A stretch of 58,710 bases of DNA, the filler included, from Sphacelaria rigidula (lineage: Eukaryota): assembly GCA_964200075.2 (NCBI GenBank). It is 5 parts of 5 records of this genome, joined end to end, with 100 filler letters (N's around TTAATTAATTAA, not from the genome) between each part and the next. Parts side by side here need not be neighbours in the genome. Positions count along the whole stretch, not along the records: positions 11,764 to 23,426 come from CAXNAA020004651.1; 4 more parts are not named here. The stretch is one strand, 5' to 3'. A program made the translations under genes and the position numbers. Of this stretch, positions 1 to 58,710 are shown one piece after another. Positions within the stretch are counted from its first letter, which is position 1. Every line of letters begins with the position of its first letter. The notes below the pieces were generated by a model. It ran no database searches, was not told where the DNA came from, and saw nothing but the letters and a program-made list of their open reading frames with translations.

Positions 1-826
1 CATGAGACTGCACGCGTTGAGCACCCACATTGTGGAAAAAGTGTTGTGTTTAGCTCAAAGACGCCAACGAAAGCAATAAAATAATCGGAAATAAAATCGG
101 ACACCGTTGAGGGCTCGTATAAAAATAACGGACTTTACTTATGGGACAGAGGAAGTATATTTATATTCACTAGCTTAGGACGTTTTAGTTTAGTAAGGAC
201 CATATTTTCACGAGAAAGCCCGTACCTCTCTCAAAGAAAAAAAATGAAAGCTTCATTTTTTTTCTTCGGCATGCCTTTGCAATTTTCCATGATGAGTTTC
301 AAATCTCAAATCATAAAACTAAGCTCAGAAACTGAGATTAGATCCGAGAGCATTGTCCATTTTTCGTTGAAACTCCCCAAAACGAACAAAAATTGAAAAA
401 ATAATAAACGATGTTTTTTTTTTCAATTATGCACTAGCGGTTCTCCATACGGAAATTCAAAGCACAACTCTCAAAAGCGAGACGCAATATTCAGATAGAG
501 TGCATCAAGTGCTTCTGCTAGAAATGTAATGGTTTTAGTACATAACCTCATGTGCGCCATATCTCGAAACCGATAGCGAATTGGGCAAAAATGGAGGTAT
601 CGATCGTTTCTCCCTGCTCCAGGGAATGTCCACACCAAAAATCGTCATCATCCGCTGTATATATCGTTAGGGGTTTCATAGAGAGTATGGACGCTATTTT
701 CGTACGGTATAGGAATTACTAGACATGATATTCGAAAACGAGAAAAAATTGGCCCAGACCTTTGAGCACATGGGCACCTTCCCCATGATCAGGCGACTAA
801 CACGATATGCAGATCGAGGCCCAACT

Positions 827-890
827 CGTCTGGGTCGATGAGATATTGCTTTGAGAGCTTAAATCCGTGTCTGGGCCGGCCCAGCGCGTA
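827..890 (+). repeat. Dispersed repeat shared with 47051-47115
   Basis: cgtctgggtcgatgagatattgctttgagagcttaaatccgt versus cgtctgtgtcgatgagatactgcttctagagcttaaatccgt. Confidence 0.75.
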
Positions 891-2565
891 TTATCGTGGT
901 GAAAAATCGGGGAGAACAGCTGAGTTTGTTGACGGACATCTCTTCCCAAATACACACATCTACATCTGTATCGCCAACGTTCGAACAAAAAGTATCTTGA
1001 GTTTACTGTACGAGTATTCGACATTTTTTTGAATTTGTCTTCATCTTCACTATAACCCTCTGGGATTGGCGGATATAGGGGGAAGAGACAGGTCGTTTGA
1101 ACAGGAACCATTTCACACCCCGAACGACAGGTGGTTCAGGGTTGCAACAGGCCATACTTCAAGGAGTACACTTTTTCTATTGCAACTATGGGCCGCCCAT
1201 TATCCAGGGTGTAATTTTTTTTCCAATTTTGTGGTGTCGACGCGATGTGGGGAAAACACCCGTTTTCAGCGGGGGGTGGTACTAACCGTATATGGTCCAA
1301 CAACATGGTTCTTCGGCCGTAGAGCGATAAAAAAACACTGATTGTAGAAATAAAAAATGTGTATCGTGTGGTCATTCACCACGACGATCGGGGTTGTTTC
1401 GATCGACTGAAAGTACGAAACATTCAGAACCTGCGGCTATACGCTCGTGGGACCCCGACGACGGGTTACCTTACAGGGTCATCCAAAATTACTTGAATAA
1501 AAGAGTTTTTCCTCCTTCAGAGTTTGAGGGTACGAATATCTCTCTCGATTCAAAAATTGTTTGAGATCAAATGCTCCCCGTGATGTCTTCATACTGTGAT
1601 CGAATCACCTTTAAAGAATTGTAAATTCCGTCGTTTTTTCTTCTTCATTTGGATGTCACCTACATATTTCCTCGTCGTGGATATAGAGCATCGAAGGCTT
1701 GAACCATGAACACTGAGCACGCTCCAACGCAGCAACGCCACAACACGTAACAACACATACTACAGGTACCACCCCCCCCTCCTCGCCCTCCTTCCTTGCT
1801 CGTTCTCCATTGCTGACCTGTTCGCCGCCCCTGGAACACGTCTCGACGTGAATACGAATGCGAGTGCCCGCTGGCACTGCGCCGTGGCAAACGACGAGCT
1901 GAAAAGTGCTGGTCCCGTCCAGCACGGCAGGCCGTTGCGGCGTGAGCTGGAACATATTGCCGCGCGATGCAATGGGTTTCTGTCGCGGAATACAAGATGT
2001 AGAGAGCGGCGGCGTAATATCACCGGAGGGGAGGGGGGACAGGGTGTACTAATGATCTTGCAGGTCGTAATCATAGTAAGACCCATTGACCTCGCATCAC
2101 TACAAAGTCGGGACGGAGCACGCCGGGTTTTCGCCGGGCCAGGCTCGCACTCAATCACCAAGCGCGAAGCGCCGTGATGCGTTCAGCGAGTCGCATGAAT
2201 GATGAGTTGCATCCTGCTAAGATTGTTCCTGCTACGAGTGTTCCGCCTGATGCGTATTGAGTACCTTACATATGGATGACAGTCTCGAATGAATTTCCCT
2301 AATTTTTGGCATCGCCACTTCTAGAGACAGCCACGGCTTCCGCACTGCCTCATGGGTGTCTCACCATGTGACACCACGTAGTACGATCATCCAGTTTGCG
2401 CGGAGTTGAGTTTTTCCCACCCCGCACAATATGAGCTAGCTCGACCACCATAATGCTTACCGCAAAAAAGAAGCAAACAAAGCAATATATGGTGAAGTGG
2501 CACCATAGCTTACGCGGTGAGTGGCGTTTTTTACAACGTCATTGCCAACCGACGTCTACCCTCAA

Positions 2566-2566
<1 letters not shown>

Positions 2567-2610
<44 letters not shown>

Positions 2611-2740
2611 GGGGGAAGAAAACGCAAAAAAAAAAAAAAAAAAAAAAGGGCGGGCATGTAATTTAATGTGNNNNNNNNNNGTGGAGGTGGGGCGCGTAGG
2701 GGGCGGGGGCGGGGGGGGCAGGGGGGGGGGGGGGGGAGAT
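2567..2740. repeat. Poly-G / poly-A low-complexity tract around a 10-N gap (2671-2680)
   Basis: G-run over 40 nt and A-run over 20 nt at a contig edge; sequence quality is suspect. Confidence 0.9.
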
Positions 2741-4886
2741 GAAAGGTGAAGCACCACCAACAATAAAAAAGACAAGGGGACGGCTATACTGATACTTGAC
2801 CTGTTAATACGGATTTCATCCGAGTTTACGGATTACGTACACGATGCGGTTTGAGCTATCAAGTTCCCTAGGCTGGTGGTATCAGGGAGGTGATGATAGG
2901 GTGGGTGATGAGGGACTTAGTCAAAGTATCCACTAATAATTACCAAGGTGGTGATGATATCCAGGGTAGACAAGCTTGTCGGGTTAATTGCACTCCCAAA
3001 TGTATCGAAGTGTTATTGAAATGGGGGTGAAATGCGGTCGTTGAGATTCCCCGTAACACCGGACTGGTCGAGCGGTAATACAGTCGCCATTAACATGACA
3101 CATTATTCGACGAACACAAGAATAAGGAACATGGCAGATGATATTTGTTGTCTGCTTCGCCCCGACAGGGGGCGCTATTGTGTATCGTATGACCCATGCA
3201 ACGCAGTTCTCATTGAATGAGGCTACCATTAGTTCTCGTTCATTTTGGCGAGTTGACAAATGAAACAACGTTCGCACGACGCGAGCAGTCGAGCGGAATC
3301 TGAATCCGGCGGTGGGTAGAAACCCCATGGAAATTGACTATTTCCGAAACAAAACAATTACAGAATTGACCCGAAATGAAAGCAATTGAACCCGAAACGA
3401 CTCCCAGTTTGAGCCAACTTATCAAACAGACGTTTACATTGGTACTGAAACTAGGCGCGTACGAGCTGTCGCGCGGGAAAATATATTTTGCTCAGCGGAG
3501 AAGCAGATCTTGTGTGCATGATTTCATTTCTACCGGGTGGGGTATATTAATCAAAGATGTTTTGTTGAAAAACAAAGGTCCTGGGTGCAGGTCCAATTCG
3601 TCCGTATCCGAGGAGTTTTTCGACATCCGTCGGCCCGAAACTGAGCATATCTCCTCGCAGCTTGGGTGAGAAAAAAGTAGGTTTATTTCGATTTTCTCAT
3701 TTAATTGTGGCCAAAATGTTTCGCGTCTTCGACATAAAGTTGCCCCAGGACGGAAAACTTCCAAATACGGTGTAGAGAGAAAAAAAAAGACCCCTTCGTC
3801 GAGCTCCAAAATCTTGACCAATGTTTACCTGAAACACGATTTTCTCAAAAACAAGAGATTTATTAGAATAAAACAAGTGAACTGATGGTTTGATCCGTCT
3901 AAAACAGCTTTCTAACGATACTATTCATATCTTGTGAAGATACGTACCGGGTTTGGCAAAACTTGAAACTTGATATGTGGATGGTCATGTTTTTTAGTGA
4001 AAATTGTGTTGCATGACCACACAGCAGGCACACGGATTAGCTCAGTATTTACCTCAGTTGGTCACAGGGGAAGGTCACATTCCCAATTCCAGAGGAAATA
4101 TAAATGGGTGGGGTACTCTAATCATTCCCGATGATAATCGGTCTGGTGCCAACCCTGCAGGCGTGCATCACCTGGGGATATTGTACACGGGGGTGGGTAT
4201 ACTCCGTACCCCGCCACTATTTCCAAAAGCGCAGGGCTGATCGGGAGCTCTAGTGCACCTCAATCTTTAGTCGAGTTCTTGACAGGCTCACGACCTCTGA
4301 AATGCTTCAGTGGTCAGCTTAGCCGTTTCTGCGCAGATGAAGGTGCGCAACACAGCAAGAAAGAGTCGAAAGTGTTCCGAAATGACATCCCCTTCAACCT
4401 AATCCGATAGAAACGTCTGCGTCGAGGTCGAAATAATCCCCCCCCACCGAAAATTGCTGCGTCTTGAAAGGGATGCGTGGTAAATGGTCAAACGACTAAG
4501 GTAAGCAACAAGTGAGTACGCTCCCCCCACACCGAAAATTACAAGTCGGCGTGAACATTGGAAGAGGGACTAGACGACAGTGCCTTCCAATACTGTGCCT
4601 GTACCCACGCGCGGCATGCCATTTGTTGCCTCTCTGTACGGCCTGCCGAGTGAGATCTGACAGTCTGAACCGCTGAGCAGTCCATCATCCCCCAGTCTGC
4701 CATCATCCGGCCCCTCAGAGGAAGTGATGTTACAATACCCAACCGTCGTGCATACAACTGGGAAATTCATTGCCGGGATGTACGTTATATACCACCCCCT
4801 AAATAACACTTCTGGTTGATGACCTTCTGGGTCTCAACAACTCATGTCTTATGGGGGCGTTGAGACGTATTTCGATCTGAAACCTA

Positions 4887-5567
4887 CGAGGAAGACCATT
4901 TTTTGTGGGGACCAATCTGTATTTGTACAAATATGAGGATTTCAGCCCGTGTACAGGACATTTTTCCCCGTGCAATGATTTTTCGTCTAGCTGTGAGAAG
5001 GTCAAACCAATTCGCCGATTCTCTGGACGTTGACTTTTGCAAGGATAGGTCGAGTAGAGTATACTCAATTGCGGGGTATTTCGAAAGTCGTACTTGAAGT
5101 ACACAAATTGAGGGTAGGGTTTTAGGGATCGCTTTCCAGTTATATTTTGGGTACGACTCCCAACACTCTACCCTAATTTGAGTACCCCAAGTACGTATTT
5201 CAAAATATCCCGTAATTGAGTATACTCTACTCCATCTGCCCCTGGACTCTTGGTATGTCACATTTATGCCCAAATCGAGACACTCCTGAATATGCGTGTC
5301 CAAAAAGATATGTGAGCCCCCGGTCTGTCCCTCGCGCACACATATTCGAGCGTGTCCCGATTTGAGCAGGAGTGTGATATATCAAAAGTGAACGTCCAGA
5401 CAATCGGAGAATTTATCTGGTATTCTCACAGCTAGACGAAAAAGATTGCCCACGGGACTGGGGTTCGGTGAATCATTGCACCGGAGAAAATCGCCTGTAG
5501 ACGGGCTGAAATCCTCAGATTCTGTACAAGGGCAGATTGGTCCACATAGAAAATGGTGTCATCGCCG
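4887..5567. mobile_element. Foldback non-autonomous element with ~150-bp inverted arms, flanked by TA (Tc1/mariner-like target); hosts MITE A copy 2
   Basis: 4896-5039 is the diverged reverse complement of ~5383-5556 (e.g. gaggatttcagcccgt / acgggctgaaatcctc and tttcgtctagctgtgagaa / ttctcacagctagacgaaa). Ends read TA|CG...CG|TA. Confidence 0.7.
5040..5244. mobile_element. hAT-type MITE family A, copy 2 (205 bp)
   Basis: Collinear with 13788-13993 over its full length. TSD GACTTTTG (5032-5039) / GACTCTTG (5245-5252). Confidence 0.88.
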
Positions 5568-7260
5568 TACGCCGGAGCACAACGGTATTCACCGCGTAGA
5601 AAAGGCGTTTGCTGACAGCGGGTTATTACACCGACAGCCGCGATACCAACAACACGGCAGCGAACCCAGTGAATAATGACTGATGTGCGGATGTAAGTGG
5701 CAAACACCTGGTCGGAGCAGTGTTTACTCCCTTTGAAAAATATGGAGGCGGCAATTGTGAAGGTTTAGCCGCTCAAACGCAGCGCACCCTGCGTCTGATG
5801 ATGCTGAAACTTCACGTATGTGCGGCTTGAAGCCGCAGGGAGGTGTTGACGCAGCAGTTTCGGCGACCCAAGGAGTTTCGAGCGCTGAGCGGCTTGAAGG
5901 ATGATCACGCATGATGCTTTTACAGTATAAACTTTTCCGAAACATTTCTCACTTTCCGGTGACAATTCTAGAGGGAAACCATATAAAATCCGAGCCGAAG
6001 CAGCGGCAGAATTTGCAAGCGTTGTCATTTACGTCGACCGCTTATCGGTCGACGGTGAAAGTGACACCGGAAACAATAGCCAGTCATGCTTCGACATATG
6101 TCAGAGGGTGATGTTCTTGGGTTTTGTATGCCGCCTCGCGCAAGACGCGGCAGTACAGCCAAGCCGAAGAGACGAGTGTTTCATGCCAAGGACCAGTGGA
6201 GATATTTGGGAAGGGAGTAACGTCTCCTTGGAGGCAGTGTTAGACCGAAGTTGCCGGAGACCACGACGGACTGGCGAGGAAAGGGCGGTTGCCGTAGTCT
6301 TTTATCAGAATCAACTTGAATTGCTTGTCCACAACGCTTCCACGTGAATATCTTGAACTTTTTCGCATATGCACTCTATCGAAGTTTTGCGGAGTTTTGC
6401 ATCACTTTACTTGGTTTCAGAATAGGACAGTGCAAGTTGCAAATTGCAATTTTCACGGAGGGGTCTCGGGTATTCTAGCCCTGCCGAGGCGTGGTTCGCG
6501 TCGTACAGTCGGTACTGCAATACTCGACGTAATGCTGGCTAGAAGAACACCGTGTCAACTTCGTCGTGTATTACCATGTCGTGATACATCTCGTGTACGA
6601 AGTGCTTCCCCTCTCCGCAGTGACACGCGTCCTTTGCCATCCGGGCGCCTCAGCCTGCCACATTTTTTGTATCACCACCTTACCGTACCGATATGGACCC
6701 GTCTCTTCCGAGGACGTCTGCCCCTTTACTTCTCAGCATATATTTTACGCCTTGGAGCATGACGGTCTCCAATGAACGCCACGGGTCATGACTTGAAAAA
6801 ATTGTACAATGCCTCCATGTTGTTGAAAAGGAACAGCACTGCGGAGTGGGGTCGAGAGCTGCTCAAGTGGTCGAGGGGGTTCGGTCAATCAAGAATTAAC
6901 GAAGGCCTGATGATTTGTTCAGATCTACGGTCGGCGAAAGCTCGATGTCACTACCGTACTGAACACAGGTGCACGCACCGTCCACGAACACTTGATACTA
7001 GAAGTAAACACGTCGAATACCTCGTTACTGCAGAGGCTCGGCGACACATGTCAATCAGGTTGTTATGGGTGAAAGATGGGATTATGTAGGAGCGGTTGGT
7101 GCATGCCTTGGCACATCCTCTCGGCCAGGGTGGGGGTGTCTCAACAAGGAGGGAGGTATGTATATGACACTTTCCGGAATCATCGGGGTCAACAGAGCTA
7201 TCGCATACTCAATGGCTCCCGGTACTATATATTCAAACAAGGAGGGTGGTATGTAAATAG

Positions 7261-9152
7261 CGGGGCTGTGTACGGAGGACAATCCGCTCGGCGGTGCAAA
7301 TTTTGTATTCTTAAACCTCACGGGGGGGAGCGAATATCCGAATGTGCGAAAAATTACGGACCATGACGGAGAAGATACCCGCGATTGAAAATGTCACGGA
7401 GCGGAGCGGATTTTTCGAATATGATACGGAGTAGAGCGGGGCGGGTATCTGCTAGTGGGAAAAATCACGGTTCGTCACGGAGCGGATATTCGCCCGCTAC
7501 AAAAGCACGGATTATTGCGGAGCAGATTGTTCCCCTTCGTGGAACAAACCGCACAAACAGCGGCATTTCCCCACGGTGCACCGTGGCAATAATCCGTCAA
7601 ATGACACGGTTATCCGCGAAAATTGTATGGATATCCGCGGATAAATACCGAGGGGTACGAAAGGAAACGTTTTGCTGGGGATCCCAGATACTGGACTTTG
7701 GGAGCAGCGTGCAAAAATGTGACGGAGGTGATCCAAGTTTCGGACAGGGATGACGGCGGATAACATGGTGCACATAAAACGTCGCGTCCCTAGAGGAAAA
7801 AATGAATCAAAAGAGGAAACCGATTATTAGATATTTGAGTATCACCCAGCCCTTATGGAGCACAGGGTGACGGGGGGCGGGGCAGCAGATGTGCAACAGC
7901 AGCAGCGCCTGACTCAGGACTGAGGCTCCCCAACACAAGAAAAAGCATGGAATGCATTGCCTAAGGATAACGTCAACAGCGGTACAGTAGTTTTTTTCTG
8001 GAAAAAAAATCGTATTTTTTTCGTAGTCGGGGATATTCGAAATTGTTTTCGCGTTCCACCGCTCCCCCCAGTGAACGTTTGATCCCAAAGTTTGTGGATC
8101 GAGAGATACTAGACATCATCCCCTTCACATTCTGAGAAAAAATCACATCTGCGCTCATTATTGAATGACTTAAGGGCTGACCGTTTTTCGGGGGTCCCAA
8201 GACTATCGAGCCCCAGGTTCTGACCCTTGAGTACTTTTTCTTCATTGGAGCAATCCCAATCGTTATCGTAAACAAATGAACGTGAGCGCTTTTTTTTCTT
8301 CGCCTATTTACTGCACAAGGGCTAAAAGCTGTTTTTCGGACCAGTGGCGGTTGATAACACCCCCTGATGACCAGGGTACTTACTCCGTACCACCCCGACA
8401 ATCCCAATTGAGGATTGTGCTGTCGACACGACCTGCTTCCCTTCCCAATATCTATCGACGCTAGGACTTCCAAGCGCTCAGGGCGGATACTACACGAGAA
8501 AATTTAGATTGATACCCAAAAACGAAAATTGTCCAACGGAGCTCTGGATAGCAGGCGGGGGTAAAAACCAATTCCGACTACCCTCACTAATGATTTTGCA
8601 GACCCTCATGTTTCCTTCGCCTATTCATTGCGCCAGAGCCAAATTCATGAAGTTTGGACCAAAAACGGTCAATTTATCCAGAATAATATTTTTTATACGT
8701 CCAATTTCACCTTATCCGGCATTCGGAACAATTTCGTCCGTGGGATTTCGTTGCTTTTCAGCGGTTTGATCTGAGTTATGCTATGAAGAACGCACGGATA
8801 AAGTTCAGAGTGCAGAATTTCATAACCGTATCGGCGAATTGCTTTCTCATAACAATATTTTTTGTGCTTCGAATTTTCAGTTATCCGGCATTAAAAACAT
8901 TTTCGCCCGTGGAAATCCGTGGCTTTTCAGCGCTTCGATCCGTAAGTTATGCTACGGAAAACGCAGGCATGAACTACGGAGTGGATAAAACCGCTCCGTA
9001 GAAAAACCGCGTTTCACGGTTCCAACCGCGCAGCTGTAATCCATACGGAGCGGATATCCGCCCCCTACGAATGCCACGGAGCGGTACGGTTTGACAAACC
9101 GCACCGTTGAAATCCGCTCCGCGGATTAATCTTCGATCCGCACACATCCCTC
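7261..9152. mobile_element. Old non-autonomous hAT-like element (~1.9 kb)
   Basis: Imperfect TIRs gggctgtgtacgga / tccgcacacatccc. Clustered ACGGAGCGGA-type subterminal motifs at both ends (7395-7490, 8975-9125). Internal ~170-bp tandem duplication at 8683-8983. TSD is degenerate. Confidence 0.5.
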
Positions 9153-10152
9153 GTACACGAGTATAGTGGTACTTTTCGAAACCATCGGGGTCAACAAAGC
9201 CATCGCACACTCGAGGCTGCCGGTACTATATATTCAAACAGTAATGGCGGTACCTCGAGTGGGATACCATTAATCTAGACTCAGACCGTTGGCTGTTCAG
9301 GTATGGTGTGCGTGTATACATATATTTCACATGTGCCTGCGCTCGAGGGGAGCGGACAAAAAAGACAAGAAAAGGGGGGACTACATCCGTAAAGAACCCG
9401 CGAACCGTTCTGAGAATATTTTAGTTTGCCAATATTTTTTATACTGGGTGTGGCCAAAGTAGCCGTTGCAAAATAAGGGCGGCGGCTGCAGCTTGCGGAG
9501 GCTGAGCGAGACGGGCACGTTGTCGGGATGGCAACGACTAGGGCATATATCCCATGGCACCGGTTGCACGAAGCCCAACACTCTTGTGCGTCACCGTAGG
9601 CGGAATTCAAGTTGCGCTGTGACGACGAGTGTTTCGTGAGGTTGGAAATCACCCGACTATTTTTGAATTCTGCTGGCAAGTGAAAGAAAGTGTTGGTGTT
9701 GCCAGGTCTGCAGGCTACCATAAACCCTTTGGAGACGTTTCGGCCGACGGCTGATGTGTTCATGTGTATACCCTCCTCCCCCCCCCCCAAACTCATTGCC
9801 TACTGATCAGCAACAGTAGAATCTTGCCGGCTGGTTCAACTGACCATCATTTGATGGCACATAGCATTACAGTTAGGCTCAGCGCCACGATATAAAAAAC
9901 AGGTTAAGGCAGTGCAGCAGCAATATTAGCAATATGACAATCCAGGTTTGTGCGGTTAAACCGCTTGCACCGCCCTGTTTATACCATTGACAGTAAGTGC
10001 GGCACAAGTCAGTTGGGCAGTTGGGAAGGACAAAAAGCACAGAACACAAACCTACAGACAGAGCAGTGAACGAGGATTAGACTACAAGGTTTGCACCCAA
10101 CACAAATTAATGATTCAAGACATTGCCGCCGACAGCATCTACCGTACTCCAC

Positions 10153-10377
10153 CTTGTCGCCTCCGGTGAGGGAAACATTGATATCAACGGTGGTGTGCTG
10201 CAACACATCTTCGTCATTCAGGAGCCGCACTTCCACATCTACGATCTGGCCCAAAAATATATACGCCGTCGAAGCGTTCACATCCAAGTGACAGCCCACC
10301 AACTGCACAACTGAAGCATCCGCGCCTGCTATCCCTCCTTCGCCTTGTCGAGCACGTTTAGCGCTGCGCTCGTCCAT
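10153..10377 (-). CDS. Candidate first coding exon of an unknown gene
   Basis: MDERSAKRARQGEGGIAGADASVVQLVGCHLDVNASTAYIFLGQIVDVEVRLLNDEDVLQHTTVDINVSLTGGDK, then AAG|GTGGAG. Protein-like with alternating beta-strand pattern. Downstream exons could not be joined. Confidence 0.45.
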
Positions 10378-11594
10378 CGCATAAATTATTGACCGCAAGC
10401 ATTAGCCTATAGCGTTGCCCAGTGTGCAGTTGAGTGACTTCAATTGGCCACTTACACGACTAGGCAACGACCTGCCTGTTATCGGACTGTCCAACCCTTT
10501 GAGCGCCAGGTCTCATTTCGGCACAATATTTCGGCTGACAGTCCCGGTGGAAACGCGCATACACCTTTGTCATCATCCAAAGATTGCAAGTTGCCCTGGG
10601 CGGTCAGTTTTACGCCGGGATTTAGTGTCACGTTTCCCACCACCACCCCTAAAATGAAGACGTGACGCAGTCTAAGAAGTTCACAGAGGGTTATATTGCA
10701 AATAAAGCGATACACGGCTGTAGTATGTATTTGAATCTACCTTCTCATCCCAGTCCGGCTCAATTCTACCCGGTACAGCTCACAAACCAGCGATGGATAT
10801 CCCTGAAAAAGTACTGCCTCGTTGTACAAGCGAGAAAGTCATTTTCCAACATGCCCCTCGGACATGCAACCAAATATTACTGATACTGTACGGATGCGTG
10901 CAAGCTGAAACTCTGCAGGGTGGTGTAGCTAAATACTAGCCGTCGTTTAAGCCCAAGAGCGCTTTGATTGAGGGTCGGGATAGTGCAGTATCTTTCTCAT
11001 AATATCATCACTTTACTCACGTTTTTTCATCTGCCACAGCGGTCTGCGCTGCCAGAAACTGAAGGGCTGATAAGCATACGTTATATCTGCACAGAGCAAC
11101 TTGATTTGCCTCTACATCTACTGGGTGTATTGAGATATTGCGATCTCGGTGAGGGGTGTTGAAACATGTGGAATGCGGTGTAAAACCCTATCCGGTCATA
11201 GTTGGTATCCAAATTGAGCGGTTAGTCATTGCGCCGCGTTCAGTTGGTTTTGGCTCATGCTACATGCTACGATGCGGGACGCATATTTCGCCGCAAACCC
11301 TCATCATTCAGGATCTCCTAAGGCCAGGAGTAACACAAGATTGAGAGTCAGATTATTCTAGTGTCATAATGCAATCCAGATATCCCGAGCCCTCGGAAAT
11401 GCTGATCGTGACGTGCTTATTTAAGTCATATAATGCAAGATGTTTTCGCGAGTTTGACACTCTGAGACACGACCGAGAGTTAGTATCGGCCGACCGAGAA
11501 ATGGAATGATTTCGATTCCGAAATGCTTCTCCGGGCCTTATATGAGGACCAAAACGCTTTCTGTAGCAGGTTACCATGAACCCTTTGCTTATTA

Positions 11595-11663
<69 letters not shown>
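11595..11663. repeat. (GTT)n microsatellite running into a gap
   Basis: About 23 perfect units. Confidence 0.98.
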
Positions 11664-11763
11664 NNNNNNNNNNNNNNNNNNNNNNNNNNNNNNNNNNNNN
11701 NNNNNNNTTAATTAATTAANNNNNNNNNNNNNNNNNNNNNNNNNNNNNNNNNNNNNNNNNNNN
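11664..11763. other. Artificial assembly spacer N44-TTAATTAATTAA-N44 (also 23427-23526, 35189-35288, 46951-47050)
   Basis: Identical 100-bp construct four times; the 12-mer has stop codons in all six frames. Confidence 0.98.
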
Positions 11764-12732
11764 CAATTGTATCATCTACTCTCAATCTCACGAAAACACT
11801 GTTATGCATGATCATGAGTACACCCCCTTTACGGCATCAATTACGTTTTGGGAGCCACTGTAGAAATGCCGCATACGATTGCTGACTGCGAGCCGTAAGA
11901 AGCGACATGCGTTTATTTTTGCCTCCGAGTTTTTTGCCCCCCCCCCCCCCCCCCCATCACCCGCCACCGGTGTGAGTACTACGGCACGCAACATCACGAG
12001 TACACGACCCGGCAGCCGCCTCCCTCCTCCAAAATATAGTTTGGCATGGTGTGTAGCGTTTTGACATTTGCCAGGGACGAAAACAGGTGAGCAGCGGTGT
12101 CGCGGCGTCAGCTGCAGTCACACGGATGGAGTAAATTACAAGGAAGGGGGTCCCCCGGCAAGATGAGAAGATCCCCGAGTTAGGAGTCGCGGTATACATG
12201 AGGCTGAGAAAGCCTTCTTTGGGCGACTGCACATGAACGTGGGCTTTTCGGGCTGCTCTATGCACATATTTATCTCGCTCTCGCGAACGGAGACCAACAT
12301 ACGTCATCCTTCCTCGATCACCTCCCCGTTGTGCGAGCTTATCGCACGAAACGAGACTGTAATCGTTATTGCAAACAAAACATGCAGCACTTGCCGTGTT
12401 TGATGGACTTGTTCTTGTTGAATCTGATGAGGAAGTGAGCAACCCTTGCAGTGCACTTCACCATCTGCTCGTCGAAGGCTATTCACAACCCGACCTCGGC
12501 AGCCTCACTCCACGCCCGATTCAGTATTTCTTCCAGTCTCCTGTGGAGCGAAAGGGGGTGAGGAGGGTGTGTTCTGGGTGGGTTACGGTGGGGGATGCCA
12601 GCGTCACGCGGGTTCTGCGCACAGACATCCTTGCATCCAAAACGAGGAGAGGCCGGCGGTGGCAACCCCGGCACAGATGTAATACGAAGTCTGCGTCTCG
12701 GTCTCGGTCGAGCTCTCTCACCACGAAGCCAA

Positions 12733-12831
12733 GGGGGGAAGGGGGACGCGTACTCGCTTGTTGCTTGCCTTCGTCATTTCACCATTGACCACAAATCCCT
12801 TTCGAGACGGAGCACCGGTATCACTCCTAAT
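12733..12831 (+). repeat. Dispersed ~90-bp repeat family; other copies at ~42880-42951 (+), ~4455-4528 (-) and ~46916-46950 (-, cut by a gap)
   Basis: Shared core gcgtactc.(c/t)ttgttgcttgcctt.gtc...accattgaccac..atccctttcgagacggagcaccg. Confidence 0.8.
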
Positions 12832-13787
12832 GAAGGTGATCATTATGTTTCTTGCATACATTACGAAACCCTTCACATATCTTATCCCCGTCCTGTTTGG
12901 CCATCTGGGCCAAACACGGAAACACGCTGTCGCGCCCCCCTCCCCCCACACATGTACCCACCCACGCTCTCTAGAAGTATGTATACTTGATATGTGCTTT
13001 TCCGTCGTAGCCCTTCTCCCTTCTCCGCGGCAGGCCCCGAGGTGCGAGATGGAAGAAGCGCGACATGAAGAGGAGAAAAAAATCGCGCGGCATGGTCTTT
13101 CAGACATGCAGAAAGTTGTGCTTCCCCCCCGTCCCCCAATGCATGGCCATCCGCGGGAGCCTCGTCATCCCCATCTGGAGTACAATTCCCAGCGCTCCAT
13201 AGACATGTCCTTTCCGGAACCCGCCCTCTGGTACACTGGTGTTCCCAAGCGTTCTGGTTTTCCGGCGGTGCCGCTGTTCTCGTTTTTGCTGCTTGCCGTC
13301 ATGCCCGGTCGGTTCTTCCTCCGCGGTGCAGAAGGCGACGTAGTCATTCGTCTGCAAGCCAACAACGGAACCAGTGGCAACCATCCATGGGAGTTTTGCA
13401 CCATGAATGGGGCGGCAGAGACACTTCCCATGGCTTCACACTGATTGCAAAAGCCGCCCGCAAAAACAGTGGCGGCATGCCAAACATTCATAGGTCCGCC
13501 GTGCAGAGATCACCAGTAATCACATCACGAACATGTATGAAGGGCAACAACGACGCCCGGAAGGTTGAACGTGTTGCGTTATGCGGATAACAAGCCAATG
13601 GAGGGAGGGGACGATAGATAGCAGAGATGCATCGCGCATGTCGCTTCGGTACTTCTCCCGACGTACCAGGATCGGGATACCCGACCGACGGCGATCAATC
13701 CCAGTTGCCATTACGAGCCGAAGCGTTGTCAAACGCATCAATTTGTCCAGTCTCCAACCAGAGAGTTTCAGTGTAAATAATATAATC

Positions 13788-13993
13788 CAAGGGCAGGTCG
13801 AGTAGAGTATACTCAATTGCGGGGCATTTTGAAAGTCGTACTTGAGGTGCACAAATGGGGGGTAGGATTTTAGGGATCGCTTTCCACTTCTTTTCTGGGT
13901 ACGACTCCCAACACTATACCCCAATTTCAGTACCTCTAGTACGTCTTCCAAAAATACCCCGCAATTGAGTATACTCTACTCGATCCGCCCTTC
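13788..13993. mobile_element. hAT-type MITE family A, copy 1 (206 bp), inside a piggyBac intron
   Basis: ~40-bp TIRs (caagggcaggtcgagtagagtatactcaattgcgggg... / ...ccccgcaattgagtatactctactcgatccgcccttc). Perfect 8-bp TSD ATATAATC at 13780-13787 and 13994-14001. Confidence 0.9.
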
Positions 13994-16747
13994 ATATAAT
14001 CACATGCTGGTCCAACACGTGCCCAGGCAAACGCATTGGTCCCAAATACTACATCTTTTGTTTGGTTGTAATCTATCGCGATTTGAATATTTCCCTCCCT
14101 CGGCGCTACTCCCCAACGTGACAGGATGAGCCGAGCTCACCCCGGCACACAGGGCAGCGTTAGAAAAAAAAAACGCCGCCAACAACGCAGCGTTTGTTTG
14201 TCGCCGTCAACACTGAACGGCTTAGGCACCGCTGGATGCCGAGCTATACTCCACGGTAGGTGATCTCTTCCCTATCCTGAGCCCGTTTATGACAAACAAT
14301 GAACCTAATGGTCGACGAGGGATGAGACAAATCCTTGTGACATGATAAATTTCAGCGATATTCGACAACAGTGGTGTACGAATCGTGCTTGGTTGCCCAA
14401 CACTGAGTAAAACTTCGGAGAGGTTCCTTAGACCAACTTTCATGGCAACAATGCTCCTTTCTTTGAGACCCGTATTTATTCGAAATGGGGGGGACTCCAG
14501 TTCGCGACCTCAAAATCGGGGGAGCTGTTTTATGGTACAGACAGTAGCACAGAGTTGTGAAACAGTTTTGTACACAGACAGTTTTGGCATGAGTGTTGCA
14601 CACTCGTGCATGAAGTTGAAGAGCATGTAGGCGGCGAGTAATCCTTGTAGGACAGTGTCGTACCGTGGCACCCTAGGGTAATCTTGGCCGGACACCCTAT
14701 CAATTCAGTACATGATAATGCCGTGTGATATAATAGTACATCCTGGCACAGTTGGTATCGCGAGCATAGTGAACAAACTATGTGCGCGAAGAACTCAGTG
14801 GCGCAGTACCGTACATCACCGTGCAAGCACAGCGACAACAGACGAGGAGAGAACAGCACCGTTCGTGATAGCGATATATATGGCAGCGCCGTGCAGCATA
14901 AAATATAACCATCGCCGCAGGGCACAGCGTCAACACTTATTATCCGCTTCTCAAACCCTCTGCGCTGTCACGAGGCTGTCTTTTGCCGCGGTAAACAAAT
15001 ACCAAACCTGCGTAGCCTACCATTGTACGTTAATGCACGCACGGCCCCTGAAAAACATTCGGGGGAAGTCACGATCTCGGAGCGCTTTCAGTCGTGTCCT
15101 TTCGGAATATCGGGGGAAGTCGTTCGGAGATCGTGACACCCCGATCTTTTCCCCCCGATATCGTCAAAATCGGGGCTTACGAAGAACGTTGCCGGTTCCC
15201 CCCCCCCCCCCCCCCCACGATCTTAAAAAAAAGGTCGAGATCGGTGACTGCCATAGTAGGTGGGCTCACATATTTCACGATGAGATCGATCTCCTCCGGG
15301 GGGAACATGATGTCGAAGAATGACAGCACGAGATCCTCCACGCTCCCTTCGACCACAGCTTTATACCCCGCGCGGTCCACCTTCGGCAGGCGCTCCAGGG
15401 TGAACTCCGACAGGGTGAAGTCCGCGCTCCGATGCCGCCCCGCTTCGCGCTTGGGGCATGTCTCGTCTACTTTCAACCCCTCTGTGGTCCACTTCGCCGA
15501 ACCCACACCATCGGAATCGCCATCAGGGTCCACGTTCCCGTCGCCGTCATCATCGTCACGCTCGTCGTCGGCGTCGCCCTGGTGTTGGTGGATATTGCGT
15601 GTGTCACGCACACGGGGCAGAGAGGAAGGGAATATCGATGATGGAAAACGAAACCGGTGCTGTACAGTCCACACATAGGCGCAAGTCATATACAATGCAC
15701 GATAGAAAGCTGCATATGGCCCAAGTCTTTTTGATGTCGCATTGGAAGCAAGGAAAACAGGCAGCCCCACGCTATCTGTACTTCATATGGCCCTCACCTC
15801 TTTTCCATCATTCTGCCTAAAGCACGCGCACACACACACGCGCACACACACTCAAGGCACGGTACATGCAGACAGTGCGGACAACACAGGCCGCCGGTAA
15901 TGCACAGAAGCGAACGGCGACGCTTGACGAACTTCGCTGTCTTCCTGCGATCGCAACCTCGGCTTTTTCGTATTATGCTATCAAAATTTCTGGCATAATT
16001 CAACCTTAGCGTAAATATAATAGCGTTTCAGGAAGTAGCATACAGCAGATCCGTGCTGGCTCAGTTTGTTTGGCCCAACGTGCACGCACCCGCCTTGCGT
16101 GTCTTGCCCCGATCACAGCACCCGAGTGTAACTGACGTACCAGAGAAGACGCAGTACACAGCTGCACAGCCGTTACTTGGCGATTTTTGCAACCTTTCTT
16201 GGTTTGGACAGCACTTTGATCCCACCCCGAATCTGTGAAGACCGTTTCACTCGAGACGAAACGGCCAAGACACCATGAAGCGCTCCGCGAGAAAATATAT
16301 ATTTCACCTTGAGTTACCCCTACCTGTGGGAGGTGAGTCAAAATGCTGGTCTGCTGCAATGTTTTGGGTGAATCACTCTTTCATCACCGACCGCCTGTCT
16401 GATATACGTGAATGCTGTGGAATAAGTCATTTGCCGATACTGATCACAATATAAAACCGGCAGTCTGATCGATGCTAGCATCATAAGTAAAGTTCTGAAT
16501 ACCGCCATAACACCATAAGCATAGAGTGGTGGGTGGGTCTGTATCCGGCCAAAAATGGTAATGCTCCGAAAAGTGTGGATTTCTCAACTGCTCCTGAAAG
16601 TGCGAACGCCTCGTTTTCGAGGTTTCTGCCAGTACAAAACTACGCCAGAGATGTTCGAAGGCATCAGCCATGCAGCGAACACCCTACAGCCGTATCGAAC
16701 ACCCGTATCCTTTAATCTCACCTCTACCGGTGTGTTCTTCGTAGGCT

Positions 16748-18045
16748 TCATCCTGGCGGCCGTCTGTATACTTCTTGGTACGGCTTCTCGGCAATTTTTG
16801 AAGCATCCTTCAACACCGCCGCCCACGTTTTAGGGATCGATGCCTGCCCGCCCCGCGTCTCCAGTTCGTCCTCCCCACCCTTCAACTTACCGTCAGACTC
16901 GTCGTACGGTTCGGCCTCTCCATTATCGGCGTCTTCACTGTCTCCCTCTTTTTTCTTCGGCTTTCGCTCACGTTCCAGTCTCAACCCGCCGACATCCCAG
17001 TTCTTGTGCTTCCCACAAAAGAACGTACCGGCCTTGAGACGGGCCGTGCATCGCTTCCCTTTCCGTGCGCCTCGCTCAAACACCGTTGTGCACCCCGTGC
17101 CTTCGGTATATTTCGCTTGCGGAGCCACGCTAGGGGAGAAGTGAGGCTGCGCAGGTAACGGCGGTGCAAGGAGAGGCATGTGCAGCAATGCCTCCACGTT
17201 GAGCTCGTGCCGGTACCGCTTGGGTTTCGGCAGCAACAACCCCTGTACAGCGCCACTTATCACTTCTGCCACTCGCGTTTCCGCCGCGGCATTCAGGAAC
17301 AAGACTTCGAAATGATTATGTTGCGCGAGCTGTGCTGCAGTACCAGATGCGGTTTGACGACCGCGGCTAACATCATCTGCGGAACAGTACCTTAGATGCA
17401 CCCACTGGTTCTTTTCATCCAGAAGAAAGTAAAGCCCATCCATGGACCCATTCGGACCGCTGTACAATTTCACCGCATTTCCCTCGTGATGTGGCTCCCA
17501 CACCATAACATTCACGTCCAAAACAGCACTGGCAGCTGCGAGCCACGGCATTTTCAGCCGCAGACCCTCACGTTCTGCAACCCACTTCAGATGCCTCCTA
17601 AACCATCCGATGGTGTCCCTCTCCTCCTCGATATGCTCGTGTTCGAAGGTGTCCATGAGAAACAGGTGCCTCGCCATGTTTTTGCCGTCTTCTGTGATGG
17701 CATGTCGGCCTCGATTTGCCTCCTCGTCAGGGGTGTTGTACAGTACAGTACCGCATATGGCTTGCATCATGTACTCGCATACGGCTTTTTTCAGCTTCGC
17801 GACGAGCTGTAGCATGCGCCCATCATCGGGCACCGGCGTATTGCGGCCAAGTGCTGCCGTCAGCAAGGACTCATAAGCGCAGTTTCCGAACGGTCTCACA
17901 GCTTGGCGCCAAGCCGTTGGTGCTGTGGCCGATTCGGCGGCCCCACGGTCTTGTTCTGCAAGCTGCTCAAAGAAGCTCCGGTCCTCCGCGCGTACCGTTT
18001 TCACGATATCAGACCCGTGGTTTGTATTTGGTGGTCCCGGGAACA
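16748..18045 (-). CDS. OTU-like cysteine protease domain + C-x13-C-x10-C-x2-H zinc finger + basic/acidic tail (large internal exon; gene possibly decayed)
   Basis: 432-aa open frame. OTU-fold motifs in order: VRPFGNCAYESL (Cys codon 17879-17881), LKKAVCEYM, LAAASAVLDVNVMVW, VHLRY and HNHFEVL (His 17312-17314). Zinc finger CTTVFERGARKGKRCTARLKAGTFFCGKH at 17006-17092. The frame starts at a cag| acceptor (18045), not an ATG. Confidence 0.7.
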
Positions 18046-19807
18046 CTGTCTATGCCACATCTATGATATCTATCTTTTCCTCGGCGGCATCCATGCTTGT
18101 GCGTGGATGGGCTGCATGACTGACAGGGGTGGGCCGAGGGCTGAGGGAGCCATTTCGTACGAGACTGTAACCCACTATGTTTGTAGTAAGTCGGCACGCC
18201 TCCGCACATGTTGTTTACTCGCAGTGCTGAAAAGACCGATGGGTCGAACAAAAAACAACGTTCTTCGCCACCGTCGAAAATAGGCACCTTTCTTTTTTTC
18301 CGTGGTTCATTTGCGCGGGTCTGAAAAACACGCCTTGGGCAAAAACGTGCTGCGTGGGAGCTGAAACTATCAACCATATGTCCTTCAAAACCAGCACCTT
18401 CAAATCAGCACTTTTCCATTGCTAGTCCCAAAAGGGCTCAACGCCTCCGCGAAAAAGGGTGGAAAGCATTGGATGATGAAAAATGTCCCGATTTCGCAAG
18501 CACGCTTGCATCTGCTGTGCATTCAAGAGCGGCCCAGACAGCATCGCTCAGGAGGGAGGAGGAGACGCATGGACAATCAAGGTGCGTTCATATATAGACA
18601 GGCAGTTCCTCTCGCTAATTTCAATGGCAACAGTGCTGTATGCAACGAGTTAGGGCAGAATCCGTGCAGCTCAGGGTGAAAATCACCCTCCTCGCTGAAA
18701 CCTGATCTCCGGTGTCATGGGAGAACATGGCGCTCGATCTACACGACCAGGAGAGATACGGAGGTATGTTTCACCATGTAGACAACGTAAACTTTCTGTT
18801 GCAAAAGGTTTCACTGAAATCCATCGGTGTCGAAACATTTACAACTGGACTGAACTTGAAAAAACTTTAAATTTTGCTCCGCACCAGCACATGGGTGCAG
18901 TAAAGAGTCCCCTTCCTGCTCTACAAGCTGTCCACCCCAGTACAGTACAAGCGCGTGCAGCACAACACCATGCACCCTAGTGTAGCATAGAACCGCATAA
19001 CTTCGTTGAGTGAAGTGTAGTTCAGCACAGAGTGTTGTGCAGCCTGTAAAGTGCCATGTTCGGGTATGACCAGTGCCGAGTGCGGAAAGAGGCAGTATGT
19101 ATGAGGGCCTTGTCGAAGCCATCCGCATTCACGATGAGCGACGTGCGGCCGTGGGTCATGTGTAATTCTGCGGGTTAGGTACTCCATGAAAAAAAGTATT
19201 GATCCCACCTGGCGCCTTTTTATTGCGCATTGATGGCATGTTGGGAACCCGCACTCGGGTTCGGACGACCCCCTACGAGGAGCGAGATTATCCGACTCAT
19301 CAACGACACAGATTTCGAGTTGTGAGCTTGGACAGTACATCAGTGCGACGATCACATGCAGGATCATGAAATTAGATGGTGCGGCAACCAAAACTCTGTT
19401 ATCGTTGGATAGTACAGCATGATGAAAACCGCTCGATTGAAGACGTCTGTATTAAAAATAATTGACGTACGATCCCACACGCATCCACTCCCCCGCACAT
19501 TCGCCGACCATAGATGTGGAAGATCCCCAAGACCCACAGTTGGGGTGCAACGTCTGGAGCACTTTTAAGACGCCGGCCGGGGCAGACCGAACGTGAGTTA
19601 CGGCACCGCAATCGGTCTCAAGGTAAGAGCACCACAATACCCCTCGTGCACTATTATCGTGCGTAATAGAAGTGCTGAAGATCCAGCTCATCCGACTGCT
19701 TTCCTCTTGATCCCGCCGATGACTGTGATATTTGAACTCAATTGAGGATGCCTACGTTTCGGGATATCATCATTTCACACGAACCCGTGTCCTTTACAAT
19801 CTAAAAA

Positions 19808-22040
19808 ATGAAGAAGACTGCACGACTGATACGTTGTGCCAATCTATCATTTTCTTGTCTATTTCGGGCAGGCAATGAAGTGTCTGCACCACTGTCGCCT
19901 TCATCCCGACCGACACATGCCACACCCGCGGTTGAAAGCAGATCTCCCCTGACGCACTCCGAACGTGCAGCACCGGTTGAAAATGTGGGGGACATCGCCG
20001 AGGGTCACACCGGCGAACGAGTCAAACCGCAAAAGTGGCTGAGTCCCCGTTCCTATGGTAAATGTACGGCGACTGTGCTGTTCAGTGCGCCGGAGACGTC
20101 CTTCGCGTCCAGTGATGGCGCATCTGTAGAAAAGCAGGGGTTAGAGGGGTGAAATGACCATCCGAGTGCAGAAGGTAGTAACTTCAAATTTCGATCGGCC
20201 GGGGAAGGCGCGACTTGTGAAATCTCCATCACCTCGGCGTCAGAAACCAATGTACGGGAGGTGTCACCAGGGAATCCGCCGACAGTACCTCTCAAGGAAG
20301 TGGGTGTCACCCCCCGCAAAATCGGGAGACCCACCGGTGGTAGAGTCCCGGAGGTACAAAATCCAACTCCATCGGCCAAGGCCAAGAGAAGACGTATACC
20401 GCCCAAGTCCGGCAGGGGCACACCTGCTGGCATACGTGCATCGAGGCGGAAGAGAACCGCTACGAATAAGCCCGAGGTTGACAGCGTATGGGGAGCGTGG
20501 CATGAACAACAGCAGGCGGTGTTGCAGCACAGAAACGGCGTGAGGGAAGATCTGCCGCTGGCAATACAATCTCCCGAGGAAGCGCCGATGTCCGTATTCC
20601 CGTACAACTCCCGATGTCCGGTTTCGCGGCTGTGCTTCGCCTGCCATCGACCAGGGCCCGGGGAAGTCAATGTCTGGCGTCATCTTGGCGCGGCGCGAAT
20701 CACGGAGTCTCGACAATTTCTGGAGTCGTGTGCGGATGACGATGATGTACGCGCGGCTGCGCTTGTGAGAAACTACCAACCAAGTTTAGATTGCTTGTGC
20801 AACCTGCATAATTGTTTTTGGAGCTCCATCGAGCGAGACAGGATAACGAGTTCTAGGCGAAAGGCGAATTCCCTCCCTCCGGTTAGCTGCACACCCGTGA
20901 CCGTTGGTTTAACACCCCCCTACCCCTGCCGAGCCGGACGTTGTTGCAGAGGTACAGCAAAATAGTGATTGCGGCCGTTGAGGAGGGGCGTTTACTGGGA
21001 CTGGAGGATGTTCAATCCTGGCTGACCGAAGCCAGAACCGCAGTAAACGCCCGGGCTGTTCTAGACAAGCGCACCAGGGAGCAAGCGCTGAGACCGGTCG
21101 ATGCGGTGGCCGGGGACGGCGCAGTCGACGCCAAGCTTGGGAAGATGAGCGGGGTTGATGCAGCTGTACGCCATGGGCGACACAAGTTCATCTATCTCGT
21201 CCCTTCTGTGGTGGCGCCCGAGGTAGCCATTGCGGCCGACGTTGAACTTCGCAACATGCGTACGAGGGTACGGGAGTTGGAGCGTTCTGTCTCCCGCCTC
21301 ACCGCCGAGATGGAGACTGGTCAACCTATTGAACACGCACTCCAGCGTGTGACAACTGTCGTTTCGGAGGAAGATCAACAGGCCGTGGTCATAGCGGCTG
21401 GGTCTATTGTCGGGGTGGACATCGAAAGTGCACACAAACTGAGGAACGTATGGGGGGTTAGGGACCAGAAATACGCCGCCGGCACTGTTGGCATTGCTCA
21501 GCAGTCGTGCCATTTGAAAGTGTCGAGTGATGATCCGGAGTTGCTTTTTCCGACAGTAGATGAAGCAAGGAGCGGTAGGCAAGGGGATTCTGTTCATGCG
21601 CCTCGCACCGCTGGGGCAGATGATGTCGACATGTCGGCGGCGCGGGGTGGCGGGGTGGGTTTGATGGGCACCGCAAGCAGATGTGGTGGTACGGACAAAA
21701 TAGTGTGGTACCTCTTCGGCTCGTCCGTATCACTAGTTCGTTTTTACTACTGTCTCTACTGTCTCAATTGTTGTGGTTACCATGATCGCTGCTCAAGCAC
21801 TGTGATGACGGATCTTCTCAAGACGGGGCATGAAGTGAAATTTCCTACTTCAACCAAACATGCGGGATATTCATCCATGTGCAATACAGTATGCAATGAT
21901 TTGTACGTACTCGCTCACCATTTATCGCAGGGCAAAACAGTTTTCCAGCACAAGGGATGGTCAGTTTAACGAGGAACAGCTCATCCTGAATGTCAGGGTA
22001 TCTTGATCTCAGCTTCAGGCGATGGTATTTCTCTTTTGCA
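19808..22040 (+). pseudogene. Decayed long ORF resembling the N-terminal part of an Academ-type DNA transposon protein
   Basis: ORFs 19808-20152 and 20261-20965 are one frame broken by a single TGA (20150-20152). A frameshift near the C-runs at ~20915-20945 joins ORF 20941-21969. The end reads SVSLVRFYYCL...TVCNDLYVLAHHLSQGKTVFQHKGWSV*RGTAHPECQGILISASGDGIS, similar to the Academ-type pattern P..L..F...L / si.qDl.y......k.pKH.gl....Tgs.....iL...G..iSY. No catalytic region follows. Confidence 0.45.
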
Positions 22041-22451
22041 CTGGTGGTTTTGAATCTCATGTCTCAGGCCACTTCGTTCCCTTCCATAGGAGTAAAACCA
22101 GGGGGCCGGCTTTCACCGATTCTGAAAGAACCGAGTTCAAGCCGGATGTAAAGAGGCATGTTTATGTAACCGTCTGCGTACGGGCTCAAACATCCTCCCC
22201 CCTGACTGCGGCACATTGCCAGTTCCCGCAGTCAGCCCTCCGGGACTTTTCCATCAGATTAGATGGGCCCATCATTGTACTACCCTTCCTCCATGTATGC
22301 CGCGATCCATAACACCCCCTCTCAGGCCTAGGGTTGACAAACCCTGGGGCTGAACGTGGTTCGACGATGGATCGCCGCTTTACCACCTTCCTCGTCCTCG
22401 AGTATTCGGCGTTCGTGTCGTGTAGCCGTCGATCTTAGTCCGTTTTGCCGA

Positions 22452-22713
22452 GTTAGACCACGTGGGGAATTTAAACACCGTGCAGAACAATCTCAAACAG
22501 TCTCAGCAACTCCCGCTCTTGTAGATCTCTCTGCCGGGTTAGACCACGTAGGGAATTTGAATATCGTACAGAAACGATCCCATCCCGTTCGGAGAAGTTC
22601 TTGACCTGTTGACCGCTCTGCTGGGTTAGACCACGTAGGGAATTCAAACCCCGTACAGAAACGATCCCATCCAGTCCGGAGAAGTCCTTGATCTTGTTGA
22701 CCGCTCCGGGCTG
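22452..22713. repeat. Tandem repeat, ~87-bp unit x3
   Basis: Units start gttagaccacgt(a/g)gggaatt at ~22452, 22538 and 22625. Units 2 and 3 also share cgtacagaaacgatcccatcc...ggagaagt.cttga. Confidence 0.85.
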
Positions 22714-23125
22714 TTCGTAAACCGTTCGCGGATCTTGGTACATCGGGGAATCTACCGCGCAATTGACCCCCTTTCTGCTCGAGATGGTATATCAGATGGA
22801 CGTGGCCTGGTCTGCGGTTGATATAATTCCCACAAGGCGTGAAATGCATCCAACTGTAACGCAGTGTATTACAATCTCCATGATTCAAGAGTCACGAGGG
22901 CGGTGTCTGGAAGAAACATTCTCAGTCATCAACGGCGTGAGAAACGATGGAACCAGTAACATGAATAGCAGCGCTTCACCAATATAACGATAGCGAACAA
23001 GACAAATAAAGGGGAAGGAGAACGAAGGGAACAGCAATATAATCAGACAAAACAGGTTCACGCGCGGGCATTTGGCCAGGGTATCGCGTGTCGGGGACAG
23101 CCAGGTATAAGTTCATGGACTCCCA

Positions 23126-23328
23126 AGGGAATTCTGACTCCTTGTCAACCTGTTCGGACAGCATGGGAATTCCTGGATTCCTGTCAAGCTGTTCGCACGC
23201 GAAAGGGAAACTCCTGGCCCCCTGTCAACCTGTTCGAAAACATATGGGAAATCCTGGATCCCTGTCAACCTGTTCGCGCGCACAAGGGAAACTCCTGGCC
23301 CCCTGTCAACCTGTTCGAAAACACATGG
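23126..23328. repeat. Minisatellite, ~40-bp unit x5 with alternating (81-bp dimer) structure
   Basis: Core cctgtcaacctgttcg recurs every 40-41 bp, preceded alternately by gggaa(a/t)tcctggat and gggaaactcctggccc. Confidence 0.9.
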
Positions 23329-23972
23329 TCTTGACATCTTGAGCCTTCGTCCTCGCCCATTTTCCTGTATGCAATCAAATCCTGCTTGTTCGCTGTATGG
23401 TGCAAGCATATATATACATATATATANNNNNNNNNNNNNNNNNNNNNNNNNNNNNNNNNNNNNNNNNNNNTTAATTAATTAANNNNNNNNNNNNNNNNNN
23501 NNNNNNNNNNNNNNNNNNNNNNNNNNGGGTATCCACGCAACTTTTGCGCTATTTCACGTGTCTGGGCTGCGTGTACCTGTGTTGCAACACTGAAATAAAG
23601 GCTAGGGAGTGATTAGTCACGAGTCGACCCATCATACTAAAACCAAGTAATTTTCAGACGAATCATTAATTGTCCGACCCTTGATTGTTTTGCTCTGGGA
23701 AGCAAAAAAAGACGTTATCTGGGCAACGATCTTGATGGATAATACATTTGTTCACAAAACATAAAGCACGAACCCAAAAATCGACGGGTGTAGTATCAGG
23801 CATCGGTAAATCAGGTCTGCACATGGTGGTGTTGAATTGGATGGGGATACGTCGGTACACTAGCAATCTTTGAAAACCAATGCAACAAGGGCATATAATT
23901 CCACAAAGATAAAACAAAAACATGGAAGCTCAACTGCATAGTGCTGCCTTCGCGATGCCGACAATATCTCGC

Positions 23973-26900
23973 CCTTTCCTCCTCCGCTGACAAAGCCGCC
24001 GATTCGGCCCGCTGATTGCTTTGCTCAACCAAGGCCTCGAGTGCGATCTTATTGGCCGTCATGCTTGATTCTAATATGTTGTTGAACGATGATAGCTGCA
24101 CCGACCAAAGATCAGGGGAGGGGGGATAATATGAGCGACGGGGCGGAAAGTAGGCCAAAGTATTCGACATGAAGAGAATACACAGATTGAAACATATCTC
24201 CGGCGAACTGGAGAAGTAAGCGAGAAATATGCGGGCACCGCGACAAGGTGCTCATGCCAAGCATCGGCCGATCGACGAAATACGAATATACGCACCCGAA
24301 GCACACACGCAGTAGCCATGCACCCATGCTCCATCTACAGCCTGCTTCTAGCTGATTGTCTAGGCGCCGTTGAATCGCAACATTGCACCGCTTCACAGCC
24401 GCAATACAATCGTCCTTCAAAAGGTTCGTTTTATAGTTAGACACACCTCTTCGACCTCGTGTTGTAGCCTGGCCGTGCCCTGCCTGGCAAGTCGCAGCTC
24501 CGCTTTGGCTTTCTCAGCGTCTGCTGTGGTATCGCGAAGAGCCGCTGAGCTTTCTGTGACAGCCAGCTTTGCCTTGGCAAGCAGCTCTTGTGTATCCTGT
24601 GGCACACGTGGCACGACCCACCGGATAGCGTGCGTGTCTGATTCTGCCTTTTGATTTTCATTGCCCAGTCTTGAGTGTTAGGTCGCTAAGTAGTGTGAGC
24701 GCTCTCAGTACGGTGTAGTACGCTGGAGTACCTCAAATCAAAGGTGTGCCATGAAGACTCGCAGAAGTATTTGATGACACAGATAGACCCTTTGACAAAA
24801 AAACATTAATCAAATGGTCTGAAAATACAAGAATGGAGTTGGATATTGACATGCACGTAGCGACGGGTGACGAAGAAACGCGATAAGAACTTCCTGAAAG
24901 GACATTGAGAGGCAAAATATCATTGACGCTTATTCCCAATAGAAACCCAAACTATAGAGGTTGAAGTTGCTGTTCCTGTTGGGTGAATGTAGTATAAGAA
25001 AGGATATGTCCAGCGTCCACTATACCACTGTTTAGGCAAAAAGTAAAGTGGTGTGCAATTTTCTGGTTATCCAAAAAAAATTCGACAACTCTGATTGCCT
25101 GGTGTTTCTTGGTCGACGGCTGACGTCATCCATGGAATTTTTGAGCGGAGGGACTATTCGACGTGGATGACGTCATGCGGTGGATTTTGTCATTCTGATC
25201 AGAGTTTTGGGAGGAGGAATTTCCCGGAAATGTATCACACCAAAAAATCAAAGCGTGACATCGCCTCACGAACTGCCGCGCAGTTTCCAGATTAGTCGAA
25301 AATAATCGCCTGATTTCTGCGATCGGTCGAGAAGCATTGATTTTAAAAATGACGTCAGCCGAAGTGAGCAACTATTTTTCATAAAAGATACCATCTCCGA
25401 GATTATTTCGAGAGAAGTGAGGGAAGAATCTCGCCGAAGAAAAATCTATGAAAACGTTTTTGGCCGGTTGGGATTGCGGAGTGTGACAATATAAAAGGAC
25501 GTGAGATGATGATTGACTGACCGCAAAAAAACGACGCACGAGAAAGTAGCGTCAACAATTTTGATGGTCGACCAATGATCCCGATTGGTTCAATATCAAG
25601 GTCAACATCTCACGCCGAGAGAGATTGAGAGAGAAAAAGGTAGGTGCCCGACGGGTGCGGAAAATCATGATGGTGCCCGTATTGTTAACAACTTTGGCTC
25701 CAGGCCCATTACGTGACGCAGTGCTCAAATGTAAGCCCGTGAACCCTCAGCCGATGATTGCTTTGACTACACTACAGAGTAGTGCAGTCTATCAGAATAA
25801 CTACTTCCGCCCGTAAAGTGGCGCGCACTTTGTGCCTGCGCGTATGCATCGTGGGCGATGGGGTCCCTGAAACGAGAGGACGAACGAGGAGATGTGAAAT
25901 GTATGCTGCCAACCACAATCACTCACCTCTGAATTTTTCTCCTTCTCCGAAATGAATCGCCTTTCCTTCTCCAGGTCGCTCTCTGCTCTCTTCATCCGTT
26001 CCTCGAGTTGGTGCGCCCTGCTCTCAAGCGTGTCATAATTCTGCTGTGTTGTAATCCTGTTGAAATGGCCACCGACGGAATACAGTCCGGGGATGACATG
26101 GTGAGCGTGAAAAACTAAAACTAGCTAGTCGACCTATGACCAAACGAGCATACCGGTGGTGTACGTAAAACGCGACAGACCGCAGCTTTAGCCCTCAAGA
26201 GCCAATACCTGCTTCAGCATGCGTTCAGGGTCTATATGCCGTGATGCTTGTTTGTAGTGTAGGCTATGGAGTTGATTTACTCACTCAAGAAAGTGAGGTG
26301 TCCATGCGCGATAGGAGCACTCGTTACCCCCACGGAATCGCCAAGCCAAAGCAACACATACCAACAGCCAAGAGCCCACCAAAATATACTTGTTTCGCCT
26401 TTATTGGCTCCAGTGCTGCCGAATGGGTCAACGTAACGGGCTGCGTACAGAGGACACCTGAAAATGATATATTAGCGAAACGCGGAGTATATGTTCAAGT
26501 ATAAAACGTATGCAAATGAATGCGCATCTGATGCACATCAAAACAATCAGCATCTCTGTGTGTATACTCATACTCACTTTTCTGCTTTTAGCTTCTGATA
26601 GTCTTCTGCCAACGATTGCACTGCCAGGGTCATTTCCATCCCGCCATCTCCCCCCACTCTAGAAATTTTGTCATTGCTCCACTGCGATTTCGCGTCCGGA
26701 TCCATTAGCTCATGCTCGGAGCCGACGCTGCCAACGTAGGAGAGCGGCGCTGGCCGTCGTTGGCAAGGCCGGTGGGCGGGAGGGGGGGCGTACTCAGTGG
26801 CGGGAGGGGGGGGGGGGGCGACGGAGTACCGACAGTGCAAGAGTGGTGTGTATCACCGGGTGGCTACCTGGCTGTTGTTTGGACCCCGATTACTTCGGGG

Positions 26901-29900
26901 TTTGTTGCTCTGGTATTCGTATGGTTTTCCGCACTAGTTCTCGTGCTCGACAGCAACCACTATTATAGAATCCCGACAGTACTTGTATGGCGTGCAACAA
27001 ATCTGGAACTTACTCTCTGGCGCGTCCACATTGTCTACCGTCCCAGCGGGAAATTCGTTTGGTGCGCTCGAAATAGGACCCTCTCCTCGGTTTCCCTCTG
27101 GATGCACATGTGGCCGTCCATCGACACGGCTCAACCCGCCCACGGCGAGACTCATGGACGCTCTTCGCACGACGTTACGGACTCGTTTTTTGGCGCTGTT
27201 GCAGACTTGCAGAATCTGACGTCTCTCCTCCTCCGCTCTGTCAGCCTAGTGGGAGGAATCGAAAATACAATGGAATACGCGACACCATTGCAGATATATC
27301 ATCTTTTGGGTATCGGAACTGACAGTTTACCCGTCGAGGATCATCTAGCATTCATTTTCACGTTGCAAACCCTCGAAATATGCGTGCGACTATGGCACGG
27401 AGATGGAGGTGAGTGACACATGTGTGAGAAAGAAGATATCATGATGGAATATTGATTCCAGAGAAGCTCAACGAAGAAGCTTGTTTTAAACTCTCACCGT
27501 GTCGGTTTGTCCATGTCTACAACACGATGTTTACAACACGCAAAGAGAATTATGTTGACGGTGACTACATAAAATGAAGCAGAAAGTAGGCACGCCGCTT
27601 GGCGGCCAGAAGAACACCCGCATCCCGCTAATACGCATCAACGTCCATCCTCACCAATTTCATCACTTTCAATGACTCGAGTAGTTCATGACTTGATGGC
27701 TTCCAGAATACCTTGCTTCTCGCGTCCATCAGCAACTTCCAGAGTTCTGCTGCTTCTACCGATGCCTGATGGTCCATGCTTTGTGCTCCCGCGCCAGTGA
27801 TATTGTCTCTAGCCATCACCGTCGAAGCCTGAGAGGTTTCGCGACGACCCAATGGAAAATAATAGGAGCTGTCAGATCCGAGCGGTAGGAGCTCCAATAC
27901 CCGACATAATCATCACTTTGGTCCACACATATACTACAGCTCATATCGTGAGATACCTTGTTGTGAATGTTTGATTCTCCACCAAAATCCTGTCAACCGT
28001 ACACCAGCAAGTCACTCCTACGCCGTGGATGACGTCAGCCGTCGATCATGGTTTACTACCCAATCAGATGTCTCGAGTTATTTTTGCCAATCAGAATACT
28101 GCGTGCAACTTTACCGTCCAGTTCACCCGGATTCTGGTTACCTCTATTCCCGCTGCAACCCCTACAGCGTGGTTCTCGCCAAGTGGACACTCTCGCTCCA
28201 CTGCTCGGCGGTCAGTCGCTCTGTGACCGCCATTCCTCGACTGTACCACATCATGCCTCAGGATGTTTACCTCTTCGTCTTGGTGCGGTGAGTAAAGATA
28301 AATGCAAAGCACGAAGGTATACCGACCCTTCGGAAGCCGGTAGGTAGGTGATGCCACCGCCACCCATGTATCAAAATTCGTACTCGGAAGATCATCGTAT
28401 TTTGTGGGCCTACGTTCCCACCGCACAAAGAGTAAATTGACGACCGTCATATCTCAGCTGACAAATACCCCCGACCGCGCAGTATTACCATGGAAGAGAA
28501 GGGACGCCGGCGTCCATGGAAAAATCACCACGGTTCACTGTACGCAACAGGGTCTACATGTCACGACCAGCATCAACGGTCTTCTGACGGCCGCAAGACC
28601 GAACATCGGAGGATGTTGTCATCCCCTCTACGGTATGTTACGCCCACGCTCACGTGCTAGTTGTTACTGATCGATGAACTGGCGTGTGTACCAACAATGG
28701 TCGGACACCTGATACGTGCGGCCACCCCCCTCCGGCTGCTCGTCACACTCCTCTAGTAGCTCGTCTCTAAGGTAGGTCAATTCGTCCCTCACGGCTGCCT
28801 CGCTCGCTTGTGCCTTCACCAGCAGGGCCCGCAGCTACTGCCGCGAAAAGGCACCGGTTCTACAGCAAGTTGGTCACGACGTCACTTCCAATAGGTATCG
28901 CACTGAGCGTATACAAGATCTTCCGTTTAATTTCTCATCTCAGGTCAGTATACCATGCTTACTGTGCGCCACGTGCCATTGTGTTTTCTGGGGGAATCTG
29001 AACATGTCAGTTCCTCCTCGACAGCCGCAGTCAATGCTAGAGCTTCCTGCGGTGACGAAACTAGATGCAGCGCAGTTTGAGATGTACTAACGCCCGATGC
29101 TGTATATTCGCCTCGGGATTTTTGAATATGACAGTCTTGTACGTACGTTCTCGCCTTTTTGATTGTCTGGCACTGCGCCTCATCTTGTTCTTGGTGAGCT
29201 TTGTGCAGATCAGCCGCTTTGTTGGCAGACTCCAGCGCCTCTCGTTTGATCATCGCCACCGTAGCGCGGAGGTCATCCGCGGCCGCAGCCTGATCGAGAC
29301 ATGCTAACCGTGTAACGCGCTACTACATAACACGGTGTCATCCGCAAGCCAAGATCGGAACTGGCATTTTTCACATGTGGTGAATGTACGACAGTAGACG
29401 GGTATATTCGGTGCACCTGCGGAGTGTTCTGGCCAGTACTAGCTGGACGTGTGGTATTTTTCAGTACTCTGCCAACGCTGCTCGCATCGACGAACGAGCG
29501 CCAGCTGGTTTGCTGTGATTCATAGATTCCCTCATGGTGCAGTTAGACCGTTGGGCGGCGGAATATCCCCAATCGACATCCAAGGACGAAAATACCTGGT
29601 GATCTCTCTCTTCGACCATCCGTTTAACGATTATTTGGCTTTCCCGCAAGTGGTGCTCCATTTCTAGTACCTTGCGGAAGAAGAAAACAGCGACAGGCGT
29701 CATTATACAGCGATGCGTATTTCTACGAGGGGTGGGCTGCGACACGGAACAGTTTGAGTTGTGTGCTGAATAACCCCCATTTCTCACGGCGTCATCACGC
29801 GATGAAAGCAAACCAGCTTTGCAGCATCAAGGAAACGACCGGCAGCGCAAAACTCGTAGGGTATACTGGTGATTCCCCTCTAGAAGAGATGATGCCCCAC

Positions 29901-32216
29901 TTCGCCTGTTGCAAAGTGATAGTGGACATACCCCTGTCACGCCAATCGCAACGAGTGTTCACCTTAACTCGATCTTCCTCGGATTGAGCGATCTGCTGCT
30001 TGAGCCTTTCAGCGGTGTGTTCCAGATCCTTCACTTTACCGTTGACCATCCGCAACCGGGATTCCAACGTTTCCTTTTCTTCGGCTAATTTTTCCACGAC
30101 CTCGGGCCCTGCCCCTTCGAGCTTCTTCTTCAATGAGGAAATTTCCTGTAAATTTCGACAACCAAGAGGAGAAGATAGCCGATTAAAGGCGTCCATTTCG
30201 AATAATACTTGCATAGGAAGTACTACGACAATGATCGGGTTTTGGGCTGCATCCACATCCATGAACAAAAAGAGGGCAACTCCAGGAAATTGCTTCTGCC
30301 AATCTCGTCACAATCATCTTCTCCCCGTGTAAAAGACGCCGCAAAACAACATTCCAGATGCACGAAGGCGCCCTATTAGCTCCCGCAATATTTGACTCCA
30401 CATTTTCATTCTACGATTCATGACATGTCCGCGAGATAACACCTGAGAACGCCCAACATCTATCGACAAGATAACCTGTGATGCCCGTCGAACGAGAAAT
30501 GGGGAAATGGCTCAAACCTGACATCTAGCAACAACGTAACCTGCGAAGTCCCGTCAATGAGAAATGGGGAAAACGGCTCGTTCATACCTTCACCATCGCG
30601 CCCTTGAGTTCGGAGAATTCGGCGGCCATTTTGTTTTCTTCGAGGCGTGAGCCTTCAGCGTTCGCCCTGGTGGATCCCAATTGGTGTCCAACCTCAGAAA
30701 GCTTGCGCTGCAAATCGCCGACATGTGCCTTTAATTTCTTCAACACTGCGGGATCCGTGTGAATAATCTGTTAGAGTGGCGTCAAATGCGAATCACGTGT
30801 CGTATAGTTGATGTTGGGGAATGAATATCTGGTCGAAATGAAGTTAATTGGTCGCCGTGGCAGGGGTATACGCGCTTCGACCGTGAAGCGTCACCAAAAT
30901 AGTGGAAAGGTTTGGCGAGAACTCGATATGAGGTGCGAACGTAGCCCGTAGCATGTATGCTCGAATGACAGGTGTAGGTTTGGAAGTAACGCTCACCTCC
31001 ATTGTGCCTCCACACTCTCCGCACGGAGTCATTTGTAGACATGAATCGCTTGGAGCGTAGAGTTGAAGCGTTGGTCGGAAATCTAGGGAAGGTATTCCAT
31101 CCAGATTTGCTTCTGCCAAGTCGACCTCTGCTCCTTGCGCTACCTTTTCTCACGGACCAAGCAGCATAGCACGGGGGAGACACAGGCAATCTGCCTTCAA
31201 CTGATCGAATATCGCAGTATCAAACTGTATTTCTTTTTCAGCAAAACCAAGTACATGGGACACTTTCTACGATAGCCCTCCCCCCAAAAGTGCATGGTTT
31301 TGGGAGGCAAAATCTCTACGTAAATCGAAATGNNNNNNNNNNAAGCCCTTCATGCAGCCTGAGGCCAAACCACAGGCCCGGTCTTACCATTTTTTTCGTG
31401 ACCCTTTTGGGCTGGTTTGGGGGGGGGGGGGCTATCGTAGAAAGTGACATGGATACACAGCAAAAACCAATGCACTACCTTCGGGCTCGTGTACAGCCGA
31501 TCAGGGAGAATGCTGATGGGGCACTATGTTTGCGTGAAATCTCGAGTGAAACTAATCGTCCCATACCAGAAGCTTGGAAACTGTGCAACCTGTACAGCGA
31601 AAGGAGCATAGACTAGGGTTTCATTGGAGCGTATTCGCGCACGATAGGCGTGATTGCTGCACCAGATCCGTAATGGTCTTCTTGAGCCTCGCGACGTCGA
31701 CGATGTAAGCTTTCCTCATGGTATCCAGGGCAAGGGTGCGTCTCTTGATGGCGCTCTTCAGTTGCTTGTTTTCTTCCGCCTACGGAGATGAAAACATAGA
31801 TCGATACAGCAGCTGGATCAAGGGATGCCGGAGTGTGTCGTGGCTTGTCACGAAATCTCAATAAATCAGCATTTACGATTCGCCCAGGACGACATTGAGA
31901 AGTCAACTTAGAGTGAGGATTAAGACAACTCTGCCGTGCCGAGTTCACCAAGCATGTGCATGTGCATTTGGCCGTTTAACGAAGTAGCCTCATGCTGGAT
32001 GTACAGTAATGTACGCCACGGTAGAGTCATGTGCGAAGCACGAACCAGTTTTAGTGCCCGGTCGCCATGGCGAGGCTCACGAGAACCCAGGGTGCGGCCA
32101 TCTGCCGGCGGGATTGCCTCTCTATACGGTACAAAATCGTCCAGTGTTTCCAAGCTGCTGTCTCCCAATGATACACCATCGCTTTCCATGTTTGCCAACG
32201 TCTCTGCTGATGCAAC
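23973..32216 (-). CDS. Multi-exon host gene: long coiled-coil protein with N-terminal RKAYxxDV and PSLDxR...PCxxCGG motifs, function unknown; 3' end not seen
   Basis: Chain of exons: 32046-32216 (ATG 32189, MESDGV), 31663-31779 (AEENKQLKSAIKRRTLALDTMRKAYIVDV), possible microexon 31388-31411, 30997-31143 (PSLDFRPTLQLYAPSDSCLQMTPCGECGGTME), 30588-30767, 29963-30145, 29596-29670, ~29155-29289, 28709-28834, 27712-27828, 27014-27245, 26578-26867, 25927-26056, 24447-24596, ~23973-24095. Phases are consistent except for one 1-nt offset in 26578-26867. Translation is heptad-like and E/K/L/A/Q-rich. Confidence 0.85.
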
Positions 32217-33378
32217 CTGGAAATTCAAGCAAAATAGTACGACAGGGACGAAGCAATGAAGGCAAATGTTTTTTTTCCCATGCCTCGGCTTTGCACCATG
32301 AGTTGAGCATCATGTTTCAGGTCATGGGTTTGCGACAATCGCAGGTTCATGCGCAGACAGATATCAACGAGACAGTTCATGAGAAGGCGTCGATAGCGAT
32401 GAATATCATACCCACTGGTCTGTATCGATGTCATTTGACCCACAAACAGTGCTGCCGAGCTTGACCCTTTGCTCAAGTGCAGCAATTACCCGATCATCCA
32501 AGCGGTGCGAAGCAAATGTCAGCTACATCTGCAAACACACGCTACAGCATACCAAAGACACTCGAAAAGGCGAGGACAGATATTCTGCCCTGGGAGCCTT
32601 GCATTATCGTGCTAGCTCCATCTGAGACCTAGACATCCATCTGGGGCGTCCACTTTTACATATCAGCAACATTTGTTTGGATGCAGGTTCTCCATAACAA
32701 CCCAACCCAATCCAACCGCCATTTTGTTCCAGCCTCGTTTTTTGTCGACAAACGCTACCCTAACACTAACCCTGACCCAAACCCGAGCACAAAACCGCGC
32801 ACACCTAGGATGGCGTACGCTGGTGAGGGGCCGTGTAGTGCGCGCTGGTAGGGCATACGACTGAGCTATCAGGCGCTGATAAAAGTACGGCATAGTGTAC
32901 GCCGGTGGGGCATATATCCTGGTAAGTGTGCACTGTCAGAGCATCTTACGGTGTCCGCAGAGAATGGACATCATAGATGGACATTTCAGAGGATTTGAAG
33001 CCTCGGATAGATATGGATGTGAAGTCTCACGTCGACGTCAAGCTCAACATGGATATCGCAGCAGGATGTCCTGGACGAACATCTCAAATGAATCAGAGAT
33101 CTCAGATGAATGTCTAACACGGTGGATATTCCAGATGCAGCTGAGATTACAGAAAGACGTCACAGATGGATGTCCAGGTCTCGGACAGAACTTACACGAA
33201 AATGAAACATTGTGCCTGCCATGATGAAATTTGTCGCAATGCTGCAGTGGTTTTGCTGAGGGAATTCGAGTGAGATTTCTAGGCATAATAACCCGGAAGT
33301 TTCATAATTGGTCAAAAACAGCGGGAGGTGATGGTGGTGGGGGGAGGGTCTGCATGTTACCGTGTTATCATCCTTGAT

Positions 33379-33464
33379 GCACCTCGGTAGTCTAATGGCA
33401 CAAGCGAAGCCATTAGGTCGGGAAAGAGTGGGCTCAATTCCGGGTTCAATTCCGGGCAGATGCA
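33379..33464 (+). pseudogene. tRNA-derived relic (tRNA-Gly-like ends), possibly a SINE head
   Basis: Starts GCA. A-box-like tagtctaatgg, B-box gggttcaattcc (locally duplicated), and ends ccgggcagatgca like eukaryotic tRNA-Gly. Acceptor stem has mismatches and the anticodon arm does not fold. Confidence 0.45.
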
Positions 33465-35288
33465 TTTGGGTTTTCAGAAAGAGTATCCAATTTTAGCCGT
33501 TGAAAACGTGAGAGCATGAGCAGCAACAAGAGTGGATTTGGTGACAGTCATCGGGGTGCTGGTTTGCCCATCCCATCCACGACAGCAATTGCAAGTCGTG
33601 TACCGGGAGAGAGATGGGTCGATTCCTTGACACCATTGACTCGTCCCGAGGATTGGGAGGGGTTTAAAGTGTGATCCGTCAAACGATCGTGAGCGACTGT
33701 GCAACGATTCAAAAACATCTCCCCACAAGACACCAAGCCAAGTGTTAGCGCTGTTCGATGTCAGTTCGGGCTGGTCGATGGCGAATGAGGCCGGACTTTG
33801 TACGTACCCGTTTCGGGTTACACTACATCCCTCTCACCAAGACCGGCATCATAATGTTGCGAGAGACCGTCGCACTCGAGCCACGAAATGTACCCACTCC
33901 CTTGATGCTCCCAGATTTTTCACGGCTGAGACGAGTTGAAACTCTCTCGTGAAAACGCATTTCTCTTGACGTTACTACCGATTTTATCTCAGCACCCACT
34001 TCTTTGATACCGTTGCGTTGGCCACAGATACGGGGAATGCGCGCGGTACGTCCCGTACCAAAATGCGAAAACAAAGATGATGTGAGCGAAGGCACAAGCT
34101 TTGCGCTAGGAGACGTTTGGCGCCACTCGATGGCCATCATTTTTTCTCCATGTGTCGATATAAGCTCGAAAGGATTTCGTGTTATTGGCTCTTCAATATG
34201 TGTCACTTAGCTTTGGACTGATTGTATCTTGACCACATCCAAAAACGCGTGTGCAATGTACGCCTGCACGATCTGTAGCAGCTACATCACCGACTCGGAT
34301 CGCGGAATAAAAGTCGCCCCGTGCAGTACAAGGGTCAGAAACGTTCATCCGACGAGTGATCAACGATGATCTTTTGTTTATGCGTCACCAGGAATCAACG
34401 CCACGAGTCCGACACCAGATCCAGGGAGCGTGGATTAGCCAACACGACGTACTGCAGTGTAACTGTTATATGAGTCATGTTACTCTTGTTGTGTTGAGGA
34501 TACATGTTCGGAAATTACTTACCAAATCAATTCCGACTGCGGCGTGTAGTACTGGTGCGAAGCAATCATCTCCCCCCAGTCTTGACGCGATCTATCGCTC
34601 TCATTTGTCTGACAACCGAGCGAAAGACAACACTGATTTTTGCAAATCGCAACCTTTTGCGTCGCTAAATGCACGAGCATGTGCACAAACTATTTATAAT
34701 GGTGAGCACTATTGGTGTATAACGTGGCAATAGTCTCGGAAGGTCAGAGTAGAAAATCGTTTTCCGGTTTTACGCGACCGGGGATGATACGGCGGTTGTC
34801 TTCGTGCGACGTGATCGCCAGCATGTGCAATGAGAGGGAAAGAGGCGAGTGAGATCCATACAAATTTGTGTACTATGTTCATTACCAGAATGACATAAAA
34901 CCAAGGGCAATGGTCTAGAAAAGGGGCAATCGCTAAAACCGGTATACCGACCGTATTTTCGCCAACATCCGGTATAGCTCACACACCCCCTCAGAAAAGC
35001 TACTAATGCAGCCGCTTGATTGGCCACATCCCGCGGCGTGCGCATTCTGGCGAAAACACACACACGGTACACCTGTTTTGGGAAACTCAATTTGGCTTTC
35101 ACCGGTTCTTGGCGACGGCCTCACCGGTTTTTGGCAATCGAGACGGTAATGCTCAAGTTCCCGGTCAGCCCCAAAACACACACGTCACNNNNNNNNNNNN
35201 NNNNNNNNNNNNNNNNNNNNNNNNNNNNNNNNTTAATTAATTAANNNNNNNNNNNNNNNNNNNNNNNNNNNNNNNNNNNNNNNNNNNN

Positions 35289-36315
35289 GCCTGAATAGAG
35301 ATGGCCTGAAACAGGCGGCTATGACACTCTGGAGCGACACCCAACCGGTGCCATAAGACCCGACAGTAGGCTCAGGTCGAAAATGGCTCGGCTTGTTCCT
35401 TCGGAGGCACCCGCGGCCAGGTGAGCGCAGCAACCGCATCTACAAGGCCGACATGGTGGTGCGGCGGACGAAGGAGATCGCATTCCGGAGTTTTATGCGG
35501 CCTGTGAGGACTACGTGCACAAGGAAAAGCGAGCAACCGACCACAGATGGAACACAGATGAGACAGGTGCGCTACTGTCTGTCGAGAGCCGTTCCGTCTA
35601 TGTGATACAACGCGTGTGTCTAGAGCTAGAGCCAGGGGCTGTTGCTGTGGCGTGGTGTTTGTCTGCTCTCAGTCATGCTACGTTTGATTCGGTATTATTT
35701 CCGCCGCATTCTTCGCCGACGAAGCACTTGGCGTTTGCCTGCTCATTGCTGTCTCGGCGTGTTCTGTTGATTGCACTTACCTTTCAGAGAGGTCCTGTCT
35801 ATACTGCCTGTGGAAGTGTTGCAAGTACCGCGTTCAGAGATTGTGCCAGTATTGCGCGTACCACCCGATACTCGACGTACTACTAACAATATTTTTCTGA
35901 GATTGAGAGTAGAGGATACGATCGAGACTGAAAAGCAGTAAAATAGCGACTGAATAGTTTCAGTTCCGAAATGCACCTCCGTGAGGCCCGATATGCTTTA
36001 TTTAGTAGCTCGCCACTGAGGCCCTTGATATCCCTGAGTAGGATATCGACGTGTAGCTGTAAGCACACGCTAGTGATAGAGACAAAGAAAAGCAGACACG
36101 GAATGAAAAATTGGCTTAGTTAAAACGAATGATCAAAGCCGCTCTCAATCAGCATTCTACTATCAACCTCACGAAAACGTTGTTTACTCTCTACCGTGCC
36201 CCCCTCCCCCCTCCCCACCCCCCGCCCCTTACACCCGCCGCTCGAGGATATCTTCGCCGTAGGTGTTACTCCGCAAGGGACCAGGGCGTGGAAGGTCATC
36301 GCCGAGAAAGATTAG
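35289..36315 (+). pseudogene. Spliced pogo/Fot1-like (Tc1/mariner superfamily) transposase fragment; exons 35289-35566 and 36263-36315
   Basis: Translation: GLNRDGLKQAAMTLW...GRKWLGLFLRRHPR (CENP-B-type HTH end motif W...Fl.RHP), a frameshift, then IPEFYAACEDYVHKEKRATDHRWNTDETG (first catalytic Asp, wN.DETG). Spliced G|GTGCGC...cgtag|GT to VTPQGTRAWKVIAEKD*. Contains stops and a frameshift; the 5' part is lost in the assembly gap. Confidence 0.8.
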
Positions 36316-36384
36316 GCGAAATTTTCGCTGCTTGGCTTGCTCTGTTTCGTGCTCGCTGCTGTCTGCGAGCCACGTCTGCCGTTC

Positions 36385-37440
36385 TCGTAGTCATTGTCGA
36401 TTTTGGCGAGAATTTTGTGGGGCGGGGCGGAGGGGCAGCAAACGTGTTTCATTGCAACTCGGTCACATCCGTCAAACACCAAATTTTTGCGACAATTATG
36501 TCGAAACTAATCCCACTTGGTTGGGTAGCTCTGAACAAACAGAAAGCTCAGAGCTCTGCGAACGTGTTCGTCGAGTTCGGTGTTGCCAAACACGGAGAAG
36601 AATGCTCAACTTTGTTCCGAAAATCCGGGGATGGGCCAATTTATTCCCCGAATGGCCTCTTTTCCCTCTTTGGTGCCAGAGAGTGATGCATCGTGGGGCA
36701 TGGTGATGCATTGCGATGCGTAAATGTTTGTGCCGGAGTAAAACATATGGAACGTCCTGGCTCTAGGTGTTCCATTTTCGCAGCATTGTCGATTTCTGGT
36801 GATTAGGGGGCATCACTCAACGTGCGTCGTAGTACCTTAATCGTAAGGTATGAACACCAGATTTTGGGAGATTACTGTCAATACGTATCTCGATGGGTTT
36901 ATGAAGCAGTAAAAGAAAAAAACGTCTTCGTCGAGTACGGCGTTGCCAAACACAGAATGAATGGCGAAATTTGTTCCGAAAACTAGGGGATAGGCCATTT
37001 TCATCCCCGGAATTTTTTTTTTCCTTGCAAAGTGGACTGCACTAGTGTCACATACATTTGTACCAAAAGAGGAGGGGGCCTGAAACGTCCCAGGAGTCCC
37101 ATTTTTGTAGTCATTACCGATTTCTGGTGAAAACTGAATGATTAGGGGGCACCACTCCACGTGCGTGATAGAGCACCTTAATCACAACCGATGAGCACGA
37201 AATTTTGGGAGATTCCTATCAAAACGTATTTCGATGGGTTGAAAAAGAAAACAAAAACAAAACATTAGTTTCGTCGAGTACGGCGTCGCCAAACACCGAC
37301 TTAATGACGAAATTTGTTCCGAAAAACAGGGGATAGGCGATTTTCATCCCCGGATTGAAATTTTCTTCCTTTTCCTTATTTGAAAACGGACCGCACTAAT
37401 CTAATTAACATTTGTACCAAAGGAGAAGGTCTGAGACGTC
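36385..37440. repeat. Diverged tandem repeat, ~350-bp unit x3
   Basis: ttcgtcgagt.cgg.gt.gccaaacac...tttgttccgaaaa...gggat.ggc recurs at ~36567, ~36927 and ~37270. Confidence 0.8.
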
Positions 37441-38830
37441 TACGGTCGCGAGAAATCAACTGCTGTGTAAAGTGTACCGTAATTGAAACAGGGGGTGTTT
37501 TTGCCCCATTTTTTACGTCAATAGAGCCATACTCCACATCTACTCCTGCGACTTGGTTTGATTATTTTTCAAGTTTGAGAAGCTTAGATGATAAAATTAC
37601 CAATTACCTCTCTCCGGGTACTTTGGGCATTGCTCTACGTGTCGTGGTGTCCACGAACCAGAGTTTTTCCCATCAGGTGCCTTAAGCGTACCTTAATTGG
37701 TACGTTTACCTCTAGCAGCTTCGCTACTGAAAGATTGAACCCTCTGTTCTTGCGTCAACGACTACATTCTATCCGGGGTATTGGGATATTTGTCCGCGAT
37801 CTCAGGTCTATGTGGGATAGTCATCCGGAGGATCGCAGATCTAACCGGAATATTCATCTGGAATGTGGAAGTCCATCTGGATTATTCATCTAGGATGTCC
37901 ATCTGAAACCTCACGTCCGTCCGGAAAATACACCTGGGACCTCGCATCCGCCTTAAATGTCCATACTCATCTGCACGTACACAGCACGACGGCGTGTCAG
38001 CACACGCCAGCGCAGGCGCACGCTCTTTCAGAGTAACCTCCACTGCGCTCTACCTGCGCATGTTCCCCCGGATGTTCACCCCACCAGCATACATACACTA
38101 CGCCAGGCTCTAGCAGTGTACTCTCCTCAGATGTGTACCCTACTAGCGCATACTTACCCAATTGTGTGGACACCGGTTTGTGTCAGGGCTAGGCCTGTGA
38201 CTACCTACCTGGGACATCCATCTGAGATCCCACACCCATCAAGGATGTTGGGAATTTCAATATGCACATCCACCCGGGATGCCGGGAATCCGACATGGAC
38301 ATTAATCTCGAATATGATTATTCGTCAGAAATGTCCGTACGGGCGCCCATCTAGGGCATCTAGGATCCATCTGAGATACAAGTATCACCTATAATATACA
38401 TCCAAGATGGGGATGCCCACCTGGGCGAGCGGCCGCCTGAAGCGTCCAATTGGGACTATGGCGTCGATCTGGGATGTCCAGTTGGGCCCTGGATGTCCAA
38501 GACGGGCATTCAAATTAGACGTGGAATTCTACCTAAAACATCCCACCTGATGAGACCGGTTTATCTTATCGGCGCGTTCTCTGGATACAGAGTCGGTCCT
38601 GCTCAGAACCAAACCGAACCTCAAATCCCGGCGCTATCCCAGATGGAGGTTACACGATAATGCAGGAAGCTCGTTCTATGTAGCTTGTTCTATGATTCCC
38701 GGAAGTCACTCCTTCACAGAAGAAGGAAACACCTCTGGATTATGCGCACCTTCTGTTCCGTTTCCTCAAGCTCCCATGACGTATGCAACACAGGTTTTGG
38801 AGTCACTCACACACTACCGGCGAAACTCAC

Positions 38831-41800
38831 CTTTGATTGAAGGGGACGGAGGGGACGAACTGAAGCCCCGAAGTTGTCAACGCTCCGGCGAGCCAAGAAT
38901 GCAATCCCTGGAGAGTATCTTCATCCACGATCCGCCGCAATCTCGAGGCCTGCGCGGTATTCAATGCACAAGGTGCCAATCCTCCGACTGCACCAAAAGA
39001 GACGCCATGTCCCGTCATTTTGCGCCCCCAATCCGAAACAACGATTGGAGTTTTTCTCCCTCCCGTGATATCGGCGTCATTTTCCACGTCTCGGGTTGTT
39101 GGTGTAGCTCTTTTACTGATACATTCACGCTCAGATTTCGAATTTGTCTGCCGCTGTAGTCGCTGACGATGATCGCAGGACCCTGGCAGAATCGCGTTAG
39201 TTGCTCCCCCTTCCACGAGCAACCGAGACGAAGGATGGAGCGGTTTGCGGGATGTTGTAGATGTTGTAGATGGGGTGCGTACAGCTGCTGTTGAGGGCGG
39301 GCGTGGGCATTGATCTGTGAGAATCACGGTCGCCTGCCGCCATCGTTCCTAGTATATATTGGGGAGAAGGACAGTGCAAAGGTGGCTAATGGTTCGACAG
39401 TGGTAACTTAGAGTCATGCATGGACACCAGGGATACGCGTGTTGTCCTTTCTCGGGGTTACACAAGTACGAGACGCGCGCACAGCACACGCACACAAAGA
39501 GTCAGCATCCGTTGCGATGATGATGCCGCCTCGAACTCTAAAATGGAGAAAAACCCCGCCAAACATGATGAAAAAATCGCATGCACCATGTACAAGAGTA
39601 GCAGCTGCCGCAGCAGTAGAGAGAGAATGAAAAAGGAAGTACAGCTGAGACGATGCAACATGCGTGCAAGATCGAAACGCGCTCGAGGTATGCAAGCGCT
39701 GCCATGGAGGCAATCCACGCTGACCGTTTCATACCGTTCGCGTGAAGCGAGGTGTTTTTCTAAACTGAACATGAAGCCGATCCTATTTCGAAATAAAAGT
39801 GATGCTGATGCCACGATTAAATATTTTGCTTCGTCTTCAACCCCAAGAGGAGCATAGGTGTCCCTTGACAGGGGCACATGCAAAGGCTTCACACCCAACC
39901 CCAACAATATCAGAAGTAAACGTGAGGAACTTATTGCCCCCGCCAACCAAAAAGCGCACAGCTCGAGTCGCAGCTGCGCATCAGCTCGTGGTGCGCGACC
40001 TTGCACAAATCTGTTCAGAATCCAATCAAACGGTTTTTGGTGTGAGACGCGCGCAAAGCACACGCACACGAAGGGTCCGCACCCTTTGATATGATGCCAA
40101 TTCAAATTCTGAAAAGAAGCAAGAACCCGCCGGTCATGATGAAGAAAAATCACATGTACCGAAAAGTAGCGGAAACGGCTGCAGCAGCAGCAGCAGAGAA
40201 ACAGTAGAAGAGGGAGTAGAGTTGAGGCGATGCGACATGTGTGCACGATCAAAACACCCTCCAGGTGGGCCAGTGGTGGCACCCTGACCGTTTTATACTG
40301 ATGACGTGAAGAGACGTGGTTTGTCAGTTGATCATGATGCCGACTCAATTTTCAAGCAAACATGATACCGATTCCACGGATGAAGAACGATTGAGGCGGA
40401 TGACGATACTTCCGACTGTCGACTGAGACAGGGATAGAGTAATCGCATCAAGCGGAACGCATCGAAACGCCATGACACCATGCAGAAGACAGCGTACAGA
40501 ACACATTCACGCTAAACTCAAGCAGACCAAAACGCACCCTACTATCCAGCGAAATGCGAGCGAGATGTCTCCTGAAAGGTCTCAGCGAAAAACACGTACT
40601 CTAAATATCAAGTGAAGGCAAAACGATGGCCTGTGAGAGCCCCACACCGACATAAAACCTGTCTTTCGGAAGACATTTGGTGAAAGTATAATTGCTATAA
40701 TTGCTATCTATACGTGCGGAGTACGTGCGTGGATACTCACTGTTTAGCACTCCTCGGAAAGGCATGCTCTTTTGTGGAATTGTCCAGTTGACAAAACTTG
40801 AACAACTGATGGATTTCAACAACTAACATTTTCTGGTCAATAGCATGGAATTGCCTTGTACTGTCTTTCCCCTTGATTTCTCCGCAATGATCCACTCAAA
40901 GGCAAGAATATACCTCCGCGCTGTGTAAAAGTTCCCCAAGGTCATTCAGGAGGCGTTTCCACGTTCCGGTTCGTGACAAGAAACGCACGTGCGCGCCGAT
41001 GATATCCGGAGAGCACGACGCCTTAACGCTTGACGTGAAGGCGCGTTTTGCCGTGGCGAGTTCCTTTGCCCATGCTTTTAGTCTGGAATGGGAAATGCAG
41101 CTGGTTAGAGGATAGTAGTTTGCACTTGAACTCCCGAGAGCGGAGCACATATGGAAAAATTCTGAAGCATCCATAGTTCTGGTCAGAGTGTGAAGATGGT
41201 CGATTGACGAACATTTCAGTGGCATATCATCGGTAGTGGTCGATGGTTATATCAGTGGTGTGGTGCGGTGTCGAAGTACATGCCCTTGCTTGGGCACACG
41301 TAAAATCGATGGTTTGGAGGTTGTATATCTCGCGCTAAGATGACACGAGGCGAAATTCGCCCTGAAGTTACAGCAACATGATCATCCCGCTGTGAGCCTT
41401 CGCGCATCCAGTGATCTGAATACATGAACACTACCACCAACTGCCAAGCAGCTGTGAAGCAATCACCTTTGAATCATTCGCCTCTCCACCCGCGCCCGTA
41501 GAGCTGCCTTCTTCTCCCGTCGATACTCGAGAAACATCAGTAAGCGTCCGAAGTAGTGACGCAGTCTGAGACCGTTGTGCCAAGATCCAAGGTCATGGGC
41601 GACGGCCACAGCCCACTCGACGTTCGCGTAAGATAGTCCCTGACGACATTCGATGGAACATGTTCACGGTAGTGACAAAACGCCGTCTTCATGCACGAAA
41701 CACAAACACACGGAGGTAACTCTTTCTGGAGTCAGACGTTGCCGATGAAATCATTTTGTGAGGAAGAGTCGATGGCCAGAAGCCGGTAAAGAAAGACTAG

Positions 41801-42620
41801 AATAATCGAAACGCACAACCCTGACCTAGGGATGGCCTCTCGCGTACCTCTAAGCAGCGACACCCAACCACGGCACCTTTTTCACATGGTTCCAGAGCTC
41901 GGAATCGTCCTTGTGCTCCCCGTTTCGACGTTCCACTTCTTTCACCACCCTCTTCAGCGTGCCCATCTTGGGCTGGTTTACTGCGGAAGGAAGGGGGGTT
42001 TCTCGTTCGGGCAAGCTCCCGAGCCTCGAAAAGGCCTTCTTCCACCTGAGCACACGCGGAAGCAACGGGGTGATATCCATGATCGGAAACATAGTAGAAT
42101 GAAAGTCGCCGAATTATACTGTGATACTCGGTTCGCGACGCCCATCGTGGACACGCGGACGAAACAGAGCTTGTATGTGTGCGTCGATCTTGGTTCTTCT
42201 GATCGCCCACAATCGGTGGCGCCGACTCCGTTCGGCGGACCAATTGATGGACGCGCTGATTTGGTCGCCAGGGGGCAACCTCGTTGTGACGTCTTGAAGC
42301 AAATCCAAATCGGATAACCCGACAAGAAAGGCGAATTCGTTACCAAGTGGTGGACACGCGGCGTGAGTGAGTGCTATCGCCGCCAAAAATCACACGCCTT
42401 ACATCTGTAGCGGCACGCGCGTCGAATCTACCGCTTTCCCATGCTCTTATTGTATCTTATTATTCTGGTATGTGCTGGCCGCAAGACCGGGTGTGAGACG
42501 CACCGGGCGGCGCACGCATCGCGTTCTTCTTGCTGTGTGCTGCGCCAATTTCGACCTTGGCTGTCTTGCCATTCCAGCTTGTCACGCAAGATCCTCTCAG
42601 CCCTTCGTGCCCGGACAATT
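38831..42620 (-). CDS. Partial multi-exon gene of unknown function
   Basis: Phase-compatible exons: ~42128-42373 (AFLVGLSDLDLLQDVTTRLPP...), 41877-41980 (NQPKMGTLKRVVKEVERR...NHVKK), 41467-41639 (GLSYANVEWAVAVAHDLG...VERRMIQR), 40914-41082 (LKAWAKELATAKRAF...LHSAE) and 38831-39153 (ends AG|GTGAGT). Candidate upstream exon at ~42503-42621. No recognisable domain. Confidence 0.6.
39517..40384. repeat. Diverged ~300-bp direct duplication (39517-39820 and 40090-40384) in an intron
   Basis: Collinear blocks: tgatgcc; catgatgaa...aaaatc.catg.acc; cgatgc.acatg.gtgca.gatc.aaac; ctgaccgttt.atac.g; cgtgaag.ga. Confidence 0.7.
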
Positions 42621-45600
42621 CTCTGCGGTAGTGTCGAGCGTTTTCGTATGTTTGATGTGTAAGGTAGCGTCGGCTGCCGCGAGAACGTTCCGCGATTGCG
42701 GCAAGGTACGCCAATGCTGCCGGATGAAGATAACGCCCGTTAAATCTTTCGAGTATAGATTGTCCACACCGTCAGAATATGGTAGCATTCACGAAGATCG
42801 ATACGAGCGGGTCTGAGCCCTGAAGTATTGTGCAAAGTACATTTGGACCACAGAGTAGACTGGGGGCGAATGGGGGGGGAGGGGGGGCGTACTCATTTGT
42901 TGCTTGCCTTAGTCACCATTGACCACGCATCCCTTTCGAGACGGAGCACCGTCAATGGGGGGGGGAGGACAAAGCTAAAAATGACCGGCCTCTAAAACAT
43001 GCCTTCAGATGGGAAAGGTTTCGCGGAACAGCACAAGCACTCAGACCCAAACGAACACGCGGAAGCCGTGGGACCATTGGGACGTGAAAGTAAACCGGGG
43101 CCGTCGACTGGGACATTGGGCGTCTACATAGAACGTCCGGCGTGTTTAAACCGTACGACCATGTCGGACAAAGTTGACCTTTATTCAGTTTGCGACCCAA
43201 TCCAACCCCAACCATAACCCGAACCCAGACTCAGAGTCATGAACAACTTGTGTGCTAGCGGTGCAATTGTGACCCCATTTTGCAACGCGGGGGTAGAGTG
43301 CAGTGCGGTGTGCGTCAGAGTGCATATATCAGGGGCATCCGTGTCTCAAAACTCGCGATATATCGGTTCTTAGAGCCAAAAATCAGTGGACTTGGGCGGT
43401 GGATGAGAGCAGGTCATCCGCGGCATATTGTGTGCTTCTCCTCCGAATGAGAGTTATGCTCCAGCGGGAGGTAGGCCTCCACAGTGCAGTGGGGTCCCAC
43501 CACACTGCCGTCCTCTAACGCACCGGATACCACCACAGTGCGGTCAAGATTAACTTGTTGCAGATCTGATATGCAATACTAATATTAAGTAGCTGCATTA
43601 TATCAAAGTAATATCGAGGTCCCCGGACAGTGCGCTTATGCCAGGCTAGCGACCCACCGCACAATGCTAGGGCTCTCAATGTACGGTAAGAATCGAGACC
43701 ATCGGTATGGGCCTTTTCATGTACTGCCGACCGATCGAAAACTGTTCTCATGAAGGTAATTAATGTAGTGCCTTCCGCACCCACCGATAGTCATGAACCA
43801 CCCAGTGCAGGCAGTATCACTTTGCAGGACCTATCCGTATCCTTGTACACTTCGTATCTTCGTGATTTTCAGGCAGGAATACACGGTACTCTGGGGCAGG
43901 GTAGCTGGTGTCCAAGAAAGGAAGCAGAGGGCGGTCGCGGTACTATGCGACGATATGCAAGAAGCATATATATCAATCGAGATACCGACTGGGCCGGAGG
44001 GAGGTGGCTACAAGTCTCCGATTCCAGTCTACGAGCACCCACCCCTGCACACATTCATGTTTTTAGTTGCGAGAGAGAGAGAGATAGAGAGAGAAATTGG
44101 TGTGCCGCGGTGGGTCGCCACGCATTGTACGCTGGTCGAGTATATCTTGGGTAGCGTCTACCAGCCGGGGTGCCGTGCTTCGTACGCGAAGACGTACGTC
44201 CCAACCAAAGGTTCGCCTGCCAGACTGATGTAAGGTTCCAGGGGGATGGCAAAGATGGATGTTCGTGACTCAGATGGAAATCGTGTCAGTACGACGATGT
44301 CAGTCCGTAGACCGTCTAGCATACCGTAGTCAGCACACAAGGCAGGCAGACGTGGCCTAAAGCGATTCTTGATCGATAGCAGACATCTGCTCTTACATTC
44401 GTACTATCTCTGCTACCTGATGGAACACGAGTAGTACCGATGTAAACTCGGATGTGTGAATCGTAGGAGCTATGTTAGAGGCACACAGCTGTGATCGATA
44501 TGTATATATCGGTAGATAAAAGTCATATTACGATTCTCAATCGATGCAGAACTCAACTGACCAGCGCCGCGGCTGATTACACATCCTACGCAAAGCTTAT
44601 CCGTCATTGCGTGCCGTTGACAACCACCAACCAGGGCCATCACTGTCTTGGGTATTATTGATTGTAACCCCTCCGTATTTGGAGGATGACGCACGATGTT
44701 ATATTGCGGCGTCACCGGTTTCACAGCTGGTGACACCAAATAACTCAGCCCTTCCTTGCGACTAACATATTTTTACATACACACCACTCTGCTCTTCTTT
44801 AGTATGATCCGCCTCGTGGGCGGATAACCGAGTGAGGTCGGCCATGCCTTCTTTGCTGTAGGCTCCAAGTATCAAAAGAAGATCTCGTACTGCATGCAAA
44901 AAGCATCGCGGTCGAGAGTTTTCAAAGATGCGGAAGAGTTAGGCCTACGCATTATTATCGATTTTTCCTTTCGGCGATTTCCGCGAAATTTCGAACATCG
45001 ATGACTCTCGAAAGCTTGTGAGCGGTACGCTGTACGCACAGGAGAACAACTGTCCGAAGCGCTGGGTTGCAGTCCTAAGTTTGCATCCTTGCAAAAAAAA
45101 AATTAGTCAGGAAAAAAGTAAACCCACTCCATGGTTGGATAAGCCCGAACGCAGCGTCCGACATGTCCGAAAAATTCGAAGGTCTCCAAAAATCAGTGTC
45201 GATAATAATGGACCTTGGTTGGGTTCGTCATAGGACCAACCGACGATACAGGGTCACGTATCGGCGCAATACCCATCTCATCGGAGGGGTGGAGAGCCAA
45301 ATCGTCGCCGAAAAATAGTCGCCTCCAGACGTTTCTTGAGGGAGCACAGGGTGCTTAATGATTTTGATGGTGTTTCAATTCAGCGACATGACGGTTGGTT
45401 GAGCCTGCGGTAATACACAACAAACACACGTGTCGTTGTGCATCGAATACTCATCGGTCGGATTGCCTTCTTATTGAACTGAATCAACCCCTTTACCGTA
45501 GCGCGCCCCACGAGTTGACGTGCATAATGTATTCTCAAAGTAATCGAGATCACATTCAAGCAGTAATACTTGTACCATGCGGTTATCGTCTCAAGACTAC

Positions 45601-47843
45601 AGAAACAGAATTGCAAAGCAAACTGCGCGTGTTCTCCCTGTCCCGTATTACATGCAGTGAAAATGACTCACCTGTGTTCATGTGCATCCGGGCAACAATC
45701 GCCTAAAAGTAGCGAAGCGTACGGGCAGGAAACGCTTCACCTCCACATGTAGTATCCTCACCCGGAGAGTTCAGTACCGTGAAATACAGTACGAGTAAAG
45801 TTTGCGCGAGTTGATCGCCAATTCCATGATTGAAGAGCTCTTGGTGTCCATGTGGACTTGTAACGTATTCGGCATATTTTGAAAACTGATGATCCCAGGT
45901 GCTCCACATTACGTGCAGGAGCTCAAATCGGCGTTCGTGCCAATCTGAGCTCTATCAACCCATACTTCTCCTAGCGAAACCGACGTACTCCCCTGACCGA
46001 GGATTCTCAGTATCCCGTGGGTAAGGGCTAGGGTTGGGGATTTCATAAAGCACGACTCATCAACCATAGTTCTTGGTCGGCATCCACATAAAACGTAGCC
46101 CGTGACAAATGTAATTGTTGAATTCCTAGGTTGATAAGTCTTTCTACTGTCGTTGTGAAGGATTTCATATAAGTGGATGCGGTGGCCTTCGCGCTCACGA
46201 ACACTCGGACACCTATCTACCCATTTGTTAAATTGCAGCGGTAAACAGGTTAGCTCCTGGACCACGAGCAGGTGAGTTTGTACTACCGGAGGACCATTTG
46301 TAGGTGTAAGCAGGCCACAGATGGTTTGCGTTGGCTACACAGACTCAAAACAGCTACGTTGCACTCATATGGTTGATGTTGCGGGCAGCTGCGACCTAGG
46401 TATCGACAAAACGCTGTGAATACACTTCTGGGGACACTCGTTTGTATGTTCTCTGGAGTGCGGTGTCTACTTGCCGACGCTGAACCGGTACAATGTCTGG
46501 GGTGCGCACACGTTTTAGCGAAAAGGTGGCCTGAGGGTCATCGTGGGATGAACAGTATACTGTACTGCAATCGCCACACTCCGGGGGTTGTTGGTGTGTA
46601 TACAACGTACCAGGACGTTGTCAAGAGATTATTTTATTCGAGCGCAAATCGTCATCACCCAAAAAGGAATACAATTTGACAAACCGCTTTGGCCATCGTG
46701 ATTGCTGGTTTGAATGGTACGGCCATCTGACAACTTGAATCACCCCTGCGGATGGATTGACAACACCACTGGCTTCGCCCCCCTGCTTGAAGCGCTGCCA
46801 GAGAGTGATATTTCCCCATCGAATCTGAACCGGACAGCTTTTTTTTTCTCCTTACACTTTTAACCCCTCCCCTTCCTAGGAAAGTAATGAGCGCCAGAAT
46901 GTTGGAGGTGTCTCTATTAGGAGTAGGAACGGTGCTCCGTCTCGAAAGGGNNNNNNNNNNNNNNNNNNNNNNNNNNNNNNNNNNNNNNNNNNNNTTAATT
47001 AATTAANNNNNNNNNNNNNNNNNNNNNNNNNNNNNNNNNNNNNNNNNNNNCGTCTGTGTCGATGAGATACTGCTTCTAGAGCTTAAATCCGTTTTTAGGC
47101 TGACCCAGCTCGTAGTGAAACACATAGCAGAGCTTCAGACAAGGACAGTCGCCGTAGCATGAAGAGTTTACACGTGTTATTGCCGTACGCTCCGGTGTCG
47201 AACGAATTCAGACATCTGGGTGACTGATCTGGGTGACTGATTACAACAAAATCTGTATCAACAAATGGGACGAAGCCATGTAACGTGCGACGCTGTCCTG
47301 TGTACTCCACGTCTGCTGCACCAAAGCGTGGTACACCGCTCATACGCGATTGTTTGGGGCATGTCGCGGGTATTTATCAGTTGATGTATCGTATACATGC
47401 ACATGGATGGGTGCAGGAGTTACATTTCGAAAATCCTTCAGACAACGCATGACGAACATCCTACACTAAAGCATGAGGGTTCGGAGTCCCCAGGCAATCC
47501 CGCCAAAAACGCGTCCAATATTTTTCAAGGGCAGATCGGGTAGGGTACATACTTTTGAGTGCCCGAACAACGGGTAGAGCTAGATATGATATCAGCACTC
47601 TACCCATATATTGGGTTACCAACAAGTAATCTCAGCAAAACCCGGGTATGTAGAGTATCACCTGGGTGTGATCTCAGTAACACTGACTGTGACGGTAAAT
47701 GATAACCACAAAGAAACGAAAAAAATGTGAAGCTTCACCGTCTCCCAAACGACAACGCCGATTTTTTTACAGATTATAGTGTTGAGGACCGAGCGCTGAT
47801 CATCTTCGGGTATTTGAGTAAATGGGTAGGCAGGTAGAGCGAG

Positions 47844-48271
47844 CACGGGGTCCGGTTCGTGGGGCTGCTCTTTGCAACTTTTACCCGTCTTGGTGTCCTA
47901 CGACGTGGATCGCAAACTGAGCAGGAATCAATAAAATATTCATTACTGTGAACTAGGCTCCGCTAGGGCTGAGGCAGTAGAGTCACGGGTTCGGAAGAAG
48001 AGCGTTGTTGTGCCCTGCTGCCAAAGGATCTCCAAAGCGAGGCGTAATTTTCTCTCCTTGTTTAGGCAAGGATTTGGCCCTGGCCGATGATAGGCAAGAA
48101 GAACAACTGACCGAGCGCGTACGGCGGTACTGCGAACGGCCAGCCAGGGTTTACGCGGTGGCTACTTATTCGGAGCTCTTTCTACCGGAGGCCCCGTGGG
48201 TTACTGCAAATGCAGATTCACAGGCTTGGACGTTTCGAGTCCGCTCATGAATGTCACGGGCGGACCCCGTG
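47844..48271. mobile_element. Candidate CAC...GTG MITE (CACTA/EnSpm-like), 428 bp
   Basis: Perfect 11-bp TIR cacggggtccg / cggaccccgtg, flanked by AG on both sides (possible 2-bp TSD). Confidence 0.5.
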
Positions 48272-48452
48272 AGTGAGGCTGTTTCTCCGGTTTACATGTG
48301 TATTCTGGTACTTATTACGCTCATATATATATATATATATATATGGTTTCAACATTACACGTGTTCAAAGTAATGTGTTGCATAAACAGATGTGTACTAC
48401 AGTTGTACAACCGTACCTTGTAGCACACTGTGGTACTCGCTGTACAAAAATG

Positions 48453-48802
48453 CACAGGCACCGTAGGTAAGGTAGGTACCCGGTACCGGTATTTTGAAAT
48501 GTCATACCTACGATACCAGGGAATTTCGAGATGTCAGTTCCTACTGTACCCGCCAAAGCCGGTATTTTGAAATGTCATGCCTACAATACCTACCCTACCC
48601 GCCCAATCCGGTATTTTCAAAACTCATAGTACCTACGATACCTACGATACCAGGGTATTTAGAGATTTCAATACCTACCGTACCCACCCAACCCGATATT
48701 TTGAAACGTCATGCCTACGATATCTACGCATACCACGGTATGGGATACCCCGGTAAATACCGGGGGTACGCTCGGTACGGTACCTTACCTACGGTGCCTG
48801 TG
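48453..48802. mobile_element. MITE family B (350 bp, CA...TG ends, 8-bp TSD; hAT- or P-like), intact copy
   Basis: Perfect 22-bp TIR cacaggcaccgtaggtaaggta / taccttacctacggtgcctgtg. Perfect TSD CAAAAATG at 48445-48452 and 48803-48810. Interior built of GTACC/GATACC-rich subrepeats. Confidence 0.92.
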
Positions 48803-49022
48803 CAAAAATGCATACAGACAGTAGTTAGATTGCAAGGAGAGGTCGGGTAGAATACGTACTGTGGAGTACCCGAGTATTACTGTATCCAATTTTAAGGGTA
48901 AATCGGGGACGATCTCAGTTCTCCACCCGAAATTGGATAATTTGGGTATGTTCTCAGTGCTCGACCCAAACATTGGGCAAGTAACCTCAGCGACACCTGG
49001 GGGTAGAGTATCACTTGAGTTT

Positions 49023-49075
49023 ATTATGATTATGATTATGATTATGATTATGATTATGATTATTACTATTACTAT
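49023..49075. repeat. (ATTATG)n microsatellite
   Basis: Six perfect units, then degenerate ATTATT/ACTATT. Confidence 0.95.
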
Positions 49076-49371
49076 TTCCGCACATTAGTGGACATGATCT
49101 CAATACTTGACCCATGTCTTGAGAATTACAATTACGACTTTGCGAAATATTCGGGTCAAGAGTATGTCCTACCGGACCTGCCCTTGGATCATAAATACAG
49201 CACCCGTTCGCTGCTGTTACAAGACATCCAACACCGAGGTCACGATAGTATGGAAAAGTCAATGTAAGCTGTGCCATAAGCTTGGAATAGTAATGCGGAA
49301 TTAATCACCTACTACACAGCTAAAGCGTTAGTACAGACAGACAGTTACAGCAGTGTCATACAGCATGTCTG

Positions 49372-49660
49372 CACGAGAACTGTAGGTGAGGTACCGTACC
49401 GAGCGTACCCCCGGTATCGTAGGTATGAGTTTCGAAAATACCCAATTCGGCGGGTACGGGAGGTATTGAAACATCGAAATACCGTACTATCGTGGATATG
49501 ACGTTTGAAAACACCTGACTGAGGGGTTACAGTAGGTCTTGACAGCTCGAACTACCGTGTCATCGTAGGTGTGACATTTGAATATACCCGATTGGGTCGG
49601 TATCGGTAGGGTATGAGATGTCCCCAATACCAGTACCGGGTACCTTCCTCACCTGTATGC
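49372..49660. mobile_element. MITE family B, degenerate inverted copy
   Basis: gtaggtgaggtaccgtaccgagcgtacccccggtat closely matches the reverse complement of the right end of 48453-48802. Same subrepeats; TIRs eroded. Confidence 0.7.
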
Positions 49661-50606
49661 CACTTTCAAAACTGTCATCCGGCAGTACGGAGAAGCGCTT
49701 CTCGGTGTGTCTTGACAAGAAAACTGTTCGAAAAAATGAGGCTGTGGAATTGATTTGAGCGAAAATTGCTCATTTTTGTCGAGTTGGATCCAAGCGGATT
49801 GTCAAGCTTTCGATCGGAAAAAGACAGGGGAAACAGTGAAACGGTACATGGTCACCCGTGTACAGTACAGTATGTATTGTCTGCACTGCTTGCAAGCAGT
49901 GTGTCTTGAGAGCGTGTTCGTACAGTAGGATTTGAAAGAGAGGCGGGCAACGCGCAGTGCAGACAACCCAGGACTATCGATTCTCTCTGCTTGCAATGCG
50001 ACGTGAAAAGGACTTCAACACAACCTGCAGCTTTGTACTGCCTGCACTTTCTATGAGCATGTACACAACTCGGTTGCTAATCGTACCACGCAGTTCCGTC
50101 GCTGATCCTACCATGAAAGAAGATGCGCGAGTTTCCGCCCACCAAAAATTAACAAAGCACACCCGACTACTGCAGTGTATTTTTCCCTGTGCTCAACTCA
50201 TACTCGATGCTGCAGGGTTGCGGTGGTAGCTGAGAGTGAGTTGGACGGAGTTAATGTGGTTCTGTGAACGGGTGTTATCTGGCGCGGTGGTCTGTAAGAT
50301 AGAAATGAAGTGCCGCTTCGTGCCTTTTGTCCGCATGTTTTCGATCGAAGAAGCTTAGCTTTTTCGTTTGTAGTTTTTCCCCGCGCGCCACCAATTGCGA
50401 ATTTGAGTTGGAGCTTTCTCAAAACAGAAATGCGGTGGACCTATCAGATCGAGAAAAAAATCTCGACCGCACTTCACACGCATAATAGTTCATTCGAATT
50501 GACCTGGGTATATATCACTTGTGAAAACAAGACGTACCTGCTCCGACAACTTCTGGCCTTTGCGTAAGTTGGGACCAGCTGCTGCATCGTGGGGAGTGCA
50601 TCGCGT

Positions 50607-51452
50607 CCGGTATTTACCGGGTATACTCCCGGAATTCACCGGGGTATCCCATACCGTGGTATGCGTGGGTATCGTGGGTATGACGTTTGAAAATACCCGA
50701 TTGAGCGGGTACCGTAGGTATCGAAATCTCGAAACACCGTGGTATCGTTGGTATCATAGGTATCAGTTTTGAAAATACCTGACTGATCGGGTACGGTAGG
50801 TATAGGAATCTCGAAATACCGTGGTATCGTAGGTACGACGTTTGAAAATACCCGATTGGGCGGGTACGGTAAGTATTGAAACCTCTAAATACCCTGGTAT
50901 CGTGGGTATCGTAGGTACGAGTTTTAGAAATACTTGATTGAGCTGGTACGGTAGGTACTGGTATCTCGAAATATCGTGGTATCGTAGGTGTGACATTTGG
51001 AAATACCCCATTGGACCGGTATCGGTAGGGTATGAGATGTCCCAAATACTCGCAACAGGTAACGTGCGCTACTAATTATAAAATTACCCGAAGCCAGCTA
51101 GGGTCAAATATGGCGTGGACCTATCATATATATATATACAATGATCGGACGGGGCCGCCTATCGGCGGCCCCGTCCTCCACGGTAGGCGTGGAAAGGGAT
51201 TCATTTAATTAGGGAGATGGTGAAGGTGATGACTCCTACCAAGAGGTTGAGCCAAAAGTTGCACAGAATTGGTCCTGTGGCAAAGCAATAGAGAGCAGAA
51301 CTCATGTAGTGACAGAACGTGATTGTATAAGGAGGAACCGGACGTGCACGGTGGGAAAATGCGGGGAGTGAACGAGGATGGCATGAAATCGTTTGACGCA
51401 CTAGACGGCAGGGAGAAAACGATGGCTGCCAACCTTACCTACGGTGCCTGTG
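50607..51452. mobile_element. MITE family B, inverted copy with an expanded internal array, one TIR (51432-51452) and a ~380-bp insertion
   Basis: 50607-51049 is a longer array of the same subrepeats. accttacctacggtgcctgtg at 51432-51452 equals the family TIR. 51050-51431 is unrelated sequence. Confidence 0.75.
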
Positions 51453-52397
51453 CATCTCTGATGCTGTTGTAGACAGCGTGATCGGTCTTGTCCCATGTGC
51501 TATATACAGCAGAGAGAAAACGAAAACACTAGCAAGCCTGCTCACCTACAGTAGCAAATGCGCCAAGGACCACATGGTGAAGCGCCAAGAAAGAAAAAAT
51601 AGGAGCATGTACTGTTTACCAATAAAGCAAAGCGAAGCCTCACGAATTACATGGTGCAGCACAGTGTTGAAGGCATTCAAACTGATAGCAACACAGCTGG
51701 CAGTACATCGGCTACCGTACAACGTTGCTACAGTCTCACCCGCCATTTGAGTCGTGGTGCATTTTTGAAGTTCTTGTACCCAATTTTCAAGGCTGCTGGG
51801 GTGGAGTGGAAAGGGCGACTCGTTGAAGGAACATTCGATGGTGCCCGGCTATTTAAACGCACGATGGCGGGTAGTGATGCTGGTCGTGGTCGAACCAGAG
51901 AGCGAAGCATCGCAGCAGATCTACCGTGAAAGGAGAATGTGTGTGCTCTCCCTGTGGACCTGCGTCACATCAATGTTATTTTCTAATTCATATTAGTTTG
52001 CCGTTTTCCATTTGGATATTCAATAAAAAAACGCACGTCGCACCCCTGGAGTTTCCGTCATTGACTTTTGCGGTCAGTTTGCGGTATATGCTACTGCTGA
52101 TTGGTGAATTAAGTTAGCGAAGAATATATATAGTATGGTGGTATACTTCTGCGCATTACTTTATACTTCTGATCATTACATGTGCCCTGTAGCTCCAGTA
52201 CCGACCGCGGGTCTGAAAAGATAGCGGAGGAATTCCAGACGTGTGCCTCTGCATCCACAGGCGCTGTACTGCGCAGCTGCTGTTGATCAGACCCCGTCCG
52301 GAATAGGGGAGGAGGGGTGTTGACAGAGAGGTGTCTGGAAGAATTTCATCTTGCTGTATTCTTATTGAGATTGTCGCTTTAGCAACGAGTGAGAACC

Positions 52398-52542
52398 ATG
52401 GGTAAAGCTCGTGGACCCAAGCGCAAGGAGGCTCCCGCACGGAAGCGATTGCAGGCCAGCAATCCAAGCAATAGCGCACTGCTTCAGAAGCAGAGTCGAA
52501 GGAACAGGGGTCAGGGCGTGCAACGCGCGAATGGTCTAGATG
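52398..52542 (+). CDS. Candidate first coding exon with a basic, NLS-like N-terminus; may belong to the gene at 55.5-58.4 kb
   Basis: accATGG context, MGKARGPKRKEAPARKRLQASNPS...NGLD, followed by donor G|GTGAGA. Confidence 0.35.
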
Positions 52543-55470
52543 GTGAGAGCCGAGAAGTATGGGGTTCCCTGCCGTATTGTAGCCTATATGCTATATACTA
52601 CTTTTGCATTCGAGCAGCTGGAGTTTTATTTCACCATTTCCTGCAGGCGCGTTAAGCTGATCTCCCCAGTGTTCATGGTGTGATGAATGCAAGCTACTGT
52701 TGTAGTCCACCGTCGTACGTTGAGATGATCATGCGCAGGCAGGTGGTGTCTCATGCGATGGCAGTTCATGGGTATAGGATCTTCGGTTTGTCGTCTGTTT
52801 ATATGCGCTCTGGTCTACGTACATCATGGACACTCCGATATCATGTATGCGATATCAACAGTTATATTGTTGGGGCTGAGCTCGCTTCGCTGCTCGTGCT
52901 CCCTTGACCTGTTCCCTAGTTCCTCTCACTGGTCTGTAGTCTGTAACGAGTATTTCTGTTTGCTCTCTGTATTATCTACTTGGAAGGATGGTGCATGGAT
53001 TACTTGCGATATACGATATAGTAGTCAGCATCAGAAGTTTTCAGGGGTCGTAATTGTCTTTTTTTCTGAGTTTTTCTGGAGTACCGTTCTTTACTACTAC
53101 TTGAAAGTGCTAGCGCCGGTAAATTTAGGGAGAGCGTAGACCGCGCTCAAACTGCAGTGCTCACGCTGGTGTTTTTGGGGTGATACGGACTTGATACCCC
53201 GTTTATCAGGAGGGTGTTATTGTCCGTAAATGGTCCAAGAAACGTAGTTTTCCTGCTTTAGCGCAGTGACTAGGTGAAATTTCGAAAAAACGATTATTTT
53301 TGAGTCTTCACTTATATAATCCGGATCGAGTCGGTTCACCGAAAATACCGAAAAGCTAGAGCCTCGGGTCGTATTTCCGCACGACCCCCGAAGATCGGTC
53401 AAGCCCGTAAGTCACTCATAATTGATCGTAGGTGATTTTTCTTTCAATATTTGTCAAGAGGTATAAAATATCTCCGGATGCCTATTTTTTGGCATCTAAC
53501 AGTTACTGTGATGAGCGGTGGCAAGCAAAACAAAATTGGAAATCTTTGAGAAACAAATTAATTACGGATTCTGCATACTTCTGACGCTGACTACTGTTCA
53601 AAGAATGCCAGAGGATGTGAACTCGATGGCCGACTTTCGCGTCGTTTTTTTATCCATGCAACGTTTAACCTGCCAAATATTCAAACATCCCCCTTGCCCC
53701 TGCCTGCATCCTCATTCCCGGCCTTCAGTATCCCCAAGTCTCTCTCGCGACGCCCCCCAAATCCCTTTTATCTCATTATATTATAATGAGATGATAAATC
53801 ATCCCCTGGAGTCAGAAATAGTTCAGCGAGCAAGCGGTACGTACCCCACATCTACCTTCACACCCACTGACGGGAGGAGTGTGCAATGGGTCAATGTTCC
53901 GGGGAGATATCCTGTGGTCAATCCGGATTTTGACGGCATGGCGGCAAGCCAAGAACACCCGAGTCACTCGTAGTCCTGCCTTTTTGCGTATTTCGGCGCC
54001 ACGCGCAAATGCGAGCGATGGTATCACCCGACACACGAGATGAACATGTGTGTGAGTACAAGCAGAGCTCACTCCATCCAGCGTAGCATACCGTTGCAGT
54101 CGGTTGACGTCATTTCGCATTTGCTGCTCTCGTACATCATGCTCCTGCCGGGCATTTTTCTCTTTCCCTGGTACACCTCCAGTTGAACTACCTTCCAGAA
54201 CGGGGACGCACCTGTGGGTCACATACCATGTTCCTGTCGAAGTGCATGTTTGATGGATGATGACGTTGACCAGACCCTCAAACGCACTATATAGAGGGCG
54301 CTGTAGTGATCCAAGTACATACGCCAGATTATATTGCGCCAACTCGAAGAATAAAAAAAAGAAGTGAAAACATCATGAGCACGCACTATCTCGAAATTAA
54401 GGAGATATAACTTTCAATGATCCACGATGCTGTGCTTAACATGCAAAGGGTGCAATGGCCTGCAGGAACCACTACACCACGTGATGGGTGGCGGTACGGT
54501 GTACCACTTTATTGGGCGGTGCTCTTCGCAAATACGGCAGGGGTGTGGGGGGAAGGGTCAGGCTGTCACCACCTGCCCGACAGTGAACAGAAACGGGCGA
54601 AAACGCAGTGTCGGTGTCGGGGGTCGCACAACTTAGCGGCCGTCCCCACGATGAAGACGAACCTGATCTGGATGCTGACAAGAGATCTGATCCAAAACCC
54701 TTGCATGGTATACAACATGAATATATCCTTGCCTTCTCTGGCAACGTATGATCCTATGTTTTCTGCTCGCCTTCCCCCGGTCCGACCCGATAGTGGCCTT
54801 ACCAGCGTCAATCCAGTTGCCGCACAACATCTCTAGTTTGGACCCAAAACTCGTTATACGTGGTGAGGCACAACGACCCCCATTACTCACTGTTGCTGTC
54901 ATCTCGTACATGAGCCAAAGCCCTGCATGTACGTGTCCAAGGGTCAAACCTCGCGAACAGGCAACTCATCCGCCTTAGCGGATCTGTGGTGCTGTCCGTC
55001 AAAGCCAGAGCGTGTACATTTTCAGCGAGCAATGCATGAATTACATGTCGGCGTACGCCGCAGGCAAGCGCGTCGAATGACCTTACGATACCCCCGACGT
55101 AACATACCGTGTCCTTGCCTCATCCCTGCACGTGTCCCATGTCTCCCCCAACATCCACCGTCTCCACTTACCTGCTGGGCGTTCAGGCGATACGGCGCTG
55201 GGCAAGTGAGTGCGTGCGTTTGAGGAGACAGAGCGGGGTGTCAGGATTGTTTGCATTTTGGGGGTGTCTTGGACCCTTTGGTTTGTTTTGTTTTTCAAGT
55301 AAAATGGGGAAGGTGCTGATTACGGATGAAACACATTGAATCGCGTCCTTTTTAATCCGCTCGCACAGGTCCAACACATCACCGGCCAGTTTGGACGGAT
55401 TCTCTGTGGGGTGACATCCCTGCAGTATTAGATTATTCGATTGGTTTCCGTCTCCCGAAGGCGCGAGTAC

Positions 55471-58356
55471 CTAGGTTCAGCAAAAAGTGATTTGGCAAAA
55501 GTTGAGGACCTGTTTTCGATCATGAATTGTCAGACAGGCACTTCGGAAGATATGGGTTGGTCCCTTTGGACTGTGAGCTTGTCCTACGGAGGAGGAGGGG
55601 CGGCGGGAGAGGAATTAGGATGGAAAATGATGTATGTATGATATGGAGGAAGAGAGCGACGAAGGGGGAGAAAGGGAGAAAGAGAGCCGATGATGGGGGA
55701 AGGCATACTAGAATTCGAAGTGTCCCGTTGTGCGACGCTCTTGGGATTTGTCGGGGCTGACACACAAAAGTCATGACTACAGAAAGACCCTTGATTGCGC
55801 ACATCTAGTATATCCCTGAGGGCGCTCTTCTGCATTCCCGAACGAACAGCTCTCACATTTCTTTGCAATCTTCCTGCGGAAATCGGTTGGACAGGGGAGC
55901 ACCAAGCCAGCAGCTGCTTGTCCCGAATAAGAGGGCTCGCGGCGGCAAGAGACGAAGAAAGTCTAACGGGCTCATTGCTAATCAGGCGAGAACACTCGTG
56001 CGCGACCCAGCCTGCATTTCGTCCACGCGTATGCGCGTTCCGGCGTCGTGCCGAGCTGCTTTAGTTTCTCTGTCCACGGTGTAAGCACTCTAATATCTGT
56101 GGCGTCCCGTCAGTACATGATTTTCTTCGCCCTGAGCTCTGTCAGACCTGCTCCCTTGCGCGTAGAACTGTCCGGCACACGACGCAAACATACCCACGCG
56201 GCTATTTGTTGAACATGCCGGAAACAACAGCGCTGGTGGTCGAGAAGGACTTCCAACCGAGTGGAGGAAGAGCTACTAGGATAGTTGTCGTTCGTGCCTC
56301 GTTTTGAAAGACGTGTTCCAGCAATCAATGTGTACGTGGAAGCTCACGCTGCCGACTGTCGTTTCATGGCGTGTTTTTGAACCACGCAGCCCGGCTCTTC
56401 GGAGACTGCCGCGATCCAAGCTGAGTACGCCGCCGTGGATGCTCGCGCAAGCGCGAAAAAGGCGTCTGAGGAAGCACAACGACTGCGCGCACCCGTTAGG
56501 ATTAGACTTGCGCCGGCGACGGTGGCGTTGCGCATGCCGAGTGAAGGGTGAGCTGTCTCTTGCTACGTTGTGTGAGAGTTTTTTTTTTAGAGTTGTGAAT
56601 CGGCTGCCAGTTGAACTGACCAGTTACAGTTAACTGGTGCAACTGGTTAACTAATCGGTTTTGTAACCAGTTGAATCAGTTATTTCACCCGACATATGTG
56701 TCATACTCAGGTCAACATATCTCAAGTATTGTACTACAATGAACGTGGAGGCGCTGTTACAGAGGCGAGGACATGACCGCACAGCGCGCATACCTAGATG
56801 TAGACACGAATATTTTAAGACAACATTTTCTAATGTATAAAAAATAAATGAAGATTGGGTACGGACAGTTCTTGATCGGGCAGATCTGAAATGTGAAGCA
56901 AAGCTGCGTTTCGTAGCGTTGTTGTGTTTGCTTTGCTTCACTCTGTCGACATCAAGCGTTAGCAGCGTTCAGTGGTTACTGTTGTGTGTGATACCGGAGC
57001 ATGAGAAAGAGTCGAAAATTCTGTCATTTCTTCCTGGCTGATGAAGTCACATTCAGTAACGTTACAAAGTTGTCGTCCTACCAGTAGTTCCTGGCGCTTG
57101 GGTGGTACACGCGGAACGCTGTGTATGCTGCACTACTGTCTCATCGCTTCGTTTTTGAGTACGTGTCGCAAGGTTCAGTGATATATATTATTCCCCCCGT
57201 ACATGTATTTTTTTGTGCACCGATTACGTGCTCGAATTGCTGGCGCTAGGCGACTAGGAATTACCGCGATTTTGAGAAGATGTGAAGCCAAATGGTGTAA
57301 TTTTTTTGCCTGCTGCGGGGCCCCCTCACCAGCGCGGAGAGGGGCGTTCACGCGACTCCGCCGCCAGTTATCCAGTTTGAAGTGATGACTGTAACTGGTC
57401 GTGATTTTTTGCTACCAGTTCACAACTTTGATTTTTTCCCTTCGGAAATGGATAATTCGAGAGTTTTACGCCTCATTATATTGGAATGCGTCTGTATTTG
57501 TCTGCTCAATACGCAGTGTGATGGGCACGTGTATATGTCATGGGGCAGCACTTTTTTCGCGCCTCGGGGTTTCATGCGCAACACGTGGCGGTGTTTTTTT
57601 GCGCGATCCGTAAGTTACGCCGATACGCGGCGAAACGGTCGAGTCCTGCAACCGTCAAAGTCACAGCGTCATCAAGCTATGATTCTGTGCTGTGCTATGC
57701 TGTGCTGTGCTGTGCTGTGCTGTGCTGTGCTGTGCTGATGAGGCACGTGCTGGAATAGCGGGAACAACTCCGCTGATCCCAACAATTAAGTTTCGGCACT
57801 CTCTAACTCCACCCTCCGCTGCTTATCCTCCTGACGTTTTGACGTGCGGATCTGATGGCCGCCATCAGCGGCGACGCGATGCAGGCGCTTCGAGCGTCTA
57901 GCTCCGCGCGTATGGTGGACGCTCTCCTTGAAAGCATCGCCGACGACCCGGTGAGCAACCGTCAGTATATGAGTGCAACTTCCGAGTTGTTGCGCAAAGC
58001 AAGGCTGTGGTGACTGTATCTTCTGCGGGGTCTCACCCTTGCGTTGATGTACTACTTGGAATAACTAGCCAGGTGCGGATATTTTTAGTAGGGAATTATC
58101 TCAAAGTTGGCCGTCTCGGCTGTGTACTCCCCCACCGAGTTTTGGGTTTTGTTCCGTCTTTCGTACTTTTAGTATGAATATACCAAACCAAACCTGGGAT
58201 TTCGCTCGTCGGTCACTATTTTCGCGGAAATGCGTGCTCCATTTCCTGTACAGCATGACTGATTTATTTTCCTTGCTTTCGTGTTTTGTGCTTTCGAGCC
58301 ATACAGGGGGAAGAGGATGCCGGTCTTTTATCGTTTGCTTCAGCTCAAGAATTCTG
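55471..58356 (+). CDS. Partial multi-exon gene of unknown function, probably continuing past the window
   Basis: Phase-compatible exons 56390-56547 (PGSSETAAIQAEYAAVDARASAKKASEEAQRL..., donor GTGAGC), 57869-57950 (GDAMQALRASSSARMVDALLESIADDP, donor GTGAGC) and 58307-58356 (after a strong polypyrimidine tract). Weaker candidate exons near 55471-55555 and 55895-55985. Confidence 0.5.
56588..57430. mobile_element. Intronic hAT-like non-autonomous element (~840 bp)
   Basis: Imperfect TIRs tagagttgtgaa...gaccagttacagt / actgtaactggtc...ttcacaactttg. Repeated CCAGTT/AACTGG subterminal motifs. T-rich flanks match at 6 of 8 positions. Confidence 0.6.
57685..57737. repeat. (CTGTG)n microsatellite
   Basis: About 10 units with one mismatch. 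Confidence 0.95.
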
Positions 58357-58710
58357 GTATTATGTGTTGTCCCGTTTCTACGTACGGCAGTGTCTCACTA
58401 AAATTACCGCAAATTAAAATGCCTGCAACCAAAAACAAATCGAACTCAATGCGGTATGCACTCGGTGCATTTTTTGTCCCCATCAACTCATCAACCACTA
58501 CATACTATTAATCAGGCTAACCCGAAAATCGACGCTGAGGATTATGTTATTACTATCCCCTGCGGAGCTATCCACCTCTCCCCCATTAGGCGAGCCTGAT
58601 TGACATTCGAGTATCTTGTTAAGCCCTAACTTTTAACGTCTGGCTACCCTACTCGCTGTTCTCCTAGCGCTACGGAGACGCCCTCTGCGCCCTCCCCCGC
58701 CTCCCTGACG

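Follow-up and report, generated by a model that had tools for sequence, protein, structure and literature searches.

A piggyBac element family of the brown alga Sphacelaria rigidula that carries a predicted OTU domain upstream of its transposase

The OTU and transposase exons of the locus

The window, that is, the whole stretch of DNA that was analysed (58,710 nucleotides), joins five contigs spaced by N; the contig of interest occupies positions 11764-23426, and the remainder consists of unrelated contigs. This contig contains, on the minus strand, a decayed, 3'-truncated copy of a piggyBac element, which at full length in the family spans ~13 kb and has six exons. The following features were recognized:

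18426..18436, minus strand: 5' terminal inverted repeat CCCTTTTGGGA, the 5' boundary of the element; the flank in the window is TGAG, not TTAA
18312..18436, minus strand: first 125 bp of the element, common to short non-autonomous derivatives (409 first-look candidates, 40 scored)
16722..18094, minus strand: exon 1, with ATG, OTU domain, CCCH finger, acidic linker and phase-0 donor GAG/GTGAGA; contigs of the RNA-like runs terminate or are joined at 16721
17291..17926, minus strand: predicted OTU-fold cysteine protease domain, from a structure model (Cys codon 17881-17879, His codon 17314-17312)
17006..17092, minus strand: C-x13-C-x10-C-x2-H zinc finger, from sequence; absent from several homologues
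16799..16801, minus strand: codon 432 of the model, TCA in the window, a stop in 7 of 12 copies
15579..16721, minus strand: intron 1 (GT..AG, phase 0), not conserved in the divergent copy C17498; X6 junction
15270..15578, minus strand: exon 2, transposase-like start, 309 nt, phase 0 at both ends, collinear with the homologue P0036
14062..15264, strand not assigned: nested 1.2 kb repeat in intron 2, missing from four close copies; X2 joint 14061/15265
13788..13992, strand not assigned: nested element of 205 bp in intron 2, its inverted arms measuring 42 nt, from sequence and copy alignments
12987..13351, minus strand: exon 3 (TNDY...GIVLQMG..RLP...W), interrupted in the window by TGA at 13102-13100; X1 and X5 show the joint 13351/15271; P0036 match, E=9e-11
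12395..12540, minus strand: exon 4, first catalytic Asp (AFDEQM), with TGA at 12485-12483 in the window and a GC donor; joint 12543/12991 in X1
11823..12394, minus strand: intron 4, breaking off at ~11823, the window copy being without exons 5-6 and the 3' end

The OTU-like exon with Cys/His motifs and a finger that had been predicted from the sequence is real, being contained in a 433-codon minus-strand frame (16751-18049) with GNC, HNHF and the finger pattern. The three piggyBac exons placed downstream of it are likewise present (15578-15270, 13351-12987 and 12540-12395), and the first of these indeed opens at a CAG acceptor, without an ATG. In the window, exon 1 has two defects: a TAG at 18052-18050, and near 16765 the loss of one base, owing to which the reading frame appears to end (RRPPG, then a stop). 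This copy is dead and cannot make the fused protein. Three others (C15066, C21035 and C18225) run on into exon 5.

Exon 1 (16722) is spliced directly, and in phase, to exon 2 (15578). Record 28 of X6 joins 16721-17148 to 15271-15577 with zero letters between; this junction was seen in one X6 contig, and X1, X5 and X6 come from one study, their RNA nature being our guess and not on record. The working donor, GAG/GTGAGA at 16722/16721, is in phase 0 in 12 of 12 covering copies, and the acceptor is in phase 0 in the divergent C17498 and in C16557. The original prediction had started the splice at a consensus donor, G/GTAAGT (16885..16891, minus strand), which is present in the sequence but lies inside the coding exon and is not the joint observed: the donor at 16891/16890 is GC in C17498 and C16557, coding sequence continues through it, and contigs from X1, X5 and X6 cover the site unbroken. 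The coding-like pieces near 15815-15740, which were thought to bridge the two exons, turned out to be intron: from donor to acceptor, the sequence does not resemble that of the divergent C17498, and the depth there is 2.2, 2.9 and 0 in the three RNA-like runs versus 480 in the DNA-like run. Micro-exon routes from the 16891 donor through intron 1 (candidates of 15, 16 and 39 nt) were also considered and rejected, since the frame is never restored and the RNA-like contig shows a direct joint. Thus, a single transcript for the OTU domain and the transposase holds at the family level, given the X6 contig and two fused Ascophyllum proteins, but not by way of the 16891 donor and bridging exons. RNA-derived proteins across the joint numbered 0 among 33 candidates.

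The family model contains three Asp motifs, AFDEQM, AMDNFF and GVDVADQ, of which the window copy has the first only, and the pile-up consensus places five exons in one frame with one stop. A putative Cys-rich C-terminal tail, recognized by sequence, extends across two frames of the decayed copy C4999 and is found also in P0036 and P0053. In the comparison with C17498, differences by codon position are 88/68/129 over 269 codons, the third being the highest.

One mobile unit at the family level

The OTU exon and the transposase exons belong to one mobile unit at the family level. The 5' end of the element, at 18436, lies upstream of the OTU exon, and 7 other copies cease to align at 18432-18441. 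TTAA directly precedes the element in 5 of the 8 copies, and the flanks beyond this end are unrelated among all 8, which indicates past mobility. The 3' end in other copies, TCCCAAAGGG followed by TTAA, matches the 5' repeat, and TTAA is found in each of the three copies with a 3' end; the terminal repeats (CCCTTTTGGGA ... TCCCAAAGGG) are ~11 bp long and imperfect, with a CCC start and a GGG end. Both copies that hold both ends, C2853 and C4531, have TTAA at either side, enclosing the OTU exon together with the transposase exons; these are the shared ends that the original prediction proposed to look for. In C6124, the last catalytic exon is connected to the same 3' end. The co-occurrence of the two parts in the same order, also suggested as a check, was observed in 10 of 10 contigs carrying both, where the exons are collinear.

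No element end was mapped between the OTU and transposase exons. Two candidates inside intron 1, a 9/11 terminal-repeat match at 16565 and a TTAA at 16712, were rejected: they are non-adjacent, and the copies align across both. The findings that the original prediction had named as contrary to it, namely, family copies without the upstream OTU exon, OTU homologues found only apart from the transposase, and an element boundary between the two, were not encountered, barring C9394, a copy truncated within intron 1, and C16557, a copy with the OTU domain deleted. Among the contigs of the S. rigidula assembly, none carries a whole autonomous element on its own, and no OTU was detected upstream of a distant piggyBac family on C5608, within the ~7.8 kb available. 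In X2, contigs with a depth of 360-510 occur alongside others at 23-25, no more than a hint of intact young copies. Probably, the S. rigidula element represents a brown-algal piggyBac lineage of ~13 kb with 11 bp terminal repeats, a TTAA duplication and a single six-exon gene for the OTU domain, finger and transposase.

Among the loci of short derivatives that were examined, 19 of 21 also have the 3' part of the element, and 14 of these 19 are 608-673 bp long. For the nested 1.2 kb repeat, there were 883 first-look candidates, 40 of them scored.

The OTU domain and its fused homologues

Structure modelling (pLDDT 83.9, pTM 0.82) predicts an OTU fold for the domain, in which the Cys and the His both sit where they should: Cys38 is at the start of helix 38-48, and strand 226-233 includes His227. 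The Foldseek matches included OTUD1 (E=2.9e-5), and all five PDB matches at E<=0.001 are OTU-type by title, as is every one of the 21 VIA-align matches with Z>=8 (Otu2: Z=10.6, rmsd 4.0, 135 aligned). In a profile search, the 18 matches at E<=10 were without exception OTU proteins or OTU-bearing viral proteins, the best with E=0.02; single-sequence PDB searches yielded nothing significant. Of the two Pfam matches that had been expected, DDE_Tnp_1_7 (PF13843) was found, above the cut-off on 5 other contigs, but OTU (PF02338) matched neither the window protein nor P0001; the homologue P0005 reached it at E=0.0067 and 17.4 bits, below the 23.3 cut-off. The model resembles the OTU deubiquitinases (yeast Otu2, OTUD1-3, nairovirus OTU) in fold, in the Cys at a helix start and in the His on a strand, and differs from them in having <=19% identity, ~100 extra residues and a score below the Pfam cut-off.

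The Cys motif was found in 12 of 19 homologues scanned; six others are fragments without the region, and P0008 lost the Cys. Homologues sharing 17-37% identity with the window domain keep both the Cys and His motifs. Phe replaces the Asp that precedes the Gly-x-Cys loop in the window (FGNC) and in P0001, whereas 9 of the 12 homologues with the Cys motif have Asp there; for the polar residue two positions past the His, the window reads HFE. A match of the finger to zf-TRM13_CCCH in P0001 is weak (E=0.029, below the cut-off).

Two Ascophyllum gene models (1161 and 1314 aa) have the same fusion of OTU domain, finger and DDE transposase, with the OTU-transposase joint in frame at the matching place. 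The family model aligns collinearly to P0036 (E=9e-142, with 31.5% over 1087 columns), and DDE_Tnp_1_7 matches P0036 with E=1.6e-27 and P0053 with E=1.3e-26; P0036 is without the third Asp and P0053 without the second, both being automated models. P0003 and P0004 match S. rigidula copies and were left out of the counts of independent homologues. Fused proteins of 759-2165 aa were sought by a word-based search, which returned none, a blank that is a miss, as P0036 and P0053 exist. For annotation, this means that gene models of 1100-1300 aa left without a name in brown algae are transposons and that Pfam misses the OTU family in brown-algal piggyBac elements.

An Atlas feature search with P0001 70-310 retrieved OTU clusters from large DNA viruses at 0.93-0.94, and a viral fold search retrieved baculovirus VP80 and giant-virus OTU proteins. 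A viral origin of the OTU domain was considered and set aside, these virus-side matches not showing it.

Candidate roles of the OTU domain and related elements

The piggyBac elements are a widely used transposon family, and their superfamily has the best assays and structures; they move by DDD cut-and-paste at TTAA, and their non-autonomous derivatives are moved in trans. The single gene probably encodes a protein of ~1150 aa, comprising the predicted OTU protease, CCCH finger, linker, DDD transposase and C-terminal cysteine-rich domain. Judging from piggyBac biology, this protein would cut and paste the element into TTAA and mobilise the short derivatives in trans. We give an even chance to the proposal that the tethered OTU domain removes ubiquitin in cis, either from the transposase or, where the element leaves and inserts, from chromatin or repair proteins, and would in this way prolong or ease transposition. 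Such an effect is testable with a one-residue control in standard excision and integration assays, with consequences for piggyBac vectors. A deubiquitinating helper role of this kind is the role in transposition proposed for the OTU/Ulp1 proteases of Ginger1, in the available text of PMC2836005.

Several other explanations were weighed against this proposal. A chance neighbourhood or one-off exon trap, in which, in the manner of CSB-PGBD3, a piggyBac inserted downstream of an OTU gene of the host, would agree with the missing 5' TTAA and 3' end of the window copy, and piggyBacs are able to act as exon traps (PMC5381638, in the part available); however, this reading is already refuted by 8 copies, unrelated in their flanks, whose 5' end precedes the OTU exon, by the ends that enclose both exons, and by an intron 1 without any end. 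It is doubtful that the element captured the OTU domain as a mere passenger or binding module, catalytically spent and playing no part in transposition: the Phe in place of the usual Asp, the Cys lost in P0008, the deletion in C16557 and the short derivatives that move without an OTU domain would be consistent with it, but the Cys and His motifs persist across highly diverged homologues, and the in-frame joint recurs in Ascophyllum. We also consider improbable a self-processing protease that would cut the linker, for example, after L-x-G-G, and so free a transposase of ordinary size. Viral papain-like proteases process polyproteins; the LRGG in which ubiquitin ends has look-alikes in the window (ELKGG), C17498 (ELRGG) and P0001 (ELQGG), a di-glycine follows a YDSDG-like motif in several homologues (by eye), and the N-terminal position of the OTU domain suits release of the transposase. 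Yet L-x-G-G is missing, also by eye, from P0005/P0036, P0015, P0027 and P0034/P0053, and the best fold matches are isopeptidases, with the self-cleaving tymovirus and arterivirus proteases lower, at Z 5.3 and below.

Codon 432 raises a further alternative, under which, in stop-bearing lineages, one spliced transcript yields two proteins, a free OTU-finger protein and a transposase made by read-through of this codon or by restart at an in-frame ATG 17 codons on (MKP..., in exon 1). The stop occurs in three separate parts of the copy tree and is the only one in the five-exon consensus as well as in 335 exon 1 codons of C17498, the exons of which are still conserved downstream of it; the restart Met is kept in close copies, C17498, C20208 and P0001. 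Nevertheless, we regard this alternative as unlikely, because codon 432 is sense in 5 of 12 copies, in P0001, in P0036 and in the other-species homologues that reach it, C17498 is dead anyway, its exons 4 and 5 being interrupted by stops, and the restart Met is Ile in C16557. Past the stop, 26 codons show conservation at the protein level (17 identical; 8/2/8 changes by position), a pattern more in keeping with read-through or a simple fusion than with restart. An alternative code with TAA/TAG read as Gln was examined and rejected, there being, by inspection, no further in-frame stop in the five consensus exons, and no relevant report of read-through in DNA transposons was found in the literature. 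An improbable extension would be an undescribed brown-algal piggyBac clade with its own deubiquitinase and with codon 432 as a gag-pol-like switch, the stop giving an OTU-finger protein on its own, with the ubiquitin signalling of the host as its target, and read-through or restart giving the transposase.

To return to the tethered OTU domain, the S. rigidula element shares with the piggyBac superfamily the CCC...GGG ends, the TTAA duplication, three Asp motifs and, putatively, the C-terminal cysteine-rich region, and differs in its size (~13 kb, ~1150 aa, five introns) and N-terminal OTU domain and finger, the piggyBac means being 3.3 kb for the element and 500 aa for the transposase (PMC13461360, as far as its available text goes). 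Several DNA transposons unrelated to one another, including Ginger1, Mutator and Helitrons, have recruited ubiquitin/SUMO-type proteases, according to the part of PMC2836005 available. As described there, Ginger1 also combines an OTU and a DDE transposase in one polypeptide and has intron-bearing elements, but it is an animal element with a Gypsy-like integrase core, CCGG/CCGT targets and a C-terminal protease, in contrast to PF13843, TTAA and an N-terminal protease in S. rigidula. Helentrons, too, fuse an OTU-like protease to a mobility protein, which is a rolling-circle Rep-helicase, without a DDE core or terminal inverted repeats (available text of PMC6431247). In CSB-PGBD3 and SCAN-PGBD1, a piggyBac transposase likewise has a further domain spliced to its N-terminus, but, as the accessible text of PMC5381638 has it, these are host genes that have become fixed, and their extra exons lie outside the element, whereas the S. 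rigidula OTU exon lies inside the ends and moves along. We found no OTU in a piggyBac transposon in the literature, Repbase and one relevant figure being outside the scope of this search, and the text of the Dada paper names no protease. The piggyBac OTU would be an independent recruitment of a ubiquitin-type protease, at the opposite end of the protein from that in Ginger1.

For PiggyBac-1_Ec32 of Ectocarpus, the main text and five supplementary files of PMC12477816 name no OTU or peptidase, and the element is described there as two tail-to-tail genes, unlike the one from S. rigidula. The two are alike in being brown-algal, with CCCTT-AAGGG ends, TTAA, a length of ~10 kb in Ectocarpus, a spliced transposase and short non-autonomous partners, one of 648 bp (PMC12477816). 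Compared by description only, PiggyBac-1_Ec32 may be an unrecognised member of the same lineage.

Spliced exons and the fold of the encoded protein

The minus-strand OTU frame (16751-18049) and the three piggyBac exons downstream of it that formed the core of the original prediction are real. They lie at 11764-23426, one of the five contigs that, with N spacers, compose the window, in a fragmented assembly of 244 Mb. Profile matches to OTU and DDE_Tnp_1_7 had been expected, but no window segment scored above the Pfam cut-offs. The window copy is decayed: exon 1, 94.8% identical to the consensus, carries a TAG at codon 15 and a 1-base deletion near 16765, exons 3 and 4 contain TGA stops, and the copy is broken off at ~11823. 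About 25 bp before this break, inside intron 4, lies an inverted 5'-end motif (window ~11845-11862; best kept in contig C18225, L060:3439-3460). Intron 4 has a GC donor at window 12395/12394, as in the consensus and in contig C17498.

The pile-up consensus of the family contains exons of 1374, 309, 365, 146 and 469 nt in a single frame (phases 0, 0, 2, 1 and 2); in exon 6, taken from the decayed contig C4999, the frame carries on, with its own stop and frameshifts. Three Asp motifs were found in the consensus protein. The OTU region (17231-17992, alignment of 27 rows) was modelled with a pLDDT of 83.9 and pTM of 0.82; Cys38 opens a helix and His227 lies on a strand. The top Foldseek match is OTUD1 (E=2.9e-5), and VIA-align, run against 48,161 chains, retrieved Otu2 (Z=10.6, rmsd 4.0, 135 aligned), with all 21 rows at Z>=8 being OTU-type. 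As modelled, the exon-1 domain shares the OTU fold; protease activity, which the fold does not imply, is putative.

The donor originally proposed at 16891 is in phase 1 and reads GC in C17498 and C16557. A phase-0 donor at 16722, kept in all copies covering the site, including three divergent ones, is compatible with the acceptor at 15578, likewise phase 0. Four of six sequencing runs were compared with the window at 80% likeness; three of these (X1, X5 and X6) belong to a single study, and their RNA nature is guessed from the record. In a 755-nt contig of X6 (record 28), letters 1-429 correspond to 16721-17148 and letters 430-736 to 15271-15577, that is, the predicted joint of exons 1 and 2 with zero letters between. 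The OTU exon is thus linked to exon 2 in a probable transcript as anticipated, only directly and from the 16722 donor, not through 16891. This joint comes from one contig; contigs of X1 and X5 stop at 16721. Among the rows listed, the exon 2/exon 3 joint (13351-15271) was found in X1 and X5, and the joint 12543-12991 in X1. Depth at two intron bins is 0-3 in X1, X5 and X6 versus 440-480 in the DNA-like run X2. Of 27 sites checked (from the 40 listed, in exons 1-3 and the 5' region) at which the letters differ from the window, 26 agree with the family consensus, so the probable transcript derives from another copy. In X2, element contigs reach a depth of 360-510 beside others at 23-25, a hint of a young, near-identical subfamily collapsed by short-read assembly, although depth does not equal copy number.

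Ends of the element and its copies

Likeness of seven other copies ends at 18432-18441, which places the 5' boundary of the element; its end sequence, CCCTTTTGGGA, is immediately preceded by TTAA in five of eight copies and by TGAG in the window. Shared ends around the OTU and transposase exons, as predicted for one mobile unit, were found in contigs C2853 and C4531, which run from TTAA and CCCTTTTGGGA to a matching end plus TTAA (10.1 and 10.4 kb) and include exon 1, exon 2 in whole or in part, and the beginning of exon 3; the catalytic exons are absent. In C6124, the final catalytic exon is connected to the same 3' end. The full element, on no single contig of this genome, is ~13 kb when summed from the overlapping contigs C11162, C21035, C18225, C4999 and C6124. 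Short derivatives fuse its first 125 bp to its last ~500 bp; from 409 first-look candidates, 21 loci were examined, and the 3' part is present in 19, spanning 608-673 bp in 14 of these. On the opposite strand, the last 650 bp of C2853 and C4531 hold an open frame of 213-214 codons from the 3' end, broken in C6124, which may be due to chance or mark a further gene in tail-to-tail orientation, like the one described for PiggyBac-1_Ec32.

The OTU-exon protein gave 22 matches on at least 15 contigs, window included, and the exon-2 protein matched at least 12, both counts being lower bounds. At least 10 contigs carry both, with identical strand and order in 10 of 10, which bears out the predicted co-occurrence. 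The OTU exon occurs without exon 2 on five contigs, which terminate within exon 1 (C3928, C26095) or in intron 1 (C8837) or have <1.4 kb remaining (C20208, C863). Exon 2 lacks the OTU exon on two contigs: C20675 terminates inside intron 1, and in C9394 the copy is broken in intron 1 at a point that bears no terminal repeat, and the ~6 kb further upstream consist of unrelated DNA. C16557 has lost the OTU domain, but its 5' end and the final ~60 codons of exon 1 remain.

Homologues and possible roles of the OTU domain

Searched with a profile, 1.84 billion representatives yielded 34 matches, with clusters checked for 21; the named homologues relied on are from Ascophyllum nodosum and Pylaiella littoralis, which points to a brown-algal host. 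Many of the 34 show an OTU domain, an optional finger, a YDSDG-like motif and a KIPE..Y..A helix, often followed by a Val at the position that reading through the donor would encode. Full-length Ascophyllum models from NCBI in two of the clusters, P0036 (CAM9438324.1, 1161 aa) and P0053 (CAM9820384.1, 1314 aa), combine an OTU-like N-terminus, finger and DDE_Tnp_1_7, diverge from unspliced cluster mates where the exon 1/exon 2 joint falls, and each lack one catalytic Asp. The model of the element aligns end to end with P0036 at 31.5% over 1087 columns (E=9e-142). The 32 members of the P0024 cluster lie on long ENA contigs, and several measure 438-439 aa, which suggests that a relative was recently amplified in a different genome. 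Five contigs carry distant families. In C5256 (L146, 3024-9935; TTAA followed by CCC at 3024), heavily decayed, a fragment weakly matching OTU (E=0.044) is followed by a finger (E=0.01) and then by transposase exons; in C5608, no OTU was detected in ~7.8 kb upstream, and the other three offer <2.6 kb examinable.

In the available text of the sources, the Ginger1 protease, OTU or Ulp1, is C-terminal and has a proposed role in transposition (PMC2836005), unlike the N-terminal OTU of this piggyBac, and OTU is present in Helentrons (PMC6431247). As far as the accessible text extends, OTU serves solely as a filter term in PMC5751038, SCAN and CSB fusions are listed without mention of OTU or protease in PMC5381638, and OTU is unnamed for the spliced 9969-bp Ectocarpus piggyBac (PMC12477816). 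Domain fusions, mainly N-terminal, occur in 4.6% of piggyBac clusters (PMC13461360); the portion of its text available names neither OTU nor protease, and OTU may be listed in the supplement, where Supplementary Fig. 4 is an image and one file is unreadable. No report of an OTU-piggyBac pairing was found in the literature searched, with Repbase and most subscription journals outside its scope.

By the features tested, the element is a piggyBac, in which an OTU-fold domain is fused N-terminally by splicing and conserved across two or more brown-algal genomes. The piggyBac family moves by DDD cut-and-paste into TTAA targets, and the fusion transposase most likely moves the element in this manner and mobilizes the short derivatives. 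The tethered OTU may strip ubiquitin from the transposase or cut-site proteins, a role that carries about half of our credence. It is unlikely that one message gives two products; self-cleavage at the L-x-G-G linker is less probable still, and least so among these three is that the OTU is a spent passenger. Chance neighbourhood of OTU and transposase is extremely improbable.

In 7 of 12 copies, which fall into three parts of the tree, codon 432 of exon 1 is a stop: six have TAA (one of these with a slip of 1 base) and one has TAG, aligned across a gap. No other stop occurs in the five consensus exons or, for C17498, in the covered part of exon 1; the codon is sense in five copies and in homologues of other species reaching that point. 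The 26 codons downstream are conserved at the protein level, and 17 codons past the stop there is an ATG in the same frame. Dead non-autonomous lineages, read-through or restart are possible explanations.

Other repeats and frames in the window

Further features of the window are as follows.
14062-15264: 1.2 kb repeat nested within intron 2, highly abundant genome-wide (883 candidates at first look)
13788-13992: 205 bp element with inverted arms; second copy at 5040-5246 on another window contig
20056-21966, 22440-22693 and 23127-23324: long frames and tandem arrays outside the element

The nested repeat is found in some copies of the element and missing from others. The long overlapping frames outside the element (up to 360 codons) have no Pfam match. 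In C18225 and C4999, intron 5 has tandem repeats similar to the unit of the 205 bp element. Two tandem arrays outside the piggyBac element have units of 87 and ~41 bp.
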